Shown here one piece after another: positions 1 through 64,000 of a stretch of DNA of 64,000 nucleotides; the first letter of the stretch is position 1; each line of letters begins with the position of its first letter. The notes below the pieces were generated by a model. That model searched no databases, was not told where the DNA came from, and worked only from the letters and a program-made list of their open reading frames with translations. The stretch comes from a virus. The position numbers were made by a program, and so were the translations under genes. The stretch lies in the IMG/VR virus record IMGVR_UViG_3300033179_000001, positions 1 through 64,000 of that record; one strand, given 5' to 3'.

Positions 1-65
1 ATGCCCAAGGATCACGCGGCTCCTTGGGCATTTTCGCTTTTATACTCTGCAGCGCATAAAATAAG

Positions 66-689
66 TTAGGCCGCGTTGCTCTCTTCGTCCGGTTCCGGCG
101 AAGGCGCATTCGGTCCCGGAACGATCGACAGCCGATGCGCAGGAGCCGGCGCGGCCGAATCAGAGAACTCCTCGTCAGAAGCTTCGGCGACGGTCGTTTC
201 CGCTACGGCGTCCTCGATATCGGTTTGGCCGTCGTCCTCACCCGAATCATCTTCACCATTGATTTCGAGCCCGCGCGCTCCGTCCGCGATGTCGGCGAGG
301 CCAAGATCGTCAACGTAGCTCAAAAGATGAGGCAGCGTGACTGACAGTTTCTCGGGATTGTCCTGCCCCATCTTCCACAGTTTTCGGACGATGCCGAACG
401 CCGCCTTGTCCAGACCGCGCGTTTCCGCCGCCTTGTCGATCAGTTCCTTTGCCGCCATCCCGATCGTCTTCTGATCGGCTGCACGCGCGCAGACCTGCTT
501 GACGAGCTTCAGCAATTCGTCGGGATTTGGCTTCTTAAACTCAGCGCCGGAGCTTTGCAAGGAGGCCGCTGGCCGTGCCGCCTTGGGTGCCTTCGCTGCG
601 CGGGGTTTCGCTCCGGTCTCTCCCTTTTCGGCTTCTCGCTTCGCCTTGGCTGCTGCCTTCTCGGCCTGAGACATTTTCGGTCGGCCCAT
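66..689 (-). CDS. GapR/DUF2312-like nucleoid-associated protein with basic N-tail and acidic C-tail
   Basis: Start ATG at 689 after AAGGA; core KELIDKAAETRGLDKAAFGIVRKLWK...LLSYVDDLGL resembles GapR (KEVYAEAKGRGFD...IIRLRK...LYL.ALG). Confidence 0.6.
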   Translation of the reverse strand: MGRPKMSQAEKAAAKAKREAEKGETGAKPRAAKAPKAARPAASLQSSGAEFKKPNPDELLKLVKQVCARAADQKTIGMAAKELIDKAAETRGLDKAAFGIVRKLWKMGQDNPEKLSVTLPHLLSYVDDLGLADIADGARGLEINGEDDSGEDDGQTDIEDAVAETTVAEASDEEFSDSAAPAPAHRLSIVPGPNAPSPEPDEESNAA

Positions 690-990
690 AGTGTTTTCCT
701 TCTGTGTGTGTGAGATCGGCGATTTCCAAATCTGGGACCGCGCCGTCCGGCCAATTTGCGGGATCATGAAACCACAATACGACCCTGTCGTAAACTCTGA
801 GGGTCACCGATCCCTGTTTATCTTGGCGTTCCCCAGCCTCGTATCTTTCGATCAGACTGGTAAAAAACCGTGAGTCTTTAACAACTTGCCTTCCGGCCGC
901 TGAAATGGTGTTTCCGGTAGCCTCGCTCCATGCGGAGGCGAGCCGAATCAGGTTTGCTTGGGCTTGGCGTTCAATGGGAATTGGCTTCAT
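541..990 (-). CDS. Cro-like HTH regulator of alphaproteobacterial phages
   Basis: LIRLASAWSEATG...SAAGRQVVKDSRFF...TLRVYDRVVLWF...NWP pattern; divergent from the plus-strand early genes; the C-terminal tail overlaps the GapR-like gene. Confidence 0.6.
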   Translation of the reverse strand: MKPIPIERQAQANLIRLASAWSEATGNTISAAGRQVVKDSRFFTSLIERYEAGERQDKQGSVTLRVYDRVVLWFHDPANWPDGAVPDLEIADLTHTEGKHYGPTENVSGREGSSQGEARSRKGRDRSETPRSEGTQGGTASGLLAKLRR

Positions 991-1088
991 TGCTCATCCC
1001 TATAAATCAATTTTTGGGATTTGCAATATTTACCCTTGCGTTCTGTGGAAAAACCCGCCATGGTCGGATTGCAGCAGGAGATAGCACC

Positions 1089-1238
1089 ATGAATAACATT
1101 GGTTCGACGGTCGCCATTATCTATCTATTCACCCTTTTTTGGACGCAATCTGGGTGGTACCGAATTGATTGCGCTCTCGGCGAGCAAAAGGCGTGTGAAC
1201 TGATTCGCGCCGAATATTTCGCGAAGGCCAAGCCATGA
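1089..1238 (+). CDS. small membrane protein
   Basis: AGGAG SD then ATG at 1089; hydrophobic N-terminus. Confidence 0.5.
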   Translation: MNNIGSTVAIIYLFTLFWTQSGWYRIDCALGEQKACELIRAEYFAKAKP

Positions 1239-1382
1239 ACCTCCGCACCCTCCAAATCCTAGAGCACGTCCAGTCGTTCGGCTTCGGTACCGCGATCTCT
1301 GGCGTGCTCGTCATCACAATATTCTTCGGTTTGGTCTTCGGCGTCGCAACCGGCGTCGATCTCATTGGATGGGACTAAAATC

Positions 1383-2027
1383 ATGGCAAAATATGAATTT
1401 ACTGGCGAAACCAAGATCGAATTTGGAATCAAATTCAATCGTATCCGTGCAGTCGTTGCGATTGCCGCTTTAGGCATTGCCGCTGGCGATCTTGGAGGAT
1501 GGGTTGAGAAGGAAAGCAACCTTTCTCAGGTCTCCGGCGACGCTTGGGTCTCCGGCAACGCTCAGGTCTCCGGCAACGCTCAGGTCTACGGCGACGCTCA
1601 GGTCTCCGGCGACGCTTGGGTCTACGGCAACGCTCGGGTCTACGGCGACGCTTGGGTCTACGGCAACGCTCGGGTCTACGACGACGCTCGGGTCTACGAC
1701 GACGCTCGGGTCTACGACGACGCTCAGGTCTACGGCAACGCTCGGGTCTCCGGCGACGCTTGGGTCTACGACGACGCTCAGGTCTACGGCAACGCTCGGG
1801 TCTCCGTTCCGATCATCGCCGCCACCCGAACGGACGGCTATACGTTCGTGGTTGTTCAGACTGCCGATAAGATGCCGCGTATCATCGCTGGCTGCCGATA
1901 TTTCACGTTTGAACAGGCTCGCGATCATTGGAAGGATCGCGAAGGCCCCAAAAACCTACGTGATGAATCGATCGCACTCGTGGATCATCTGGAGCGGATG
2001 GCAAAGATTCATGGGTGGCTCAAATGA
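1383..2027 (+). CDS. left-handed beta-helix (hexapeptide repeat) protein
   Basis: RIRAV...GDLGGWVEKESNLSQ, then about 15 V(Y/S)(G/D)(N/D)A(R/Q/W) repeats, then IIAGCRYFT; common phage architecture. Confidence 0.85.
   Translation: MAKYEFTGETKIEFGIKFNRIRAVVAIAALGIAAGDLGGWVEKESNLSQVSGDAWVSGNAQVSGNAQVYGDAQVSGDAWVYGNARVYGDAWVYGNARVYDDARVYDDARVYDDAQVYGNARVSGDAWVYDDAQVYGNARVSVPIIAATRTDGYTFVVVQTADKMPRIIAGCRYFTFEQARDHWKDREGPKNLRDESIALVDHLERMAKIHGWLK
1527..1806 (+). repeat. 18-bp coding tandem repeat (GTCTACGGCAACGCTCGG-like)
   Basis: Directly visible; encodes the hexapeptide repeats. Confidence 0.95.
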
Positions 2028-2169
2028 ACATCGAAATCCCGCTTTGGTTCTGTCTTCCCAGCTTCGCGGCTTGCGCGATCCTTGGATATCTCGCAGGAGG
2101 GTTTCCGCTGTGACCCGCATCTCTCACCGAGTCCCCCACCACGAAATACTTGAGGCCGGAGAAAGGCAT

Positions 2170-2499
2170 ATGACGATGGAACTGGACCATACAGATTTGC
2201 CATGGAAATGGCACAGCCGAATCGAGGACGGTTTACAGACCGGTTCAATTTATTCTGAACCGCGCCAAGGTCATGCTTATTCTGTCGCTGTTGCGCCGAA
2301 ATATCAAACTCCAGAGCAATGGAAGGCCGACGCCGAGTTCATCATCAAGGCAGCCGAGAATCATTCTGCTTTGATATTGGCACTGCAGGATATCGCCGCC
2401 CGCGCTCGGTTCGAATTGGAACATCCGACAGAACTGCGCGATACGGCATTTTCGCTGATCGAGAAAACTGCACTCAAAGCCTTGGAGAAAATCAAATGA
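2170..2499 (+). CDS. hypothetical phage protein
   Basis: MTMELDHTDLPWKW...DAEFIIKAAENH, resembles HTP.PW...NA..I..A.N phage proteins. Confidence 0.6.
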   Translation: MTMELDHTDLPWKWHSRIEDGLQTGSIYSEPRQGHAYSVAVAPKYQTPEQWKADAEFIIKAAENHSALILALQDIAARARFELEHPTELRDTAFSLIEKTALKALEKIK

Positions 2500-2804
2500 A
2501 CTACCGGAAAGGCGACAAAGTTTCCGTTCTCGGAATCGTCAAGCACAATCAGAACGAAGACAAGAACATTTTCGTCGATGTCATCGGCTCCCACGAGACG
2601 CTTTGGCTGGAGCCGAAGGACATGACCTTGGTCGCACCTATGTTCGAGGTCGGCGACGAGTGTCAGTGGGGCGGTACCGGTGAAAGTCTCGGTATCGGCA
2701 CCGTTCTCGCCATCAGCGACGGCCATGCATGGATTGATCGCGGCGGCGGGGATTACTGCACCCGCATGCTTACGACAATCGAAAGGGTCGATTCCGATGA
2801 CTGA
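2496..2804 (+). CDS. hypothetical protein (tandem SH3-like modules)
   Basis: ATGA coupling with GGAG SD; YRKGDKVSV and FEVGDECQW modules. Confidence 0.6.
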   Translation: MNYRKGDKVSVLGIVKHNQNEDKNIFVDVIGSHETLWLEPKDMTLVAPMFEVGDECQWGGTGESLGIGTVLAISDGHAWIDRGGGDYCTRMLTTIERVDSDD

Positions 2805-3798
2805 TCGATACGTCTTTTGGCGCGACTCGCTTGCCGGCCTCAAGCCTCAAATCACGAACGAACACCCGATGCCGGGATTCTACCGCATGAAGCGGGGAAC
2901 CGGATGGGTTCCAGTCGCCGTATGGCCACTCGGTCCAAGCGCCGGAATGGCGAGTCTTGGCTTCAAGATCGGTCACGAAAAGGTCGGCGCAGATATCGGA
3001 ACCGAGCGATGGCCTTGGTACGCCGCCCATCCGATCACCGAGGATGTCTACCGCGCGGTAGCGGAGCGCGGCGAACAATGGCCCGACGAAGACGCGACCG
3101 TCGCCGCCATCCTTGCAACGAATCACGTCCCAGCCGCAACACAGGCGGCTCCTGATGCAACAAAATCGCCGGCCGATCCTGTCGACGAGATGCGCGAGCA
3201 GATCGCCGTCGCACTCCGAGGCGTTCCGACATACGCCAAAATTGAGAGCGAGGATGCCAACGCAGCGGCGACCGGGTTGCGGAACCTGCTCAACGAACTC
3301 GCTGGCGATGCCGACAAGGCGCGCGTAGCCGAAAAGGAACCCTTCCTGGAGGGTGGCCGCAAGGTCGATGCGAAATACAAAAAACTGATCGACTCGGCCA
3401 AAGCTGGCGCGCTGGAGATCAAGAAGGCCCGCGATGTTTACGAAGACATGAAGCGCGAGGCTGCCCGACAAGCCGCATTGCGCGCGGCCGAAGAACAGCG
3501 ACGAATCGATGAGGAAGCCGCACACCGCGACATTTCCGAACCGATTCCAGTCGTGCAATCCAAATCCAATCTCCCGCCGCCGGCAGCGCAAATCCGCCCA
3601 ACCTATGGCCGTGCCGCGAACGTTGGAACCAAGATGGTCGTTACCGCCGTCGATTGGGACAAGATGATTGCCGCGCTCAAGCCACGCCCGGAATGGCCGA
3701 TCGTGGAGGATTTCCTGCGCGAGATGGCGCAAAAATTGGCAAACAAGGGCATCGTCCTGGATGGCGTGACGACGCGCGAGGCAGCCGATACAAAATAG
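2797..3798 (+). CDS. conserved phage protein of recombination module (coiled coil)
   Basis: PMPGFYRMK...WVPVAVW and EKEPFLEGGRKVDAKYK; ends TAG. Confidence 0.7.
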   Translation: MTDRYVFWRDSLAGLKPQITNEHPMPGFYRMKRGTGWVPVAVWPLGPSAGMASLGFKIGHEKVGADIGTERWPWYAAHPITEDVYRAVAERGEQWPDEDATVAAILATNHVPAATQAAPDATKSPADPVDEMREQIAVALRGVPTYAKIESEDANAAATGLRNLLNELAGDADKARVAEKEPFLEGGRKVDAKYKKLIDSAKAGALEIKKARDVYEDMKREAARQAALRAAEEQRRIDEEAAHRDISEPIPVVQSKSNLPPPAAQIRPTYGRAANVGTKMVVTAVDWDKMIAALKPRPEWPIVEDFLREMAQKLANKGIVLDGVTTREAADTK

Positions 3799-3807
3799 GA
3801 GGAATGC

Positions 3808-4197
3808 ATGGGAATATCATCAGACGGAATACTTTATTTCGGATTCGAAGTTGGGGGCGAGGATGAGCCGCCGCAATGGATGGAAGATTTCGAGGATTTT
3901 GACGATTTCATCTGCGCCAAAGCTGGTCTGCCGATCAATGCCAAATACGAAAAGCGAAAGCCAGTGATTGAGGCTTGTCCGGCAGATTTACAGCAGTTTT
4001 GCTCTTACGAATACCCCATGTATATCCTTGGAGTTCGTGGCGCAGAACATCGTGTCGCGCGAGGCTTTACCAAGGAAATCAACGTAGCCGAGCTTGCGGT
4101 GGATCAAGCCAAGATCGACGCCTTCAAGGCGTGGTGCGAGGCGAACGATATCGAATGGCAAGAGCCGAAATGGCTTCTTTGCAGCATGTATGGATAG
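3808..4197 (+). CDS. hypothetical protein
   Basis: TAGGAGG-N5-ATG; ends TAG. Confidence 0.7.
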   Translation: MGISSDGILYFGFEVGGEDEPPQWMEDFEDFDDFICAKAGLPINAKYEKRKPVIEACPADLQQFCSYEYPMYILGVRGAEHRVARGFTKEINVAELAVDQAKIDAFKAWCEANDIEWQEPKWLLCSMYG

Positions 4198-4206
4198 GAG
4201 GCTCCC

Positions 4207-4710
4207 TTGCGCCACATTTTCATAAACGTCATCGCCAATGGGCAGGTGGATTTCAAGAGCCCATATACCGCCGCCCATCAGCCTAGCATCCGCGAATGCG
4301 CCATGATCGGAACCGATTCCGAGGACGATTCGTTTCGGCTTGAAATGACGGAGCCGAGCGGTTTCAACCTCAATGTCTACAGCAACTTGATCGGGGCCGG
4401 AGCGGTTGTCGTCGGTCATTCGGTCGAATTTCACCACGGTTATTTGCGCGCCGCGATGATCCCTATGGGCCTCGATCCATGCGATAATCGCGTCAAAACT
4501 ATCTGCACAATGCTGTCACTCGCCGATGTCGGCGTGAAGTCAGGAGGCCGGAAAGGCTGGCCCAAGTTCCAGGAGGCGTGCGATTACTTCCACATCACGC
4601 GAGCCGGCACAGAATCAGCCGAAGACAACGCACGCTGCCTCCTGCAGGTTTTCCGAGGAATGGAGAATATCGGCGTGGTGCCAGAGGTGCGGGTCTGGAA
4701 AGAACGATAA
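4207..4710 (+). CDS. DnaQ/DEDDh 3'-5' exonuclease fold, catalytic residues degenerate
   Basis: VVVGHSVEFH, TICTM, GWPKFQEACDYF and SAEDNARC match the DEDDh scaffold; TTG start after TAGGAGG. Confidence 0.6.
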   Translation: MRHIFINVIANGQVDFKSPYTAAHQPSIRECAMIGTDSEDDSFRLEMTEPSGFNLNVYSNLIGAGAVVVGHSVEFHHGYLRAAMIPMGLDPCDNRVKTICTMLSLADVGVKSGGRKGWPKFQEACDYFHITRAGTESAEDNARCLLQVFRGMENIGVVPEVRVWKER

Positions 4711-4715
4711 TATCC

Positions 4716-4775
4716 GGCGAGGCCCGGCAAGCCATGGCTGGGTAAGGTGATGTCGGGCAAGGTATGGCGTGGCTC
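4716..4775 (+). repeat. 5-nt periodic (GGNNN)12 tract
   Basis: ggcga ggccc ggcaa gccat ggctg ggtaa ggtga tgtcg ggcaa ggtat ggcgt ggctc; 10 of 12 units start GG. Confidence 0.75.
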
Positions 4776-4785
4776 AAAATAGATG

Positions 4786-4814
4786 TTGCAATCGCGTGTA
4801 TTTTCCCGCATATT
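4786..4814 (+). promoter_or_regulatory. putative sigma70-type promoter for bet
   Basis: TTGCAA-N17-CATATT upstream of AGGAG and ATG 4840. Confidence 0.45.
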
Positions 4815-4839
4815 TCTGACCGCAGCAGGAGATTGATTT

Positions 4840-5994
4840 ATGAACGCCACCGCCAATTTACCCGCGAGACAGGCGGCGAATGCTGTCGCTGCATTCGATG
4901 ACTCCCAGATCGATCTCATCAAACGCACAATCTGCAAAGGTGCTACCGACGACGAATTGCAGATGTTCCTGCATCAGGCCAAGCGAACCGGCCTTGATCC
5001 TTTTGCGCGTCAAATCTATGCCGTCAAGCGTTGGGATGCCCAAGCGCAACGCGAGGTTATGGGAGTTCAGACCAGCATTGATGGCTTTCGCCTGATCGCC
5101 GAACGCACGGGAAAATATGCCGGTCAAGTCGGTCCATTCTGGTGCGGAAAAGATGGAATCTGGACTGATGTCTGGCTCGACGACGCGCCCCCGGTAGCGG
5201 CCAAGATTGGTGCCCTTCGCCATGACTTCAAAGAAGTATGCTGGGGCGTAGCGCGCTACAAATCGTATGTGCAAACCAAGCGAGGCGGTGAAACCACGAG
5301 CATGTGGGTCAAGATGGCTGACATCATGATCGCGAAATGCGCTGAAGCGCTGGCGCTGCGGAAGGCATTTCCACAGGAACTCAGTGGCCTCTATACCTCC
5401 GATGAAATGGGGCAGGCCACGACTGCAACTGATCACGAGCAGCGCGTCCCAAGCCCATCTGAAGCGCAACAAATCGATAAGTCAACACCAGAGACAACCG
5501 CCGCACCGAAGCATCAAAAGCCGCGCACCATCGTCCCCGAGGAGAAGGACACGTTCGAGAAGTGGACGGCTCGATATCTGGCCGGTTTGGAAGGCGCAAA
5601 ATCCATCGCCGAATTGATGGAATGGGACAATCTCAACGATGAGCCACTTGGCACGATCAGCAATAAATCATCGGCGCATTACAGTAAGATCATGAACCGG
5701 TTCGAGGAACTGAAAGCCAAACTCCAGCGCGATTCGATTTCGACTGGCGTTCCAAGTCCGCAGAAATCAGCGCCGGTAGCGTCCGATCGCCCCACCGGTA
5801 TGCCTGATCCAGTCAAGGAGCCGGATGCATTTCTCAAATGGGCTGATGGCCAGATGACCGTCATCGATAATGCGGACCATCTCATTTCGGTGTTCGAATC
5901 GATAGATGCTCACACAGATGGCATGTTCCCATCTGATCTGGACGAATTTCAGGGCCTTCTGAAGAAGCATAATAAGCGTCTTGGGGCAGACTGA
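4840..5994 (+). CDS. bet: single-strand annealing recombinase Bet (RecT/Redbeta family)
   Basis: ICKGATDDELQMFL...GLDPFARQIYAVKR...QTSIDGFRLIAERTG...AKCAEALALRKAFPQELSGLY. Confidence 0.92.
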   Translation: MNATANLPARQAANAVAAFDDSQIDLIKRTICKGATDDELQMFLHQAKRTGLDPFARQIYAVKRWDAQAQREVMGVQTSIDGFRLIAERTGKYAGQVGPFWCGKDGIWTDVWLDDAPPVAAKIGALRHDFKEVCWGVARYKSYVQTKRGGETTSMWVKMADIMIAKCAEALALRKAFPQELSGLYTSDEMGQATTATDHEQRVPSPSEAQQIDKSTPETTAAPKHQKPRTIVPEEKDTFEKWTARYLAGLEGAKSIAELMEWDNLNDEPLGTISNKSSAHYSKIMNRFEELKAKLQRDSISTGVPSPQKSAPVASDRPTGMPDPVKEPDAFLKWADGQMTVIDNADHLISVFESIDAHTDGMFPSDLDEFQGLLKKHNKRLGAD

Positions 5995-6923
5995 TGGATG
6001 AACTCCACATGGTCCGTGAGGGTAATCACCTTGTTCCGGTCGACGAGATGTCGGCGGAGGAACTAGCGAAATTGCCCTTGCGTCAACAGGTGCTCGTTAA
6101 GGTCACGATGCCAAGGAATTTGCGCCAGCATCGATTAGCTTGGGCCTTAGCCACGAAAGTAGCTGAAGCCTGCGACTGGTTACACGATCGCGAAGACGCT
6201 ATGGATTGGCTCAAAATCAAGGCTCGACACGTTCGCTATATCCACGATCACCGCAATGGCGAAACGCAAATTGTGCCAAAGTCGATTCGTTTCGCAGCAT
6301 TAGATCAGACTGGTTTTGATCGCGTATTTCGAAGAATGGTTTATGTGACTATGTCCGAGATCATTCCCGGTCTTGATGAGGCGGCCTTACGTGCCGAGAT
6401 CGAATCCATGGTTGGTATCGATCCTGGTCCTCCACCCGAGCCAGAACAGCCCAAACGTCGGCGGCGCACGCGCCCTGGATTGCCCGACCCGGTTTCCATA
6501 ATTCCGGCCATCGAGCCGGTAAATGCCGGTGATAATCCCGCCGGCCCGGCTGCGTCCGAGGAGCCGCCTCCAGAGACGCAGCCAACCACCAATTCCAATC
6601 CGGCCCCAGAGCCGGTAACCGAGCCGAAGGACCCTAGCCCCGGGCTTTCGGCGCAGCCTGTCCCGCCGCCCCCTCCTCCTGCCCCCAAGGCGGGACAGGC
6701 TGCATTACCTATCGACTTCCCGACATGGAAGGATTTCGCGCTCTCATGGATCGCGGCCGATCGCGATGATACCGAGAAAACGGACCAAGACATGATGATC
6801 CGTTGGAATCGAGAGCGGTCCTTACGCAACAAATGCGGCGTGACCGATGCCGAGCGCCAGCCGATTTTCGAGGTGTACACCGCTGCGGTTGAGGAAAAGC
6901 AGAAGCGAGGGAAACCGTTATGA
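5994..6923 (+). CDS. DUF1367/NinB-like protein with Pro-rich linker
   Basis: PRNLRQHRLAWAL...IVPKSIRFAALDQTGF. Confidence 0.65.
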   Translation: MDELHMVREGNHLVPVDEMSAEELAKLPLRQQVLVKVTMPRNLRQHRLAWALATKVAEACDWLHDREDAMDWLKIKARHVRYIHDHRNGETQIVPKSIRFAALDQTGFDRVFRRMVYVTMSEIIPGLDEAALRAEIESMVGIDPGPPPEPEQPKRRRRTRPGLPDPVSIIPAIEPVNAGDNPAGPAASEEPPPETQPTTNSNPAPEPVTEPKDPSPGLSAQPVPPPPPPAPKAGQAALPIDFPTWKDFALSWIAADRDDTEKTDQDMMIRWNRERSLRNKCGVTDAERQPIFEVYTAAVEEKQKRGKPL

Positions 6924-7171
6924 GCGATATGGTGGAGCGGATAGCGAAGGCTCTCCGAGAGAGTGATATTGACCACGGACATGCAGATGAAGGCACAGAA
7001 TTAGGGAGTTATTTTGCTCCGGCCCGCGCCGCGATCGAAGCGATGCGGGAACCCACCGAATCTATGTGGGATGCTGCAACTAAAGCCGCCGAGCGAGACG
7101 AAGCACACATGAGCACCTATCATTGCGTTGGCGAGGCTTACCGCGCTGCAATAGACGAAGCCCTGAAATGA
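6920..7171 (+). CDS. hypothetical protein
   Basis: ARAAIEAMREPTESM...AAIDEAL, common alphaproteobacterial phage motif. Confidence 0.7.
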   Translation: MSDMVERIAKALRESDIDHGHADEGTELGSYFAPARAAIEAMREPTESMWDAATKAAERDEAHMSTYHCVGEAYRAAIDEALK

Positions 7172-7323
7172 CCATTCCCCAGCAAATCGAGCGCACTCGG
7201 GCGCAACTCCGCTCGACCAAGCCGCGCGCCGCCCGCCGTACCGTGTTGCAATCGCGGTTGTGCGTGCTCATGGTCAAGCAATTGCGCCATGAGATTCGAT
7301 CGCATCGGAAATCCAAGCGATGA
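7168..7323 (+). CDS. small basic hypothetical protein
   Basis: ATGA coupling at both ends. Confidence 0.5.
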   Translation: MTIPQQIERTRAQLRSTKPRAARRTVLQSRLCVLMVKQLRHEIRSHRKSKR

Positions 7324-7709
7324 GCGAAGCCGCGCTGATCCGAGAACTGGAGGCGATGCTTTTCGATCCGAATTACGATCCGATCGCCGCTATCGTAGAG
7401 GGCGAGAAAAAGCACGGTTTCCATGTTGTCCGCCCCGGGGACAAACCATGGTTCCTGGCTAAGGACTGGAAGGCTGAATCAGTCGCCTCAATCGATAGGG
7501 ACACGGTTCGGCTTGTCCTCATACATGCCAAGCGAGAGGGTAAGGGCGCATTCACACGGACGGTAAAGGCCATCGAGGATGCAGGGCTATTGCCTACCGT
7601 CATTGAGCCTATGCGCGGATTCGCCGAGACATTGAGACGGCGAGGTTGGCGCGGCAAGCAAACGGGGCGGACTTTCGAAACGCGCGAGACGGTTTGGCGG
7701 CCGAAATGA
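7320..7709 (+). CDS. GNAT-like hypothetical protein
   Basis: LIHAKREGKGAFTR resembles an acetyl-CoA binding loop. Confidence 0.45.
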   Translation: MSEAALIRELEAMLFDPNYDPIAAIVEGEKKHGFHVVRPGDKPWFLAKDWKAESVASIDRDTVRLVLIHAKREGKGAFTRTVKAIEDAGLLPTVIEPMRGFAETLRRRGWRGKQTGRTFETRETVWRPK

Positions 7710-8188
7710 GCGAACTCCGACAACGGCAGCCAAGGATTCTTGATCCTGGATTCCTCGCTTTTACGCGAGCCTTGCCATGCTGCGTTTGTGGAACAATTGG
7801 AATGTCTCAGGCAGCTCATATCCGTATGGCGAATCATTCGCTTGGAAAGTTGCCTACAGGTATGCGCGAAAAACCATCGGACATGTGGTCAGTTCCCCTA
7901 TGCGGCCCAAAATTGGGGCAGTTTCCTGCCGTGATCGGCTGCCATGCCGAACAGCATGATATGAATGAACGAGATTTCTGGGACCGCGCCGGAATGGACC
8001 CGTTTGTGATCTCCGCATGGAATTATGCCAAGTATCGTTCCACTAAGCCTGCGGAGCCCTCTGGTGAGCCTACCGCCTCCAAGCCCCGAAAGGCCAAGAC
8101 CAAGCCGAAAGCGAACAGGAAGCCGCCGGACGGCCATCGGTGGGCATCAAAGCCATTTCCAAAGACCAAGAGGAAGTTCCGAACATGA
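7706..8188 (+). CDS. DUF968 family Zn-binding putative nuclease
   Basis: LAFTRALPCCVCG...AAHIR...KPSDMWSVPLC...CHAEQH. Confidence 0.8.
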   Translation: MSELRQRQPRILDPGFLAFTRALPCCVCGTIGMSQAAHIRMANHSLGKLPTGMREKPSDMWSVPLCGPKLGQFPAVIGCHAEQHDMNERDFWDRAGMDPFVISAWNYAKYRSTKPAEPSGEPTASKPRKAKTKPKANRKPPDGHRWASKPFPKTKRKFRT

Positions 8189-8595
8189 ACGGTGAAGTTG
8201 GAATTTTGAACGTCGGAGCAGGCGACACCAAATTGACCTTTGATCCGACTAACCCGCAAGAGATGATCCGAGCCGCGCGTGTCGTTAAAGACATGCTCCG
8301 GCGAGGTTACGCGCTGCTTATCGAGGTAAAAGGCGCGGAAGGCCAACCGTCGACATATCAACGCGCCTATGATTTCGACGAAAAGACTTGCGAATATATC
8401 ATTGCCGACCTTGACCCGATGGCAGCACAGAAAGCGGATGAACTGGAGACCACCAATCATGAAGAGGCTGAACCGGAAGCAGCGGCGGCAGCAAGTTTCC
8501 AGAAGCCGAGAATCGGCAAAAAGACAGGGGCTACGAAGCGCGTACATGCCTCCACTACACGAACGGTCGCCGTCGCACGAACAGCGGGCGGTTGA
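8185..8595 (+). CDS. hypothetical protein ending in Gly-Gly
   Basis: C-terminus VAVARTAGG-stop. Confidence 0.65.
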   Translation: MNGEVGILNVGAGDTKLTFDPTNPQEMIRAARVVKDMLRRGYALLIEVKGAEGQPSTYQRAYDFDEKTCEYIIADLDPMAAQKADELETTNHEEAEPEAAAAASFQKPRIGKKTGATKRVHASTTRTVAVARTAGG

Positions 8596-9289
8596 ACTAT
8601 TCGAGAAATTCGACAACTTCGCTGATTTTCGCAATGGCCTTCGCAAAGTAGCTTCCGAACGTGACGAATGGGCCGGGATTCCTATGCCGCTTGAAGGTGT
8701 GGAATTAATTATTGAACCGTCACACCGGATGGCTGCTGCATTTCCGCGCAAGCCGATCGAAGAAGAGATAGGGATCAAGGTTCGTAATTCGTGGTGGTCC
8801 TCGCGATTGCGAGGCGTGGTTTATATCTATGAGGATAACGGTAAACTCTGCCATGTCGTTGACCATAAGCCGCCTCACAATTTCACCATGGAGATATTGG
8901 GTTTCGGATGCATGGATGTCTGGGGCTTAGAGCAAGAACAAAACGCTATGCGGCTTTTGGGTACACTGATCCGTCACCGCCAACTAAAACAATATATCCT
9001 GACTGGTGGATTTCTGGAGACTAGCAAACGATCCGGATTGACCTATTATTTCCGCCGTCTGAGGCCAACTGTGGTGCTTGATGCGAGAGATCAGACGAGC
9101 GATAAACCGACACGCATTCTATGCACTCTCTGCATGCATCCGATAGCTTATTATGCTGGAACTTGGTCTGGGGCAATGACACCGACTGATGACCTGATCG
9201 CACATTTAATGCTTATGCGTGGCGATGAAAAAATGTATTGGCGCAGAGCAAATCAACATCCTCCAGGAAGACCTGAATCTGGATTATGA
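8459..9289 (+). CDS. conserved hypothetical phage protein
   Basis: Probable start MKRLNRKQRR with GGAG SD; C-terminal LCMHP...TDDLIAHLMLMRGDE...ANQH domain; start uncertain. Confidence 0.6.
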   Translation: MKRLNRKQRRQQVSRSRESAKRQGLRSAYMPPLHERSPSHEQRAVELFEKFDNFADFRNGLRKVASERDEWAGIPMPLEGVELIIEPSHRMAAAFPRKPIEEEIGIKVRNSWWSSRLRGVVYIYEDNGKLCHVVDHKPPHNFTMEILGFGCMDVWGLEQEQNAMRLLGTLIRHRQLKQYILTGGFLETSKRSGLTYYFRRLRPTVVLDARDQTSDKPTRILCTLCMHPIAYYAGTWSGAMTPTDDLIAHLMLMRGDEKMYWRRANQHPPGRPESGL

Positions 9290-9312
9290 GAATCAACACC
9301 TAAGAGGTAACT

Positions 9313-9741
9313 ATGACTGATATCACGACCCAGCGAGCCTATGTCCGCCCCGTCTCCACAATCGAGCGCCGCGCGGAGGCCCTGGACGAACTGCGCCAAC
9401 TCCATATCGAGTGCGAGGCCCTCCAGAGCCAATCTGTTGAGGACAAGCGGTTGATTGCCCACCTGAACGATCGGAACCAATTCCTGCTCGAACAATTGCG
9501 CATCTCACAGCAGACCGAACGTGTTGCGATGCGCAAACTCATGCGTCTTTCTCAGTCAATGAGCAATATCGGCCGGCTCACTGAGGAAGCCCAAGAGATC
9601 ATGAAAAGCGCGCAGGAATATCAGGACGAAATCGACCACTCTGCAAAAGAATCGAGAGACGATGTGGCAACAGTGAATGCGATAGCGGATCAAATCAGTG
9701 CAATGCCTGCAATCTGGCAAACCGATGAGGTCAAATCATGA
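9313..9741 (+). CDS. coiled-coil hypothetical protein
   Basis: GAGG SD; heptad pattern. Confidence 0.65.
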   Translation: MTDITTQRAYVRPVSTIERRAEALDELRQLHIECEALQSQSVEDKRLIAHLNDRNQFLLEQLRISQQTERVAMRKLMRLSQSMSNIGRLTEEAQEIMKSAQEYQDEIDHSAKESRDDVATVNAIADQISAMPAIWQTDEVKS

Positions 9742-9926
9742 AAACATTTGAAGCTGCCACCAAAGCAATGATCAACGAAGACCGCGAGCTTGGTCATATC
9801 GGCGTAGACGATCCTGAGTGGGGAAGGTACGAGAGCATGCTACGGGCGGCACTATTGGTTGTGCAGCGCAATCTCCCAGGTTCCTGTCATAACGCGCTCG
9901 CCGCCGTCCTCAAAGGCGAGGCATAA
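9738..9926 (+). CDS. hypothetical protein
   Basis: ATGA coupling. Confidence 0.55.
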   Translation: MKTFEAATKAMINEDRELGHIGVDDPEWGRYESMLRAALLVVQRNLPGSCHNALAAVLKGEA

Positions 9927-10308
9927 TTACCCTCGATCGAAAATCGCTATCAGGATGAGGATCAGGAGGGTGTAGGCGACGATGCCCATCGTTTGCGCTC
10001 CAACTGATCAGCTATCCAGCCGCATCCAACCCAAAGCGCCCAGAACGGCGCCAGCACGATCGCAGCCATGATCATCAGCCATCGAACGAGGTTGATCATA
10101 TGCCCACCATTGCCCCGCGAGCTACTAGATACCCGATTAGTAGCAGGCCAATAGCACAGGGAATCGCGATATTGAAGATGAAGTACCCCATCAAATTGCT
10201 CCGTTGAGAACACTGAAGAACCACCACAGGCCGGCTATAGCGCCGATGAACATGGCCCAAGCGCAGATCAGAGATTCTTCGTCTGTCCATGCGTCGTAGG
10301 GTCTCATA

Positions 10309-10506
10309 TCAGTGGCACCGTTCGATCTCGTAACCATTAGTGGCCTGCTTCAGGCAGCGCTCATGGTCTTCGATATATGCCCCTCTGGACTCAAGCACCA
10401 TCCCAACAATGACGATGAGAGCGAGCGCACCGACAAGAGCAATGATTCCCACGATCGCATGAGCAATAACATTCCTGACTGCCAGCCACGGATCATCTAG
10501 TTGCAT
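10309..10506 (-). CDS. small membrane protein
   Basis: One TM helix and a C-terminal Cys pair. Confidence 0.55.
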   Translation of the reverse strand: MQLDDPWLAVRNVIAHAIVGIIALVGALALIVIVGMVLESRGAYIEDHERCLKQATNGYEIERCH

Positions 10507-10510
10507 CTCA

Positions 10511-10942
10511 TCAATCCTTGTCGGTTTTATAACCTATTCCGTGGCGATCATAATTGCGGCGAATCCTAGGTACCCATTTTAAGGGCCAGATTGCCTCAGT
10601 TACAGACTGCAGCAAGCGAAATCCATTCTCATGATTTGGCGGCACTCGCGAGTTCAGAGATGCGGCATTCACCGCCAAGATCAGCATACCTGGAATCAGA
10701 TTTCCAGCGGCGATGAGAGACGGCTCCCAAAAGGTGCCTTGAGCCAGTATGGTGAAGCCCAAGAACAAGACTGCAGTCCTAAATGAAAGCCTCCGTGCCT
10801 TGCGAAGATTTATCGTTTCCCATCTTTTTAATTGAAGATCATTATCGGCTTGGGAACCTACAACCGCCAGCATGAACATGCCGGCTATCGCGAACAGATC
10901 ATATGTCAGCCAAACCAATGGCAAGTTGAGCAAGCTATTCAT
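10511..10942 (-). CDS. multi-TM membrane protein (lysis region)
   Basis: Three hydrophobic segments; overlaps the end of the upstream holin-like gene. Confidence 0.6.
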   Translation of the reverse strand: MNSLLNLPLVWLTYDLFAIAGMFMLAVVGSQADNDLQLKRWETINLRKARRLSFRTAVLFLGFTILAQGTFWEPSLIAAGNLIPGMLILAVNAASLNSRVPPNHENGFRLLQSVTEAIWPLKWVPRIRRNYDRHGIGYKTDKD

Positions 10943-11291
10943 TTCTCATTCTTTCGATGTGCTTCAACCATTTAGCCAGTTGACGATCCGCCCATTGGCC
11001 AATCCGTAATCCACCCATTCCGATCAAGAATGCCACCGACCATGGGACGAACTTTATCGCCGCTTCTGGAAATTGTATCTTCGTCAGTAGTTGCGGCACC
11101 GCCACAACTATTATCAACAAAAGAGGCACGAAAAAGTTCGATGCAAATCCACCAAGTATGACATACCTGACCAGTTTCCATGGAGTAGGAGGATTCGGCT
11201 CCATGGATATGCGAAAAAACCCGCCCATGAATCCGGTTATGAGAAGGTTAAGATTGATTATTTCATAGCCACCCACAGGATCATGCAACAT
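10935..11291 (-). CDS. holin-like membrane protein
   Basis: LITGFMGGF...ILGGFASNF...VAFLIGMGG, 3-TM pattern. Confidence 0.6.
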   Translation of the reverse strand: MLHDPVGGYEIINLNLLITGFMGGFFRISMEPNPPTPWKLVRYVILGGFASNFFVPLLLIIVVAVPQLLTKIQFPEAAIKFVPWSVAFLIGMGGLRIGQWADRQLAKWLKHIERMRNE

Positions 11292-11769
11292 CTGCCCCGC
11301 CGCCAGCCATAGATGCTATTGTACTCGTAATCCAAAGTAGATCGCGTGGGGTCATACGGCATGCTGGAACAACTTTGTTCTCAGGAAGCCACCCGCAGAA
11401 TATGAGACCGTCCGCAATGTACGACGTGCATTCCCACGCCCCGGGATCATGCCAATTGTGCGAACTGAAGGGTCCGAAAAAGTAGAGGATCGCGATCGGA
11501 TCATAGGGCTGGCCAACATGGCTGCGCAGCCGAGCAAAAAACTTGGTTTCCTGCTCCGGTGTCATGTTCAGATGAACGAATGTCTCGTGCGTGAACTTGC
11601 CACCATCGTAGTCCAGTTTTCGTTCCTGCACGCCACCGAGTAGCAAAGCCCCAAGATACGTCCCCTCCGATGTCTTGGCATCGACATGGGTGTACTTCAC
11701 CCCATACTGAACGATCCCGCATAAGTCGGTGAAAATTCCGGGGTGCTCGACGAAGCGCAGATCGGTCAT
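11281..11769 (-). CDS. permuted papain-like (YaeF/YiiX, NlpC/P60) enzyme
   Basis: YTHVD...VGQPYD...WECTSYI...MTPRDL. Confidence 0.75.
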   Translation of the reverse strand: MTDLRFVEHPGIFTDLCGIVQYGVKYTHVDAKTSEGTYLGALLLGGVQERKLDYDGGKFTHETFVHLNMTPEQETKFFARLRSHVGQPYDPIAILYFFGPFSSHNWHDPGAWECTSYIADGLIFCGWLPENKVVPACRMTPRDLLWITSTIASMAGGGADVA

Positions 11770-12056
11770 TTTCTCGTGTTCTTTTCAATCTGGCAAAGCC
11801 GGTAGATGTGAATACAGGCGGCCGGGATGCCAAAAACTACACCGATCACCGCGCATATTGCTGTGATCCATTGGGGAGTCATCTTACCATTCTCCAATGA
11901 ATCCCATGCTTGATCGCACAGGCTTTCGCCAGCCATACTTTCGAAACTGGCGTGGCTGCCACAATCGGCGCGGGAACCTCATAGATTCGCGCTCGATCGA
12001 GGTCCGCCAGATCGATCCCAGGAAAAAGAGTTGCCAGCAGAACGGCGCAACTCATC

Positions 12057-12221
12057 TCACAGCTTTTTAACTGCTGTGGTAAGGGCGTTAGCCTCTGCAT
12101 GAAGTTTGGCGGAAAGAGCGTTGGCACCGATGACCGCTCTTTGAATGAAGCTCTTGCAAAACCACACAAAGGCTGCGCCCGCGACAAAGCCAAGCATACC
12201 TGAAACAATCCACTGAGACAT
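12057..12221 (-). CDS. small signal-anchor membrane protein (below ORF-track cutoff)
   Basis: MSQWIVSGMLGFVAGAAFVWFCK...; 54 aa. Confidence 0.5.
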   Translation of the reverse strand: MSQWIVSGMLGFVAGAAFVWFCKSFIQRAVIGANALSAKLHAEANALTTAVKKL

Positions 12222-12222
12222 T

Positions 12223-12723
12223 TTATTTCCCCTTTTGGGTCACTGCGAGAGTAGCCGCCATTCGATCTTGACCACGCAACATCATGCGATCACCGAACCA
12301 GAAACCAATGATGGCACCGAACATAGCTTGGGTTTCGGCTGGCCACAGAACCTTAACAAGTTGGCCAAGATCATAACCGCTGTTCACCGCATAGATGAAC
12401 ATGAATACCTCTAGAAGTATCCAGAGATGAAAGAAAACCAAGGTAATATACGGCCTGACAAAAATCGCCAATCCGTCCACAAACTTGTTGCCAGTAAGGC
12501 CGCTGCCAAAGTTGTAAATGTGATCTGCCTGTCGAATATCAGCCTGAGCGTTTGCGAGATCGACCTGTAGAGCAATGCCTTCCTTCTGAGCTTGTAGCTG
12601 GAGTTGGGCCATTGCCAATTGCTGGGCATTTTGAGCCTTCAACGTAAAGAGTTGCACGATCGCTGGTACCATGCCGGCAAGCGCGCCAAGAATGGCGGGA
12701 AGGGCCGCGAGAATCGCTATCAT
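12223..12723 (-). CDS. 3TM holin-like protein
   Basis: FVDGLAIFVRPYIT...AIIGFWFGDR. Confidence 0.7.
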   Translation of the reverse strand: MIAILAALPAILGALAGMVPAIVQLFTLKAQNAQQLAMAQLQLQAQKEGIALQVDLANAQADIRQADHIYNFGSGLTGNKFVDGLAIFVRPYITLVFFHLWILLEVFMFIYAVNSGYDLGQLVKVLWPAETQAMFGAIIGFWFGDRMMLRGQDRMAATLAVTQKGK

Positions 12724-12962
12724 GGTTTAGCCGCCATATTGTTGATAGTTGCATCCTTGACGCTGGATGATGCAGACGAGCCAACCCAATACGAAACAAC
12801 CTGACCGAACGCGGCACCGAGCGCTCCGAGCATCACGAGTTGAACTTCCGATGTCGCAGTGCCCTGCACTTTCGTCGTTAAGATGAGAACCAAAATCCAC
12901 ATAAATCCGGTAACGACCACCACTGAAACGATGACCCGGCCCCAATTATTGAGTTCGTACAT
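12720..12962 (-). CDS. holin-like 2-TM protein
   Basis: MLGALGAAFGQVVSYWVGSSASSSVKD. Confidence 0.7.
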   Translation of the reverse strand: MYELNNWGRVIVSVVVVTGFMWILVLILTTKVQGTATSEVQLVMLGALGAAFGQVVSYWVGSSASSSVKDATINNMAAKP

Positions 12963-12964
12963 TG

Positions 12965-13765
12965 CTAGGCTCCCTTTGGCCTGAACAGCGCCGCTACCCG
13001 GCCCCAGAATGTCGGGGCAAGACCTGCATGGGCTACTTGTCCAGGTGGGGGCAACGGAATGTCTGGTGCCTTCGGCAAGGCCGGCGCAGCCGCCAATAAC
13101 TCCAGCCCGTGCTCAATCTCTCTCATGGTTGCGGGACCGACTCGGCCGTCACTATCCAAACCTCGTTCTGTTTGGAAGGCTGCAATAGCGCCTCTCAGTG
13201 CTGGCCCCACAATCCCGTCTACGGCTAATTTTGGATCGGCCCCGAGTTGGTTAAGGGATGCCTGCAACCAACTGGTGTCCTTGGCAGGCGCGGAAGTGAT
13301 CGGCGCATCTGCGACGGGCGGGGTACTGATGCCTTTGAAAACGATTCCCTGCGCCTTGATCCAATCGTCATCTGGCGCTGGATATTGTTTGCCTGCCTCA
13401 TGCCAAGCCTGTGCCTTCAAGAAGGCAACCCCCAGCGGACTACTCAGCATATTGTCTGACATGACCGTGTCCTCGGTCATACCTGGTGCCCGCTTCTTAA
13501 CGAAATCGATGTAGGATTGGACCCAGTTGCCGCCGGACCATACTTTGATCGCATCAGCAAAGCGTTTGTTGTGGTAGCGCGGCGAGCGCCATAGATCGAT
13601 TTGCGCACAGATTCCATGAACATAGTCCGGGAAAACTGCAATTCGATTACCCTGTCCGAGGCCATCGTTTAAAGTGACATTTCCCATCTCTCCCCACTTT
13701 TTGGAGATGGCATTCCCGCCCCACATTGCGCCCGGATTTTTGTATCGAATTGATGCCGGTTCCAT
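12965..13765 (-). CDS. endolysin (lysozyme-like domain plus PG_binding_1)
   Basis: ASIRYKNPGAM...AWHEAG; WLQASLNQLG...VDGIVGP...AFQTERGLDSDGRVGPAT. Confidence 0.85.
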   Translation of the reverse strand: MEPASIRYKNPGAMWGGNAISKKWGEMGNVTLNDGLGQGNRIAVFPDYVHGICAQIDLWRSPRYHNKRFADAIKVWSGGNWVQSYIDFVKKRAPGMTEDTVMSDNMLSSPLGVAFLKAQAWHEAGKQYPAPDDDWIKAQGIVFKGISTPPVADAPITSAPAKDTSWLQASLNQLGADPKLAVDGIVGPALRGAIAAFQTERGLDSDGRVGPATMREIEHGLELLAAAPALPKAPDIPLPPPGQVAHAGLAPTFWGRVAALFRPKGA

Positions 13766-13930
13766 AAAATAGTTCCCTTTCAGTTATTGTTTTTAAATGA
13801 TTTTACCGGCTCAACTCATGGTTTCGAGTTCACTGTATCCCAAAAGTGACACGACTCCAAGTGGCCTACCTAGATTGTGGTGGAAGACCACTTGCATAAG
13901 TCTAACAGTTATGATTTAGACCTAAATCGC

Positions 13931-14086
13931 ATGAGCGGGAAAATTCCACAGAAAATCAAGCCGAAGAAGAAACGTGCTCCTCGCGGTACGTTTGATCGCA
14001 CAGCCTATATGCGTGACTTCATGCGCAAGCGTAGGGTTTTTCGCACCCCAAAGATTTCAATCACCATCGGAGGCGTTTCGGTATGA
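13931..14086 (+). CDS. small basic protein
   Basis: FDRTAYMRDFMRKRR motif; first gene of the plus-strand island. Confidence 0.55.
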   Translation: MSGKIPQKIKPKKKRAPRGTFDRTAYMRDFMRKRRVFRTPKISITIGGVSV

Positions 14087-14307
14087 CCCTTGAAGAAACG
14101 GCTATCGCATTTTTCCGCGCTATCAGAGCGGCCGGGAAGGAATGCCTCGGCCACGATCGATTCGGCTTCAAGATAGATGTCAATACGATGTCGCCGCCGG
14201 AGGATAAGGACGCTGCGCTTCTTTTCGGTGCTAAGCTTCAGGAAGCGCTTATTGCCGCATCCCGCACCGTGCAGCCTGTCACCATCGAAGGGACGACGCT
14301 GCAATGA
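14083..14307 (+). CDS. hypothetical protein
   Basis: GGAGG SD; ATGA coupling. Confidence 0.6.
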   Translation: MTLEETAIAFFRAIRAAGKECLGHDRFGFKIDVNTMSPPEDKDAALLFGAKLQEALIAASRTVQPVTIEGTTLQ

Positions 14308-15275
14308 GCGCAATTCTGGTAACCGGTGGGTCAGGGACTTTTGGCCGCGCGTTCGTCCGCCACCTGATTCGCTTCGATATGGCAGATCGAATCGTTGTTT
14401 TCAGCCGAGACGAACAGAAACAAGAGGAAATGGCGCGCGAGATTGCCGATCCGAATAAGCGCGTGCGCTACATGCTGGGCGATGTCCGCGATTTCCCGCG
14501 CCTCTTTATGGCCATGCACGGGATCAATACCGTCGTGCATGCCGCTGCTCTTAAGATCGTTCCGAAATGCGAATATGATCCGATAGAAGCTGTGCGGACC
14601 AATGTCGGTGGGGCTGAGAACGTCATCCGTGCGTCGATCGCAGCCGGTGTCTCAAAGGTCATCGGCTTGTCAACGGACAAAGCCGTGGCTCCGGTCAACC
14701 TCTATGGCGCAACCAAACTCACTGCCGAACGGCTTTTCATTGCAGCAAATCACCTATCTGGATCACCTGGAAATCCAAAATCGACGCGATTCTCTGTGGT
14801 GCGCTATGGGAACGTCGCAAATTCGCGCGGATCAGTAATTCCGCTGTTCAAGAAATTGTTCTCTGAAGGCAAATCGCTCCCGATCACACATTCTGAAATG
14901 ACCCGGTTTTGGATTACGATCGATCGTGCCATCGCCTTTGTGTTTCAATGCTTGGGCAATATGATGGGCGGGGAGGTCTTTATCCCACGCATGCCATCAT
15001 TTCGGATTATTGATTTGGCTGCGGCAATTTCAGCGAATCCAAGCGGTCAATATCCTTCCGTTGATATAGGCATGCGTCCGGGCGAGAAAATCCATGAGAC
15101 GCTGATCACACTACACGACACACCTATGCTTGTGGATGATGTCGGACGCGATCGATTCATGATCATGCCGGAATGGTCCCCGATCGCCAAGCGCCAATTG
15201 ACCGATTTCACCTATTCGTCCGATACCAACACAGAATGGCTGTCGGTTGACGATCTGCGGGAACTGGTCAAGTGA
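14304..15275 (+). CDS. pseB: UDP-GlcNAc 4,6-dehydratase (inverting), PseB/FlaA1
   Basis: TGGSGTFG, FSRDEQKQ, GDVRD, HAAALK.VP..EY.P, LSTDKA..PVNLYGATKL, VRYGNV..SRGSVIPLF, MTRFWIT, RPGEKIHE. Confidence 0.92.
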   Translation: MSAILVTGGSGTFGRAFVRHLIRFDMADRIVVFSRDEQKQEEMAREIADPNKRVRYMLGDVRDFPRLFMAMHGINTVVHAAALKIVPKCEYDPIEAVRTNVGGAENVIRASIAAGVSKVIGLSTDKAVAPVNLYGATKLTAERLFIAANHLSGSPGNPKSTRFSVVRYGNVANSRGSVIPLFKKLFSEGKSLPITHSEMTRFWITIDRAIAFVFQCLGNMMGGEVFIPRMPSFRIIDLAAAISANPSGQYPSVDIGMRPGEKIHETLITLHDTPMLVDDVGRDRFMIMPEWSPIAKRQLTDFTYSSDTNTEWLSVDDLRELVK

Positions 15276-15457
15276 CGAACGAACAACGCTATTACGATGC
15301 CCTGCATCGGATCGCAAAGGAATACCAGACCAGCGATCAATTGCGCCGTGGTGCCGGTCAGTTCGGCTGCAGCCTCGCCGAAGAATTTGAAATGGCATAC
15401 GAGAACATGCAGTCAGTTGCAAAGACTGCGATCAAGGGAAAGCAGCGCCCGAAATGA
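15272..15457 (+). CDS. hypothetical protein
   Basis: GTGA/ATGA coupling within operon. Confidence 0.55.
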   Translation: MTNEQRYYDALHRIAKEYQTSDQLRRGAGQFGCSLAEEFEMAYENMQSVAKTAIKGKQRPK

Positions 15458-16080
15458 CAACCTCTCTCAACCCATTCGACGTGGTCCGGCAATTCGAGGC
15501 CGCACTATGCGATTATACCGGTGCCAAATATGCCGTGACGGTCAATAACTGCACCATGGCGTTGCTGCTAGCTGCTGCCTGCTGCAGGCAGGTAATCCTG
15601 AAGGGTTCAGACGGGAACGCCGTGGGCATCCCCAAGCGCACCTATGTTTCCGTTCCGATGTCGATCATCCATGCTGGATATAGGCCGACGTTTCGCGATG
15701 AAGAATGGATCGGGGCTTATTGTCTTGCCCCGCTTCCGGTATGGGACTGCGCACGTCGCTTCACATCTGGGATGTTTATTCCCGGTCAAATGCAGTGCGT
15801 CTCGTTCCATTGGCGCAAGATTCTCGGAATCCAACAGGGTGGCGCGATCCTGCACGATAACCCGTTCGCCGATGAATGGCTGCGCCGAGCCCGGTTCGAC
15901 GGCCGTCGCGAGGGTGTGGCACCCAAAGACGATGATTTCGATATGATCGGATGGCACTGCTATATGTCGCCAGAGATCGCCGCAGAGGGTTTGGTGCGAC
16001 TGGCGAACCTGCCGAAGCACAATGCCGATCTGCCCAATGATCCATATCCCGACTTGAGCCTAATGAGGATTTTCCGATGA
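15454..16080 (+). CDS. DegT/DnrJ PLP sugar aminotransferase (PseC-like, compact)
   Basis: FEAALCDYTGAKYAVTVNNCTMALLLA; DCA; SFHWRKIL...GGAI with PLP Lys; only 208 aa. Confidence 0.85.
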   Translation: MTTSLNPFDVVRQFEAALCDYTGAKYAVTVNNCTMALLLAAACCRQVILKGSDGNAVGIPKRTYVSVPMSIIHAGYRPTFRDEEWIGAYCLAPLPVWDCARRFTSGMFIPGQMQCVSFHWRKILGIQQGGAILHDNPFADEWLRRARFDGRREGVAPKDDDFDMIGWHCYMSPEIAAEGLVRLANLPKHNADLPNDPYPDLSLMRIFR

Positions 16081-16913
16081 CGCCAGACCTTTGCATCTAT
16101 CACGGTGGCGAATGCTTGGACGGCTTTGCGGCGGCTTGGATCGTCTGGCGTAAGTTCGGCGATAGCGTCAAGTTTCATGCCGGCGTCTATGGCAAGCCTG
16201 CACCTGATGTGACTGGACTTAACGTCGCAATCGTGGATTTCAGTTACAAGCGGCCGGAGATGATTACGCTCGCTAAAAGTGCCAAAAATATTCTGGTTCT
16301 GGATCACCACAAGACGGCAGCGGCCGAACTCCTCGGTCTTGAAGACGATCTTAGGAATGCAGAAATCGTTTTCGAGATGCAGCAATGCGGTTCAATGTTG
16401 GCATGGCAACATTATTTTCCGGGGGAACAAGCCCCATTGTTCTTGGCCTATATCCAGGATCGCGACCTCTGGACCAAGAAGATTCCCGGTGTCGAGGAAT
16501 TTACATCAGCGCTGCGCTCATACCCCATGGATTTTGGGGTTTGGAATCAGATCATTCTTGAATCAATCCGCGCAGAAAAAGCCGGATTGCCTGAGCCGCT
16601 CATCAGCGAAGGCGTTGCGATCCAGCGCTATTTCCGAACACTGGTCGAGAGTACCAAGAAGCACGCCCATATGCGCGAGATCGCCGGCTACACAGTCCCA
16701 GTCGTCAATGCATCGCTGTTTCTGGCCTCTGAGGTTTGCGGCGAGTTATGCGAAGAAAATGCTTATCGCTTCGCGGCCATGTACGCCGAGACAGCAACTG
16801 ATGTGATCTGGTCGCTACGCTCGCGCGGGGATTTCGACGTTAGCGAGGTTGCGCGCAAGTTTGGTGGAGGCGGTCACAAGAATGCCGCAGGCTTCACGGT
16901 GCCGCGTCCATGA
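16077..16913 (+). CDS. DHH/DHHA1 phosphoesterase
   Basis: CLDG, VDFS, LDHHKT, IQDRDLW, FGGGGHKNAAGF. Confidence 0.9.
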   Translation: MTPDLCIYHGGECLDGFAAAWIVWRKFGDSVKFHAGVYGKPAPDVTGLNVAIVDFSYKRPEMITLAKSAKNILVLDHHKTAAAELLGLEDDLRNAEIVFEMQQCGSMLAWQHYFPGEQAPLFLAYIQDRDLWTKKIPGVEEFTSALRSYPMDFGVWNQIILESIRAEKAGLPEPLISEGVAIQRYFRTLVESTKKHAHMREIAGYTVPVVNASLFLASEVCGELCEENAYRFAAMYAETATDVIWSLRSRGDFDVSEVARKFGGGGHKNAAGFTVPRP

Positions 16914-17566
16914 CGGAAATAGTCTGCGAAATAAGCGGATCACACGGCGGCAAGATCGAAAACGCCGTTCGGCTTATCCAAGAAGCCAAGCGGGTCGGTG
17001 CAGACTCAGTGAAATTTCAGGCTTTCATCCCTGAACGTCTTGCCGCCAAGCGTGCCAAGAATCCGCGCGTTGTTCAACTGGCGATGGATTTCCACGGCCG
17101 ATCGCTGATTGATCTCTATCGCGAGACGCATACCCCGAGGCATTGGTTCCCGACGCTCATCAGAATCGCGGAGATGGAAAGCATTCCTTGGTTTTCTAGT
17201 GTGTTCGATGCTGACGATGTGGCGTTCCTGGAAACGCTGGATTGCCCCCGCTATAAGATCAGCGCGTTCGAGATGCTCGACGGCGATCTGATCAATGCTG
17301 TGGTTGCGACCGGAAAACCGATCGTGATGTCAATCCGCCCCATGGATGGCCTGACGATCCTGCGCGCGACCGAATACGACGACAAAGAGGACGGCGCACT
17401 CGGAGTTTCGGACCATTCGCCAAATATGAGGTTCATCAGCTACCGATGCCCGATGGTTGAACGGCATTTGCAATTGCCGGACGTATCCTCGCCGGATGAC
17501 GAGTTTTCATCGACGCCGGAGCAATTCCGAGAATACGTCAAAGCAATTAGGACGATGAAGGCATGA
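16910..17566 (+). CDS. nonulosonic acid synthase NeuB/PseI family (no C-terminal AFL/SAF domain)
   Basis: VCEISGSHGG, GADSVKFQ, FSSVFD, YKISAFE, TGKPIVMS, GVSDHS, VERH, PDDEFSSTP. Confidence 0.88.
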   Translation: MTEIVCEISGSHGGKIENAVRLIQEAKRVGADSVKFQAFIPERLAAKRAKNPRVVQLAMDFHGRSLIDLYRETHTPRHWFPTLIRIAEMESIPWFSSVFDADDVAFLETLDCPRYKISAFEMLDGDLINAVVATGKPIVMSIRPMDGLTILRATEYDDKEDGALGVSDHSPNMRFISYRCPMVERHLQLPDVSSPDDEFSSTPEQFREYVKAIRTMKA

Positions 17567-17739
17567 AAATATATTTCCTTCCACAGCAAGATATCAGCGC
17601 GTTTGAACTTGCCTGCATATTTGCAAGGATTTCTAGTCATGTACCGCCGCGTCATGGTGTAAATATCTCGGAATCTCAATGGGACTCATTAGCACCAGAG
17701 ATTAAAAAACACTGGTCTCTTGAACCTCCGAAAGATTAA
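17563..17739 (+). CDS. 58-aa hypothetical protein (below ORF-track cutoff)
   Basis: ATGA-coupled ORF MKIYFLPQQDISAFELA...; fills the intergenic gap. Confidence 0.5.
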   Translation: MKIYFLPQQDISAFELACIFARISSHVPPRHGVNISESQWDSLAPEIKKHWSLEPPKD

Positions 17740-17741
17740 CG

Positions 17742-18014
17742 ATGATGGTCGCATGCAAGGAATGCTCGACGATCTATAACGATGCCGATCGGTCGACCAT
17801 TTGCCCGCACGACTGGATTATGCCCCCGATTGATCTGATGCAGAAAAAACTGGCGCTTGAATTGATTGACCACGACATCTGCTTTGCTCACCAGCCTGAC
17901 GGTCCAACCCACCGCATTCAATCGATCACATGGAATGGAATGGTGACGTTGCACGATATGGTTGGTCAGTTCGCGCCGCATCTATTCGTAAAGGCAAACA
18001 AGGAAACCAAATGA
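17742..18014 (+). CDS. hypothetical protein with CxxC
   Basis: CKEC...ICPH. Confidence 0.6.
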   Translation: MMVACKECSTIYNDADRSTICPHDWIMPPIDLMQKKLALELIDHDICFAHQPDGPTHRIQSITWNGMVTLHDMVGQFAPHLFVKANKETK

Positions 18015-19153
18015 ACCGAGTCTACTGTGTTCGGTGCCTTATACCTGCCGAAAAACCTGATATCAGTTTCGATTCGTCTGGTCTCTGCTCTGCCTGCCAA
18101 GCCTTCGACGCGCGCTCACTGATCGATTGGGATGCACGGGAAACAGACTTCCGCAGAGTGGTCCTAGAAGCCCGTAGGGAGGCCGCTGATCGTGGTGCAT
18201 CCCATGACTGCATTGTCCCCGTCAGTGGGGGCAAAGACAGCCATGCTCAGGTCCTACGGGCTCTGGACTACGGTCTGCGCATTCTCGCCGTCACCGCAGA
18301 GACCGACCACCTATCAGACATCGGCCGGCGCAACCTGGACAACATTGCGAAACTCGGCTGCGACCATATCGAGGTGAAGACGAATCCCGTGCTCCGGCGT
18401 AAGATCAATCGTTTCACGCTGGAAACCATTGGAGATATATCGTGGGCCGAACATATCACGATCTTTTCCATTCCGATCCGAATCGCCTCGATGATGAAAA
18501 TTCCATTGGTCATCTGGGGAGAAAACCCACAAAACGAGTATGGCGGGCCGGCCGAATCACAAAAGGCAACCGAACTAACGGAGGCGTGGCTAAACGAGTT
18601 CGGCGGGCTAAATGGACTGCGTATCGACGATGTCGAAGCGAATTTAGGACCGATTGGTAACTTATATCGTTATCCTGAATTTCATCCGGACGCGCGAAAG
18701 TTAGAAGGCGATGCTGCACCAAGTGGCATCTTCTTGGGCCAATTCTTTCCATGGTCAGGATACGATAACGCCATTCTGGCTCACCAGCACGGATTTGAAT
18801 TATCTAAGGAACCCGTGGAGGTTTCTGGGTTCTGTTATGAGAACTTAGACAATGGACAAACTGGCCTGCACGATCGAATGAAATTCACAAAGTTCGGGTT
18901 TGGACGCGCCACAGATATATGCTCGAACCTCATTCGACGTGGCCTCATGACGCGAGATCACGCAATCGAGCACGTCAAGCAATGGGATGGCAAATTTCCG
19001 TTCACCTATCTCGGTATCGGTATTGGAAAAATCTTGCGTGAGATCGGCATGACCATTGACGATTATCTGGCTGTCGAGGCCAACTTTGCCAACCGAGACT
19101 TGTTTGATATCGGGCCAGAAGGCATCGCGATTCCTAAGTTTGAGGTGCAGTGA
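18011..19153 (+). CDS. N-acetyl-sugar amidotransferase (WbuX/WbpG/PseA-like acetamidino synthase)
   Basis: CVRC...GLCSAC, DCIVPVSGGKDS PP-loop, IWGENPQNEYGG, YENLD, KFGFGRATD; start ATG at 18011. Confidence 0.9.
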   Translation: MNRVYCVRCLIPAEKPDISFDSSGLCSACQAFDARSLIDWDARETDFRRVVLEARREAADRGASHDCIVPVSGGKDSHAQVLRALDYGLRILAVTAETDHLSDIGRRNLDNIAKLGCDHIEVKTNPVLRRKINRFTLETIGDISWAEHITIFSIPIRIASMMKIPLVIWGENPQNEYGGPAESQKATELTEAWLNEFGGLNGLRIDDVEANLGPIGNLYRYPEFHPDARKLEGDAAPSGIFLGQFFPWSGYDNAILAHQHGFELSKEPVEVSGFCYENLDNGQTGLHDRMKFTKFGFGRATDICSNLIRRGLMTRDHAIEHVKQWDGKFPFTYLGIGIGKILREIGMTIDDYLAVEANFANRDLFDIGPEGIAIPKFEVQ

Positions 19154-19392
19154 TGCATATTCTTTATGACGAAGACGAATTTGAAACCATCGTCACAAGT
19201 CGCCCCTGCATGTCTTGCGGTGGGAATCGGGGGAAGTGTCGTGGCGTCGGCTGCAACGGCTCATTCGGAGTTGGATCGCGCCGACGTACCCCAGCCGAAG
19301 TGAAAGAGATCAAAGCGAAACGCCAACGTGAACATGAAGATGCCATCTTGGCTGAGGCCGATTTGATACGGCATCGTCGCGGCTTACGCTAA
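19150..19392 (+). CDS. Cys-rich hypothetical protein
   Basis: CMSC...CRGVGC. Confidence 0.55.
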   Translation: MMHILYDEDEFETIVTSRPCMSCGGNRGKCRGVGCNGSFGVGSRRRTPAEVKEIKAKRQREHEDAILAEADLIRHRRGLR

Positions 19393-19406
19393 TACCAGAG
19401 CACACC

Positions 19407-19832
19407 ATGAAATCCATCCGCCTAACCGATGTCTACACGCAGCAAGTCGAGAGCATGGTTGCAACCGTTTTCCTGTACGAACTACTGGCCGAGCGCGATC
19501 CGGTCACAAACATTAGCCATCGCGAAATGCCGTCATTTGATGCGCACCGGACCTTCGTCGATTCTCGCCCTTACAAGGCTTGGTACATCGTTTTTTTGGA
19601 TGACGAACCGATCGGCGCAACCTACCTCTCAAACGAGAACGAGATCGGCATTTTCATCAAGAGGGCACATCAGGGCCACGGCTACGGTAAGCAGGCGATT
19701 TACCTGCTGATGAAGATGCACCCCGCAAAACGGTTTCTAGCCAACATCGCGCCGGGAAATTCGCGGTCACTCGCGATGTTCGAAAAATTGGGGTTCGAAC
19801 TAGTCCAATTCACATTTGCAAAGGAGAAATAA
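19407..19832 (+). CDS. GNAT N-acetyltransferase (PseH-like)
   Basis: NISHREMPSFDAH...EIGIFI...HQGHGYG...NSRSLAMFEKLGF. Confidence 0.85.
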   Translation: MKSIRLTDVYTQQVESMVATVFLYELLAERDPVTNISHREMPSFDAHRTFVDSRPYKAWYIVFLDDEPIGATYLSNENEIGIFIKRAHQGHGYGKQAIYLLMKMHPAKRFLANIAPGNSRSLAMFEKLGFELVQFTFAKEK

Positions 19833-19833
19833 C

Positions 19834-20202
19834 ATGTCGAAATTTCGAAAGAAACCTGTAGTTATCGAAGCATCGCAATGGTTCAAGAACGGAGATCATC
19901 CGGCCGACTATGAACATGATCAGGACGGGATGGAAAAAGGCGTGCAACGAACTTTCTCTGGAGCAGAACGCAAAGCTCGCGGATGGGAAGGCGGCATCGT
20001 TCGTTATTATCGCCGTCCAGACGATTCCGGTTCTCGCGCATGCGAGCATTGCAGCAAGACGATGCACGAACATGGTTGGATCGATACGCTTGAAGGTGGC
20101 CACAACGTCTGCCCTGGCGACTGGATCATTACTGGGGTCAAGGGCGAGCGCTATCCATGCAAGCCAGACATTTTTGCAGCCACATATGAGCCTGCAGAGT
20201 AA
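19834..20202 (+). CDS. conserved phage protein (RKKPVVIEA / PGDWII family)
   Basis: MSKFRKKPVVIEASQWF...IDTLEG...PGDWIITGVKGERYPCKPDIFAATYE. Confidence 0.85.
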   Translation: MSKFRKKPVVIEASQWFKNGDHPADYEHDQDGMEKGVQRTFSGAERKARGWEGGIVRYYRRPDDSGSRACEHCSKTMHEHGWIDTLEGGHNVCPGDWIITGVKGERYPCKPDIFAATYEPAE

Positions 20203-20930
20203 TGTTGAAAACGCGTGTTATCCCCGTTTTGCTCTGGGACCAACGCGGTCTTTGCAAGCCTGTGGCATTCAAGCGTCCCGGCCGATTCGTCGGGTCGCTG
20301 ATGTCGGCCGCGCTGCTTTATGAGAATCGAACCTGTGACGAATTGATCTTGCTCGATATCGATGTAACATCGAATGGTCGCGGCCCTCGCTTTGAGGAGA
20401 TCAAGCAATTCACATCAAAACTGTTCTGCCCGGTCACGGTTGGCGGTGGCGTTCGATCCTTGGAGGACATTCGTGGTCTGCTCCATGCCGGTGCCGATAA
20501 GGTCGTGATCCGCTCGCACGCCTCACCTGATTTCATCCGAGAAGCTTCCAAGAAGTTCGGAGCGCAATGTGTCGTGGTAGCGATCGACTACACGGTGACG
20601 ACTTTCGAGGATACCGGCATGGTCGCGCTGCAAGCCGCTCACATGGAGCGATGTGGTGCAGGCGAAATTGTCCTGACCAATAAGGATCGTGACGGGACTC
20701 GAACCGGCTATGACCTCGAAACCTTGAAATTGGTCTGCAAGACTGTCGATATCCCCGTCATCGCCAATGGGGGCTGTTCTGGCCCAATCAATATGCTCAG
20801 CGCGATTGAGGACGGAGCCCACGCGGTTGCAGCATCGTCTATATTTCTTTATGAGAATATATCGCCTTCGGCATGCAAAACGTATTTGGCCAAGGCTGGT
20901 ATTCCCGTGAGGATAGAGGAAAATGGTTAA
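20202..20930 (+). CDS. HisF-like cyclase (WbuZ/HisF2-type partner of sugar amidotransferase)
   Basis: RVIPVLL, DELILLDI, PVTVGGGVRS, GADKVVI, GAGEIVLT..DRDGTRTGYD, PVIANGG. Confidence 0.88.
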   Translation: MLKTRVIPVLLWDQRGLCKPVAFKRPGRFVGSLMSAALLYENRTCDELILLDIDVTSNGRGPRFEEIKQFTSKLFCPVTVGGGVRSLEDIRGLLHAGADKVVIRSHASPDFIREASKKFGAQCVVVAIDYTVTTFEDTGMVALQAAHMERCGAGEIVLTNKDRDGTRTGYDLETLKLVCKTVDIPVIANGGCSGPINMLSAIEDGAHAVAASSIFLYENISPSACKTYLAKAGIPVRIEENG

Positions 20931-21180
20931 GTATGCGTCTTCTGCCCGCGCTGGTGATATCGCTAGGTGCATCAACGGCCACGATCTTTACCGGCTATTG
21001 GCCGATGTCGTTCCCGGCTCTGTGATGCAATCCAGCATGTTTGAACCAATCGGGGATACCCCTAAGCCGCAATACGGCCAACAGATCGAGCGTTGCCACA
21101 TCTGCGGCACACCTTGGGTCACCAGTGGTCCGGGTGGCGGCTGGGTGTTCTGTAACCTGCGACGGCAGATAGAGATATGA
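20923..21180 (+). CDS. hypothetical Zn-finger-like protein
   Basis: CINGH...CHICG. Confidence 0.5.
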   Translation: MVKYASSARAGDIARCINGHDLYRLLADVVPGSVMQSSMFEPIGDTPKPQYGQQIERCHICGTPWVTSGPGGGWVFCNLRRQIEI

Positions 21181-21346
21181 CACCAAGATTACGATGGATT
21201 TGCGCAATCGTCTCTGCGCTTAGTTTCTTGTGCGGTCTTACTGACTTTGGCCGTAATATTGATTGGTATGCCATTTTGGTGGTGATAGTTTTTGGTGCTT
21301 TTATCGCTGGCATCATCATTCATGCTGGAAAATCTTCGGAAGGATC

Positions 21347-21793
21347 ATGATGCGCTATTTTCTCGACACAGAGTTCAACGGCATGGGTGGAGACCTGATT
21401 AGTCTTGCGATGGTCTCGGAAGAGGGCGATCGTTACGCCTATTTTGCCACCAAATGCTTAAACCCAGTCCCCTGGGTCGACGAACATGTTATGCCGATAA
21501 TAAAACTTGTCGGAGCAACTCCAATGCCCGTGAAGCCAGATCAATTCGGCATTGGCATCTCGCTATTCCTTTCGCGAGACAGAGAGCCAATTATTATCGC
21601 CGATTGGCCTGACGACATTGCATATTTCTGCAAGGCTTTGATCGTCGGCCCGGGCCAGATGGTCGACATCCCATCGCTCAAATTCGAAATCATCCGGATT
21701 GATGCCTATCCGACGACACTTGCCGGCGCTGTTCGGCATAACGCGCTTTGGGATGCGAGGGCGCTGAGGCACAAGATCATGGTTGAGAGATGA
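21347..21793 (+). CDS. DEDDh 3'-5' exoribonuclease (RNase AS-like)
   Basis: YFLDTEF...LISLAMV...ADWPDD...HNALWDARAL. Confidence 0.8.
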   Translation: MMRYFLDTEFNGMGGDLISLAMVSEEGDRYAYFATKCLNPVPWVDEHVMPIIKLVGATPMPVKPDQFGIGISLFLSRDREPIIIADWPDDIAYFCKALIVGPGQMVDIPSLKFEIIRIDAYPTTLAGAVRHNALWDARALRHKIMVER

Positions 21794-21980
21794 ATTATCA
21801 AATCAACATTTCTGTTCGGTTCGATCCATGCGCATTGCGGGAACATGATTTTCAGCCAGATACGTTCGGGCTTGCGTCTTTGACGAAAGTCGAAACCTGC
21901 ACCCGTTGTGGGCTATTTCGGTATCCGAGATTGAAAATGAATGGGATAAATCGCAACGCTTCATTAATTTGGAAGAATGC

Positions 21981-22715
21981 ATGACTACGGCCATCATCTG
22001 CCAAGCTCGTATGACATCTAAACGATTTCCGGGGAAAGTGCTCATGCCACTAGCCGGCAAGCCCGTGCTTGAGCGAGTGCTCGAACGGTGTGCGCTTGTG
22101 CCATTTGTCGATACCATCGTGTGCGCGTTCCCAGCCGATGACGCCTCCATCCCGATCTATCAACTTTGCAACTCCATGGGAGTGGCTTGTGCGAGCGGTT
22201 CGGAAGACGATGTGCTCAGTCGTTATTACGACGCCGCAACTATGTACGGTATCGATACCATCGTCAGGATTACGGCCGACTGCCCGTTCCTTGATCCAGT
22301 TGTGGCCGGGGAGGTGCTGGCGCTGCTCAAAGCCGAGAATCTCGATTATTGCTCCAATGTCTTCCCTGTGCGGACTTATCCGAAAGGATTTGATGTGGAG
22401 GCTTTCAGTTATGATTGCCTTGAGGCCGCACATCTTCTCACAAAAAGTGCAGAGAATCGCGAGCACGTAACTTTATGGATGCAGCGCCGCAAGGGACTTC
22501 GTCGTGCCAACGTTCGGCAGAAGATAGACCGTTCCGGCCTGAATTTCTGTGTTGATTATCCCGAAGACATCGAACGCCTTGAAAAACTCGTCGCCAAGAT
22601 GCGCCTTCCCGGCCTCGGGATGAACGCTACCGGAACCCTTCCTGCGATCGATAAGGTATCGCAATGGACAAAACAGTTGATGGAGATGACGACTGATGAC
22701 CGAAAACCGAACTAA
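21981..22715 (+). CDS. CMP-nonulosonate synthetase / cytidylyltransferase (SpsF/PseF-like)
   Basis: CQARMTSKRFPGKVL, GSEDDVLSRY, VRITADCP, REHVT, VDYPED. Confidence 0.88.
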   Translation: MTTAIICQARMTSKRFPGKVLMPLAGKPVLERVLERCALVPFVDTIVCAFPADDASIPIYQLCNSMGVACASGSEDDVLSRYYDAATMYGIDTIVRITADCPFLDPVVAGEVLALLKAENLDYCSNVFPVRTYPKGFDVEAFSYDCLEAAHLLTKSAENREHVTLWMQRRKGLRRANVRQKIDRSGLNFCVDYPEDIERLEKLVAKMRLPGLGMNATGTLPAIDKVSQWTKQLMEMTTDDRKPN

Positions 22716-23337
22716 GAACACCGAAGCATGGGCCGGCGGATGGGGAAATTCGTATCAGGAGAGGAATCAATCATCGTGGGTCGGTATCAAGAACCGCTCC
22801 CGTCTGTTCGGCGACATCTTCCAAGCCATGGAGACTGCCTGCAAGTCCTTCCCGACCTCGGTGATTGAGGTTGGAGGTGGGTGCGGGGATAACCTGCGGG
22901 CCATCGACATGGTCTATGAGCGGTCACGCCATCCCATCAAACTCATGTCCTGCGATCCGAACGAAACCGCCCGCAAGGCCATGGCAGACGTGGCTACGGT
23001 ACTTCCCGGGGACCTCAGTCAGTTGCCCTATCAGGACGATGCAGCCGATCTGGTGTTCACGTCAGGCGTTCTTATCCACGTCCCGCCAGCCGAGTTGCCT
23101 CGCGCACTGTCAGAAATTCACCGAGTGTCAAAACGCTGGATTCTGTCGATCGAGTATTTCAATTCGACACCAGATGAGGTGGTCTATCGCGGCCAGTCAG
23201 GCATGCTCTGGCGCCGAGATTGGGGCGAGGCATGGATGACACAGTTTCCGACGCTCAAGCCAATCGGAAATGGCTTTGCGTGGAAGCGGACCACTGGTTT
23301 GGATAATGTCCACTGGTTTCTCCTCGAACTTCCGTAG
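22696..23337 (+). CDS. pseudaminic-acid-biosynthesis-associated SAM methyltransferase
   Basis: WAGGWGNSYQERN, IEVGGGCGDNL, DLVFTSGVLIHV, EYF, YRG...LWRRDWG, DNVHWFLLE. Confidence 0.85.
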   Translation: MTENRTKNTEAWAGGWGNSYQERNQSSWVGIKNRSRLFGDIFQAMETACKSFPTSVIEVGGGCGDNLRAIDMVYERSRHPIKLMSCDPNETARKAMADVATVLPGDLSQLPYQDDAADLVFTSGVLIHVPPAELPRALSEIHRVSKRWILSIEYFNSTPDEVVYRGQSGMLWRRDWGEAWMTQFPTLKPIGNGFAWKRTTGLDNVHWFLLELP

Positions 23338-23348
23338 GGAGCTACCGC

Positions 23349-23864
23349 GTGAGAATATGTTCGGTAGAACGTTGTGAGAGAGTGCATCTGGCTAAAGGTT
23401 ATTGTCAGATGCATTATTTACGTATGTATAAAAATGGCTCTCTTTCGAAAAAAGAAGGGCATGTCAGAAAAAATGGATACAAATATTTTGCAAAGTTTAA
23501 AAAGCTTGAACATGTCATGATAGCCGAAAATGCCTTGGGAAAGTCGCTTCCGAAGAGAGCCGTGGTTCATCACGTTGATGAGAACCCTTTGAATAATTCA
23601 CCAACAAATCTCGTTGTTTGCCAAGATCAAAGATATCACATTCTATTGCATGTTCGCATGAGAGCTATAGCAGCATGCGGAAATCCAGATTGGCGTCCGT
23701 GTAGTCGATGCACCAAATATGATGATATTGCTAATATGAAACCGAGAGGTAGACAATATCATCATGCTATATGTGAAAAAGAATATCAGCGCGAATATAT
23801 CTCAAAAAACAAAGATCATTTGGTAGCCTATAAGCATAATTGGTATATAGAAAACAAAGGATAA
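23349..23864 (+). CDS. HNH endonuclease
   Basis: CSVERC...KGYCQMHY; EHVMIAE..LG...VHHVDENPLNN...NL; AT-rich relative to flanks. Confidence 0.85.
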   Translation: MRICSVERCERVHLAKGYCQMHYLRMYKNGSLSKKEGHVRKNGYKYFAKFKKLEHVMIAENALGKSLPKRAVVHHVDENPLNNSPTNLVVCQDQRYHILLHVRMRAIAACGNPDWRPCSRCTKYDDIANMKPRGRQYHHAICEKEYQREYISKNKDHLVAYKHNWYIENKG

Positions 23865-23944
23865 AATCATGAATAAGTTTGGCGATGCGCCGATCCAGCC
23901 GAAATATCACAACATGATCGCCATGTTTGCAACGCTGAGCATCC

Positions 23945-25072
23945 TTAGACAATATTGAAGTTGGCCGATTTCAGAACCGCTGCGGGAGTGTGAATAGTCA
24001 CGCCAAATCCAACACTTCCAATGACGGAAACGCTGCCCCCAGTAACAGCATTCACCGTAAACGAATCGGTGCCAAACTCACATTGTGAAAATGTAGTAAA
24101 ATACGAATGCTGTATATCGACTGGGCCTGAGATAACACATTGACTGAATTTAGGCAGACAGAATGTTCCTCCAAAACTGTCGTCGATGAATATGCTCTTG
24201 GTAAAAACACCAGAAAAGTCGCACATCACGAAAGCATTCTCTTGTGATGTAGCTCCTGCAAAACCAACACCTTGCCAAAAGGCATACCGTTGACTTGCAA
24301 AGGAACCATTCCCGTCGAAAATACAGCGGTTATACCAATTTGCTCCATTCGATACGATACAGTCTTGGCACCCCATAATCCAAGTATCAAAGCAATGCCC
24401 ATCTATTCCTGAAGTAACTAAGCCTGCGCTTCCATACCAAATCGTACAACTTCCAATGTAGACAGGAATGTCTTGTGCCACGGTTACCGTATTGCTGGTG
24501 ACTAAGGCAACATTTGCATTAAAATACCCCTGTGCAGTTAGATGTTCTAATGAACATCCTCGCAAACAAGAACTATCAAAATGAATGGTATCTACATTAG
24601 TCACGAAACCTGAAATATACGATACATCTCGACCTGCACCGACCAATCGTACACGACTCTTCACAGTTATGCCTGTGGTAATTGCGTAAATCCCTGGAGG
24701 ACAAAATACGATGCCACCTCCGAATGTGGCAGCCATGAAGTTGATGGCATTCTGTATCGCAGTGTCACTTGACACCGCGCCAGTCGGGTCGGCACCCCAT
24801 GCGATAATATCAGTCCATGGACGACCGCTTTTGAAGTATTGATGTCCAGTCCAACTATTGTTGCCTGCAAGCGAGATACCACCGCCTGACGGTGGGGTTG
24901 CAAATACGCCATCTTCACGTAGGAAGTTGGATGTTCCGGGCGTCACCCCCGGATCGGGGACTAGACCGATAGAATGATTCGGACCTGATGCACCGAAGAC
25001 AGAACTTGCCGCTGATGATAGTGGCAATGGTTGTCCGGTGTTGACGTTAACGAATCGTTCCGCAACCATCAT
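23945..25072 (-). CDS. beta-helix tailspike/depolymerase-like protein
   Basis: WGADPTGAVSSDTAIQNAI...GGIVFCPPGIY (pectate-lyase-3-like start). Confidence 0.75.
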   Translation of the reverse strand: MMVAERFVNVNTGQPLPLSSAASSVFGASGPNHSIGLVPDPGVTPGTSNFLREDGVFATPPSGGGISLAGNNSWTGHQYFKSGRPWTDIIAWGADPTGAVSSDTAIQNAINFMAATFGGGIVFCPPGIYAITTGITVKSRVRLVGAGRDVSYISGFVTNVDTIHFDSSCLRGCSLEHLTAQGYFNANVALVTSNTVTVAQDIPVYIGSCTIWYGSAGLVTSGIDGHCFDTWIMGCQDCIVSNGANWYNRCIFDGNGSFASQRYAFWQGVGFAGATSQENAFVMCDFSGVFTKSIFIDDSFGGTFCLPKFSQCVISGPVDIQHSYFTTFSQCEFGTDSFTVNAVTGGSVSVIGSVGFGVTIHTPAAVLKSANFNIV

Positions 25073-25078
25073 CTCTCC

Positions 25079-26218
25079 TTAAAGGCCGCAATCGGCTTGA
25101 TAGTGCAAATAGCAAAAATGGTTTGAAGCAGATACGGCAGCCCCAATTACAAAAGCTCCCTTGGGAGATACAGAACCAGTATCGAATGAGGATGCAACAC
25201 TAACACTCGTTGTATTATCCAGCCAATTTGGCGTAGCCCCGGTGGGGCTATACGCGACGAATGATGCCGTCGCATACATCTCTACCGGCTCGAAATTAAT
25301 AAATAGTCCGATCTGTGATGCCGCAGCCGATACAACTTCTATAGACCCAGCTAGACCAGCAGCCTGTGCAGGTGCCGTTCCGTAAGGGAATGATTTACGG
25401 AAGAACTTCTTGCATTGTCTCAGGCATACATCAAACGGCAAATCCTCAAAGGATTGTACGATCGCACCAGGAACAAGACAGAAAGCGTCCAAGGTGATCG
25501 AATCGTCTGTTCCTGCCGTTCCTACAGGAGTCCATGTGACCTGTAATTCTCCCTGCGTAGCAGTTGCGGGTACGACTGCAGCGCTTGTACCTGAGATCGT
25601 CGCGGATGATCCTGCCGTTATATTGGTGGAGATTGAGACCGGGTTTGTCTCACTAGTGAACCCGCCGCCTCGCTTGCCGGCCGTTCCTGTTCCAACATAA
25701 AAATTGATCAATAAGGTGCCAGATGCCGGAGACCAATTTGCACCAGCTTTGGCAGCACCACTGAACGAAACTAATCCGCCGCGAATATTCGCTAACTCAT
25801 CTGCCGTCAACGGATAGCCGAATATCAGAACTCCGGTTCCTGTTTGTCCGCTATTACGCTGTATCTTAGCGGCGTGAGCAGGAGCGACAGAAGCATCAAG
25901 AGAATTTGCTGGCGTCACAGTAGTAGCTTGATTCGTCCCAGTCGTAAGATACCAACGATCAGCAGTGTAAGATGTTGTCGAAGCCGGAATTGGGAAACTT
26001 GCTGCCGAACCTGCCCCACGCTGCCAAATGTTGAAACTCCCATTCGCCATCAAGACATTCGCGAACGTCGGGACCGTGTTCAACTGTGTCATTACGGTTG
26101 TGAGCGCAGATGCTAAATCGGTGAAAATTGCATCCCAAACTGCGCTTTGCAGCACCTGCCCTGGAGCCGCGTTCGTCGCACCATTTGGCGGGGTATAGAG
26201 ATTCCCTGAAAACGGCAT
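25079..26218 (-). CDS. tail fibre/virion protein
   Basis: NGSFNIWQRG...YTADRW...CLRQCKKFFRKS domain typical of phage fibres. Confidence 0.7.
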   Translation of the reverse strand: MPFSGNLYTPPNGATNAAPGQVLQSAVWDAIFTDLASALTTVMTQLNTVPTFANVLMANGSFNIWQRGAGSAASFPIPASTTSYTADRWYLTTGTNQATTVTPANSLDASVAPAHAAKIQRNSGQTGTGVLIFGYPLTADELANIRGGLVSFSGAAKAGANWSPASGTLLINFYVGTGTAGKRGGGFTSETNPVSISTNITAGSSATISGTSAAVVPATATQGELQVTWTPVGTAGTDDSITLDAFCLVPGAIVQSFEDLPFDVCLRQCKKFFRKSFPYGTAPAQAAGLAGSIEVVSAAASQIGLFINFEPVEMYATASFVAYSPTGATPNWLDNTTSVSVASSFDTGSVSPKGAFVIGAAVSASNHFCYLHYQADCGL

Positions 26219-26222
26219 TTGA

Positions 26223-27128
26223 TCAGACCCCCGTGTAAATTAATTTATTGATGATGATGGCAGGATTCATGATGGGATGAGAAGTACCACCAGTGTTAGT
26301 AGATGAAGCTGGCGCATTAAGAATATTTGTCCAACTGTTTTCCTGTTTTTGGGGGACCCAATGAGAACCAGATGACGCATCAGTGACCTGAATATTTGCA
26401 ATGGCTGATGCCGTATTTCCTTGCGCGACAAATCCGGTAAAAGCTATTTGCGATGTAATAGATGGTATTTGGCTCGCTGACAGTGTTTGGTTTTGACCGC
26501 CTCCAGTTCCACCATACACGAGGCCGTCAAAATTTCCTCCAGCCACCGTAATGCGACCCGCCGCCACGCCGCCCATGCCATCATTACCAAAGGCTGCTCG
26601 TCCTCGAAAATCAGGGATGCCAAATGTTCCGACCCCTGATCCATACGTCGTGCCAAGCACCGCGAAAAGTGCCGCGTATGTCGTTGTCGAGACTTGTTGG
26701 CCAAAGCATTGCAGCCAGCCCGATGGGGTAGCAGTCCCACCATAGTCGATAAGTGTGCCGATCGGGACAGTTCCCTTGGTGGCGCTAATAGTTCCTGTAA
26801 ATGTCGCGCCACCGGCCCATGTCGTTGACGTGTCGGAATTGACCGTGGCGGCCTGTACACCATTTACGGCAATACCGATCTGATTCGCGCCCGCAAGATA
26901 GAACCCAGTCTTTGTTGCACCATTGAACCCATAACCAGGAGATGAAACGAGGCCAGCCGATCCGACAAGTTGGCCTGTCATGGTCGAAACGCCAGTGGTC
27001 GCCAATGATTGTGTCAGAGCCGTGGCTAAATCATTGAATAGCGTATTATCGTCGGACGCCTTGATCAGCCCGCCGGGGACAAAGGCACCGATCGGCAATG
27101 TGTATGTACCGTTTGAACCTCTAGGCGT
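26223..27128 (-). CDS. tail fibre with tail-collar domain; lacks a canonical start at the expected position (ACG)
   Basis: VPIGTLIDYGG..TPSGWLQCFGQ...YAALFAVLGTTYG...PDFRGR; N-terminus (M/T)PRGSNGTYTLP begins at ACG 27128, 5 nt after GGAGG. Confidence 0.8.
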   Translation of the reverse strand, partial: TPRGSNGTYTLPIGAFVPGGLIKASDDNTLFNDLATALTQSLATTGVSTMTGQLVGSAGLVSSPGYGFNGATKTGFYLAGANQIGIAVNGVQAATVNSDTSTTWAGGATFTGTISATKGTVPIGTLIDYGGTATPSGWLQCFGQQVSTTTYAALFAVLGTTYGSGVGTFGIPDFRGRAAFGNDGMGGVAAGRITVAGGNFDGLVYGGTGGGQNQTLSASQIPSITSQIAFTGFVAQGNTASAIANIQVTDASSGSHWVPQKQENSWTNILNAPASSTNTGGTSHPIMNPAIIINKLIYTGV

Positions 27129-27137
27129 GGCAACCTC

Positions 27138-28163
27138 CTATTGTCCGCGAATTGCGTTGACCATATCATCTTGGCTCGGCTGTGTCTGTGTCGCTGCTAT
27201 ACCAGCCGGCAAACCAGCGATGCCGTACTTTTTCAGAATGTCGATCAGTTTATCATTGAATACGATGTAGTTGCGGGAGCCTTCGCCGGAAGTGCGGGAG
27301 CCTTGGTCTAGGTATTTGATGCCGGGGAGACCAGCTTCTCGGAGTTTTTCAGACGCTATCTGCTCATCAAGGCCAATGAATCCTTGTTTCATGGCAGTAC
27401 CGGCTTGCGCCGGATGAAACTCATCCCATTGACGAGGTCGCATCGCTTTCTGCAAAGCATCAACAACGACGGGATGCTGCTCACTCAGCGGCTTATCCCA
27501 ATCGAGGAAGTGCTCCGGATCCGCGTTGATGTTGACCTCGTACATGCGGCCGGGGTTGGACTGCAGCGGCTCCGCTTTGATGCGTTGCAGTTTAGCTTGC
27601 GCAGCATCTCGCGCAGCTATTGCAGCGTTAAATTCCTCTTTCGTGCCAGACATCGCCTTGCCTACAGCCATATAGGCATCATTGTACGCCTTACTCGCAT
27701 CTGCCAATTCAGGATGTACCGGAGTCGTAGCCAATGCATCGCGATAACTCTTCGCAACGGGCTCCGACTCCGCAAAATACAATCCATGCCCGTAAGCCTG
27801 CGCGCCCTCTCCGGTCCCGATCTTGGATAGGTCGAACGCATCGAAGTCATGCGGCGAGCCGTGATAAGCCTTGATGCCCATCCGCATCGCATTGGCTTCA
27901 GCCGGGATAGCTCCAGCACCTAGCGTCAACATGCTAGCCATGTCAGCCGCAGGCTTGACCATCTGTTCTGTGGTGATCGGCGTTGTGGACGCCAACGCAT
28001 TTCCGGGGGCTGCCATTGCATTAATGAGCGGCTCTGCCGTTTGCTTCAGAATTTCCACATCCTTTGGTGCCGCCTGCTTCGCCCAATCACTCAAGAATGG
28101 CGGGACGAACTGCTCCGCATCAAATTCCGGCTGATGATCAACGGGAACGAAATCAGGCATCAC
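27138..28163 (-). CDS. virion/ejection protein with ADP-ribosyltransferase-like (ART-PolyVal type) domain
   Basis: AYHGSPHDFDAFDLSKIGTGEGAQAYGHGLYFAE...GIKYLD...NYIVF; ends TAG. Confidence 0.7.
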   Translation of the reverse strand: MMPDFVPVDHQPEFDAEQFVPPFLSDWAKQAAPKDVEILKQTAEPLINAMAAPGNALASTTPITTEQMVKPAADMASMLTLGAGAIPAEANAMRMGIKAYHGSPHDFDAFDLSKIGTGEGAQAYGHGLYFAESEPVAKSYRDALATTPVHPELADASKAYNDAYMAVGKAMSGTKEEFNAAIAARDAAQAKLQRIKAEPLQSNPGRMYEVNINADPEHFLDWDKPLSEQHPVVVDALQKAMRPRQWDEFHPAQAGTAMKQGFIGLDEQIASEKLREAGLPGIKYLDQGSRTSGEGSRNYIVFNDKLIDILKKYGIAGLPAGIAATQTQPSQDDMVNAIRGQ

Positions 28164-29971
28164 GGCCTCACTTCGATGAATTTTCCGGGGCGATTTGGGT
28201 CATTTAAATACCACTTACCGTCCTTCGCCTTGCGAGCGCCCGGAATCGGTGGCGTAGCGGTCTGACCGCCTTTGATCTGGTTTACCAAGGCTTCCATGGT
28301 TGGCGATGTCCCGAACCTATAGGGCAAAACCTGATTCGAAAGCATGCCTTGTGTGAGCGGGTTCATGAGGGCTGCGCGTGCGGCTGGACGCATAATGAAT
28401 GGTCCCATCGCTTCGCCGAGCAGCAATCCGCCAACACCACCCTCACTACCGCCAAGCAAATGAGAACCAGCCAAGTAACCGCCGCCGCCACTCAAAGCGT
28501 GGGTCAAGCCACCTCCGACGCTGGACATGGCCCTTTCAATGTTGAGACGCGAAGCCGTGCCGCTATCGGGATACTGCTTCAGGACATTTCGGCCGGCATC
28601 AGCCAATTCCGAAAAATCATCCATCCCGCGCGTATACTGGTTTTTGCCGTAAACCCGCTTAGCCGCTTGCGCCAACGTGGCCGGTGTCATGTTCGCTGAT
28701 CCGGCCCAATCTTGAAGCACCAAAGCGTTCCGATAGTCGCGCCGCGTCTGAGCCCATGCGCCAGCATCGTTCGGATTAGTGCGCTGTATCGTCCGCTCCA
28801 TCGCGTCATCCAGTGCGTTGGTGACACCGTGCAGACCTTCGGCCCGCTGCGGATCGGTCGCGCCCTGTGCGGCTCTCCTCAGATTAGACCGCAGCATCAG
28901 ATAATCCGCGCCGCTTAAGTTTCCCGCACCGGTACCGATCGCATCTATCACACGCCTGATGCTGCCATTCACGCTATTGACGGTTTCTTGCGGATAGAGC
29001 CCAGGCGTCCCGTTATACGTGTCGTGGATGTCTCGAATATCGTTGACCAGCTGCTGATCTGCCGTGACATTATTTCGAGCCGCCAAGGCATCGAACTGGC
29101 CACCAACCCGGTTCATCATCGTATTGACGGCACCGGTTTGTCCGGTAATCGGCCGATCGCCAATATGTTCGCCAACACGATTGAATGCCGCTTGTGTGAA
29201 TGCCTGATCTTGAGCCTCGTTTCTCCCATGGGCTAATTCGGATTCGGCTGCTTTGACTGTCCTGCTGCCGATTCGGTCGCCAGCGGTGAGCGGCACGCCT
29301 TCGCGATCGAGCACACCAATCATCGCTTGCCGCTCTTGAGGGATAATGTTCGGCGTAACCAGTCGCGGCGCAGCAGTCGTTCCGTGCCCACCCGCGATAG
29401 CGCCGATCAATTGCAACGCGGCTTTCGTCTTCGGACTATCCGGCGCAAACTTATTCGCTACATCCCCCATCGCCTCAGACCCGACAGCACCACCCGCAGC
29501 CGTCGCGGCTTTCGCAAGCATGCCACCTGGACCGAGATAACTCTCAGGATTTCCGACGAACTCGCCAGCCGTCCCCGCATATCGGCCATAGTTGGTCTGT
29601 GGGCTCGCTTCAATCCCCGCAGCCTTGGTGATTTGCTGACCGTAACCCGGCTCGGCCTGTGGTCGTTCAGTGAGACCAAAATCAGCCATGAGATTTGCAA
29701 AATGGTGCGACGGACCAAACGGCCCCGCAAAAGCCTCGCCAACATCCCCAACCGCACTAGCGAGCCCGCGACCTAGACCCTTGGTACCTTCCTTGACAAC
29801 ATCCTCGGTGGTCGAACGCGGTTGAGCCGCCGCATAAGCCGATTTCAGTTCATCATCCGACATTTTACTATAATCGACCGGAGGCGGTGCCGCAGATGCA
29901 GCCGGCGCAGCCTGAGAGGCCGCATAAGCAGCCTTCAGTTCGTCGTCTGACATCTGACTGAAGTCGGCCAT
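28160..29971 (-). CDS. DNA ejection / internal virion protein
   Basis: DFSQMSDDEL repeated twice, Gly/Ala-rich helical body, PDSGTASR; position among ejection genes. Confidence 0.7.
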   Translation of the reverse strand: MADFSQMSDDELKAAYAASQAAPAASAAPPPVDYSKMSDDELKSAYAAAQPRSTTEDVVKEGTKGLGRGLASAVGDVGEAFAGPFGPSHHFANLMADFGLTERPQAEPGYGQQITKAAGIEASPQTNYGRYAGTAGEFVGNPESYLGPGGMLAKAATAAGGAVGSEAMGDVANKFAPDSPKTKAALQLIGAIAGGHGTTAAPRLVTPNIIPQERQAMIGVLDREGVPLTAGDRIGSRTVKAAESELAHGRNEAQDQAFTQAAFNRVGEHIGDRPITGQTGAVNTMMNRVGGQFDALAARNNVTADQQLVNDIRDIHDTYNGTPGLYPQETVNSVNGSIRRVIDAIGTGAGNLSGADYLMLRSNLRRAAQGATDPQRAEGLHGVTNALDDAMERTIQRTNPNDAGAWAQTRRDYRNALVLQDWAGSANMTPATLAQAAKRVYGKNQYTRGMDDFSELADAGRNVLKQYPDSGTASRLNIERAMSSVGGGLTHALSGGGGYLAGSHLLGGSEGGVGGLLLGEAMGPFIMRPAARAALMNPLTQGMLSNQVLPYRFGTSPTMEALVNQIKGGQTATPPIPGARKAKDGKWYLNDPNRPGKFIEVRP

Positions 29972-32970
29972 TATTGCGAAACCGGTGCGGTTGCGGGTTG
30001 ATCCTTCAGCAGGCCACGTCTGCGCATTTCAGCCTCCAGACCGGAAACATCGGATGGTGCCGAAGGTGCAGCAGCAGCTTTCGGAACTATATCAGGGATG
30101 CGTGCTTTCGAAATCTCGCCGCGCAAGGTCTTATCAAAACCGGCATCAAGTTTGCCGTGCTTCCCGACATACTCGTCAGCCATATCGCCCCATTTCATCA
30201 TGAGGTTGCCGGCCTGATCGATCAGGTTGAGTTTGGCCCCGATGCCGGCCGCAGTATCCTCCGGCGTGATGTTGGCCTTTTCTTCAAGGTCCAACATCGA
30301 TTTGAATATACGGCCTCCAGTTTCTCCGGTTTCTGACGCCATCGATTTGATACCTGAAATCTGATCGGCCAAAATTCGGGTTGCCACCTGATTGAAGATT
30401 TCGCGCGGCGCGGCACCTTCTGGATTGATACCGAACTGAGCGGCGAGACGCTGCAAGCCAAGCGCAGCCTCACTGCCAGCACCCGGCGTGAAATTCGGCG
30501 TAGCCGCAACCTGCCGCAGCATATCGATATTCTGCTTTTGCTGCGCCGCGATCATCGCCGAACCGGCCAAACCTTTGTGGAGCGAATCATAATATTTCGC
30601 AGTCGCCTCACCGCCGGTTTCCGCTGCTTTCTTGGCACCAGCCTGAGCGGCTTCAGCCGCCTGAATGCCTCCGATCGTCGAGAGGTCAGGCTGTGCGGCT
30701 GCCGGATGTGGCATATCTCCACCGCCAGACGATGGGGGTGCTCCAGTCGATTGCACGCCACCGCCCGGCGAAAGCGTCGTGGTTTGCCACTGCCTCGTGG
30801 CTGGATCGAAATGGCTCACGGTCGGGATTTCGGCCGAACCAATCTTGACTGTCCCGAACTTTGGTTCCGGAATGAAGACTTTCTGGCCAGCCGCGTTGAA
30901 CATCAGCGTTCCGCCCTCAACTGGCATTGATTGCGGCTGTCCTCGCTGCTGGATCATTTGCAACATGGCAGCCTTGGCCGAATCCGGTACCCACGGGTTA
31001 GCCAGCATCTGTGTCAATTGCTGCGGATTGATCTGGCCAACCGGAGAAGTAAGCGGCTGCGGCAATCCAGGAGGCCCGCCAGCGGCCATAGGAGCGCTAC
31101 TGGTGGGCGGGCCGTTCTGAGCCACTTGGATAGGGGCGATTGGAGCCGGCGCACCACCGCCAGCGGCAGGAGCCGGCGCACCCCCATCGCCGCCAGCCGG
31201 AGGCATTGGACGCCCCGCAATGGCGTTAACCAACGTGGCAGGCGGAAGTCCGGCACCCTGCGGCAATTGTTTACCATTGACCGATACCGGCCCGAATGGC
31301 GGTGGCAATGGAGGTTCCACCAGTGGAGCGCCACCAACTGATGTCGGCCCAACAGCCCCGGGGATCGCCGAACCGGCCGGCAGCGGCATCGTTGGACGTG
31401 GCATCGGCAGCGGCACAGGTCCGCTGATGGGTGGCACTGGCGCAGCACTATCTAGAGCGGTCGCAGGAACGGCCGGAGTATTCGGTATCGCACCCGGGCG
31501 AACAAGCGCCATCATGGCCTGTTCGGCCGGTGTAACCGGAGTGGCATTCGGTCCAAATAAGTTTGGAGTTCGAACGGGGCCACCGCCGATAGAACTTTCA
31601 TCAGCAGGAGGGACGGGCGGACCCTTTGCCGCTTCCATTGCGGCAGCCTGTCTTGCAAAATCATCATTCGGCTGTGGCCGAACCAACGCCATCATCTGCT
31701 GTTCGATCGGGTTCAGGGGCTTCTCTGCCAGTGACGGAGACTGCGTTGGTCTCAGTTCTCCACCGCCAATATCCGTTGATGTCTGAGGAACCGACTGCTT
31801 AGCCGCCTCCATCGCGGCAACCTGCCGTTTAAAGTCATCAGGATTCCATGGAACTCCACCGGGAGTACCGGGCATAGGACGGCCAGCAATGGCGTTGACC
31901 ATTGGAGACATGGGCGATGGCATAACCGGTGCCGCACCTGTGTCAAACACGCTAGGCGGGGGCACGGCCGGCCCCGACGTGCCTTGCGTGATCAGGTTCG
32001 GCAATGCGCCTTGCGTGCCGGCATTTGGAATCATCCCCGGAGGTGGATTACCGGCATAGGCGAGCCGTGTCGGAGCCGCAGCGCTCGCCTGTGGAGTTAC
32101 AGGCGATGGGATCGGTGCCAGCAAACCTGTCGCAGCCGGCGCGGTTTTCGCAGGAGCCGCAGCCATACTCAATGGCACGCCATTCTCATGCCTAGCCATC
32201 GCAGCAATCAACTGAGGCCGCATTTCCGGAGGAATCGGATCGTTCGGCCCAATCCCCATCTGAGCCGCGACATGTTCCGCATAGGCTTTCGTATTGTTGT
32301 TATCTGACGCAGGAGCCCAACGGTTGACGATGCCTGAAATCGTATTCAGCCCGTGATTCCTTTGGTAGCTGTCAAGCAGCGTGCTTGCCGCCGCAACACC
32401 GTGTTCGGGAGCCTCGAACTTGGCAAATCGTCCGTCCGATCCGGCATAACCGGGCTGGGATCGTGCAAATTGGCCATCCTCGATATTCAGAGGGTTGTTG
32501 TTACGAATACCACGAGGTGCCGATGAATCTACGCTCGCGCTCGTAGTAGCCGGTGGATTTGTGTTGCCCCCGCCAGTCCCGCTGCTATCCGAAGTTGGGG
32601 CAACGGTAGGCGAACTACTCGGGGAACTACCAGCACTGGGAGATGAGCCGCCGCCTAGATAAGGCGAATAAATCCGCCCTATGGCTTCCGCGCCTTGTTG
32701 ACGCCCCGCCGTCTCGGCCTGTCGCGCGAAATCGGCCTCTCGATTGCCTTGTATCGCCCGCACGAGTTCAGCAAGTCCCTGCGTCCAATGGTGGATGCCA
32801 CCTTCCGGAGGTTGTTGCAGCGCCATCGCATGTTGGCGCATCTGCGCGACCTGTTCAGGCGTCAAAGTCGATGGATTCGCGAGCGGTGCTGTTGAGACAG
32901 ATGATGCACCCAGTGGAGTACCAAGCGGACCAAGCCCCCATGAGCCTACAGTGTTTGGATCAAGCGCCAT
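29971..32970 (-). CDS. large ejection protein with lysozyme-like domain and Pro-rich linker
   Basis: RGIRNNNPLNI...RFAKF...TISGIVNRWAP..DNNNT...AMARHENG. Confidence 0.75.
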   Translation of the reverse strand: MALDPNTVGSWGLGPLGTPLGASSVSTAPLANPSTLTPEQVAQMRQHAMALQQPPEGGIHHWTQGLAELVRAIQGNREADFARQAETAGRQQGAEAIGRIYSPYLGGGSSPSAGSSPSSSPTVAPTSDSSGTGGGNTNPPATTSASVDSSAPRGIRNNNPLNIEDGQFARSQPGYAGSDGRFAKFEAPEHGVAAASTLLDSYQRNHGLNTISGIVNRWAPASDNNNTKAYAEHVAAQMGIGPNDPIPPEMRPQLIAAMARHENGVPLSMAAAPAKTAPAATGLLAPIPSPVTPQASAAAPTRLAYAGNPPPGMIPNAGTQGALPNLITQGTSGPAVPPPSVFDTGAAPVMPSPMSPMVNAIAGRPMPGTPGGVPWNPDDFKRQVAAMEAAKQSVPQTSTDIGGGELRPTQSPSLAEKPLNPIEQQMMALVRPQPNDDFARQAAAMEAAKGPPVPPADESSIGGGPVRTPNLFGPNATPVTPAEQAMMALVRPGAIPNTPAVPATALDSAAPVPPISGPVPLPMPRPTMPLPAGSAIPGAVGPTSVGGAPLVEPPLPPPFGPVSVNGKQLPQGAGLPPATLVNAIAGRPMPPAGGDGGAPAPAAGGGAPAPIAPIQVAQNGPPTSSAPMAAGGPPGLPQPLTSPVGQINPQQLTQMLANPWVPDSAKAAMLQMIQQRGQPQSMPVEGGTLMFNAAGQKVFIPEPKFGTVKIGSAEIPTVSHFDPATRQWQTTTLSPGGGVQSTGAPPSSGGGDMPHPAAAQPDLSTIGGIQAAEAAQAGAKKAAETGGEATAKYYDSLHKGLAGSAMIAAQQKQNIDMLRQVAATPNFTPGAGSEAALGLQRLAAQFGINPEGAAPREIFNQVATRILADQISGIKSMASETGETGGRIFKSMLDLEEKANITPEDTAAGIGAKLNLIDQAGNLMMKWGDMADEYVGKHGKLDAGFDKTLRGEISKARIPDIVPKAAAAPSAPSDVSGLEAEMRRRGLLKDQPATAPVSQ

Positions 32971-32982
32971 GGTCCCACCACC

Positions 32983-33825
32983 TTATGCAAACGCCATCTT
33001 GCCAAGCGATCCAAGCATCGAATTACCGAAACCACCAGTCCCGCCACTGATCGCCGCGCCACCAAGACCGAATAGACCGCTCATCATGGCGTTCTGTTGT
33101 GCTAGATCAGCATTATATTTGGCCATATTGGCTGAATTGGCAGAAGATGTAGCACCAACTAGATCGGCCGGGTTCATCGACGCTCCTGGTGTGGTCGTCA
33201 AACCAACTCCGGCCGGTTGAGAAAGGCCCATCTCCTGTGCGGCTATTTGTCCGGGCAGCAAATAACTCGATGTCGCCTGTTGGTAAGCCTGTGGTTCGGC
33301 AGTCGCCAAAAATCCGGTCACAGCCTGATTTTGATTGAGTTGCAAATCCCGCATCTGCTGCTGATAGGCCGGAGAATCCGGATAAATACCCTGCGCCCGC
33401 AATTTGGCGTCAAGTTGATTTGTCTGCGTAGAAAATTGTGGGTTGAGATAATCGGTCTCCTGCTTCAACAAAGCCTGAGTGTTGCCAGAGGTAGCATCTC
33501 CAATCACCTTTGACGGATTGGTCGCGCCATAGTTAGCCCCGGTCAGAAGTGCATTGGCCTGCTTACCCGCAACCCCTTGAGTGCCCTGCATTTGGGTAAG
33601 CAATGCTTGCTCGGCCGGCGAAAGTGATTGTGTCGCCGTGTAGGTCGGAACACCATTCGGACCAACCCCGGTCTGGGTATATGTCAGGGACCCAGTAGGC
33701 GTTACCTGATTGACGTTAGATGCCGCCTGCCCTGTTTCCAATGCCTGTAGATTTAACTGCTGCTGCTTGTCCGCAGTCACATTCGGATCAGGAACGGCCG
33801 GGGTGCTCGGGGATGACAGGCTCAT
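32983..33825 (-). CDS. ejection/pilot protein
   Basis: NVNQVTPTGSLTY...; Gln/Ala-rich; C-terminal GLFGLGG. Confidence 0.7.
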   Translation of the reverse strand: MSLSSPSTPAVPDPNVTADKQQQLNLQALETGQAASNVNQVTPTGSLTYTQTGVGPNGVPTYTATQSLSPAEQALLTQMQGTQGVAGKQANALLTGANYGATNPSKVIGDATSGNTQALLKQETDYLNPQFSTQTNQLDAKLRAQGIYPDSPAYQQQMRDLQLNQNQAVTGFLATAEPQAYQQATSSYLLPGQIAAQEMGLSQPAGVGLTTTPGASMNPADLVGATSSANSANMAKYNADLAQQNAMMSGLFGLGGAAISGGTGGFGNSMLGSLGKMAFA

Positions 33826-34304
33826 TTCGCAGTTTCCTTGTCCTTCGCAAACCCAATCCGTTTAAGGTCTTCTTTGAAGAGAACGAAAACCGCCGCATCG
33901 CCGTAAGGTCCATAATAGCGATGTTGCACACCCTCGAATTTGAATCCAAACCTCTGAAACATTTTCAGTATATTGGAATTGTTGCGGTTTGTCCGCATAG
34001 TCAGACGATCAAGATGATTGAACCTCGTTAGCGCATACTGCGCCAAACCTCTAGCAATTCCAGCCGAAAATGTCTGTGGTCCATAATAGCTGAGTTCGAC
34101 GTTGAATCCGCTATAGTTTTGAAAAATCGCCGCTCCTATCATCTTGTGCAGCCTGATGATCCCTATCGCAGCATCAATAGGCATAGGTGTGAGACAAAAT
34201 TCATTCCACGCCCAAGCCGCCACCGATGCATCATGACCGAACAATAGTCCATGCGGCAGGCAGAGCCCGCGCTGTCGTTCATCTCTGGTAGGATTCGGGA
34301 TCAA
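33822..34304 (-). CDS. virion-module GNAT-fold protein
   Basis: FQRFGFKFEGVQHRYY; typical position after the podovirus tail-tube gene. Confidence 0.7.
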   Translation of the reverse strand: MIPNPTRDERQRGLCLPHGLLFGHDASVAAWAWNEFCLTPMPIDAAIGIIRLHKMIGAAIFQNYSGFNVELSYYGPQTFSAGIARGLAQYALTRFNHLDRLTMRTNRNNSNILKMFQRFGFKFEGVQHRYYGPYGDAAVFVLFKEDLKRIGFAKDKETAK

Positions 34305-35947
34305 ATATATGCTCCAAGCTCAATTACCGCGTTAAAGGCATTAATTTGAAGAATAGACGGCTGTTGCCCTACGTATCCATCGAATATCATGTTGTCGAAG
34401 GTGCCGGTATCGAATACGGAGTTCGCTCCACCGCCGCTCGGCAAGACGTTCACCTTCATCCGCACCGCGAGTGCATGGCCTTCAGCCTGTACGGATTGCC
34501 AAGTTGATTGTGGCAGCGGTCCTTGCGCGTAGAACGCCGCATCATATACCGAGGTGTCATAAATACCGCCAGTCGCCACGAAAGACGAAACTGGGGCCGT
34601 TGGCGATATCGAGCCGAAATCAACATCTACACCGATCGTCGGAACGATCGTGCCGCCAGTAACCATCAACGGCTGAATCATGCTCATTCGCTTGGTGCGA
34701 CCCGGAGCACCAAAGAAGTTGAATGCGCATTGCATGTCCGCAACGATCGGGGAGACGAGATCGGCCGGACCTTGGTAGGCGTTAGCTACAATTCCATTAT
34801 TTCCACCGAAATATAACTGATCGTTGAAAATCTCGAAACAATTCGCATTCCATCCCTGAAACTGAGTCCATGCTCCGTTCAAGAAGTTCTGCACATATTG
34901 AACCTGTGACGTATTGGTCTGTTGAGGCACGTTCAGGAACAACAATCCCTGTGCCGGATAACTGATCAACTCCCATCCAAAATTATTCTGGTAAGAAGCA
35001 GCGGCCTGCAACATGGCGTTCTGAATGCGACCCGTGATAGCAGCTTGTCTCACCGCACCGGTATCAAGTTGGATGGTCTGTGACAGCGGCAGAACACCTT
35101 GCAGTGTAATGATGCCAAGATCGGAACCGATCTTTGTGATGCATCGATTGCCCAGTGGTGGGGCAAGGTCAAAGGTACCGACTAGAGCCCAATTGCTTGC
35201 ACTGGTAGGATCGGGACCACTGTAGACAATGACTTGGCCACGAGTCGTTACAAACACAGCAAGACTTTGTGGCCCAGTACCACCGTTATAATTCCATGAT
35301 CCCATAGATTGGATAAAACCACCCTCATCCATGAGCGCACCGAGATCAAGTGTACCAGCGACAGCCCCCGTGATCGCATTCGGAGCCAAATAATAGGCTT
35401 TGGTGGAATTATTTGGTATGAACCAGAGTCGGTTCTGATGCGCATTGATGTTGACAAACGTCGTCTGCGGCGGCCCGCCCGTGATCGTCGGTGTGGTCCA
35501 AGTCGTCCCATCCCAGAGTTGAGGATTATCCGACCCATTGACCATATAGAGATACTGAGACCCACCCGGCACAATAAAATTGAGGTATTGCCACCTATTG
35601 CTAGAAAATCCGCTGCGAACTAGCACAGGAGCGGATTGGTTGCTGACGTTGTAGATATTACCGCCGCATGCAGCGAACAGAAATTGAGTGCCACTTACCG
35701 GCTTGTATGTCGCCAACGTCTCTACCGGGCCATTTGTGCCAAGTCCCTGAACCCACGCATTGTATCCAGCACGCATCTCTATCCATGACGTGCGAGGAAC
35801 CCAGTTGATCAGGATCGGAGCATATTTCGGGTCCATGTTCGCAAGAGGGTCAATCGCGTTCCAGCCACCAGTTGGTGCCGGAATCGGTACCGGTTGCGTC
35901 TCAGGTTGAGAAAATGGAGTTTTGGGTCGAGCTTGGATTTTACGCAT
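34301..35947 (-). CDS. tail tubular protein B / DNA stabilisation (nozzle) protein
   Basis: PAPTGGWNA.D.LA.M..., beta-propeller-like repeats, HQNRLWF. Confidence 0.75.
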   Translation of the reverse strand: MRKIQARPKTPFSQPETQPVPIPAPTGGWNAIDPLANMDPKYAPILINWVPRTSWIEMRAGYNAWVQGLGTNGPVETLATYKPVSGTQFLFAACGGNIYNVSNQSAPVLVRSGFSSNRWQYLNFIVPGGSQYLYMVNGSDNPQLWDGTTWTTPTITGGPPQTTFVNINAHQNRLWFIPNNSTKAYYLAPNAITGAVAGTLDLGALMDEGGFIQSMGSWNYNGGTGPQSLAVFVTTRGQVIVYSGPDPTSASNWALVGTFDLAPPLGNRCITKIGSDLGIITLQGVLPLSQTIQLDTGAVRQAAITGRIQNAMLQAAASYQNNFGWELISYPAQGLLFLNVPQQTNTSQVQYVQNFLNGAWTQFQGWNANCFEIFNDQLYFGGNNGIVANAYQGPADLVSPIVADMQCAFNFFGAPGRTKRMSMIQPLMVTGGTIVPTIGVDVDFGSISPTAPVSSFVATGGIYDTSVYDAAFYAQGPLPQSTWQSVQAEGHALAVRMKVNVLPSGGGANSVFDTGTFDNMIFDGYVGQQPSILQINAFNAVIELGAYI

Positions 35948-36960
35948 CAGTTAGACTGGAAGCCTCCAGGTTGCGGAAAATACCCGTCTTGGACTGCCGT
36001 CTCTGGCGAAATCAGGAATGGATGTACTCGCTTCACCAACGACAGCGTCTCGGTACCACCATCGCGAGCGATGAGACGGTCAACGAAATCGACGTAATCG
36101 TTACGGTCGTCCTCCCAACCTCCATATCCCTTGATCTTCTTGAACCGCCATTTCAGGCCGTCAATCAACGCGCGATCATCCAAGAACGAAGTGTCGAGAT
36201 CACTTGTGAACGCCGAGTTCGTACCGGTACTGATGGTCGATCCCGTCATATTCACCCAGTTCGTCGACAGATATTCGAACACCAACTGAATCGGGTTCAC
36301 CAGTTCGGCCGGTGCCGGCCAAATCCGATAGGTGCTGTTGAGCGAATTACCGAGTTGTCGCCAATGCCGGCGAGGTCCAGTCTGGACGATGCCGGAGCGA
36401 TGCCACTGGTCAAGTTGCGGCGAATCCGGACCAAGTAACGCCCACCGGTTCGTTCGATCCCACCACGTCCGCGCGATATATGCCTTGAGATCGGCCGGAA
36501 GCGAGTAGGTATCCTGAGCAAACGTCAACGGAGTTGCCGCAGCGGTGCCGGTCGATTCCATCGTCAACGTGACGGTGGTTGTCGGGTTGTTGCCGCTCAG
36601 ATCGCCAAGGTTTTTAATACGCGAGGCACTCGGGAGGAAAGAACCGAATATCGCCCAATTCCCCGCCGTCAATCCGGCCGTTGATGGGATGTTGGAGACA
36701 ACAGGAGAGTTGGTGCTCACGTCCCCGGTCGTGATGATCGGCGCATTCACGATCAGATTGAACTCGGTCTGCATCGCGGTCCAGCCGTCCTCCGGCGTGT
36801 CCCGCAGTTCTTCGCCTTCCTTATTGAGTAGGGCAAGAACCTGAATTGCAGTTGGGTCAGTGTTTCCGATCAAAGTTAAGACCTGGGGGAAACCAAGTTC
36901 CCCCAGCATCGCGTTAGCAATTTGCAGACATGTCTTCGGCGTGAACGCGGTGACAGGCAT
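35947..36960 (-). CDS. head-tail adaptor / tail tubular protein A
   Basis: CLQIAN...ELG...LALLNKEGEEL; WDRTNRWALLGPDSPQ..QW; GLKWRFKKIKG. Confidence 0.7.
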   Translation of the reverse strand: MPVTAFTPKTCLQIANAMLGELGFPQVLTLIGNTDPTAIQVLALLNKEGEELRDTPEDGWTAMQTEFNLIVNAPIITTGDVSTNSPVVSNIPSTAGLTAGNWAIFGSFLPSASRIKNLGDLSGNNPTTTVTLTMESTGTAAATPLTFAQDTYSLPADLKAYIARTWWDRTNRWALLGPDSPQLDQWHRSGIVQTGPRRHWRQLGNSLNSTYRIWPAPAELVNPIQLVFEYLSTNWVNMTGSTISTGTNSAFTSDLDTSFLDDRALIDGLKWRFKKIKGYGGWEDDRNDYVDFVDRLIARDGGTETLSLVKRVHPFLISPETAVQDGYFPQPGGFQSN

Positions 36961-36981
36961 TCGTCATGCTCCAAGCCTCGA

Positions 36982-37362
36982 TTACACAGAAGCGAGAATC
37001 GCGTCGAATGTTGAGGCCGTCACTGCGTAGAAATAACCACCGTTACCGACCGATATGCTAACCCCAGTCGCAGTCAATCCACCTCGAATGAGCAATTGAC
37101 CGCCTACTGGAGGCCAAACAACGCAAGTTGCTGTCGTATTCATCACGAAATATTCGCTTCCAACCTCAGCAACTGACGGCAGAATGAGACCAACACCGCT
37201 CGTCGCAGTGCCTATCGATCGAACATAGAACTGAAACTGCCCAATCGCCTGAGCCGTCGCCTGACTAGTACCAGCAGCGCTTACGCTCGTTGGATCAAGG
37301 CCAAGCCGTTTCGCAGCTTGTCCCGGAAGTCCAAACGTCATCAATCCGCGTGAATTTGCCAT
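36982..37362 (-). CDS. Ser/Thr/Ala-rich small virion protein
   Basis: AAGTSQATA...GVGLILP...VWPPVGG. Confidence 0.65.
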   Translation of the reverse strand: MANSRGLMTFGLPGQAAKRLGLDPTSVSAAGTSQATAQAIGQFQFYVRSIGTATSGVGLILPSVAEVGSEYFVMNTTATCVVWPPVGGQLLIRGGLTATGVSISVGNGGYFYAVTASTFDAILASV

Positions 37363-37429
37363 TGTATTCCCCTCTTATGCCCGCCTGAGCGGGGAGAGTT
37401 CGGGGCCGCACGGAATGTGCGGTTTGCCC

Positions 37430-38290
37430 TTATGCCGCGTCTGTGGCCTTCCGTGGGCCTCTCGGCTTGCCTTTCGGCCATCCCCGAGCCTTCGGCGGCT
37501 CACCCGCTGGTGCGCTCTGAGGCCCCATCGGATGGGTGGCGTTGATCTGCGCCGTCTGGGCATCTACAACCGGCGAATTGCCGAACGACGGAGCCCGTGG
37601 CATCGCGCCACCCGCAAACGTCTCGGCCGGTGCCGGCGCGGCTTGCCTCGGTGCACCCATCGGCATCCCAACGCCCGCATTCGCCAGCAACTGCGAATTG
37701 ATCTGTTGCATCTGGTGCGCCATGTCGTCGTTTTGCTTGGCCAGCCGCGCGTTGTCCCGCTTCATCTGCTCAAGCTCGAACTGCATCTGATGGAATGCCG
37801 CACCGTTGGACGCGCCGTGGATGTATTTCTGCGCATAATTGACATAGTCCTGACCGTGCATGCCAATCGCCGCAATCGCGGTCGAACTCGCGGCAGCCAG
37901 ATGCTCAACCGTCATGATGCCAACCGCCTGCAACATCGCAATCGCCGCCGGATGCCGGGGAAACAGCAGCCCAAGCGGCGTGCCCTCCGCGACTTGATCC
38001 TTGCCGGCTGCATAAGCCTGCCACTGTGCCGGCCACCGCTTCATGTCCAGATCAGACGCCGGACGGTCGACCTTCTGCAGGTTGCCCTCTCCGGGCTGCT
38101 GGATCATGACATAATCCTGATCCTCATAGATTGGACGGCCTGCCGATGCCGATTTGATCGGATTATGAACCGCCCGCTTGTAGAAAATGCACAGCATCGA
38201 CGCATCGCCGGGGGTAGTTTGCACCGAGCCATCCGGCCTCATTCGATACTGCCCGCTGTCGGGAACGCCGTCGCCAATGTAGCCGCTCAT
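37430..38290 (-). CDS. head-module protein
   Basis: SASAGRPIYEDQDYV..., GTPL...GIMTVEHLA; C-terminal KARGWPKG. Confidence 0.7.
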   Translation of the reverse strand: MSGYIGDGVPDSGQYRMRPDGSVQTTPGDASMLCIFYKRAVHNPIKSASAGRPIYEDQDYVMIQQPGEGNLQKVDRPASDLDMKRWPAQWQAYAAGKDQVAEGTPLGLLFPRHPAAIAMLQAVGIMTVEHLAAASSTAIAAIGMHGQDYVNYAQKYIHGASNGAAFHQMQFELEQMKRDNARLAKQNDDMAHQMQQINSQLLANAGVGMPMGAPRQAAPAPAETFAGGAMPRAPSFGNSPVVDAQTAQINATHPMGPQSAPAGEPPKARGWPKGKPRGPRKATDAA

Positions 38291-39222
38291 TCGCTTTTCT
38301 CCTCAATTTCCTTTGTCAGTCGTTCAGCTTCGATGTCAATCATCGCCTGCATGTCGGCAAGTAGGCCCGGCCCATGGAATACCGGCCTGAACAGATGGCC
38401 AAATGCCTGCAGCATTTGTTTGTAGTGATCGGCCTGCGCAAGTTGATATCCCGCCACACGATATTCACGCGGCTGCGGAAAAGACGGACCCATTCCAATC
38501 TTGACGTTGTAGATGTCGCCCAAAAACTCTTTCGTCGAATCCGTGAACGGATAAGCATGGTGCTCATCGTCAGACATTCCCATACATGAATCAAATCCAA
38601 AGAAATGGAGTTCGTTGAATCCCATCATCATCGCCAACGTCATTGCCCGGAGACCGACCGTACAGCCCCCTCCGACCGCGACCCATCCAGGGGTCTTTTC
38701 TTGAAGATATTCACGAGCATCTTGATCGCCAGCGCCAATCGGCCAGCAATGCCACATCGTGACATCATAACCCTTAAGCGCTTCAAACACCGTCGAATTA
38801 CAATGGCTCGAAATCAGATACTTCGTGTTTTTATCCGGTGCCCTGAGATAGTTTGCCATCACAGGATCAGGATCACATACCGCGCAATAGGTTGGAACGC
38901 GCGGCGAGTTCGCCTGTAGCCAATCATGTGCTGATCCGCATGCAATGATCGCCTGAAAGTCCATCAATTCCGAAATTGTATCGCGGATCGACGGACCTCC
39001 CCCAACCAATGCAATGCGACGACCAGGGACAAAGTCCTCTTGCTTGACCGGAAACTTCTCATGAAACCATGGCAATTGTCGCCCAATATTAGCGCGGACG
39101 TTGTTCATGGATTCTTCTGAAGGCGTTGCCGTCTGTGTAGTGACACCGGCAAGCCGGTTCCAATACAAAGACGACATCGCATGCTCTTGCATTTCTGGAG
39201 TAGGGAAATCGAGTTCCGCCAT
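38287..39222 (-). CDS. DUF115/MAF_flag10 (Maf-like) putative nonulosonate glycosyltransferase
   Basis: IALVGGGPSI...IIACGSAHDWL...PTYCAVCDP...GGCTVGLRAMTLAMMMGFNELHFFGFDSC...HAY. Confidence 0.75.
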   Translation of the reverse strand: MAELDFPTPEMQEHAMSSLYWNRLAGVTTQTATPSEESMNNVRANIGRQLPWFHEKFPVKQEDFVPGRRIALVGGGPSIRDTISELMDFQAIIACGSAHDWLQANSPRVPTYCAVCDPDPVMANYLRAPDKNTKYLISSHCNSTVFEALKGYDVTMWHCWPIGAGDQDAREYLQEKTPGWVAVGGGCTVGLRAMTLAMMMGFNELHFFGFDSCMGMSDDEHHAYPFTDSTKEFLGDIYNVKIGMGPSFPQPREYRVAGYQLAQADHYKQMLQAFGHLFRPVFHGPGLLADMQAMIDIEAERLTKEIEEKSE

Positions 39223-39223
39223 C

Positions 39224-39775
39224 TTACTGCGTCGTCCCTCTCATGTACGCAAAGACCAACTCCAGCGCTGCTGTAGTGCTCACCAGCGACACAGGAATCG
39301 CCGCGTTGGTCAATGCGGCATTGGTTGCTGACGATGCAACAGTGGTCGTAATAGACCCTGGAGACGAAGACGAAATATACAGCGTAGCCTGTGCTGCGGC
39401 CGTAGAAAGAACGTTGACCAGCGCGCCACCACGGCCCGCCACCATCGCCCAGAAGTAATCGCCGGCATTCGCAACAGACACCTGAAATTCCGCCAGTCCG
39501 AGTGTCTTCGAATTTGTGACACCGTTGGCAGTCGACCAGTCGCAGTTGTTCGCATTGAACGATTCGTCGATCTTGACGATATTCAAAGCAGTAACAGTCG
39601 TGCTCGCTTTCACGCGAACCCACTGAGACCCACCGATTCCTTGGCAAATATCGCCAAGGGCTGCTGACGGTCCCGGAATTTCCGGGGCAGTCGTGACCGA
39701 AATCGTCTGAGGGTTGTTCAGATCAACCCCCGCCTGATTGTCGACCGTGTAGAAGTTCGTGATGATAGTGGCCAT
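39224..39775 (-). CDS. capsid decoration/cement-like protein, Ser/Thr-rich
   Basis: Directly downstream of the capsid gene; GSQWVRVKAS...AGDYFWAM. Confidence 0.7.
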   Translation of the reverse strand: MATIITNFYTVDNQAGVDLNNPQTISVTTAPEIPGPSAALGDICQGIGGSQWVRVKASTTVTALNIVKIDESFNANNCDWSTANGVTNSKTLGLAEFQVSVANAGDYFWAMVAGRGGALVNVLSTAAAQATLYISSSSPGSITTTVASSATNAALTNAAIPVSLVSTTAALELVFAYMRGTTQ

Positions 39776-39835
39776 AGCCGTTTAACTCCTGTTTTTCCCT
39801 CTGAGGCTTCCTGACGTATCAGAAAGCGCAGCAAC

Positions 39836-41618
39836 TTATGCCTTAATGACCCCCTGAAGGAAGGCACAAGAAAGCGTTGCGTTCCCCGCCCATCCAATGA
39901 GCCGGACCATCGCGTCCTGATTTACGCTGAACCGATCGGGATCGAGCGGGACCATGTTACGTCCTGCATACGGCCTCCAGTGGATGAAGTTCGTATTCAA
40001 AAAGTACATGTGATTGCTGGGTGCGCCGCCGACTGCGGACGTACCTGAGCTGGTCTGGAACGGCAGCGGATCGCTTGACTGTCCCTGATAGCCACCGTCG
40101 AGCACGACATCGGCGTTCAGGTACTTGAGCGTCTCGAATCCGAGGTTTGCCAACTCAGTATCGCCCGCAAGCCGCTGGATGGCCTGCAGTGAGGACAGAT
40201 AGAAGCGATACATGTTGTTGTCGGCGACGATCAGGTCGGGATGGTCGTTACCCCGAACCAACTGGACGTAAATCTGGTCCATGTAGTCCTGGATGTTGGC
40301 CGCGCTGCTCGGTGCACCGCCGTTCGTCGCGGCAGAGAACGTGATGTTCTGCCAGAACGAGAACTGCGACCGATCAATGCCGCCAACCGTACCGGTGGTC
40401 GGAGAATCCGCCACAAGCAACTGAAGTCCGCCGATCGAGTTCGCAACCGTGCCGTCACCATATGCACCCTGTGAAAGACCGTTCAAGAACGTGCGTTCGC
40501 CGTTCTTCACGCGACCTTCAAGCAGGTTGATGATGGCTTCCTCGCCTGAGTTCTGGATTTCCTCCAGACCAGAAATCGAGATCGCCAACGCAGACTGACG
40601 AATCGGAAATTCCGCCGCAGTAAACGTCTGCGAAGGAGAAATGTTCAACGATTGATATCCGCTGTACCAGACGAAGGTCGAGTTGTTGTTGTAATCCAAC
40701 TCCTGGACGATCGTTCGGCCGCCGTCGAAGGTTTTGATATTGCCCTTCTTGTTCAACCGATGGAGCAGCGCGTTGTTTCGCAACTTTTTCTCTATGTTGG
40801 CTCTTTATCCAACATTTCCTGCATGTCGCCATGCAGAGAAGACCATCTCATCATCTTCCTAGCCCGCTTGGTTGCGCTGATCTTAGCACCGTGGCCTTTC
40901 GGCTTACCAAGTTGTGCCAATCTACGTTTTTCGTTCGCCTTGGGTGACCAGCGGTCGCCAACTGAATGGCGGGACGCCTCAACACCTTTCTTGATGGCCT
41001 CGGGTGAAAGTTCATAAGCCAGCCTGCTTTGATTGTAGAGCAGACCTTGCTCATTGAGGTTGGCCATCCAACGATGTTCGGCCTTCCTCTTATTTTCAAC
41101 CGAACCTTCGATTTCTTCCAAAAGTCTCATTGCGAAAGCTTGTGAACCATATTGGTTCCAGTCTCTTTGCAATTCCGGCTCAGCATGTTTGCCCTTATTG
41201 AGAAGGCATCTATGTTCCCTGAACCGTTTCGACAGTTTGGCCTTTGTTGATTTATAGGGTCGTATTGTGTTTGCCCTACCGTCACCAACGCTACCAACAA
41301 GGGTTTTCATCGAAGTTAGGTGAACTATTCCGTAGATCGCTGCCATTCTGGAATCCCATCTTTGGCATTACTAGAAAGAGCCGGGCGCTCGTGGATGGAT
41401 TATTCTTTCGTCACCATCTGGTCGTTAGAGCTTCCACCGCCCTAGGGCTTTCGCCTTACATCGGTGGCTTGCTACGGGATTGTCTCAGTCTCCCTGAGAG
41501 GTTCCCCGTTTCACCCGGTTTTACGTCTCCCGAAGTCTTAAGAGACGTTGTCTTGGAGAGACCCCGTGCGATTCCGCAGCGTGGTCGTAACAATTTCAGA
41601 GAGGCCGGGAGAGGCCAT
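39836..41618 (-). CDS. major capsid protein, spliced: exon 1 41618-41541, exon 2 40780-39836 (340 aa)
   Basis: Exon 1 MASPGLSEIVTTTLRNRTGSLQDNVS joins in frame to RNNALLHRLNKKG...; follows the scaffold gene. Confidence 0.9.
40781..41540 (-). mobile_element. group I intron (760 nt) in major capsid gene
   Basis: 5' exon ends in U; P1 ACGUCUCU/GGAGACGU with U.G at the splice site; intron starts UAA and ends in G; P10 UUCG/CGAA; P7 candidate GACCA/UGGUC. Confidence 0.92.
40792..41346 (-). CDS. intron-encoded GIY-YIG homing endonuclease
   Basis: AIYGI...LVGS...KRFREHRCLLNKGKH...LQRDWNQYG..AF...LLE...E...YN; NUMOD-like C-terminus. Confidence 0.85.
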   Translation of the reverse strand: MAAIYGIVHLTSMKTLVGSVGDGRANTIRPYKSTKAKLSKRFREHRCLLNKGKHAEPELQRDWNQYGSQAFAMRLLEEIEGSVENKRKAEHRWMANLNEQGLLYNQSRLAYELSPEAIKKGVEASRHSVGDRWSPKANEKRRLAQLGKPKGHGAKISATKRARKMMRWSSLHGDMQEMLDKEPT

Positions 41619-41639
41619 GGCACATGTCCCCCTGTGGGG

Positions 41640-42896
41640 TTAGTGCTGCGTACCCCTTAACTCGGCAAGAGCGCGGGAGATGCTTTCCCGTGGCGTTTCG
41701 ATCCTTGGCGCGTTGGATTGGCCGCTTGGGACAGTACCGGCTGGGGCTCCGGATCGCACGCTTGCGCCTGCTTTCCTCGCCTTCTCGGCTGCCGTTCTGG
41801 CGTCCTTGTCACGCTTCGCCTGATCATCTCGCAGGAGCGTTTCGCGCACTTGTGGGTGCGCGTAAATCGCTGCCTGATAGGCCGCATCCATATCGATGGC
41901 GCCGTCCTTGATGGTGTTGCTGACTTGCGGTTGCCCTGCGTTGATAAGTGCAAGGTCCGAATTGATCAGGTTTGCCATCAGACCACGTACCGTTTCGGCG
42001 TGCGGCTTGTCTTTCGACCAGTTTGTCCACGTTTGTTTCGCGGCATTTGCAGCCGCAGCAGCATTCTGCTCCTCGAATGACTTGATACGAGTTTCGAGGT
42101 TCGTGATCACCGGTCGGAGATTTTCAGGTATCGTATTGCCTTGGTCAGCATCCGCTTTCTTTTCCGGAGGTTCGGTGGCGGACGCAGCAGGAAGGGTTGC
42201 TGGGTCAATACCAAAGGATTTCCCGAGTGCAATAAATGCCTGAACCTTGTTGGGGCCAGCAAGCTCCATATGCCATTTGAAGAGTTGGGTAATGGCTTGG
42301 CCGGGTGTGACGTTGTTTTGCGTCATCACGGCTTTGTATGGTGCAACTGCGGTATCGATATCCTGGTATCGTGTTCGTAGTTCCTGTACGCCCTTCTCGG
42401 TGTCGGCCTCGCGCCGAGTAATTGCCGCGCGTGCGGCCTCGGGTAGGTCATTCCAAAGGGCTTTTTCTTCCTTGCTCCATGCCTTGGGCGCGGCGGACGT
42501 AGCCTGTGGGGCCGTCTCGGTGTTGCCTTCGGTCGTGGTCTCGGAACCGGGTTTCGCAGTGGTGTCGCCAGCGGCGCCTTCCGTCTGCTTGGATTTCGTA
42601 GCTGCCTTGGTCGTCTTCGCCTTAGCGGCGGCCTCAGCCTTTTCCTTGGTCTCTGCCGTAGCGCGCTTGATGCTCTCGGTAATTGTCTCAACGCGCGGCT
42701 TGGAATGATCTTCGACGGCTGCGGCAGTTGTGCCGCCCGTGTCGCCAGATTGCGTTTCGCCGCTTTCTACGTCGCCGCCCGTATCGTCGGTTACGGTCGT
42801 TTCAGTATTGGTCCCCTCATCGGTGCCGCCGGCATCAGAACCGGGGACATCAGGAGGCGAAAATGCAGCAACAGATGAAAGCCAATTTCTTATCAT
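41640..42896 (-). CDS. capsid scaffolding protein
   Basis: Acidic N-terminus, APKAWSKEEKALWNDLPEAARAAITRRE; directly upstream of capsid. Confidence 0.75.
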   Translation of the reverse strand: MIRNWLSSVAAFSPPDVPGSDAGGTDEGTNTETTVTDDTGGDVESGETQSGDTGGTTAAAVEDHSKPRVETITESIKRATAETKEKAEAAAKAKTTKAATKSKQTEGAAGDTTAKPGSETTTEGNTETAPQATSAAPKAWSKEEKALWNDLPEAARAAITRREADTEKGVQELRTRYQDIDTAVAPYKAVMTQNNVTPGQAITQLFKWHMELAGPNKVQAFIALGKSFGIDPATLPAASATEPPEKKADADQGNTIPENLRPVITNLETRIKSFEEQNAAAAANAAKQTWTNWSKDKPHAETVRGLMANLINSDLALINAGQPQVSNTIKDGAIDMDAAYQAAIYAHPQVRETLLRDDQAKRDKDARTAAEKARKAGASVRSGAPAGTVPSGQSNAPRIETPRESISRALAELRGTQH

Positions 42897-42917
42897 GGTT
42901 CCTCCAATAACATTGAA

Positions 42918-43226
42918 TTATCGATTTCGCAACTGATCAATTGCTCGTTTTATATCTGGCCCGGCTCGCGGCGGCTCAATCCACTTGCGCGGCTTTGCGG
43001 TCGCTTCATTGCCAACACAAGTCGCGCCGATTGCCTTGTCCTCTTTCCGGAAGGCCGATTTACTATCGAGCATTCGACCGGTGCCCATATGGCGAAGGTG
43101 CGTCCCGAGGTCATCCCGAATAACGTTCGGTGCATCGCTATGCTTCACGAACCGCACGCATTCAGTCGGCCACGGCTCCTCAAGATCGTGCCAATTCCCG
43201 CAGACTTTGCACATTCTTTGGGCCAA
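42918..43226 (-). CDS. conserved head-module protein
   Basis: TGRMLDSKSAFRKE.KA.G..CVGNE. Confidence 0.65.
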   Translation of the reverse strand: MAQRMCKVCGNWHDLEEPWPTECVRFVKHSDAPNVIRDDLGTHLRHMGTGRMLDSKSAFRKEDKAIGATCVGNEATAKPRKWIEPPRAGPDIKRAIDQLRNR

Positions 43227-44159
43227 TCATTCCTCCAGCAACATCCGAATAATCATTTCGTCATCACTATCCATTTCCTCTTTCGTTGCAAGGCGAAATG
43301 GTGGCGGATTCACATGCAACGTTGGCACCGGGCGGTGAGGTGGTGCCATAATGAGAGATGGCATCTGCACCGGTTTGATAAGCCGATTGATTGGGATAAG
43401 GAGGTTCGGGACACGCGCGACCGGCGCGGGTTCTTCCTCCTGCGTGGGTTCGTTCACCCATCTTTTATTTACTTCGTCGTAATATTCCTGCTCATAAACT
43501 GTCGGATGGCGGCGATGATAACTGCGAACTGGCCAGCCGTAATCATGCTTGTCAGCCTTCGGACTTATCGGTGCCTTGAACTCGTAAGTCCACCATTGCG
43601 GCTGTTGGCCATATCTCGTCCAGAGTTTAGCCGCTCGCCCCGGCGCAAACGGCATAAAATCAATGCCGATGAGATTGACCGGAACAATGGTAAATCCTGT
43701 TTCACAGTAGGCCACCCAGTCTTTAGCCAACCGAGGCGGTATCGGTGGCTGACTAAACGATGTGAAGAACGAAAGCGTCGTAGTCTGGACAAAATAGTCC
43801 CCAGAAAATGCAATCCAGTCTCTGGCAAAGTTGCGTGGCCGTGGCGGCGGTGTGAATTGCGAGAAAACCGACGAAATCGGTAGTGTCTCGACATAAACAT
43901 CACCGGAAAACGCGATCCAATCTCGCGCAAAATGCGGCGGTTTTGCCGGTGGATCAAAGTTTGTAAATGGGAATAGAACAGCAGGAGGACCAACGATGGT
44001 CCTATCGTAAAAGGCTATCCAGTCCTTAGCGAAGTTAAGGGGCCGAGGCGCTGGCGGCCAGATATTGAAATCGCCAATAATATTCGCTTGCGCGGGGCTC
44101 GGGTTTGATACTTGGCCAAGCGCTTGCCGTCCAGTCGCATCAAACCCGAGAAATGACAT
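43227..44159 (-). CDS. Pro/Phe-rich repeat protein
   Basis: Four PP.P...(F/L)A(R/K)DW(I/V)A(F/Y) units. Confidence 0.65.
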   Translation of the reverse strand: MSFLGFDATGRQALGQVSNPSPAQANIIGDFNIWPPAPRPLNFAKDWIAFYDRTIVGPPAVLFPFTNFDPPAKPPHFARDWIAFSGDVYVETLPISSVFSQFTPPPRPRNFARDWIAFSGDYFVQTTTLSFFTSFSQPPIPPRLAKDWVAYCETGFTIVPVNLIGIDFMPFAPGRAAKLWTRYGQQPQWWTYEFKAPISPKADKHDYGWPVRSYHRRHPTVYEQEYYDEVNKRWVNEPTQEEEPAPVARVPNLLIPINRLIKPVQMPSLIMAPPHRPVPTLHVNPPPFRLATKEEMDSDDEMIIRMLLEE

Positions 44160-44183
44160 TTACGGTCAATCGTTGAAGCCTCT

Positions 44184-44663
44184 TTAGTCCGGGAAGAACA
44201 GACCAAACCAAGAGGTGTGAGCCGGGTTAGGATCGATAGTGACGGTTCCAGGAGATGCCGAAGCCTGAACGTAATTTGAGATTTTCCAACTATCCCCGCT
44301 ATCGACATGAACAATTGCGGTGAATTGGTTCTGTCCTGTGTTCGGATAACTTCCCAAGGTACCGATCGCCGCCATATCCTGACTAATTCCGCCCTCCGTC
44401 TTGTTGCTGCCAAGACTGTCTGTTCCGATCAACTTAGCAGTCATGCCATAGCCTTGCGCATTATAAACGCCGGCTTGGTCCCAAACCTGCCAACTAGCCA
44501 ACAGAAGACCGGAAGCGAGCGGCTTCCATACATGGTTGGTCGTATCGAACCATCCTGTGGTGTCACGGGAAACCGCGTTCCAGTTCACTTGAACATAGTT
44601 CAGCGGCGAAGGAGGTGTGAATGTCTGAGCCGCGCTAAGATAAGCCCTAAATGACGGTATCAT
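44184..44663 (-). CDS. C1q-like / beta-sandwich virion protein
   Basis: PSFRAYLSAAQT...DTTGWFDTTNHVWKP...G. Confidence 0.6.
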   Translation of the reverse strand: MIPSFRAYLSAAQTFTPPSPLNYVQVNWNAVSRDTTGWFDTTNHVWKPLASGLLLASWQVWDQAGVYNAQGYGMTAKLIGTDSLGSNKTEGGISQDMAAIGTLGSYPNTGQNQFTAIVHVDSGDSWKISNYVQASASPGTVTIDPNPAHTSWFGLFFPD

Positions 44664-44676
44664 ATTTGTATCCTTG

Positions 44677-45597
44677 TCAGGTGATGTTGAAATTTGCCGC
44701 TTTTTGGAATTGAGGCCCCGGAAGGTTGAGGGTTACACCGAATCCCATACTGCCAACAACGGAAACTGTACCCCCCGATCCGCCTAGGGTAAACGATGAC
44801 GAGCCAAATTCATGGCCAGTGAAGGATGCAAAATAGTTGTTTGAAATATTGATCGGCGAACTCGTGATGCATCCATTAAAGATGTTGATTGAAGCCGTCC
44901 CGGTATATCCATTTTGGATATTGAGCGAGTTCGTGAAATTCCCTGAGAAATCACACTGTTGGAAATGATTCTCTTGCGATGTTGCCCCCGGATATCCAGT
45001 TCCCTGCCAAAAAGCAAAGCGTTGGCTGCCGAACGATCCATTCCCATTGAACATACAGCGATTGTACCAGTTAGCTCCGTTGGAAACGACGCTATCAAGA
45101 CAACCGTTAAACCAACTGTCAAAGCAATGCGAATCGATACCTTGGGTAAACAGACCAGCGCTGCCGTAAAATGATGTTACGTGCGAGATGTTCGCCGGAA
45201 CATTTCTAGCAACCGTAATCGCATTTGAGCCAATGAGCGCAGGGTTAGGGTTATAATACCCCTGCACGGTCAGATGTTCGAGCCCACATCCACGCACACA
45301 ACTCGTATCAAAATTCAGCGCATTAACGTTCGTCGTGAACCCACTCAAAAATGTGCCATTACGGCCCGATCCGATCAATCGAACGGCACCCTTAATATTG
45401 ACCGTATTGGTTATCTGAAAGATTCCAGGAGGCATGAAAACAACGCCTCCGTTGTAAGTGGTATGCATGTAGTCGATGGCTTGCTGAATGAGAACTTCAT
45501 TCGATGGATTCGACGGGTCAGCACCCCAAGCCGCAACATCAGTCCAAGGCTGTCCGGTTTTGAAGTAGAAATTGTCAGTTATGATCTGGTTCGTCAT
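44677..45597 (-). CDS. beta-helix protein, paralogue of 23945-25072
   Basis: YFKTGQPWTDVAAWGADP...VSNGANWYNRC.F.GNGSF.SQR.AFWQG shared with the paralogue. Confidence 0.75.
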   Translation of the reverse strand: MTNQIITDNFYFKTGQPWTDVAAWGADPSNPSNEVLIQQAIDYMHTTYNGGVVFMPPGIFQITNTVNIKGAVRLIGSGRNGTFLSGFTTNVNALNFDTSCVRGCGLEHLTVQGYYNPNPALIGSNAITVARNVPANISHVTSFYGSAGLFTQGIDSHCFDSWFNGCLDSVVSNGANWYNRCMFNGNGSFGSQRFAFWQGTGYPGATSQENHFQQCDFSGNFTNSLNIQNGYTGTASINIFNGCITSSPINISNNYFASFTGHEFGSSSFTLGGSGGTVSVVGSMGFGVTLNLPGPQFQKAANFNIT

Positions 45598-45599
45598 TT

Positions 45600-46811
45600 T
45601 TACATCCTGAACATACCTGTGAGAGTTGCTGCTGTATTTACATTCATCGTATTGGCGTGCGTAGCGTCCCCTTGCTCATTCGCAGAAACAATCTGCACAC
45701 CAAGCAATGGTCCTAATGTTCCACTTGATGATGCCATGCTATCCACCGCAGTCGTGGAAGTCGTAACGACACTCAAACTTGGAACAACAAATGTTGTCGC
45801 TGAATTAAGACCAATTCCCACGAAACTAAAACTGCTTGCAGTAGCAGTAGTGGTTATACGTGTAGCATAAGAATAAACAAAACCGTCTTCAGCTAGTCCG
45901 GACAGATATGTAATCTGATTTCCGCCACTAGCTCTTGCTTGCCTGACCGTGGCTGAGGAATAGGTATACGAAACTCCATTATCAGTTACGCTAGTACCTA
46001 TGATGACCCGGTTATATGTGTTCCAAACACCAAGGAAAGCCGCCGTTCCCCCCGATGCTGCGGCTCCAAATATCCAATCTAATTGGGATGATCCGTTGCT
46101 TCTCGTCGTTCCTACATATGTTCCGCGAGATGCCGCTGGCCCGTTGGTGATAGATGCATTATTGAGCAAGACACCGTTAACCATAACGAGCGCGGTACCG
46201 GCTGAACGTGCGGAATCGCTGGTCCAATCAGGGCCGTGGCCTATGCGCGTCGTTCCCGCGTCATCCCAGACGAACCAATCATTGACTTTGCTAGCCCCTA
46301 TGGCAGCCGGACTTTTGGTGGTGTCAGTAGTCGCAACAGATAATTCCGCGAAGGCTACATTCCTGAAACTCACACCGTCATAAATCGGAACCTGATTCCC
46401 GACATATGGCGTGTAAAATATCGTCGTCTTAGCGCTTTGCGTCGTCGTCATGACCGGTGTAGCGGTCTGCAGCGTCAAGCGTCCCTGTGGAGGATTAATG
46501 AACACCAAGTCTTCCGCGAGAGCTACCACCGAGACTTGAGGTGCGGAGGAAAAATTGATCTTTGCCGTAGTGCCAGCCGAATTGAAAAGAACCGTCGCCC
46601 TAGTCAGAACCGTTCCCGCAGTGGTGTAGACCCCATAACCTATTTCCCACTGAGTGAGGTCCGAACTTTCAGCCCGATATCGATAGGTGCCGTTATTGGT
46701 TGCGCCTGCGCCGGCCGGCGTCTGATACCCGGTAACAGCGGACGAGACGGTCCAATCCGTAGTCCCGCCTGCAGTCGGGTTGAATTTACAGACATCAAGG
46801 AAAGAGGCCAT
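45600..46811 (-). CDS. Ser/Thr-rich virion (head fibre-like) protein
   Basis: QWEIGYGVYT...LTR; PQGRLTLQTATPVMTT...IFYTPYVGN. Confidence 0.65.
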   Translation of the reverse strand: MASFLDVCKFNPTAGGTTDWTVSSAVTGYQTPAGAGATNNGTYRYRAESSDLTQWEIGYGVYTTAGTVLTRATVLFNSAGTTAKINFSSAPQVSVVALAEDLVFINPPQGRLTLQTATPVMTTTQSAKTTIFYTPYVGNQVPIYDGVSFRNVAFAELSVATTDTTKSPAAIGASKVNDWFVWDDAGTTRIGHGPDWTSDSARSAGTALVMVNGVLLNNASITNGPAASRGTYVGTTRSNGSSQLDWIFGAAASGGTAAFLGVWNTYNRVIIGTSVTDNGVSYTYSSATVRQARASGGNQITYLSGLAEDGFVYSYATRITTTATASSFSFVGIGLNSATTFVVPSLSVVTTSTTAVDSMASSSGTLGPLLGVQIVSANEQGDATHANTMNVNTAATLTGMFRM

Positions 46812-46812
46812 G

Positions 46813-47115
46813 CTAGGTCCCTATCGCGATGATAGGGGTTCGTTCCCACTCCGCAAGTTTGGCGCGTTCCGCACCATCCGCTTCCATCTGCTCAATCATC
46901 TTTTCGGTTGGAATACACTTCGCTTTCTTTACGCATTTCGGACAAATAATTCCCATGCATTGCCGGCAAAGACCACCAAAATCGGCCGGATCACAGTATG
47001 GCTCAACCACGATCACGAAGCAGCAATGCTGACAGGTCGCAGTATCGCGCCGAAATGTTCCAGCCTCGCCATAGCTTTCTAGAAAGCCTGTCGATTTTCC
47101 GTAGCGCAACGACAT
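46813..47115 (-). CDS. Zn-finger protein
   Basis: CQHC, CRQC, CPKC...C; ATG at 47115. Confidence 0.65.
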   Translation of the reverse strand: MSLRYGKSTGFLESYGEAGTFRRDTATCQHCCFVIVVEPYCDPADFGGLCRQCMGIICPKCVKKAKCIPTEKMIEQMEADGAERAKLAEWERTPIIAIGT

Positions 47116-47119
47116 AGGA

Positions 47120-47593
47120 TTACTCCTGGAAATACAATCCAGTCTTAACCGATGCCGAGTAGGACGGTGATAGCGCGCGGAACGCAAAGCCGTTGAACGA
47201 TGTTGCAGGCCAAATCAGCATCTGGCTTTCCTGTGCCGCTGTCCATCGCTGCGAATTGCGTTGGTTGAGTGCGACGGAAAAAACCGTGCTATTGGCCGTC
47301 ACGGCGTTGGACGCTGCAGTCCATGCGAGAGCGGCAGAAGTCTGCAATTCCGCAGGATCGGTACATTGCGGCGCGTAAGAGCTTCCTGAAAGCGCAGATG
47401 TTGTCGATCTCGAAAGATCATATGCGATCGGCGTATCTGTTGCTGACGGTGCCGAAGCGGCCCCCATCAACAACTCATAGGTTCTGCCACGTCGCAGTGC
47501 CGAACCGTTGCTGGAACTGGCGTAAACCAACACACCGTTGGAATTGAACGCTGCGGAGGCAGTCAAACTGCCATCTATATAATAATAGGGCGA
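47120..47593 (-). CDS. Ser/Thr/Ala-rich virion-like protein; no canonical start at the SD-defined position (TCG)
   Basis: GGAGG-N5-TCG CCC TAT...; alternative TTG at 47566 has no SD; in frame with the upstream TAG. Confidence 0.65.
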   Translation of the reverse strand, partial: SPYYYIDGSLTASAAFNSNGVLVYASSSNGSALRRGRTYELLMGAASAPSATDTPIAYDLSRSTTSALSGSSYAPQCTDPAELQTSAALAWTAASNAVTANSTVFSVALNQRNSQRWTAAQESQMLIWPATSFNGFAFRALSPSYSASVKTGLYFQE

Positions 47594-47602
47594 TTTCGCC
47601 TC

Positions 47603-48355
47603 CTATTTGACTGGAGTGGTGACTAATTTTAGAGATTTTGTCTCAATTGTAGATACTGGACGGAGTGGAACACGATCATTGCCCCAAACTCGGCGTGCGT
47701 AATCAATACCTTCTGCCGCGCCTTTAAGCAATGCCGTGTCGATCTCCGCTTGGCGCTTGACGCGCTCAGCCTCTTTGATCTTGCCCTCTAGTTCATTTTG
47801 ATAGACGCACATTTTACGGCCCTGCGGGGTGGCATCAACCCAACCATAAAGGGACGGTGGCCGCATGATATCGCTCTCGTCCGGTGCTCCAACCTTGATC
47901 CCCATAGCCATGCACATCACGATGAAATGCTGCATCGCGGGACGCTGATCGGCATATTCGCCGGGCAACGTCATATCGATACCGTAGAGCCCGATTTCGG
48001 TCGCGCCCTCCGCAATCGCCAGCGCCATCATATAGGCAAATGTGCTTGTGAAAAAATAGAGCGAGTGCTTTGCGATCATTTCTTCAAGCGGATACGGCGT
48101 GGCGTGCTTGATATATTCTCGGCTCTGCGCATAGATCAAAAACTCTTGCTCGTTCAGCCAGTCGACATATTCGCCAGCGCCCCATTTCTCGCTCTCTGGC
48201 CAGCCAAGATCACCGTGGATTTCAAACCATCGCGTGACCCGTGGCAATTTTCCAAATGCATTTCCGGGAGAACACGCCCAAATCTCCCAATCGCCATTTG
48301 CGTAAGGCGCGAGCATGCGCGAACTGGGGCAGGTACCGACTAGGGCAACTTTCAA
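47603..48355 (-). CDS. sialyltransferase/Maf-fold putative glycosyltransferase
   Basis: KVALVGTCPSS...WEIWAC...RWFEIH...FTSTFAYMMALAIAEGATEIGLYGIDM...EY..QR; ends TAG. Confidence 0.6.
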   Translation of the reverse strand: MKVALVGTCPSSRMLAPYANGDWEIWACSPGNAFGKLPRVTRWFEIHGDLGWPESEKWGAGEYVDWLNEQEFLIYAQSREYIKHATPYPLEEMIAKHSLYFFTSTFAYMMALAIAEGATEIGLYGIDMTLPGEYADQRPAMQHFIVMCMAMGIKVGAPDESDIMRPPSLYGWVDATPQGRKMCVYQNELEGKIKEAERVKRQAEIDTALLKGAAEGIDYARRVWGNDRVPLRPVSTIETKSLKLVTTPVK

Positions 48356-50931
48356 ACTGGATTCTCCCCTTCAGGAATTGGCTCAACGCCGACCGGCCGG
48401 CCATTCGGCCCATACACGATCCTTCGTCTGGTGTTGGCAGCCTTGTGGATCATAGCCGCCGCCTCCGCAAGGCTCCGGACGTTGTCCTGATGACCTTGCG
48501 CATTCGCCGTGGCCATCGTCGGTGCTGGTAAACCGTTCGTGGCCGCATGCGTCATGCGCTCGTGTGCCAACTTTTGCATTTCGAATGCATGTTGTTCGCG
48601 AGCCATGGTCTGCTCGAACTGCATCTTTTCCATTTCCCATTGATGCTTCATCGCGGCTAATTGTTGCTCTCGCTGATCGTTCGCCTGCTGCGCCTGAGCT
48701 TCGATTTTGGCGTTGGCAATTTCGGCTTGAGCTTTGGCGACATCGGCTTGGCCCTTGGCTGCCTCGGGGCTTTGATGACCCGCCATACCGGCTGCGGCAT
48801 TTTGTGCCAGTTTTTCGGCTTTCTCCGCATATTCATCGATCGCCGATTCCAGATCGCGTCCGGTTCTGAACTTGCGGACACCCCATTGCAGCATTTTGGC
48901 CAATAGCGGGACAACCGCCGGATTAGCCGCCCCCAACAATTGAGCGGCTTGCATGAATTTCGTCACCGATTCGATAAATGTAGTCGCATCGGCCCGTTCT
49001 TGCTGAACATCGCCAGCGATCATCGTATCGGTTTCGATGTCGATCCGGTAACCGCGCGAGATATCGGACTTCAGAAGGTCTATCGCCTTCTTAATCTTCG
49101 CCATGGTCTGCAAGACCTTCGGCGAAAGTAGCGGTGCCCCTGGAGGCATCATCGGCTGGACATTTTGGGCCGGAGGCTGCATCGGCACCATGGCAGTGCC
49201 GGGCTGCGGCATTCCTCCCGGAATTTGTGGCATTCCTACCGGAGGCTGTCCCTGAGCCATTGGCGGGGCCATGGGTGTGCCTTGAGCCGGCGGCGGCAAC
49301 TGTGCCATCCCGCCCGGCGGGGCCATCCCGGGGGCCGCTCCGGGCATCGGTGGGGCCAATGGCGGGGCATCCGGCGCAATCGGCTGCATCGAAACCGGGT
49401 CAATGCCCTCTTCGTACAGAATCCCCGATATTTCGATCAGCGTTTCAGGTTGGAAGTGCTTGGCAATCACCTCCGCGACCAATCGCACGACATCCTGAGC
49501 AAACCTGCTCACTTCTAGACGGCGATCCTCGATCCGTGTCTGTCCGCCATTCGATTTGAGCCGCATTCCGCCCAAAGTCTCGCGGCCATCGCTGGTCTGA
49601 CTGATCAGAGCGCTGATACCGGTGATCCGCTCATAATCTTCCAAAACCTGTTGTCGGACCTCAATAAGGCCCTTCAGGGTCTCCATGACCTCTTTGATAG
49701 GCAGGAACGCTATTGCACTCTGCAGGCCGCCTTTTGACGCGAATTGTGCCCACCCTTCGACGGGGATCAGTTCATTCTCGACCGATTCGTCCAGCAGCCG
49801 ACGCAACGGCTTATTCGCGGCGTCATAGCAGCCTGCGACCTTGAGAGCCTTCGCCAGCAGGCTGATCCGCTGCGTCAACTCGTCGATCTGGTTAGCCTGA
49901 TCCTGATATTCTGAGAAATCCGGAACCGGGATCAGTGATTCGTTCGTCATCGTGGCCGAAAGTGGCTCCGGGCACGGGAAGAAATTGCGCAACTGCAATG
50001 GATCAGGCCGGCAATCGCAAAGGCTGTCGTAGCCTGTCGATATCCAGTAAACCTTGCCGTCCGCCTTGTTCCAGATTTCGTAAAGAACACGCTTCCGGCT
50101 GTTGTGATCGTCCAAGACATGCGGGGTGTTGTCGCCCGCGATCCGGTCGCGCATCATCATCTGAGGATCGGCTTGGATTTTGTTGCCGATATCCTCGCCG
50201 AACCGCTCAATGTTGTACGTTTTTGACGTGAATAGCCGCTTGCCTACCGCCTGCACTTCCTCCCATGTCCGAGCGGTACTCGGAAACATCAGGAAGTCTT
50301 TCCAGTGCACATAATCGACCGGTGCCGATTCGCTGATGATCCGAGAGCCGGTTTCTTCGAGCTTTTCCGTTTCTTCGCTTTCGTCCGGTTCCTTTATCTC
50401 GCCGTTGGCGTCGGCAACATCGGGTTCGACGGAGGCGGGGATTGATATGCCTTCCCCGATCTCCGGCTCGTACCGAACCCAAAGCTGTCCTCTTCCAGGA
50501 AGGAGATAGTCATCACGCGCCCTCCGCATCGATGGATGAAAGCCATTCTCTTGGAGTTCATTACGTAAGGCCCGCTCAAGGATGGTAGCTGATATCCGAC
50601 CAACTGGGTCTCGATCATTGAACTTCCTCTCGCATACCGCATCTGGGACCTTGGAATAAACCGCAGGCTTCAGAATTTGAACCGACGACCACAGCAGATT
50701 GAGCCGGCGCTGGCCGTTCTGATCGGCCATCGTCCGATCGTCTCGATACCGCTTCAGGATGTCGGCACCGCGCTTGTACCAGTTTTCCTGAATCTGCTCG
50801 ACCGCGTGAACCTCTCCCTTCCAATATCGGGCCATCCGGCGGGCTTCTTCCGGATCGTTCATGATCGGATCGATACCGCTGTCTTCCGGCTCGTCTTCCA
50901 TCTGGTCTCGGTCGTTCTCAACCATGGCCAT
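48352..50931 (-). CDS. portal protein
   Basis: 859 aa, two genes after TerL; NLLWSSVQILKPAVY, DYVHWKDF, FFPCPEP, YERITGIS. Confidence 0.85.
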   Translation of the reverse strand: MAMVENDRDQMEDEPEDSGIDPIMNDPEEARRMARYWKGEVHAVEQIQENWYKRGADILKRYRDDRTMADQNGQRRLNLLWSSVQILKPAVYSKVPDAVCERKFNDRDPVGRISATILERALRNELQENGFHPSMRRARDDYLLPGRGQLWVRYEPEIGEGISIPASVEPDVADANGEIKEPDESEETEKLEETGSRIISESAPVDYVHWKDFLMFPSTARTWEEVQAVGKRLFTSKTYNIERFGEDIGNKIQADPQMMMRDRIAGDNTPHVLDDHNSRKRVLYEIWNKADGKVYWISTGYDSLCDCRPDPLQLRNFFPCPEPLSATMTNESLIPVPDFSEYQDQANQIDELTQRISLLAKALKVAGCYDAANKPLRRLLDESVENELIPVEGWAQFASKGGLQSAIAFLPIKEVMETLKGLIEVRQQVLEDYERITGISALISQTSDGRETLGGMRLKSNGGQTRIEDRRLEVSRFAQDVVRLVAEVIAKHFQPETLIEISGILYEEGIDPVSMQPIAPDAPPLAPPMPGAAPGMAPPGGMAQLPPPAQGTPMAPPMAQGQPPVGMPQIPGGMPQPGTAMVPMQPPAQNVQPMMPPGAPLLSPKVLQTMAKIKKAIDLLKSDISRGYRIDIETDTMIAGDVQQERADATTFIESVTKFMQAAQLLGAANPAVVPLLAKMLQWGVRKFRTGRDLESAIDEYAEKAEKLAQNAAAGMAGHQSPEAAKGQADVAKAQAEIANAKIEAQAQQANDQREQQLAAMKHQWEMEKMQFEQTMAREQHAFEMQKLAHERMTHAATNGLPAPTMATANAQGHQDNVRSLAEAAAMIHKAANTRRRIVYGPNGRPVGVEPIPEGENPV

Positions 50932-51265
50932 TAGGCCACCCCCTCAATTCATGAAGCCGCCCTTTTTCAAAACCCTCTTTGAGGCTTAATGCGTGCTTTT
51001 TTATTTCACGCTCAATAGCATCAATGATGGCATCCTGCCCCTTATCCTTTTCGGATTCTGCCGCAGCCGTGGCAGATTCTACCACGCCATCAGAAAACCA
51101 ATAACGACCTTCTAGATTCCGGACTGTGGTGATCACCACATCTTTGATAGATGGCTCCAATCTAGGATTATCGCGCAATGGCTTGTTGAATATCCACCGC
51201 AGCGGTCTTTCGATCGGCCAATGATTTATTGCGTAGCGAAGGCGGCACAAAAAACCCATTTTCAA
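50918..51265 (-). CDS. hypothetical protein
   Basis: ORF coupled between TerL and portal. Confidence 0.55.
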   Translation of the reverse strand: MKMGFLCRLRYAINHWPIERPLRWIFNKPLRDNPRLEPSIKDVVITTVRNLEGRYWFSDGVVESATAAAESEKDKGQDAIIDAIEREIKKHALSLKEGFEKGRLHELRGWPNGHG

Positions 51266-52863
51266 ATCCTCTTGTACGGCATGAATTTGTTCTCTCGCAC
51301 CTTTTCGAAATCGCCCATCACGTCCTTGATCTGCAATTCGTTGTCCGAGCCAACCGTCATGATGCGGCCTTTTTCAGAACTGCCGTCAGAACGTGAATAA
51401 GGTCTTGCATTGCACATATACCGGCACTCATCTGGGGCGTGATCCTCGCCATCGGAATCAACATCTTCGATATTGTCTTTGTCATGCTGAAGCGCCGGCA
51501 ATGTCCTTATACTATCAACGCAATTCTCAAAAAAGTAAATCATCGGATCGCCGTCCTGCCCAATTAAGCGAGCACGGACCATGTCCCAGCCTCCCATTGC
51601 TCCCTTGCGGCTAACGCGAGTATTATCTGCAGGCTGCCAGAATTGGTAATACGGAGCAACGGCTAGTCGTTCGCCAATTGATGGTCCTCCATCCTCCTTA
51701 AATATCGACGGATCAGCTACTCTGAGCGATATTCTAGGTCTCCCTTGATCGTTTACAGGTTCTCGCTTTTCCCGCTCCGCTACCCCACTGGCAAATTGCT
51801 CTACTGTAAGCTTCAATCCGGTATTGTTGTGCATCGATTGCCCATTTTCATCAATTTGGCAGCCATACCATTCGCGGTATCGAACCAAGGCGCCACGAGG
51901 CAAATCATTTTTATAGGCAAATCTAGGATCAAATGTACTAGGTGTATGATCCGCTAACGGCTCAAAACGATCTGGAACAAGAGCCCACCATCCAATCGAA
52001 AATGGCCGCGCTGAACCCCAGTCCATTGATGTAAATCGCGTCCAGTGCGGCGGTACAATAAACTGAGGGATGACATGCCTACGCTCGTCCCACTCATCGA
52101 AATATGCGCCTTCGATAATGTCCCAGTTGCCCTGCAGCCATGCGGCCACCAATCGCGCGTTTCCAACCATCTGCAGACGCGCGACATATTGCGGAGTGTT
52201 GTTATATTTGTTGTCGGTGATCTTGCTCGGGATAAAAACCCGTTCCTGCTCATACTCTTCTTTCGTGAACGGATTTACCAACTTCGATTTTATAACCTGC
52301 ATGCCGCGCGGTGCCGGCATGATGTAGCGCTGTTTGATCCAGAGATGCCCAACACCTCCAGGATTGCCAGTCGCCCTAAACCCGCATCGAACCTTCGGGT
52401 TTGACGATCGGATACAAGCCATCAGTTTAAAGATTGGCGTTGGGCTGGGGAAATTTCCTAATTCTTCGACATATATCCGGCTGAACGATCCGCCTTGGTA
52501 CCGGTCTGCGTCATCATCATTGTCGATATATGCGAATGTCAGACGTGCGCCATTAGGAAAACGCCACATCTTTTCCGAAACATGCCACACAGCGCCAAGT
52601 TGGCCATAAATCTGTTTGCTGCGCTCTATTAGTTCTTTTAGCTGCGTCAGTTCGCGCCGAATCACCAACCCGATCGCGTCAATCCCAAATTCATCCGCAT
52701 GGCTGGCGAAATCTCCAAGCATTCCGTCCGATTTGCCACCGCCCCGAGCGCCTCCGAAGAAGATTTCGAATACGGGGCATGACAGCAGCCAAGTCTGAGG
52801 CCCTGGATTTGGCTCCCAAACGACACGATAGATTGGATTTGTGCGATCTGCGTGCGTGGACAT
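51262..52863 (-). CDS. terL: terminase large subunit
   Basis: Walker A GGARGGGKS, Walker B IYVEE, ATGNPGG, SMDWG, EDHAPDECRY. Confidence 0.93.
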   Translation of the reverse strand: MSTHADRTNPIYRVVWEPNPGPQTWLLSCPVFEIFFGGARGGGKSDGMLGDFASHADEFGIDAIGLVIRRELTQLKELIERSKQIYGQLGAVWHVSEKMWRFPNGARLTFAYIDNDDDADRYQGGSFSRIYVEELGNFPSPTPIFKLMACIRSSNPKVRCGFRATGNPGGVGHLWIKQRYIMPAPRGMQVIKSKLVNPFTKEEYEQERVFIPSKITDNKYNNTPQYVARLQMVGNARLVAAWLQGNWDIIEGAYFDEWDERRHVIPQFIVPPHWTRFTSMDWGSARPFSIGWWALVPDRFEPLADHTPSTFDPRFAYKNDLPRGALVRYREWYGCQIDENGQSMHNNTGLKLTVEQFASGVAEREKREPVNDQGRPRISLRVADPSIFKEDGGPSIGERLAVAPYYQFWQPADNTRVSRKGAMGGWDMVRARLIGQDGDPMIYFFENCVDSIRTLPALQHDKDNIEDVDSDGEDHAPDECRYMCNARPYSRSDGSSEKGRIMTVGSDNELQIKDVMGDFEKVRENKFMPYKRI

Positions 52864-52866
52864 CGC

Positions 52867-53070
52867 TTAACGCCGTTTAGTCTTGATCGCGTCTCGGATC
52901 GTATCGCGTAGCCCGCGCTCGAACTTCCTGCACCACATGTCCGGCTCTATGTCGCCCTCAACCAAGACGCAACTTTTGCTGTTCGGCCGGAAATGCTCGC
53001 AGATGCCGCAGTGCGCTTGCGGTTTCCCTTTGGAATAGTCGACTTCGGCTTTGGTGAACTTGCCAGCCAT
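52867..53070 (-). CDS. HiPIP-like four-Cys (Fe-S) protein
   Basis: Y...HCGICEHF...SCVLVEGDIEPDMWCRKF. Confidence 0.7.
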   Translation of the reverse strand: MAGKFTKAEVDYSKGKPQAHCGICEHFRPNSKSCVLVEGDIEPDMWCRKFERGLRDTIRDAIKTKRR

Positions 53071-53085
53071 ACTACATGTCTAGCA

Positions 53086-54045
53086 CTAATATCGATGCAA
53101 GACACCATGAACGTAGCTGCAACTCATCGTAAGATTCCCAGCCCACGCATAGATGTCTGGCATCGGCCTCGTGGCTTCCGCAAAAAAACGATCCTGATCA
53201 ATCTTTTTCCAATTACGTCCAGCGTAGAACCTCCAACGGAAATATTTCGTATGAAGAAAATAAATCCTAGATGGGATAACCGAATGGTTCTCGATTATTG
53301 ATTGCAGGCTTGGATCAAGAACAACCGCCGTCTCACCAAAATCCAGAGATTCGAATCCCCAATCCGAATATTTGGATTTAAGCATACCATCAGGTAAAGA
53401 TTTCTTGAAATCGTTGAAATCATCCTTCCCCATCAGGATCAAATCCGGCCGCTCCAGTTTCGTAGAACCAACATATTCAACGATCGAAAGCTTTTCGATC
53501 ATCAGGCCCATCACATCGCTAAGTTTCTGGCCACTGCGATAACTTATCGAAAGATTACGCCAAAACCGATGTTGCTTCCGATCAATCCCACCCACCATAC
53601 CGATCGTCGGCGTGATGCTCACTAGGTCAGGCAAGGAGTTGATTGAATTTCTGCCGCCGCCCGACGAGATCGCCTGCGCTGTCATCTTAGCAGCCTCAGC
53701 AACCGGGTCGATTTCCTGTTTGTCTTCGTGGAAGGCCACGGCCGCTTGCTGGATCGGATATTCGGCAGCGGTGAATACCCCGCTAACTTCGTGATTTTGG
53801 AAAGCCTGATGTAGATTATTGGCTGGCTTCCATTGGCCCGGCTTTAGAACCTCATAGCCTCCATACCACGTAAATGGCGGAAATTGATTCGGCTCGACCA
53901 AAACTGGAAATGCAATCTCCTGAATGATGGTCCGACCGCCCTCGAATGATTTGATATTTCCAATCTCATTGAGCCGGCAAAGCAGTGGGTGGCTTGCGAT
54001 CGTCGCTTTTTGCAGTCGTTCAGAAATCTCGTCTGTGGCCGCCAT
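53086..54045 (-). CDS. diverged paralogue of the major capsid protein
   Basis: GNIKSFEGGRTIIQE, FTAAEYPIQQ, VGGIDR..H.FW.N, YAGRN, WAGNLTMSC align with the capsid at 39836. Confidence 0.85.
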   Translation of the reverse strand: MAATDEISERLQKATIASHPLLCRLNEIGNIKSFEGGRTIIQEIAFPVLVEPNQFPPFTWYGGYEVLKPGQWKPANNLHQAFQNHEVSGVFTAAEYPIQQAAVAFHEDKQEIDPVAEAAKMTAQAISSGGGRNSINSLPDLVSITPTIGMVGGIDRKQHRFWRNLSISYRSGQKLSDVMGLMIEKLSIVEYVGSTKLERPDLILMGKDDFNDFKKSLPDGMLKSKYSDWGFESLDFGETAVVLDPSLQSIIENHSVIPSRIYFLHTKYFRWRFYAGRNWKKIDQDRFFAEATRPMPDIYAWAGNLTMSCSYVHGVLHRY

Positions 54046-54093
54046 AGGCTTGGCCTCCGTGTTGTGAGCCGCATGATGCGTGCTCTGAGGCGA

Positions 54094-54122
54094 TGACTAC
54101 CACGGGAGGCGATGACGTGCAA
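54094..54122 (-). promoter_or_regulatory. putative promoter for capsid paralogue/terL, overlapped by an 11-bp direct repeat
   Basis: TTGCAC-N17-TAGTCA; GTCATCGCCTC occurs at 54087-54097 and 54106-54116. Confidence 0.45.
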
Positions 54123-54132
54123 TTTGGACAAT

Positions 54133-54167
54133 AAAAAGCCGCCCGCGTCATGACGACGGGGCGGCTT
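54133..54167 (-). terminator. intrinsic terminator ending the tRNA array
   Basis: AAGCCGCCC...GGGCGGCTT hairpin followed by a T run. Confidence 0.85.
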
Positions 54168-54172
54168 GAGAT

Positions 54173-54243
54173 TGGCACCGGTACAAGGATTTGAACCCTG
54201 CTTGCAGGATTTGGAGTTCTGCTAACGCCCAGCGTCTACCGGT
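54173..54243 (-). tRNA. trnW: tRNA-Trp(CCA), compact atypical fold
   Basis: ACCGGTA/TACCGGT acceptor, loop CTCCAAA, G73, CCA; tiny D arm. Confidence 0.8.
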
Positions 54244-54246
54244 AAT

Positions 54247-54323
54247 TGGTACTGCCTTTCTGATTTGAACAGAATCCCACCGATTCACAGTCGGCGTGCT
54301 CATTGCCATCGAGCATAGGCAGC
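54247..54323 (-). tRNA. trnH: tRNA-His(GTG), G1:U72 and A73
   Basis: GCCGA CTGTGAA TCGGT; CCA encoded. Confidence 0.88.
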
Positions 54324-54324
54324 A

Positions 54325-54395
54325 TGGTCCCGAAGGGCGGTGCCGACCCGCCCTGACAGCCGTATGAAAGCCGTTTCCTCGCCGGAGGCATCGGG
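54325..54395 (-). tRNA. tRNA with CAT anticodon, compact atypical fold
   Basis: ACGGCT TTCATAC GGCTGT; CCA; T loop GTCGGCA. Confidence 0.65.
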
Positions 54396-54396
54396 A

Positions 54397-54470
54397 TGGC
54401 AGCCGGTGTCTGAATCGAACAGACGTTCAGGCATTCAAAGTGCCTTCTCTTGCCACTAAAGGAACCGGCC
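54397..54470 (-). tRNA. trnQ: tRNA-Gln(TTG)
   Basis: AGGCA CTTTGAA TGCCT; G73; CCA. Confidence 0.88.
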
Positions 54471-54475
54471 ACAAT

Positions 54476-54550
54476 TGGTAGAGCCTAGCGGTTTCGATCC
54501 GCTTCCTCCCGGGTGAAGGCCGGGGATTCTAGCCAGTAAACTAAGGCTCC
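54476..54550 (-). tRNA. trnE: tRNA-Glu(TTC), C33
   Basis: CCCGG CCTTCAC CCGGG; CCA. Confidence 0.85.
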
Positions 54551-54551
54551 A

Positions 54552-54625
54552 TGGTGCGGGCTGCGGGAATCGAACCCGCGACATCGCGTTGGAAGCGCGA
54601 TATTTTACCATTAAACTAAGCACGC
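54552..54625 (-). tRNA. trnG: tRNA-Gly(TCC)
   Basis: TCGCG CTTCCAA CGCGA; CCA. Confidence 0.9.
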
Positions 54626-54629
54626 GAAT

Positions 54630-54715
54630 TGGCGGTGAACTGAGAGCACGATTCTCACACCTTACGGTGCCCTTCGTTTAGCAAACGAGGACGGGTCCCA
54701 CCCGCTTAGTTCACC
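54630..54715 (-). tRNA. trnS: tRNA-Ser(GCT)
   Basis: Loop TTGCTAA, long variable arm, G73, CCA. Confidence 0.85.
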
Positions 54716-54720
54716 ATAAA

Positions 54721-54797
54721 TGGTCTTGCCGGGACGACTCGAACGCCCACGATTTCGCTTAGGAGGCGAATGCTCTGTCCAGTTGAGCTACGGCAAG
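54721..54797 (-). tRNA. trnR: tRNA-Arg(CCT)
   Basis: TTCGC CTCCTAA GCGAA; CCA. Confidence 0.9.
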
Positions 54798-54799
54798 AT

Positions 54800-54876
54800 T
54801 GGCGCTTCCGAGAGGATTCGAACCCCTGGCGGCCCGAGGTAGAAACTCGGCGCTCTGTCCACTGAGCTACGGAAGC
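54800..54876 (-). tRNA. trnR: tRNA-Arg(TCT)
   Basis: CCGAG TTTCTAC CTCGG; CCA. Confidence 0.9.
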
Positions 54877-54879
54877 AAT

Positions 54880-54954
54880 TGGAAGCGTGATCGGGAGTTG
54901 AACCCGATTACAACAGTTTTGCAGACTGCGACCTATCCGACCGGTCCTCACGCC
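54880..54954 (-). tRNA. trnC: tRNA-Cys(GCA)
   Basis: GCAGT CTGCAAA ACTGT; U73; CCA. Confidence 0.87.
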
Positions 54955-54958
54955 ATAT

Positions 54959-55032
54959 TGGCACCCCTTGACGGTGTCGAGCCGCCGTTTCTGCGTTCAG
55001 AGCGCAGTGTCTTGCCGTTGGACGAAAGGGGC
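54959..55032 (-). tRNA. trnQ: tRNA-Gln(CTG)
   Basis: CTGCG CTCTGAA CGCAG; G73; CCA. Confidence 0.88.
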
Positions 55033-55036
55033 AAAT

Positions 55037-55110
55037 TGGTCAGGGTGGGAGGAGTTGAACCTCCACTGGCAGCGTCCGAGGCCGCCCGACTTCCGCAATC
55101 TTTCACCCTG
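55037..55110 (-). tRNA. trnP: tRNA-Pro(CGG)
   Basis: GCGGC CTCGGAC GCTGC; C1-G72, A73. Confidence 0.83.
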
Positions 55111-55111
55111 A

Positions 55112-55187
55112 TGGCGATCCCACGAGGAGTCGAACCTCGATCTCCCAGTTTCGTAGACTGGCACTCTGTCCATTGAGCTATGGGACC
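55112..55187 (-). tRNA. trnR: tRNA-Arg(ACG)
   Basis: CCAGT CTACGAA ACTGG; CCA. Confidence 0.9.
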
Positions 55188-55191
55188 GGGT

Positions 55192-55266
55192 TGGACCTGC
55201 TGACGGGTGCTGACCCCGTGTTTCCACCTTGAGAGGGTGGCGAACTGTCCGTTATTCGACAGCAGG
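55192..55266 (-). tRNA. trnE: tRNA-Glu(CTC)
   Basis: CCACC CTCTCAA GGTGG; atypical T loop GTCAGCA. Confidence 0.82.
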
Positions 55267-55276
55267 ATGATAGACT

Positions 55277-55353
55277 TTGCTCGCATCGCAGGACTCGAAC
55301 CTGCCACGGTCTGGTTAACAGCCAGATTCACACACCCGGTGCGATTGATGCGA
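55277..55353 (-). tRNA. trnN: tRNA-Asn(GTT), ends CAA instead of CCA
   Basis: TCTGG CTGTTAA CCAGA; U1-A72, G73. Confidence 0.85.
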
Positions 55354-55377
55354 GCAAAATCTAACAGATCAAGAAAA

Positions 55378-55452
55378 TGGTGGACCTCCACGGTTACGAT
55401 CCGTGTCCTTCGGTTTGCAGGACCGACGTGCTCCCATTATCACTAGAGGCCC
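55378..55452 (-). tRNA. trnA: tRNA-Ala(TGC), C33
   Basis: G3:U70; TCGGT CCTGCAA ACCGA. Confidence 0.88.
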
Positions 55453-55459
55453 GGGAGAA

Positions 55460-55535
55460 TGGTGCCCTGCGCTGGTTTCGATCCAGCCTCATCGGTTCTT
55501 CAAACCGAGGCAATCACCAGATTTGCTAACAGGGC
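55460..55535 (-). tRNA. trnF: tRNA-Phe(GAA)
   Basis: TCGGT TTGAAGA ACCGA; CCA. Confidence 0.88.
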
Positions 55536-55539
55536 GAAT

Positions 55540-55613
55540 TGGCGCGGGCAGGCAGAATCGAACTGCCGCTCGGACGTTGGCAACGTCCAGGTCTACCACT
55601 AACCTATGCACGC
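55540..55613 (-). tRNA. trnG: tRNA-Gly(GCC)
   Basis: GGACG TTGCCAA CGTCC; CCA. Confidence 0.88.
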
Positions 55614-55618
55614 ATATT

Positions 55619-55705
55619 TGGTGCCTCGTGAGGGTAACGATCCCCCGAGTCTCCGAAGAGTACAGTTTTACAGACTGAGCGGCCTCCTTAACCGCATACC
55701 GAGGC
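55619..55705 (-). tRNA. trnY: tRNA-Tyr(GTA)
   Basis: Loop CTGTAAA, long variable arm, A73, CCA. Confidence 0.85.
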
Positions 55706-55711
55706 AAATTT

Positions 55712-55786
55712 TGGTTGCAGGCCCAGAACTCGAATCTGGCTGTAACGGCTTATGAGGCCGAACGGGTCACCCGACCTTTACCTGCT
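55712..55786 (-). tRNA. tRNA-Met(CAT), initiator-like
   Basis: Loop CTCATAA; A1xA72 mismatch, G2-C71, C3-G70, A73. Confidence 0.75.
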
Positions 55787-55797
55787 TCAAAGGAAAT

Positions 55798-55886
55798 TGG
55801 CGGAGGGCGGGTAGATTCGAACTCCATGCCTTTCGGCACCCTCGGTTTTCAGGACCGCGACAGAACCCCGTCTGCTTCTGCCCTCC
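55798..55886 (-). tRNA. trnS: tRNA-Ser(TGA), C33
   Basis: Loop CCTGAAA, long variable arm, G73. Confidence 0.85.
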
Positions 55887-55892
55887 GTAACT

Positions 55893-55968
55893 TGGCGATC
55901 CCTCGGTGATTCGAACACCGTATTTCGGCTTTCGGAGAGCCGCGTCTTGTCCATCCGACTCAGGGATC
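55893..55968 (-). tRNA. trnR: tRNA-Arg(CCG)
   Basis: CGGCT CTCCGAA AGCCG; CCA. Confidence 0.87.
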
Positions 55969-56317
55969 ATTTCTTCTTTTCGCCCGGAAAATACTTCGCC
56001 ATCGTCACCTTTTGGATAAGGCTATCGTCGGCGACAATCCCGGGCTTAGTCAGCGTCTTGTCGTCCAATGCCTGTTCAAGCGCTAGATAGGCATTGCCCA
56101 AATCAGGTGACGACGGATTGACGAACAGCACATCAAGATCGATTTCGTGCTGTATCGGCATCTTATTCCCGACGCTAGTATGCCGCACCGCCTCAAATAT
56201 CACCTTCCGATAGGCTTGGATTGTTCTGACATGCATCCTCCGGTGAGGACTGTCATGTATCCAAAGCTGAAGCAATGGCGGCTCATAGAGCGCGTGGTAC
56301 TTGGCAATCACCTTCAT
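55967..56317 (-). CDS. RusA-like Holliday junction resolvase fold protein inside the tRNA array
   Basis: PDLGNAYLALEQAL...GIVADDSLI; ATG directly follows a tRNA CCA. Confidence 0.7.
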   Translation of the reverse strand: MKVIAKYHALYEPPLLQLWIHDSPHRRMHVRTIQAYRKVIFEAVRHTSVGNKMPIQHEIDLDVLFVNPSSPDLGNAYLALEQALDDKTLTKPGIVADDSLIQKVTMAKYFPGEKKK

Positions 56318-56392
56318 TGGTACGCCTCCCCCGATTCGAACGGGGATCAAAATTCTTATGAGGAATCGGCTCTACCGTTAAGCTAGAGGCGC
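56318..56392 (-). tRNA. tRNA-Met/Ile2(CAT)
   Basis: GATTC CTCATAA GAATT; CCA. Confidence 0.88.
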
Positions 56393-56396
56393 AAAT

Positions 56397-56493
56397 TGGT
56401 GGCGGTCACTGCCTCACGGCCTACCGCCGCTGAACACCGACCGTCGCCGGATTCAGGTATACGGCGCATGCCACCGTCGTGGCGGGCCGTAGC
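56397..56493 (-). ncRNA. unidentified structured RNA ending in ACCA
   Basis: Fills one tRNA-sized slot; GGCGGT/ACCGCC stem then ACCA; GNRA hairpin; CTGAA/TTCAG stem; no T or anticodon arm. Confidence 0.45.
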
Positions 56494-56568
56494 TGGTCTG
56501 AGTAGCAGGACTTGAACCTGCAGCCCCCGCGCCCCAAACGCGGTGCTCTACCATTGAGCTACACTCAG
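56494..56568 (-). tRNA. trnP: tRNA-Pro(TGG)
   Basis: CCGCG TTTGGGG CGCGG; C1-G72. Confidence 0.92.
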
Positions 56569-56573
56569 TTGAA

Positions 56574-56647
56574 TGGCGACCCCACGGGGTTACGATCCCC
56601 GGTTCTCCGCTCGACAGGCGGGCATTCTACCATTGAATTATGGGGCC
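56574..56647 (-). tRNA. trnD: tRNA-Asp(GTC)
   Basis: Loop CTGTCGA; G73; CCA. Confidence 0.88.
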
Positions 56648-56649
56648 AT

Positions 56650-56723
56650 TGGCGAACCACCACGGTAACCATCCGTGTTCCCCGGGTTAAGAGGCCGGTG
56701 CATCAGCTTAATGCTTGTGGTCC
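56650..56723 (-). tRNA. trnK: tRNA-Lys(CTT)
   Basis: Loop CTCTTAA; atypical T loop ATGGTTA. Confidence 0.8.
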
Positions 56724-56724
56724 G

Positions 56725-56799
56725 TGGAGGACCATCTCGGTTTCGATCCGAGTCCTCAACGTTTAAAAGACGTGCGCCTTCCCATCCGGCTCATGGTCC
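56725..56799 (-). tRNA. trnK: tRNA-Lys(TTT)
   Basis: Loop CTTTTAA; CCA. Confidence 0.85.
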
Positions 56800-56810
56800 T
56801 AGTTAGGGAT

Positions 56811-56933
56811 TCATGACCCAGGTTTGATTCGCTTCTCTTCGCACACGACGATCTGACCCGTATCCGGGAAGTGGTGGACCCAGTTACGGCGCATGCGCAC
56901 CGGAACAAGGCCGAATTGGCAGTGAATGCACAT
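56811..56933 (-). CDS. 40-aa Cys/His peptide inside the tRNA array
   Basis: AAAGGA SD then MCIHCQFGLVPVRMRRNWVHHFPDTGQIVVCEEKRIKPGS. Confidence 0.55.
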   Translation of the reverse strand: MCIHCQFGLVPVRMRRNWVHHFPDTGQIVVCEEKRIKPGS

Positions 56934-56948
56934 GCTCTTTCCTTTGAA

Positions 56949-57023
56949 TGGTAGTCCCTGCCGGTTTCGATCCGACTTTCCACGCTTATCGGGCGTGTGC
57001 CTTAGCCACTAGACGAAGGGACC
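56949..57023 (-). tRNA. trnI: tRNA-Ile(GAT), C33
   Basis: CACGC CCGATAA GCGTG; CCA. Confidence 0.87.
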
Positions 57024-57027
57024 GTGT

Positions 57028-57117
57028 GCTCGGGCTGGGGGTCAGTTATTCCCCGGCTATGACCCCTCCGCGCCTCGCGGACAAGTGCCGGGACAGATGC
57101 TGTCTGCACACCCGAGC
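57028..57117 (-). ncRNA. unidentified four-way-junction RNA
   Basis: GCTCGGGT/GCCCGAGC closing stem with three internal arms. Confidence 0.5.
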
Positions 57118-57141
57118 GGTGACAGCCCACGCCTCTTGAAA

Positions 57142-57216
57142 TGGTACTCCGTCAGTGGATCGAACACTGTCTTGTCGGTGTGTAAAACCGATGCCTTCCC
57201 ATTTGGCGAACGGAGC
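57142..57216 (-). tRNA. trnV: tRNA-Val(TAC)
   Basis: TCGGT TTTACAC ACCGA; CCA. Confidence 0.88.
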
Positions 57217-57217
57217 A

Positions 57218-57293
57218 TGGTGTGAGTGTCGGGAGTTGAACCCGAAAGACATGGGGTTTAAGCCCTGCCGCGTTTCCGCTTCGCCACACTCAC
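57218..57293 (-). tRNA. trnL: tRNA-Leu(TAA), short variable region
   Basis: Loop CTTAAAC; A73; 76 nt. Confidence 0.78.
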
Positions 57294-57299
57294 ATAAAT

Positions 57300-57375
57300 T
57301 GGTGCACGTAGGGTGATTCGAACACCCACTGAACGGGTTTTGAAGCCGCTGTCTCTGCCGTTGGACTATACGTGC
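57300..57375 (-). tRNA. trnL: tRNA-Leu(CAA), short variable region
   Basis: Loop TTCAAAA; A73; 76 nt. Confidence 0.82.
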
Positions 57376-57379
57376 AAAT

Positions 57380-57462
57380 TGGTACCCCCGGGGAGACTTG
57401 AACTCCCAATCCTTTCGGCGCCAGTTTCTAAGACTGGTGTGTATGCATTCCACCACGGGGGC
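57380..57462 (-). tRNA. trnL: tRNA-Leu(TAG)
   Basis: CCAGT CTTAGAA ACTGG; long variable arm. Confidence 0.9.
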
Positions 57463-57463
57463 A

Positions 57464-57537
57464 TGGTGCTCTCTGATGGTTACGATCCATCGTCTGATCC
57501 TTACCGGGGATCTATTCTTCCATTGAACTAAGAGAGC
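57464..57537 (-). tRNA. trnT: tRNA-Thr(GGT), C33
   Basis: GATCC CCGGTAA GGATC; CCA. Confidence 0.87.
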
Positions 57538-57544
57538 GATAGGC

Positions 57545-57615
57545 GGGAGCGTCCTAGCCGCTAGACGACCGTAGATGATCAGTCCACGAGGCAGAATCGA
57601 ACTGCCGTTTCTCCC
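57545..57615 (-). ncRNA. circularly permuted tRNA-like RNA (3' half precedes 5' half)
   Basis: GGGAG-AAAC-GGCAG TTCGATT CTGCC-TCGTGGA-ctgatca-TCTACGG-TC-GTCT AGCGGCTA GGAC-G-CTCCC; all four stems pair. Confidence 0.8.
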
Positions 57616-57619
57616 TGAG

Positions 57620-57693
57620 TGGAGCCCTAGCCGGGATTCGAAACCGGCTCTCCCGCTTACAAGGCGGGTGCATCGCCACAATGCTTCAAGGGC
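57620..57693 (-). tRNA. trnT: tRNA-Thr(TGT)
   Basis: CCCGC CTTGTAA GCGGG; CCA. Confidence 0.88.
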
Positions 57694-57705
57694 AAATGTT
57701 TTCTG

Positions 57706-57777
57706 TTCTGGCTCGGTGAATCGAACACCGGACATCCGACTTACGAAATCGGCGGTCTGCCACTGACCTAAGCCAGA
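57706..57777 (-). tRNA. trnT: tRNA-Thr(CGT), no encoded CCA
   Basis: CCGAT TTCGTAA GTCGG; U1-A72; flanks GTTTTCTG/CAGAAAAC pair. Confidence 0.82.
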
Positions 57778-57789
57778 TCAGAAAACAAA

Positions 57790-58095
57790 AAGAACGGACG
57801 GCGCGCAGCTAAGCCGCTTTTGCCCGTGGACTGCTATAGGTCGTCCCATTCTCACGGGGCCTACACGGCGCGTCCAGAAACACACTTCAGGCAGGGAGGG
57901 TTTTATCGGGTGGTTCTCTCTGCCTTTTCCGGCAGAGGGTTCGGACCCTTGGCCGGTTATTCTTGTATTCTGCGCCCTTCGGGCTGCAGGGAGACGAGGC
58001 CAATAAAGGCGCACGTATCCGACCACCGATTACTCGGTGCTTTGGTCATTGGATATGTGCCTAAATGGTGCATCTTCGTCTTTCAGAGACACTCG
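57790..58095 (-). ncRNA. about 300-nt highly structured leader / candidate ncRNA
   Basis: Many nested stems (GCACATATCC/GGATACGTGC, ACCGA-GTAA-TCGGT, TTGGCC/GGCCAA, CTCTGCC/GGCAGAG); no credible ORF. Confidence 0.55.
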
Positions 58096-58105
58096 ATAGT
58101 TGAGA

Positions 58106-58133
58106 CTAATAAACATCCAAAAATAATTGTCAA
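58106..58133 (-). promoter_or_regulatory. sigma70-type promoter of the tRNA array
   Basis: Consensus TTGACA, 16 nt, TATTAG, AT-rich context. Confidence 0.6.
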
Positions 58134-58200
58134 CTAGCCAATCAATATTTTCCAGATCATCGTAACCGTCTAGCCTCAGTGATAACCGTCATTCGATCGG

Positions 58201-58635
58201 TCACTGGCCTCCAGGCGACTGCATTAGTCCCATCATCGCCTTGTTCATGAGGTTCTGAGGTGTGGTCGGAGCATTCGCTAACTTCTCATCGAAAACGATT
58301 TTACCGCTTGGCGCCGCAAGTTGACTATCGTTCACCCACTGCGGCGCACTCGCAGGAGCCCATTGAGATTCGGCGGAAAATGTTTGATGCATCGGCGTTT
58401 TCCAATAATCAGGATAATGCATCTGGTTGTCGTTTGGATTTATCGCCGTCGTGGCCGCAGGATTCCCTTGCTGAAGTGCCTGATAAAAGCCCCTCATGTC
58501 GTAATCGGATTGAGAGGCATTAGGATTGAATGGCACCTTGTTTTGCTGGAGCCAATTCAAGAACTGCATTTCCTGAAGCGATGGAAGTTGCGTGTTATAA
58601 TTGGCTGGAGTTGAAAATGGAGACCGCGTGGCCAT
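58201..58635 (-). CDS. conserved phage protein (DYDMRGF / PD.WKTP.H.TFS.ES domain)
   Basis: Motif pattern seen in phage virion-associated proteins. Confidence 0.65.
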   Translation of the reverse strand: MATRSPFSTPANYNTQLPSLQEMQFLNWLQQNKVPFNPNASQSDYDMRGFYQALQQGNPAATTAINPNDNQMHYPDYWKTPMHQTFSAESQWAPASAPQWVNDSQLAAPSGKIVFDEKLANAPTTPQNLMNKAMMGLMQSPGGQ

Positions 58636-58636
58636 C

Positions 58637-59356
58637 TCATGACCCCGTCACAGCGCGTTCGACGCCCTCAGCATCGTAATTTTCTTCTTCCATCGCCCGC
58701 CAGCGGCCGTCGATCTTCTTCAACTCCAAATACCCGCCCGGCGAAATCGAATCGGGCTCCGATGCCAATTCCAGCGCGTATTCCCGCCGCATGCACTCCA
58801 GATCACAGTCCGCCGCGATCCACAGAGAAATGATCTGCACGCAACGGCCGTGCGTCACGATCGCGGTTTCCCCACGGGCATCCTCAAAGATCGGCTCCGC
58901 GCACTCGATAACGCGCTGCACAAAATCCTTGAATGATTCACCACCTTCCGGCGTCTCGTCGTCATTCTCCACGAGGTCCTTGATCTTATCGACGATCGTA
59001 GGGTTGGTCAGTTTACCCTCGAACTCAGGCCCGAGGTTCCAGGAGCGTAATTCCTCCATCGGCATGACTTCGCCACCGGTACGCTTCTGGATCGCATCAG
59101 CGGTCGCCTCTGCCCGCTGGAGGTCCGATGTGTGGATGGTGCGAAAGTCGCAGTCCTCAAGGTCTTCAGCCAGCCGCTCGGCCTGCTCCTTGCCCTCTTT
59201 GGATAATTCGACATCTGCCCAACCCCGAATCAGGTCCTTGCCGGCACCGCCCCGATTCATGACCGTTGAGCCATGCCGAACGAGATAGACTGACGATTCG
59301 CCCTTCACGGCATCCTCGATAATTTCTCTGAGCGAACGTCGTTCAGGCGGTTTCAT
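58637..59356 (-). CDS. histidine phosphatase (phosphoglycerate mutase family)
   Basis: YLVRHG, TSDLQRAEATA, PEGGES, IVTHG. Confidence 0.9.
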   Translation of the reverse strand: MKPPERRSLREIIEDAVKGESSVYLVRHGSTVMNRGGAGKDLIRGWADVELSKEGKEQAERLAEDLEDCDFRTIHTSDLQRAEATADAIQKRTGGEVMPMEELRSWNLGPEFEGKLTNPTIVDKIKDLVENDDETPEGGESFKDFVQRVIECAEPIFEDARGETAIVTHGRCVQIISLWIAADCDLECMRREYALELASEPDSISPGGYLELKKIDGRWRAMEEENYDAEGVERAVTGS

Positions 59357-59882
59357 GGCTATTTCCTATAGCCTGTCTGTGGATGGTAGCAAACTCACCA
59401 AAGTGCTTTAGAGCGGCTTCAGTATAAGCATCGTGCGCCTCTTCTGCCGTCTTAAAGAAACCTAGATTAATTTTCTTATTATTTATCACAATTCTGGCCA
59501 CAAATGGTTTTTTTAGATACTTATTTGAATGACGAAACACTCCACGACCATAAACAGATGATGTTTTGCTATTCATTAAATTCTGAGAGCGTGTGGACTG
59601 TCGCAAATTTAAAATGGCGTTGTTGTGTCCGTTTCTATCGATATGATCGATATCATTTTCGGGCCATTCGCCATGAACATACAACCAAGCCAATCGATGG
59701 GCATAGTAACGCTTACCGTCCACACCGATTAACCAGTATTGGTTGTTGTTGCTTCCGGCAGCATTGCCCGCAATCTGACCATCGACAACTGACCCTCGAC
59801 GACCCGGAAATTTGATATGGCTAAATATACCTGTTTCCGGATCGTAAGAGAGAAATCGTTTTAGATGATCTTGAGTAAGCAT
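59343..59882 (-). CDS. HNH-AP2 homing endonuclease
   Basis: LSYDPETGIF, YYAHRLAWLYVHGEWP..IDHIDRN..NN...NLR, LGFFKTAEEAHDAY. Confidence 0.9.
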   Translation of the reverse strand: MLTQDHLKRFLSYDPETGIFSHIKFPGRRGSVVDGQIAGNAAGSNNNQYWLIGVDGKRYYAHRLAWLYVHGEWPENDIDHIDRNGHNNAILNLRQSTRSQNLMNSKTSSVYGRGVFRHSNKYLKKPFVARIVINNKKINLGFFKTAEEAHDAYTEAALKHFGEFATIHRQAIGNSHETA

Positions 59883-59885
59883 TGG

Positions 59886-60512
59886 TCAGCGTTTTCCGAT
59901 TCTGTGACTTCCGGGATGACCAGACAGTCGCATGTTTCCGCTACGCTGATGTGCGGCGTGTCCATAGCCATGGGGTTTTGTCCCCATTCCAGCATGTGTG
60001 CCGATCCCGCCACCTGGGCCGTGAACGGCTTTAAGTACCGCAGGCTCATGAGCACTCTGGCTATAGTCGCCGCCGATAAGTTTTCCGCCATCATGGGCCA
60101 ACTTCATTACGTCGCCAGGATGCCCTGCGATTCCCTCGCCGGGCGGGATATATCCTTGAACCGTGTGACTTCCTGCTGGATGGGTCGCGGATTTGTGTTC
60201 GCTGTACGACCGGTGGCCGCTCTCGTCGTGGCCCTTCCGCCCGGCTCCGTCCTTCTCGGAATGCCGCCCTGCCTCGACCTTGTGGCCTACAGGCTGCTCA
60301 TGTCGTTCTGGTTTACCGGTCGACGCGGCACCATGTGGCGCATCTGATGCTTGGAAACTGTGGTGTTTCTTCACTGGGTGTCCTTCCTTGCGTTCTTCGG
60401 ATAGTCCGATCGCGATAGCCTGTGCGCGGGATTTGACCACCGGACCTTTTTTCGAGCCGGAGTGCAATTTCCCCTCGGAAAACTCGTGCATCGTTCCTTT
60501 AATGCCCGGCAT
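59886..60512 (-). CDS. DUF6496-like domain plus His/Gly-rich tail
   Basis: MHEFSEGKLHSGSKKGPVVKSRAQAIAIGLSE. Confidence 0.7.
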   Translation of the reverse strand: MPGIKGTMHEFSEGKLHSGSKKGPVVKSRAQAIAIGLSEERKEGHPVKKHHSFQASDAPHGAASTGKPERHEQPVGHKVEAGRHSEKDGAGRKGHDESGHRSYSEHKSATHPAGSHTVQGYIPPGEGIAGHPGDVMKLAHDGGKLIGGDYSQSAHEPAVLKAVHGPGGGIGTHAGMGTKPHGYGHAAHQRSGNMRLSGHPGSHRIGKR

Positions 60513-60523
60513 GATCAATCCTC

Positions 60524-60841
60524 TCAGGCCACAGTTGCGAGGATTTCCACACTCGTCAACACCTGCGGCTCGGCCTGAACGGTCAGATCGATCGAAGCCG
60601 CGAAACTGACCCCGCCGACCATCAGATTGACGCTGACCGTATCCGCGCCGGCCGCGATGGCGAGTTCTGAGGCGCTCAGGCCGCTCGGTGATGCAGTCAG
60701 GGTGCCGGTTGCGCTGGTGGTATCGGCCCAGACCGGCGGTGCATCAGGGGCCGGCGTGGTCAGCATCGGATTGCCGTGCTGGTCCAGAAACAGAAGCGTG
60801 AAATCAACGGTATGACCGACAGTGACGGTAACATTTGACAT
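60524..60841 (-). CDS. Ig-like small protein
   Basis: ATG at 60841 after GGAG; LDQHGNP...W...TLT beta-rich. Confidence 0.6.
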   Translation of the reverse strand: MSNVTVTVGHTVDFTLLFLDQHGNPMLTTPAPDAPPVWADTTSATGTLTASPSGLSASELAIAAGADTVSVNLMVGGVSFAASIDLTVQAEPQVLTSVEILATVA

Positions 60842-60960
60842 GTGGTTTCTCCGGTTTGGGATCAGGAAAAGTTCATAAAAGCGGCGGTTGCGATGGTGGC
60901 CGCGCCTCACCGAGACAACTAGCAGAATGTAAGTGACGCGCTGATGATACCACAGCCAAC

Positions 60961-61155
60961 TCATTTCGTCCTCAGTTTGGCATTGTAGTATTGTCCCGGC
61001 GACGGTGCCGCGAGCATCTCGGCGAAAATCTCCGGCGGCACTTGGTGCTCGTGCTTGGTCCCCTTTTGGGTGTGGACCGTCAGCGTCTGTGTTTCGTCGT
61101 CATAGTGAGCCTCGGTGAGCCATGAAGATTTGAGTTTCGCGGACTGAACCGGCAT
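60961..61155 (-). CDS. KTSC domain protein
   Basis: SSWL..AHYD..TQTLTV...VPPEIFAEMLAAPSPGQYYN. Confidence 0.8.
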   Translation of the reverse strand: MPVQSAKLKSSWLTEAHYDDETQTLTVHTQKGTKHEHQVPPEIFAEMLAAPSPGQYYNAKLRTK

Positions 61156-61162
61156 TTTGGCC

Positions 61163-61660
61163 TCACATGATCTTTTCGTAGTCGACGCGATAGCTGATCG
61201 ATCCAGACATCGATGCGGTCGTGGTGATCGTTAGCGTCGTGGCGACCTGAAATACCGCCGGGACTGGTAGTGGAATGATCTGCATATTTTCGGAAAACGC
61301 GACAGATGTGTTGGCGGACGGGCCGACAGACACATTCGTGATATTGGCACCGATGTACAGCATTGCCATGTACTGCAACGAAGCCGCATTCACCAGACCA
61401 TCAAGCGATACGCGGGCCCACGGAAAATAGGTCGATGCCGAGATATTTTTGGCGAGGATGGAGAGACCCAACGTCGCTGTGTTGACTGAAAGGCTCGCCA
61501 GCGTGAGGAAAAACAACGCGCCTTGCTGATTCGTATTGGTCAGATCGCCGCTATTTCCGCCTAGTGTCGCGGTCGACGTGACGTTGATCAGGTTACCAAC
61601 ATTCCGGCTCTCGACAAAGAAGTTCAGCGAATCAACTGCCGTCTGAATTGCGCGGGCCAT
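61163..61660 (-). CDS. Ser/Thr-rich beta-sandwich (virion-like) protein
   Basis: GGAGG SD; NSGDLTNTNQQG...; high S/T content. Confidence 0.6.
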   Translation of the reverse strand: MARAIQTAVDSLNFFVESRNVGNLINVTSTATLGGNSGDLTNTNQQGALFFLTLASLSVNTATLGLSILAKNISASTYFPWARVSLDGLVNAASLQYMAMLYIGANITNVSVGPSANTSVAFSENMQIIPLPVPAVFQVATTLTITTTASMSGSISYRVDYEKIM

Positions 61661-61705
61661 GGTCCCTCCGTAGTCGATCGCCTCTAGAATGGCCGTCCGA
61701 CTGGG

Positions 61706-61734
61706 AACCTACGTTATCTTTAGGACTTTGGCAA
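61706..61734 (-). promoter_or_regulatory. putative promoter
   Basis: TTGCCA-N17-TAGGTT. Confidence 0.45.
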
Positions 61735-61748
61735 TGTTGGCTTAAAAT

Positions 61749-61824
61749 TGGCTCCTCGGGCAGGACTTGAACCTGCGACCCGCCGCTTTAGAGACGGCTG
61801 CTCTAACCGCTTAGCTATGGGGGC
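61749..61824 (-). tRNA. CUA-anticodon tRNA with mispaired acceptor stem (possible pseudo-tRNA)
   Basis: GCCGT CTCTAAA GCGGC; intact D and T arms and CCA; acceptor GCCCCCA/CCGAGGA pairs only 3 of 7. Confidence 0.7.
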
Positions 61825-61825
61825 A

Positions 61826-61899
61826 TGGTGGGTCCGATGGGCTTTTCACCCACGTCTCTCTGCTTTAGAGGCAGATGCTCTCACTTGAGCTACAGACCC
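61826..61899 (-). tRNA. amber suppressor tRNA (CUA)
   Basis: GGGTCTG/CGGACCC acceptor, TCTGC CTCTAAA GCAGA, A73, CCA; atypical T loop TGAAAAG. Confidence 0.85.
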
Positions 61900-61905
61900 T
61901 TAAAC

Positions 61906-62331
61906 TCATTTCAGCAACTTTAATTCTGATAGGAATTGAGCCGCATCAGCGCGTCTGATCGGGCCAACACCAATTCCGATAGGTGTATTGCGCAAGTGTT
62001 CAGGGCATGGCGGCCCTTCAACCGTCATGACACATGGAATGCGGGATTGTTTGAGTTGGAATAAGAGATCGCTAAGCGCTTGCTCAGAGCCGATTCCTAG
62101 AGCGATTTTGCTGCCATGGCCATTGTTCCTATAGGCCAATCGAGCATCATGAGGCGCTCCGATCCATGCATCCAAAATAGCATGCGCGCTTTGAACCGCG
62201 TACTGACTAGGCGTCAGCCCCAAATCAGTTCTGATGATGGCGTATAGGAGAAATTCATCGCCGCGATGCACTAATGGTGTCGCTGACGGAATAGGAGAAG
62301 AGGTCTTAAAGAAAGAAGTGATCTAACGCAT
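61906..62331 (-). CDS. PTH2-family peptidyl-tRNA hydrolase-like protein with in-frame TAG at codon 3
   Basis: LYAIIRTDL...AVQSAHA...SKIAL...IGIGVGP...LSELKLL; AAGGAG-N6-ATG CGT TAG then 17 sense codons into the PTH2 frame. Confidence 0.8.
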
Positions 62332-62367
62332 GGTCGTCTCCTTAGAACCGTGTGGTTCGCTGCGGGA

Positions 62368-64000: not shown

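What the first reader, a model, noticed from the sequence alone, without database searches (positions are those of the whole stretch)
57538..57619. Circularly permuted tRNA-like gene in a phage tRNA array
Seen: the order is 3' anticodon strand (GGGAG), variable loop, T arm with TTCGA, 3' acceptor strand, 7-nt linker, 5' acceptor strand, D arm with GG, 5' anticodon strand (CTCCC). All stems pair, the break lies in the anticodon loop, and the acceptor end is closed by a loop. It occupies its own slot between two Thr tRNAs, so normal processing would release it. Known: permuted tRNAs occur in some algae and Thermofilum; bacterial YrlA Y RNAs have this T-acceptor-D topology but carry a longer Ro60-binding stem, which is not visible here. 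Inference: either a minimal Y-RNA-like mimic (decoy for tRNA-targeting defence or modification enzymes) or a true permuted tRNA needing ligation. The anticodon cannot be assigned; the body looks Glu/Gln-like.
Basis: partly seen in the sequence, partly recalled or inferred. Interest (0 to 1): 0.82.

Follow-up and report, generated by a model that had tools for sequence, protein, structure and literature searches.

The report
Bare tRNA-Glu mimic in phage array
A soil phage's tRNA gene cluster holds a small gene for a back-to-front, sealed copy of a glutamate-tRNA body that cannot decode; it is a stripped-down form of the tRNA look-alike RNAs known as Y RNA-like RNAs.

Summary
On the minus strand, window 57538-57619 folds as a circularly permuted cloverleaf that exactly fills the slot between tRNA-Thr(TGT) and tRNA-Thr(GGT). 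It is not an assembly artefact: contigs from three other samples carry it unchanged. It is not a scar: two other contigs hold an orthologue in the same Thr-Thr-[x]-Thr-Leu-Leu slot, with different T and acceptor stems that still pair fully. A model built from 14 other contigs scores it 71 bits (E 5e-19).

It belongs to a phage family of permuted tRNA-Glu-type modules (T arm, hairpin-closed acceptor, Glu-type D arm, AAAC variable loop). This family has two forms:
- Handle form: a short closing stem inside a long outer helix. 11 of 14 such records encode a TROVE/Ro60 protein.
- Bare form: an exact 5-bp closing stem, often wedged between tRNAs. 0 of 12 such records encode one. The window is this form.

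I found no anticodon loop, conserved tails, CCA in the linker, ligase, RtcB or Ro60, so a ligation-dependent decoding tRNA is unlikely. Best reading: a Ro60-independent, non-decoding tRNA-Glu body mimic released by processing of the neighbouring tRNAs. Its partner is unknown.

Earlier notes of this scan reported handle-type relatives on other DNA. I found no note or paper on the bare array form.

The parts
57616..57619 (-). 5' spacer CUCA, directly after the CCA of tRNA-Thr(TGT)
   Evidence: The length is typical of spacers in this array. L110 has AGCA here.
57611..57615 (-). closing stem, 5' strand GGGAG (equivalent to the 3' strand of an anticodon stem)
   Evidence: Pairs with 57545-57549. 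The same letters occur in orthologues L100 and L110. This stem covaries across the family.
57607..57610 (-). variable loop AAAC (4 nt, so no residue 47; A46, C48)
   Evidence: Read directly from the sequence. The tRNA-Glu determinants are listed in PMC9976931.
57590..57606 (-). T arm GGCAG-UUCGAUU-CUGCC
   Evidence: Identical in 17 of 17 letters to the T arm of the array's tRNA-Gly(GCC). Two pairs are changed on both sides against L110 and against L100.
57569..57589 (-). acceptor-type stem of 7 bp (UCGUGGA / UCUACGG) closed by the loop CUGAUCA
   Evidence: All 7 pairs are kept in L110 and L100, with 4 and 5 pairs changed on both sides.
57567..57568 (-). U8 C9 connector
   Evidence: Read directly from the sequence; aligned.
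57551..57566 (-). D arm of bacterial tRNA-Glu type, GUCU-AGCGGCUA-GGAC (U11-A24, U13.G22, G18 G19)
57550..57550 (-). G26 connector
   Evidence: It was fixed by the patterns, but left free.
57545..57549 (-). closing stem, 3' strand CUCCC
57538..57544 (-). 3' spacer GCCUAUC, ending at base +1 of tRNA-Thr(GGT)
   Evidence: L110 has GCCUACAU here.
57620..57693 (-). upstream neighbour tRNA-Thr(TGT) with encoded CCA
57464..57537 (-). downstream neighbour tRNA-Thr(GGT). Its RNase P site would define the element's 3' end.
   Evidence: The RNase P step is inferred.

Best explanation
The element is a gene for a small, structurally constrained RNA. It is a 'bare' circularly permuted tRNA-Glu body: T arm, hairpin-sealed acceptor stem, Glu-type D arm, 4-nt variable loop, and a 5-bp closing stem in place of the anticodon arm.

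Shown here:
- the fold
- its conservation in orthologous slots of other phage tRNA arrays
- its membership in a wider phage family of such modules
- the absence of a Ro60/TROVE gene wherever the module is bare

Inferred:
- It is transcribed with the tRNA array.
- Its 3' end is made by RNase P cutting at tRNA-Thr(GGT) +1.
- Its 5' end is made by an endonucleolytic cut after the CCA of tRNA-Thr(TGT).
- It folds into the tRNA L-shape.
- With no anticodon loop and no free CCA end, it neither decodes nor is charged.
- It acts by occupying a host protein that reads the core and elbow of tRNA-Glu. Candidates are GluRS, glutamyl-tRNA reductase, elbow-binding modification enzymes, or a tRNA-directed defence nuclease. 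It would work as a decoy or stabiliser, without Ro60.
- RNase P may also cut inside the acceptor loop, as reported for M. smegmatis YrlA, giving a two-piece form.

The confidence given (0.6) is for the whole statement. I rate the shown part (a conserved, non-decoding, Ro60-independent permuted tRNA-Glu-like RNA gene) at about 0.8. I rate the specific mode of action (titrating a host tRNA-Glu-binding factor) at about 0.35.
For: Real DNA: contigs of three other samples hold 57300-57847, 57300-57900, and 57300-57554 plus 57540-57711 with 0 differences.

Orthologues in the same slot:
- L100 and L110 have Thr(CGT)-Thr(TGT)-[element]-Thr(GGT)-Leu-Leu.
- The whole array of L110's phage is syntenic with the window's.
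- Core identity between window and L110 is 0.74, inside the range 0.60-0.82 of 16 orthologous tRNAs.
- All T-stem and acceptor pairs are kept. Against L110, 2 of 5 T pairs and 4 of 7 acceptor pairs are changed on both sides. Against L100 the counts are 2 of 5 and 5 of 7.

Family:
- Model R1, built from 14 other contigs, scores the element 71.2 bits, E 5e-19.
- Among 25 distinct permuted hits chosen by loop sequence only, the T stem is 5/5 in 25. The acceptor hairpin is at least 6 bp with at most 1 mismatch in 23. The closing stem is 5/5 in 11, against 1.8% in cross-pairing controls.

Bare form in arrays: the window, L110, L113/L130, L125, L137, L138 and L109 are all flanked on both sides by tRNAs at 1-15 nt.

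Ro60 split: TROVE is found in 0 of 12 records with a 5/5 closing stem and in 11 of 14 with a short closing stem and long outer helix (Fisher p = 4.9e-5). The window's complete genome has none.

tRNA-Glu determinants U11-A24, U13-G22:A46 and missing residue 47 are present (direct reading; PMC9976931 passage).

Precedents (passages read):
- The YrlA tRNA-like module has no CCA and no anticodon loop, and has an unknown effector at its D and T stems (10.1101/312249).
- M. smegmatis YrlA, with a 7-bp acceptor stem, is cut by RNase P and receives CCA (PMC4201824).
Against: - No transcript, end-mapping or binding data exist. No RNA run was listed.
- The partner is unknown. A tblastn of 374 window ORFs against four complete bare-module phages found no protein shared with two or more of them.
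- The host is unknown, so a host Ro60 cannot be excluded.
- The search patterns fixed the D arm, and mostly also the AAAC loop and T loop. Their invariance in my alignments therefore says nothing.
- 13 of the 15 rows of alignment A2 had been pre-filtered for pairing, so the figures are inflated.
- Model R1 scores junctions of tandem tRNA-Glu genes as high as true members (74 and 71 bits). Membership therefore rests on the flanks as well.
- The single-sequence folding z-score is -0.70.
- Release of the 5' end needs an endonuclease cut in a 4-nt spacer. That is assumed, not shown.
- Several family records are incomplete genomes.
Confidence: 0.6

Rival explanations
1. It is a Y RNA after all: the bare module binds a host-encoded Ro60/Rsr and works as in YrlA, with the 5-bp stem and tails serving as the Ro60 site.
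For: - It has the same module as the handle-type RNAs found in TROVE-encoding phages.
- Orthologue L100 carries extra hairpins and an outer stem around the same core.
- The host is unknown.
Against: - There is no GNCGAAN0-1G motif and no long stem. The flanks are tRNAs.
- TROVE is found in 0 of 12 bare-type records, four of them rated 100% complete, against 11 of 14 handle-type records.
- RF02553 does not match the element.
Confidence: 0.12
2. It is a cis-acting part of the polycistronic tRNA precursor. It would be a pseudo-tRNA that recruits RNase P or organises folding and processing of its neighbours, with no function of its own once released.
For: - It always lies inside arrays, with tRNA-like spacing.
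- A 7-bp acceptor stem plus T arm is the RNase P recognition unit. M. smegmatis YrlA is cut by RNase P (PMC4201824).
Against: - The same module also occurs as a stand-alone gene away from tRNAs: L124, L132, L139, L104.
- The specific tRNA-Glu D arm would not be needed for RNase P.
- Neighbouring tRNAs differ between arrays.
Confidence: 0.12
3. It is a non-functional scar: the junction of two tandem tRNA-Glu genes whose outer halves were deleted.
For: - Junctions of tandem tRNA-Glu genes look the same and score the same with R1.
- The acceptor loops of the orthologues end in CCA or UCA: GCCA in L100, GUCA in L110..UCA here. This fits an origin from a head-to-tail tRNA junction.
Against: - The orthologues have diverged as much as real tRNAs, yet keep every pair.
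- The bare form recurs in at least 7 arrays of phages that share almost no proteins.
- No leftover tRNA-Glu halves flank it.
- The sequence is unchanged in three other samples.
Confidence: 0.07
4. It is a true circularly permuted tRNA gene. Its ends would be ligated into an anticodon loop and the acceptor loop opened and CCA-tailed, giving a decoding tRNA.
For: - The topology matches that of permuted tRNA genes (recalled: red alga Cyanidioschyzon).
- L100's loop reads G-CCA.
Against: - Joined tails would give an 11-nt loop here, 12 in L110 and far more in L100, with no conserved letters.
- ARAGORN finds no tRNA in the re-permuted form at default settings.
- Other members close the acceptor stem with UUCG, GAAA or GCAA-type loops.
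- No RtcB, Rnl or CCA-adding enzyme was found. The Rnl1 search had no positive control.
Confidence: 0.04

Closest known systems
YrlA (Y RNA-like A), Rfam RF02553; Chen et al. 2014 (PMC4201824, passages read); Wang et al. 2018 preprint (10.1101/312249, passages read)
   Same: - The order is V region, T arm, closed acceptor stem-loop, D arm, with the RNA ends in the stem that replaces the anticodon arm.
- The tRNA tertiary-contact nucleotides are present.
- There is no free CCA and no anticodon loop.
- It occurs in phages.
   Different: - There is no Ro60-binding module (GNCGAAN0-1G motif or long stem).
- There is no TROVE gene in the genome.
- RF02553 gives no match.
- The D arm is of tRNA-Glu type, UCGUCUAG.GG..AGGAC. 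The Rfam consensus has GUAGCUCA..GGUAGAGC.
- It is embedded as a slot in a tRNA array, not placed beside rsr.
Handle-type phage RNAs with the same Glu-type module
   Same: They share the same module: AAAC loop, T arm, hairpin-closed acceptor stem and Glu-type D arm. All score 52-73 bits with R1.
   Different: - They have only 2-4 bp next to the module, followed by a long outer helix of 6-12 bp and motifs such as TTATC, TACTTC or ACAGCAA.
- 11 of 14 such records encode TROVE.
- Some sit next to a weak RF02553 match.
Circularly permuted tRNA genes of the red alga Cyanidioschyzon merolae (recalled; not read here)
   Same: The 3' half lies upstream of the 5' half, with a linker across the acceptor ends.
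   Different: Those genes restore a normal 7-nt anticodon loop by ligation and give decoding tRNAs. Here no loop can be formed and the tails are not conserved.
mascRNA, as described in PMC9976931 (passage read)
   Same: It is a tRNA-shaped RNA released by tRNA-processing enzymes. It has no conserved anticodon loop, is not aminoacylated, and acts by binding a synthetase.
   Different: It is mammalian, not permuted, has a free acceptor end, and is unrelated in sequence.
b7a-tRNA (Band-7-associated tRNA-like RNA predicted by Burroughs and Aravind 2016, as cited in 10.1101/312249)
   Same: It is a tRNA-like RNA proposed to work without Ro60.
   Different: It is described as resembling an authentic tRNA and as linked to RtcB and Band-7 genes. 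The window's phage has no RtcB. Band-7 was not searched.

Membership tests
YrlA (RF02553) | Permuted tRNA-like module: V region, T arm, closed acceptor stem-loop, D arm | tested here: met
   RNAfold structure; tRNA tertiary-contact nucleotides read directly from the sequence; R1 alignment.
YrlA (RF02553) | Ro60-binding module: GNCGAAN0-1G motif near the 5' end and a long stem formed by the two ends (PMC4201824) | tested here: not met
   There is no such motif in the 82 nt. The closing stem is 5 bp with 0 extra pairs. The flanks are tRNAs.
YrlA (RF02553) | Encoded within about 4 kb of a Ro60/TROVE gene on the same strand (PMC4201824) | tested here: not met
   PF05731 gave 0 matches and 0 candidates in the complete 84.7-kb genome. 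The control genomes were detected.
YrlA (RF02553) | Reaches the Rfam gathering score (69 bits) | tested here: not met
   No match at E<=10 over 9 kb or over 121 nt. No match at E<=0.001 in the whole genome.
Circularly permuted tRNA genes | 3' half, then a linker, then the 5' half, with the acceptor strands complementary | tested here: met
Circularly permuted tRNA genes | Joining the ends restores a 7-nt anticodon loop with a readable anticodon | tested here: not met
   The joined loop would be 11 nt. ARAGORN finds nothing at default settings. The tails differ in the orthologues.
Circularly permuted tRNA genes | A ligation system is available (RtcB or Rnl-type ligase) | tested here: inconclusive
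   None was found in the phage. The PF09511 search had no positive control, and host enzymes are unknown.
Circularly permuted tRNA genes | A mature, aminoacylated, CCA-ended product exists | not testable with these tools
   No RNA run was listed. The linker encodes no CCA.
Phage Glu-type permuted tRNA-like modules (family defined here, model R1) | Matches a covariance model built without the window's sequence | tested here: met
   71.2 bits, E 5e-19, over the full length 1-70.
Phage Glu-type permuted tRNA-like modules (family defined here, model R1) | Not the junction of two complete tandem tRNA-Glu genes | tested here: met
   The flanks are tRNA-Thr genes. No upstream 5' half or downstream 3' half is present.
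Bare (handle-less) subtype | Exact 5-bp closing stem, no outer helix, tRNAs within 15 nt on both sides, and no TROVE gene | tested here: met
   5/5 pairs with 0 extra; gaps of 4 and 7 nt; no TROVE. The same holds for L110, L113, L125, L137, L138 and L109.
tRNA-Glu (decoding tRNA) | D-helix determinants U11-A24, U13-G22:A46 and no residue 47 (PMC9976931) | tested here: met
   Read directly from the sequence of 57551-57566 and 57607-57610.
tRNA-Glu (decoding tRNA) | Anticodon loop with U34 U35 C36 A37 and a free acceptor end | tested here: not met
   There is no anticodon loop, and the acceptor stem is closed by a 7-nt loop.

The most novel reading that the evidence does not exclude
Bare permuted tRNA-Glu bodies are a mobile class of phage tRNA mimics that does not depend on Ro60. 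They travel with whole tRNA arrays between unrelated phages. They work as anticodon-less, uncleavable stand-ins for host tRNA-Glu. They would titrate a host factor that docks on the canonical tRNA-Glu core, such as a tRNA-directed defence nuclease or toxin, or GluRS or GluTR. Meanwhile the phage's own decoding tRNA-Glu genes carry altered D arms. After an RNase P cut in the acceptor loop, the mimic may exist as a two-piece, CCA-tailed 'half-open tRNA'.
Probability: 0.25. Interest if true: 0.8.

Novelty: new variant of a known kind. Interest (0 to 1): 0.62.

Why it matters
Phage tRNA arrays are currently read as codon supply or as replacements for tRNAs destroyed by host defences. That reading comes from the search listing and abstracts of PMC10264068 and PMC11464382.

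A conserved array member that has a tRNA-Glu body but no anticodon and no acceptor end cannot serve either purpose. It points to a third use, which is tRNA mimicry.

The result also separates the tRNA-like 'effector' module of Y RNA-like RNAs from Ro60. The same module occurs with a handle where a TROVE gene is present, and bare where none is. The unknown partner of that module has been an open question since the YrlA structure (10.1101/312249). This 71-nt natural minimal version makes it directly testable by pull-down.

For annotation, such elements are missed by ARAGORN and by Rfam, and they mimic tandem tRNA junctions in covariance searches.

Tried and rejected
- Re-permuting the element inside a script and running ARAGORN found no tRNA at default settings. 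Only a shifted, low-threshold call with a mispaired anticodon stem came back. I rejected this as evidence for a decoding tRNA.
- Rfam gave no match for the element.
- BLAST of the region against deposited phages gave only tRNA-Leu hits.
- Terminase relatives (31 loci) lack the array. The two proteins flanking the array gave no relatives in viral contigs.
- The genome-contig scan gave 16 pattern hits. None matches R1, so they are chance matches.
- Sequencing runs: no RNA holder was listed, so nothing can be said on expression. The laid contigs show no variation in the element, so they give no covariation.
- Alignment A3 was discarded because MAFFT broke the acceptor strand. A4 was used instead.
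- The figures are not used as unbiased evidence, because 13 of 15 rows had passed a pairing filter.
- Partner search: tblastn of 374 window ORFs against four complete bare-module phages found nothing shared by two or more of them.
- The window's terminase was not found in five bare-module records. That answer has no positive control.
- A literature search for a tRNA-Glu-directed phage defence found none (listing and abstracts only).
- Searches for prior description: 'YrlA'+'phage', 'permuted tRNA'+'bacteriophage', 'Y RNA'+'tRNA-like'+'bacteriophage'+'Ro60', 'tRNA-like'+'phage'+'tRNA gene cluster'+'closed acceptor'. I also read passages of PMC6409571 and PMC9569102. None describes a handle-less permuted tRNA-like gene in a phage tRNA array.
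- PMC10870794 (a review of Ro60 and Y RNAs) is not held.
- The count of 6 'tandem/normal' hits is an upper bound. L126, L129 and L135 score 60-73 bits with R1 and may be members that ARAGORN mis-called.
Full report
WHAT IS THERE

The tRNA array of this window lies on the minus strand. ARAGORN tRNAs between 54173 and 57777, and Rfam adds more. The record is a complete 84,710-bp virus contig with direct terminal repeats.

The element is the reverse complement of 57538-57619. It fills, to the base, the gap between the encoded CCA of tRNA-Thr(TGT) and base +1 of tRNA-Thr(GGT).

- a 5-nt strand GGGAG
- a 4-nt variable loop AAAC
- a canonical T arm
- a 7-bp acceptor-type stem closed by a 7-nt loop
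- U8 C9
- a D arm of bacterial tRNA-Glu type
- G26
- the complementary strand CUCCC

RNAfold returns exactly this permuted cloverleaf as the minimum-energy fold. The z-score against shuffles is only -0.70. Neither ARAGORN nor Rfam reports anything here.

IS IT REAL DNA?

Logan contigs of runs from other samples and studies carry the element unchanged with both junctions:
- a 794-nt contig at depth 74 covers 57300-57847 with 0 differences
- another contig covers all of 57300-57900 with 0 differences
- a third run covers it in two overlapping contigs with 0 differences

An assembly chimera is excluded. These contigs show no variation, so they say nothing on covariation. No RNA run was listed.

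ORTHOLOGUES

Relatives found through the terminase lack the array. DNA patterns made of the loop sequences found two contigs with the same gene order, Thr(CGT)-Thr(TGT)-[element]-Thr(GGT)-Leu-Leu:
- metagenome contig L100
- L110, part of a 74-kb virus record rated 100% complete

The whole array of that second phage is syntenic with the window's, down to a small ORF embedded in it. The two phages otherwise share only a handful of proteins.

L110 has the same bare form: a 69-nt core with spacers of 4 and 8 nt. L100 has the same core inside a 149-nt spacer with two extra hairpins and an outer stem. That spacer folds with z = -3.0.

Core identity between window and L110 is 0.74, within the 0.60-0.82 range of 16 orthologous tRNAs of the two arrays.

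Every T-stem pair and acceptor pair is kept in all three. Against L110, 2 of 5 T pairs and 4 of 7 acceptor pairs are changed on both sides. Against L100 the counts are 2 of 5 and 5 of 7. This is how a constrained RNA gene behaves, not a decaying scar.

A WIDER FAMILY

First viral scan (T loop plus Glu-type D arm):
- It gave 67 hits. In 62 the D-arm half lies in a called tRNA-Glu, so these are ordinary tandem genes.
- The other 5 are permuted, with a hairpin-closed acceptor stem.

Second viral scan (adding the AAAC loop):
- It gave 34 hits, of which at least 28 are permuted.
- These were chosen by loop sequence alone. Among the 25 distinct ones with full flanks, the T stem is 5/5 in all 25. There are 16 different stems, and cross-pairing controls reach 5/5 in 16.5%.
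- The acceptor hairpin is at least 6 bp with at most 1 mismatch in 23 of 25.
- The 5 nt on either side of the module pair 5/5 in 11 of 25, against 1.8% in controls.

A 15-row alignment gives 96.8% paired cells and 16 of 21 pairs with changes on both sides. However, 13 of its rows had been filtered for pairing, so I do not lean on it.

Covariance model R1 was built from 14 contigs without the window.
- It scores the window's element 71.2 bits, E 5e-19. The next best match in the window is 23.4 bits.
- The element is the only copy in the genome.
- Caveat: junctions of tandem tRNA-Glu genes score equally (74 and 71 bits). The flanks must be checked. Here they are tRNA-Thr genes.

TWO FORMS, SPLIT BY Ro60

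| Form | Closing stem | Outer helix | Records with TROVE |
|---|---|---|---|
| Handle | 2-4 bp | 6-12 bp, with recurrent motifs TTATC, TACTTC, ACAGCAA | 11 of 14 |
| Bare | exactly 5 bp | none | 0 of 12 (four rated 100% complete) |

- Some handle-form RNAs sit in tandem with a weak match to Rfam YrlA.
- Bare-form RNAs often lie between tRNAs at 1-15 nt on both sides: the window, L110, L113/L130, L125, L137, L138, L109.
- The TROVE (PF05731) search covered 27 records. One further record, whose element is cut at the locus end, had no match. Fisher p = 4.9e-5.
- The window's genome has no TROVE match.
- Five further records from the first scan had none either, but all are incomplete.

The module is therefore shared, but the bare form appears to work without a phage Ro60.

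WHAT IT IS NOT

It is not a decoding permuted tRNA.
- The tails are 4+7 nt here, 4+8 in L110 and 32+49 in L100. Elsewhere they are 1+7, 1+11, 3+15 and 13+6, with no common letters.
- Joining them gives an 11-nt loop that ARAGORN rejects.
- The linker has no CCA, though nearly all tRNAs of the array encode it.
- Other members close the stem with tight loops such as UUCG, GAAA or GCAA-type.
- The phage has no RtcB, no Rnl2-type ligase and no CCA-adding enzyme. The Rnl1 search was blank but had no control.

It is not a scar, for the reasons given under orthologues and family.

The loops of the three orthologues end in CCA or UCA. This fits an evolutionary origin from a head-to-tail tRNA-Glu junction. 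That is an inference about origin, not about present function.

HOW IT MOST LIKELY WORKS

The element carries the determinants that the review PMC9976931 (passage read) lists for the E. coli tRNA-Glu D helix: U11-A24, U13-G22 with A46, and no residue 47. It lacks the anticodon and acceptor determinants.

The phage's own decoding tRNA-Glu genes have different D arms (direct reading). The mimic keeps the canonical bacterial one.

For YrlA, the structure paper (10.1101/312249, passages read) states three things:
- The tRNA-like module has no CCA end and no anticodon loop.
- It keeps the tRNA tertiary contacts.
- It probably binds an unknown effector at the D and T stems.

Chen et al. (PMC4201824, passages read) show that M. 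smegmatis YrlA, with a 7-bp acceptor stem, is cut by RNase P and CCA-tailed.

I infer this sequence of events:
- The element is transcribed with the array.
- RNase P at Thr(GGT) makes its 3' end.
- An endonuclease cut after the CCA of Thr(TGT) makes its 5' end.
- It folds as an L-shape.
- It then occupies a host protein that reads the tRNA-Glu core, acting as a decoy or stabiliser, as reported for mascRNA and GlnRS.

No protein shared among bare-module phages was found. This fits a host partner, but does not show one.

COMPARISON AND NOVELTY

The element works like the effector module of YrlA but fails three of YrlA's defining features: the Ro60 motif and stem, a neighbouring Ro60 gene, and the Rfam score. 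I therefore file it as a new variant, a handle-less, array-embedded, Glu-type module, not as a YrlA.

Earlier notes of this scan (unchecked AI notes) had reported handle-type permuted tRNA mimics in other phages and linked the handle to Ro60-like genes. My TROVE tally agrees with that link. It adds that the bare form lacks the Ro60 gene.

My paper searches found no description of the bare form. The supplementary tables of PMC4201824 could not be seen.

LIMITS

- There are no expression, processing or binding data.
- The host is unknown.
- The search patterns fixed the D arm and the loops.
- Several records are fragments.
- The function is inferred.

Noticed in passing
window 57218-57293 (-): ARAGORN calls a tRNA with an 8-nt anticodon loop (anticodon given as 'taaa'). 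Rfam scores it 44 bits as a tRNA. It could be a four-base decoder, or a misdrawn Leu or Lys tRNA.
   Followed up: no
window 56648-56727, about 55619-55704, 54626-54720, 54324-54396 (all -): The 'gaps' of the array hold folded stretches with a 7-bp end stem followed by N-CCA. ARAGORN and Rfam miss them. One looks like tRNA-Lys(CTT) with an odd T loop, and one like a long-arm tRNA-Tyr(GTA). Rfam alone calls two more tRNAs at 55802-55886 and 56728-56799.
   Followed up: partly
window, tRNAs at 57464-57537, 56949-57023, 56728-56799, 56574-56647, 55460-55535, 55378-55452, 54476-54550 (-): Seven tRNAs have T loops AUCGAAA or AUCGUAA in place of UUCGAAU. Position 54 is A. In the AUCGUAA form position 58 is U, as if the 54-58 pair were swapped. 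The same is seen in the orthologous Thr(GGT) of L100 and L110.
   Followed up: no
window 55967-56350 (-); G006 55501-55827: A 127-aa ORF sits inside the tRNA array. It is conserved (48% identity over 111 aa) at the same place in the array of an otherwise unrelated phage. It has no Pfam match. By eye its C-terminal half recalls RusA-type resolvases; that resemblance is recalled, not tested.
   Followed up: partly
window 53630-57955 equivalent; G006 53630-57955: The whole array of about 30 tRNAs is syntenic between two phages that share only about 9 of 374 ORFs at E<=1e-5. tRNA arrays seem to move as cassettes.
   Followed up: partly
window 57790-58095 (-); L100 about 330-676: The long non-coding leader ahead of the first tRNA has stretches that recur in L100 ahead of its Thr(CGT). 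I saw this by eye in the printout and did not align it.
   Followed up: no
window 61760-61817 and 61826-61899 (-): Two adjacent tRNA-like genes have a CUA (amber-reading) anticodon loop. One is full length and the other matches tRNA model positions 8-63 only.
   Followed up: no
L124 601-922, L132 6517-6677, L137 7524-7745, L116 1643-1814, L121 10403-10965: Several phage contigs carry two or three copies of the permuted module in tandem.
   Followed up: no
L104 3640-3800 (-): This is a stand-alone copy of the module in a 4.1-kb metagenome contig. It is followed by a terminator-like hairpin, has no tRNA nearby, and its acceptor loop contains A-CCA.
   Followed up: partly
L103 373-444 and L089 2732-2780 (-): In these two members the D arm is followed by a complete anticodon-arm-like hairpin, so the permutation point seems to lie in the variable region.
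   Followed up: no
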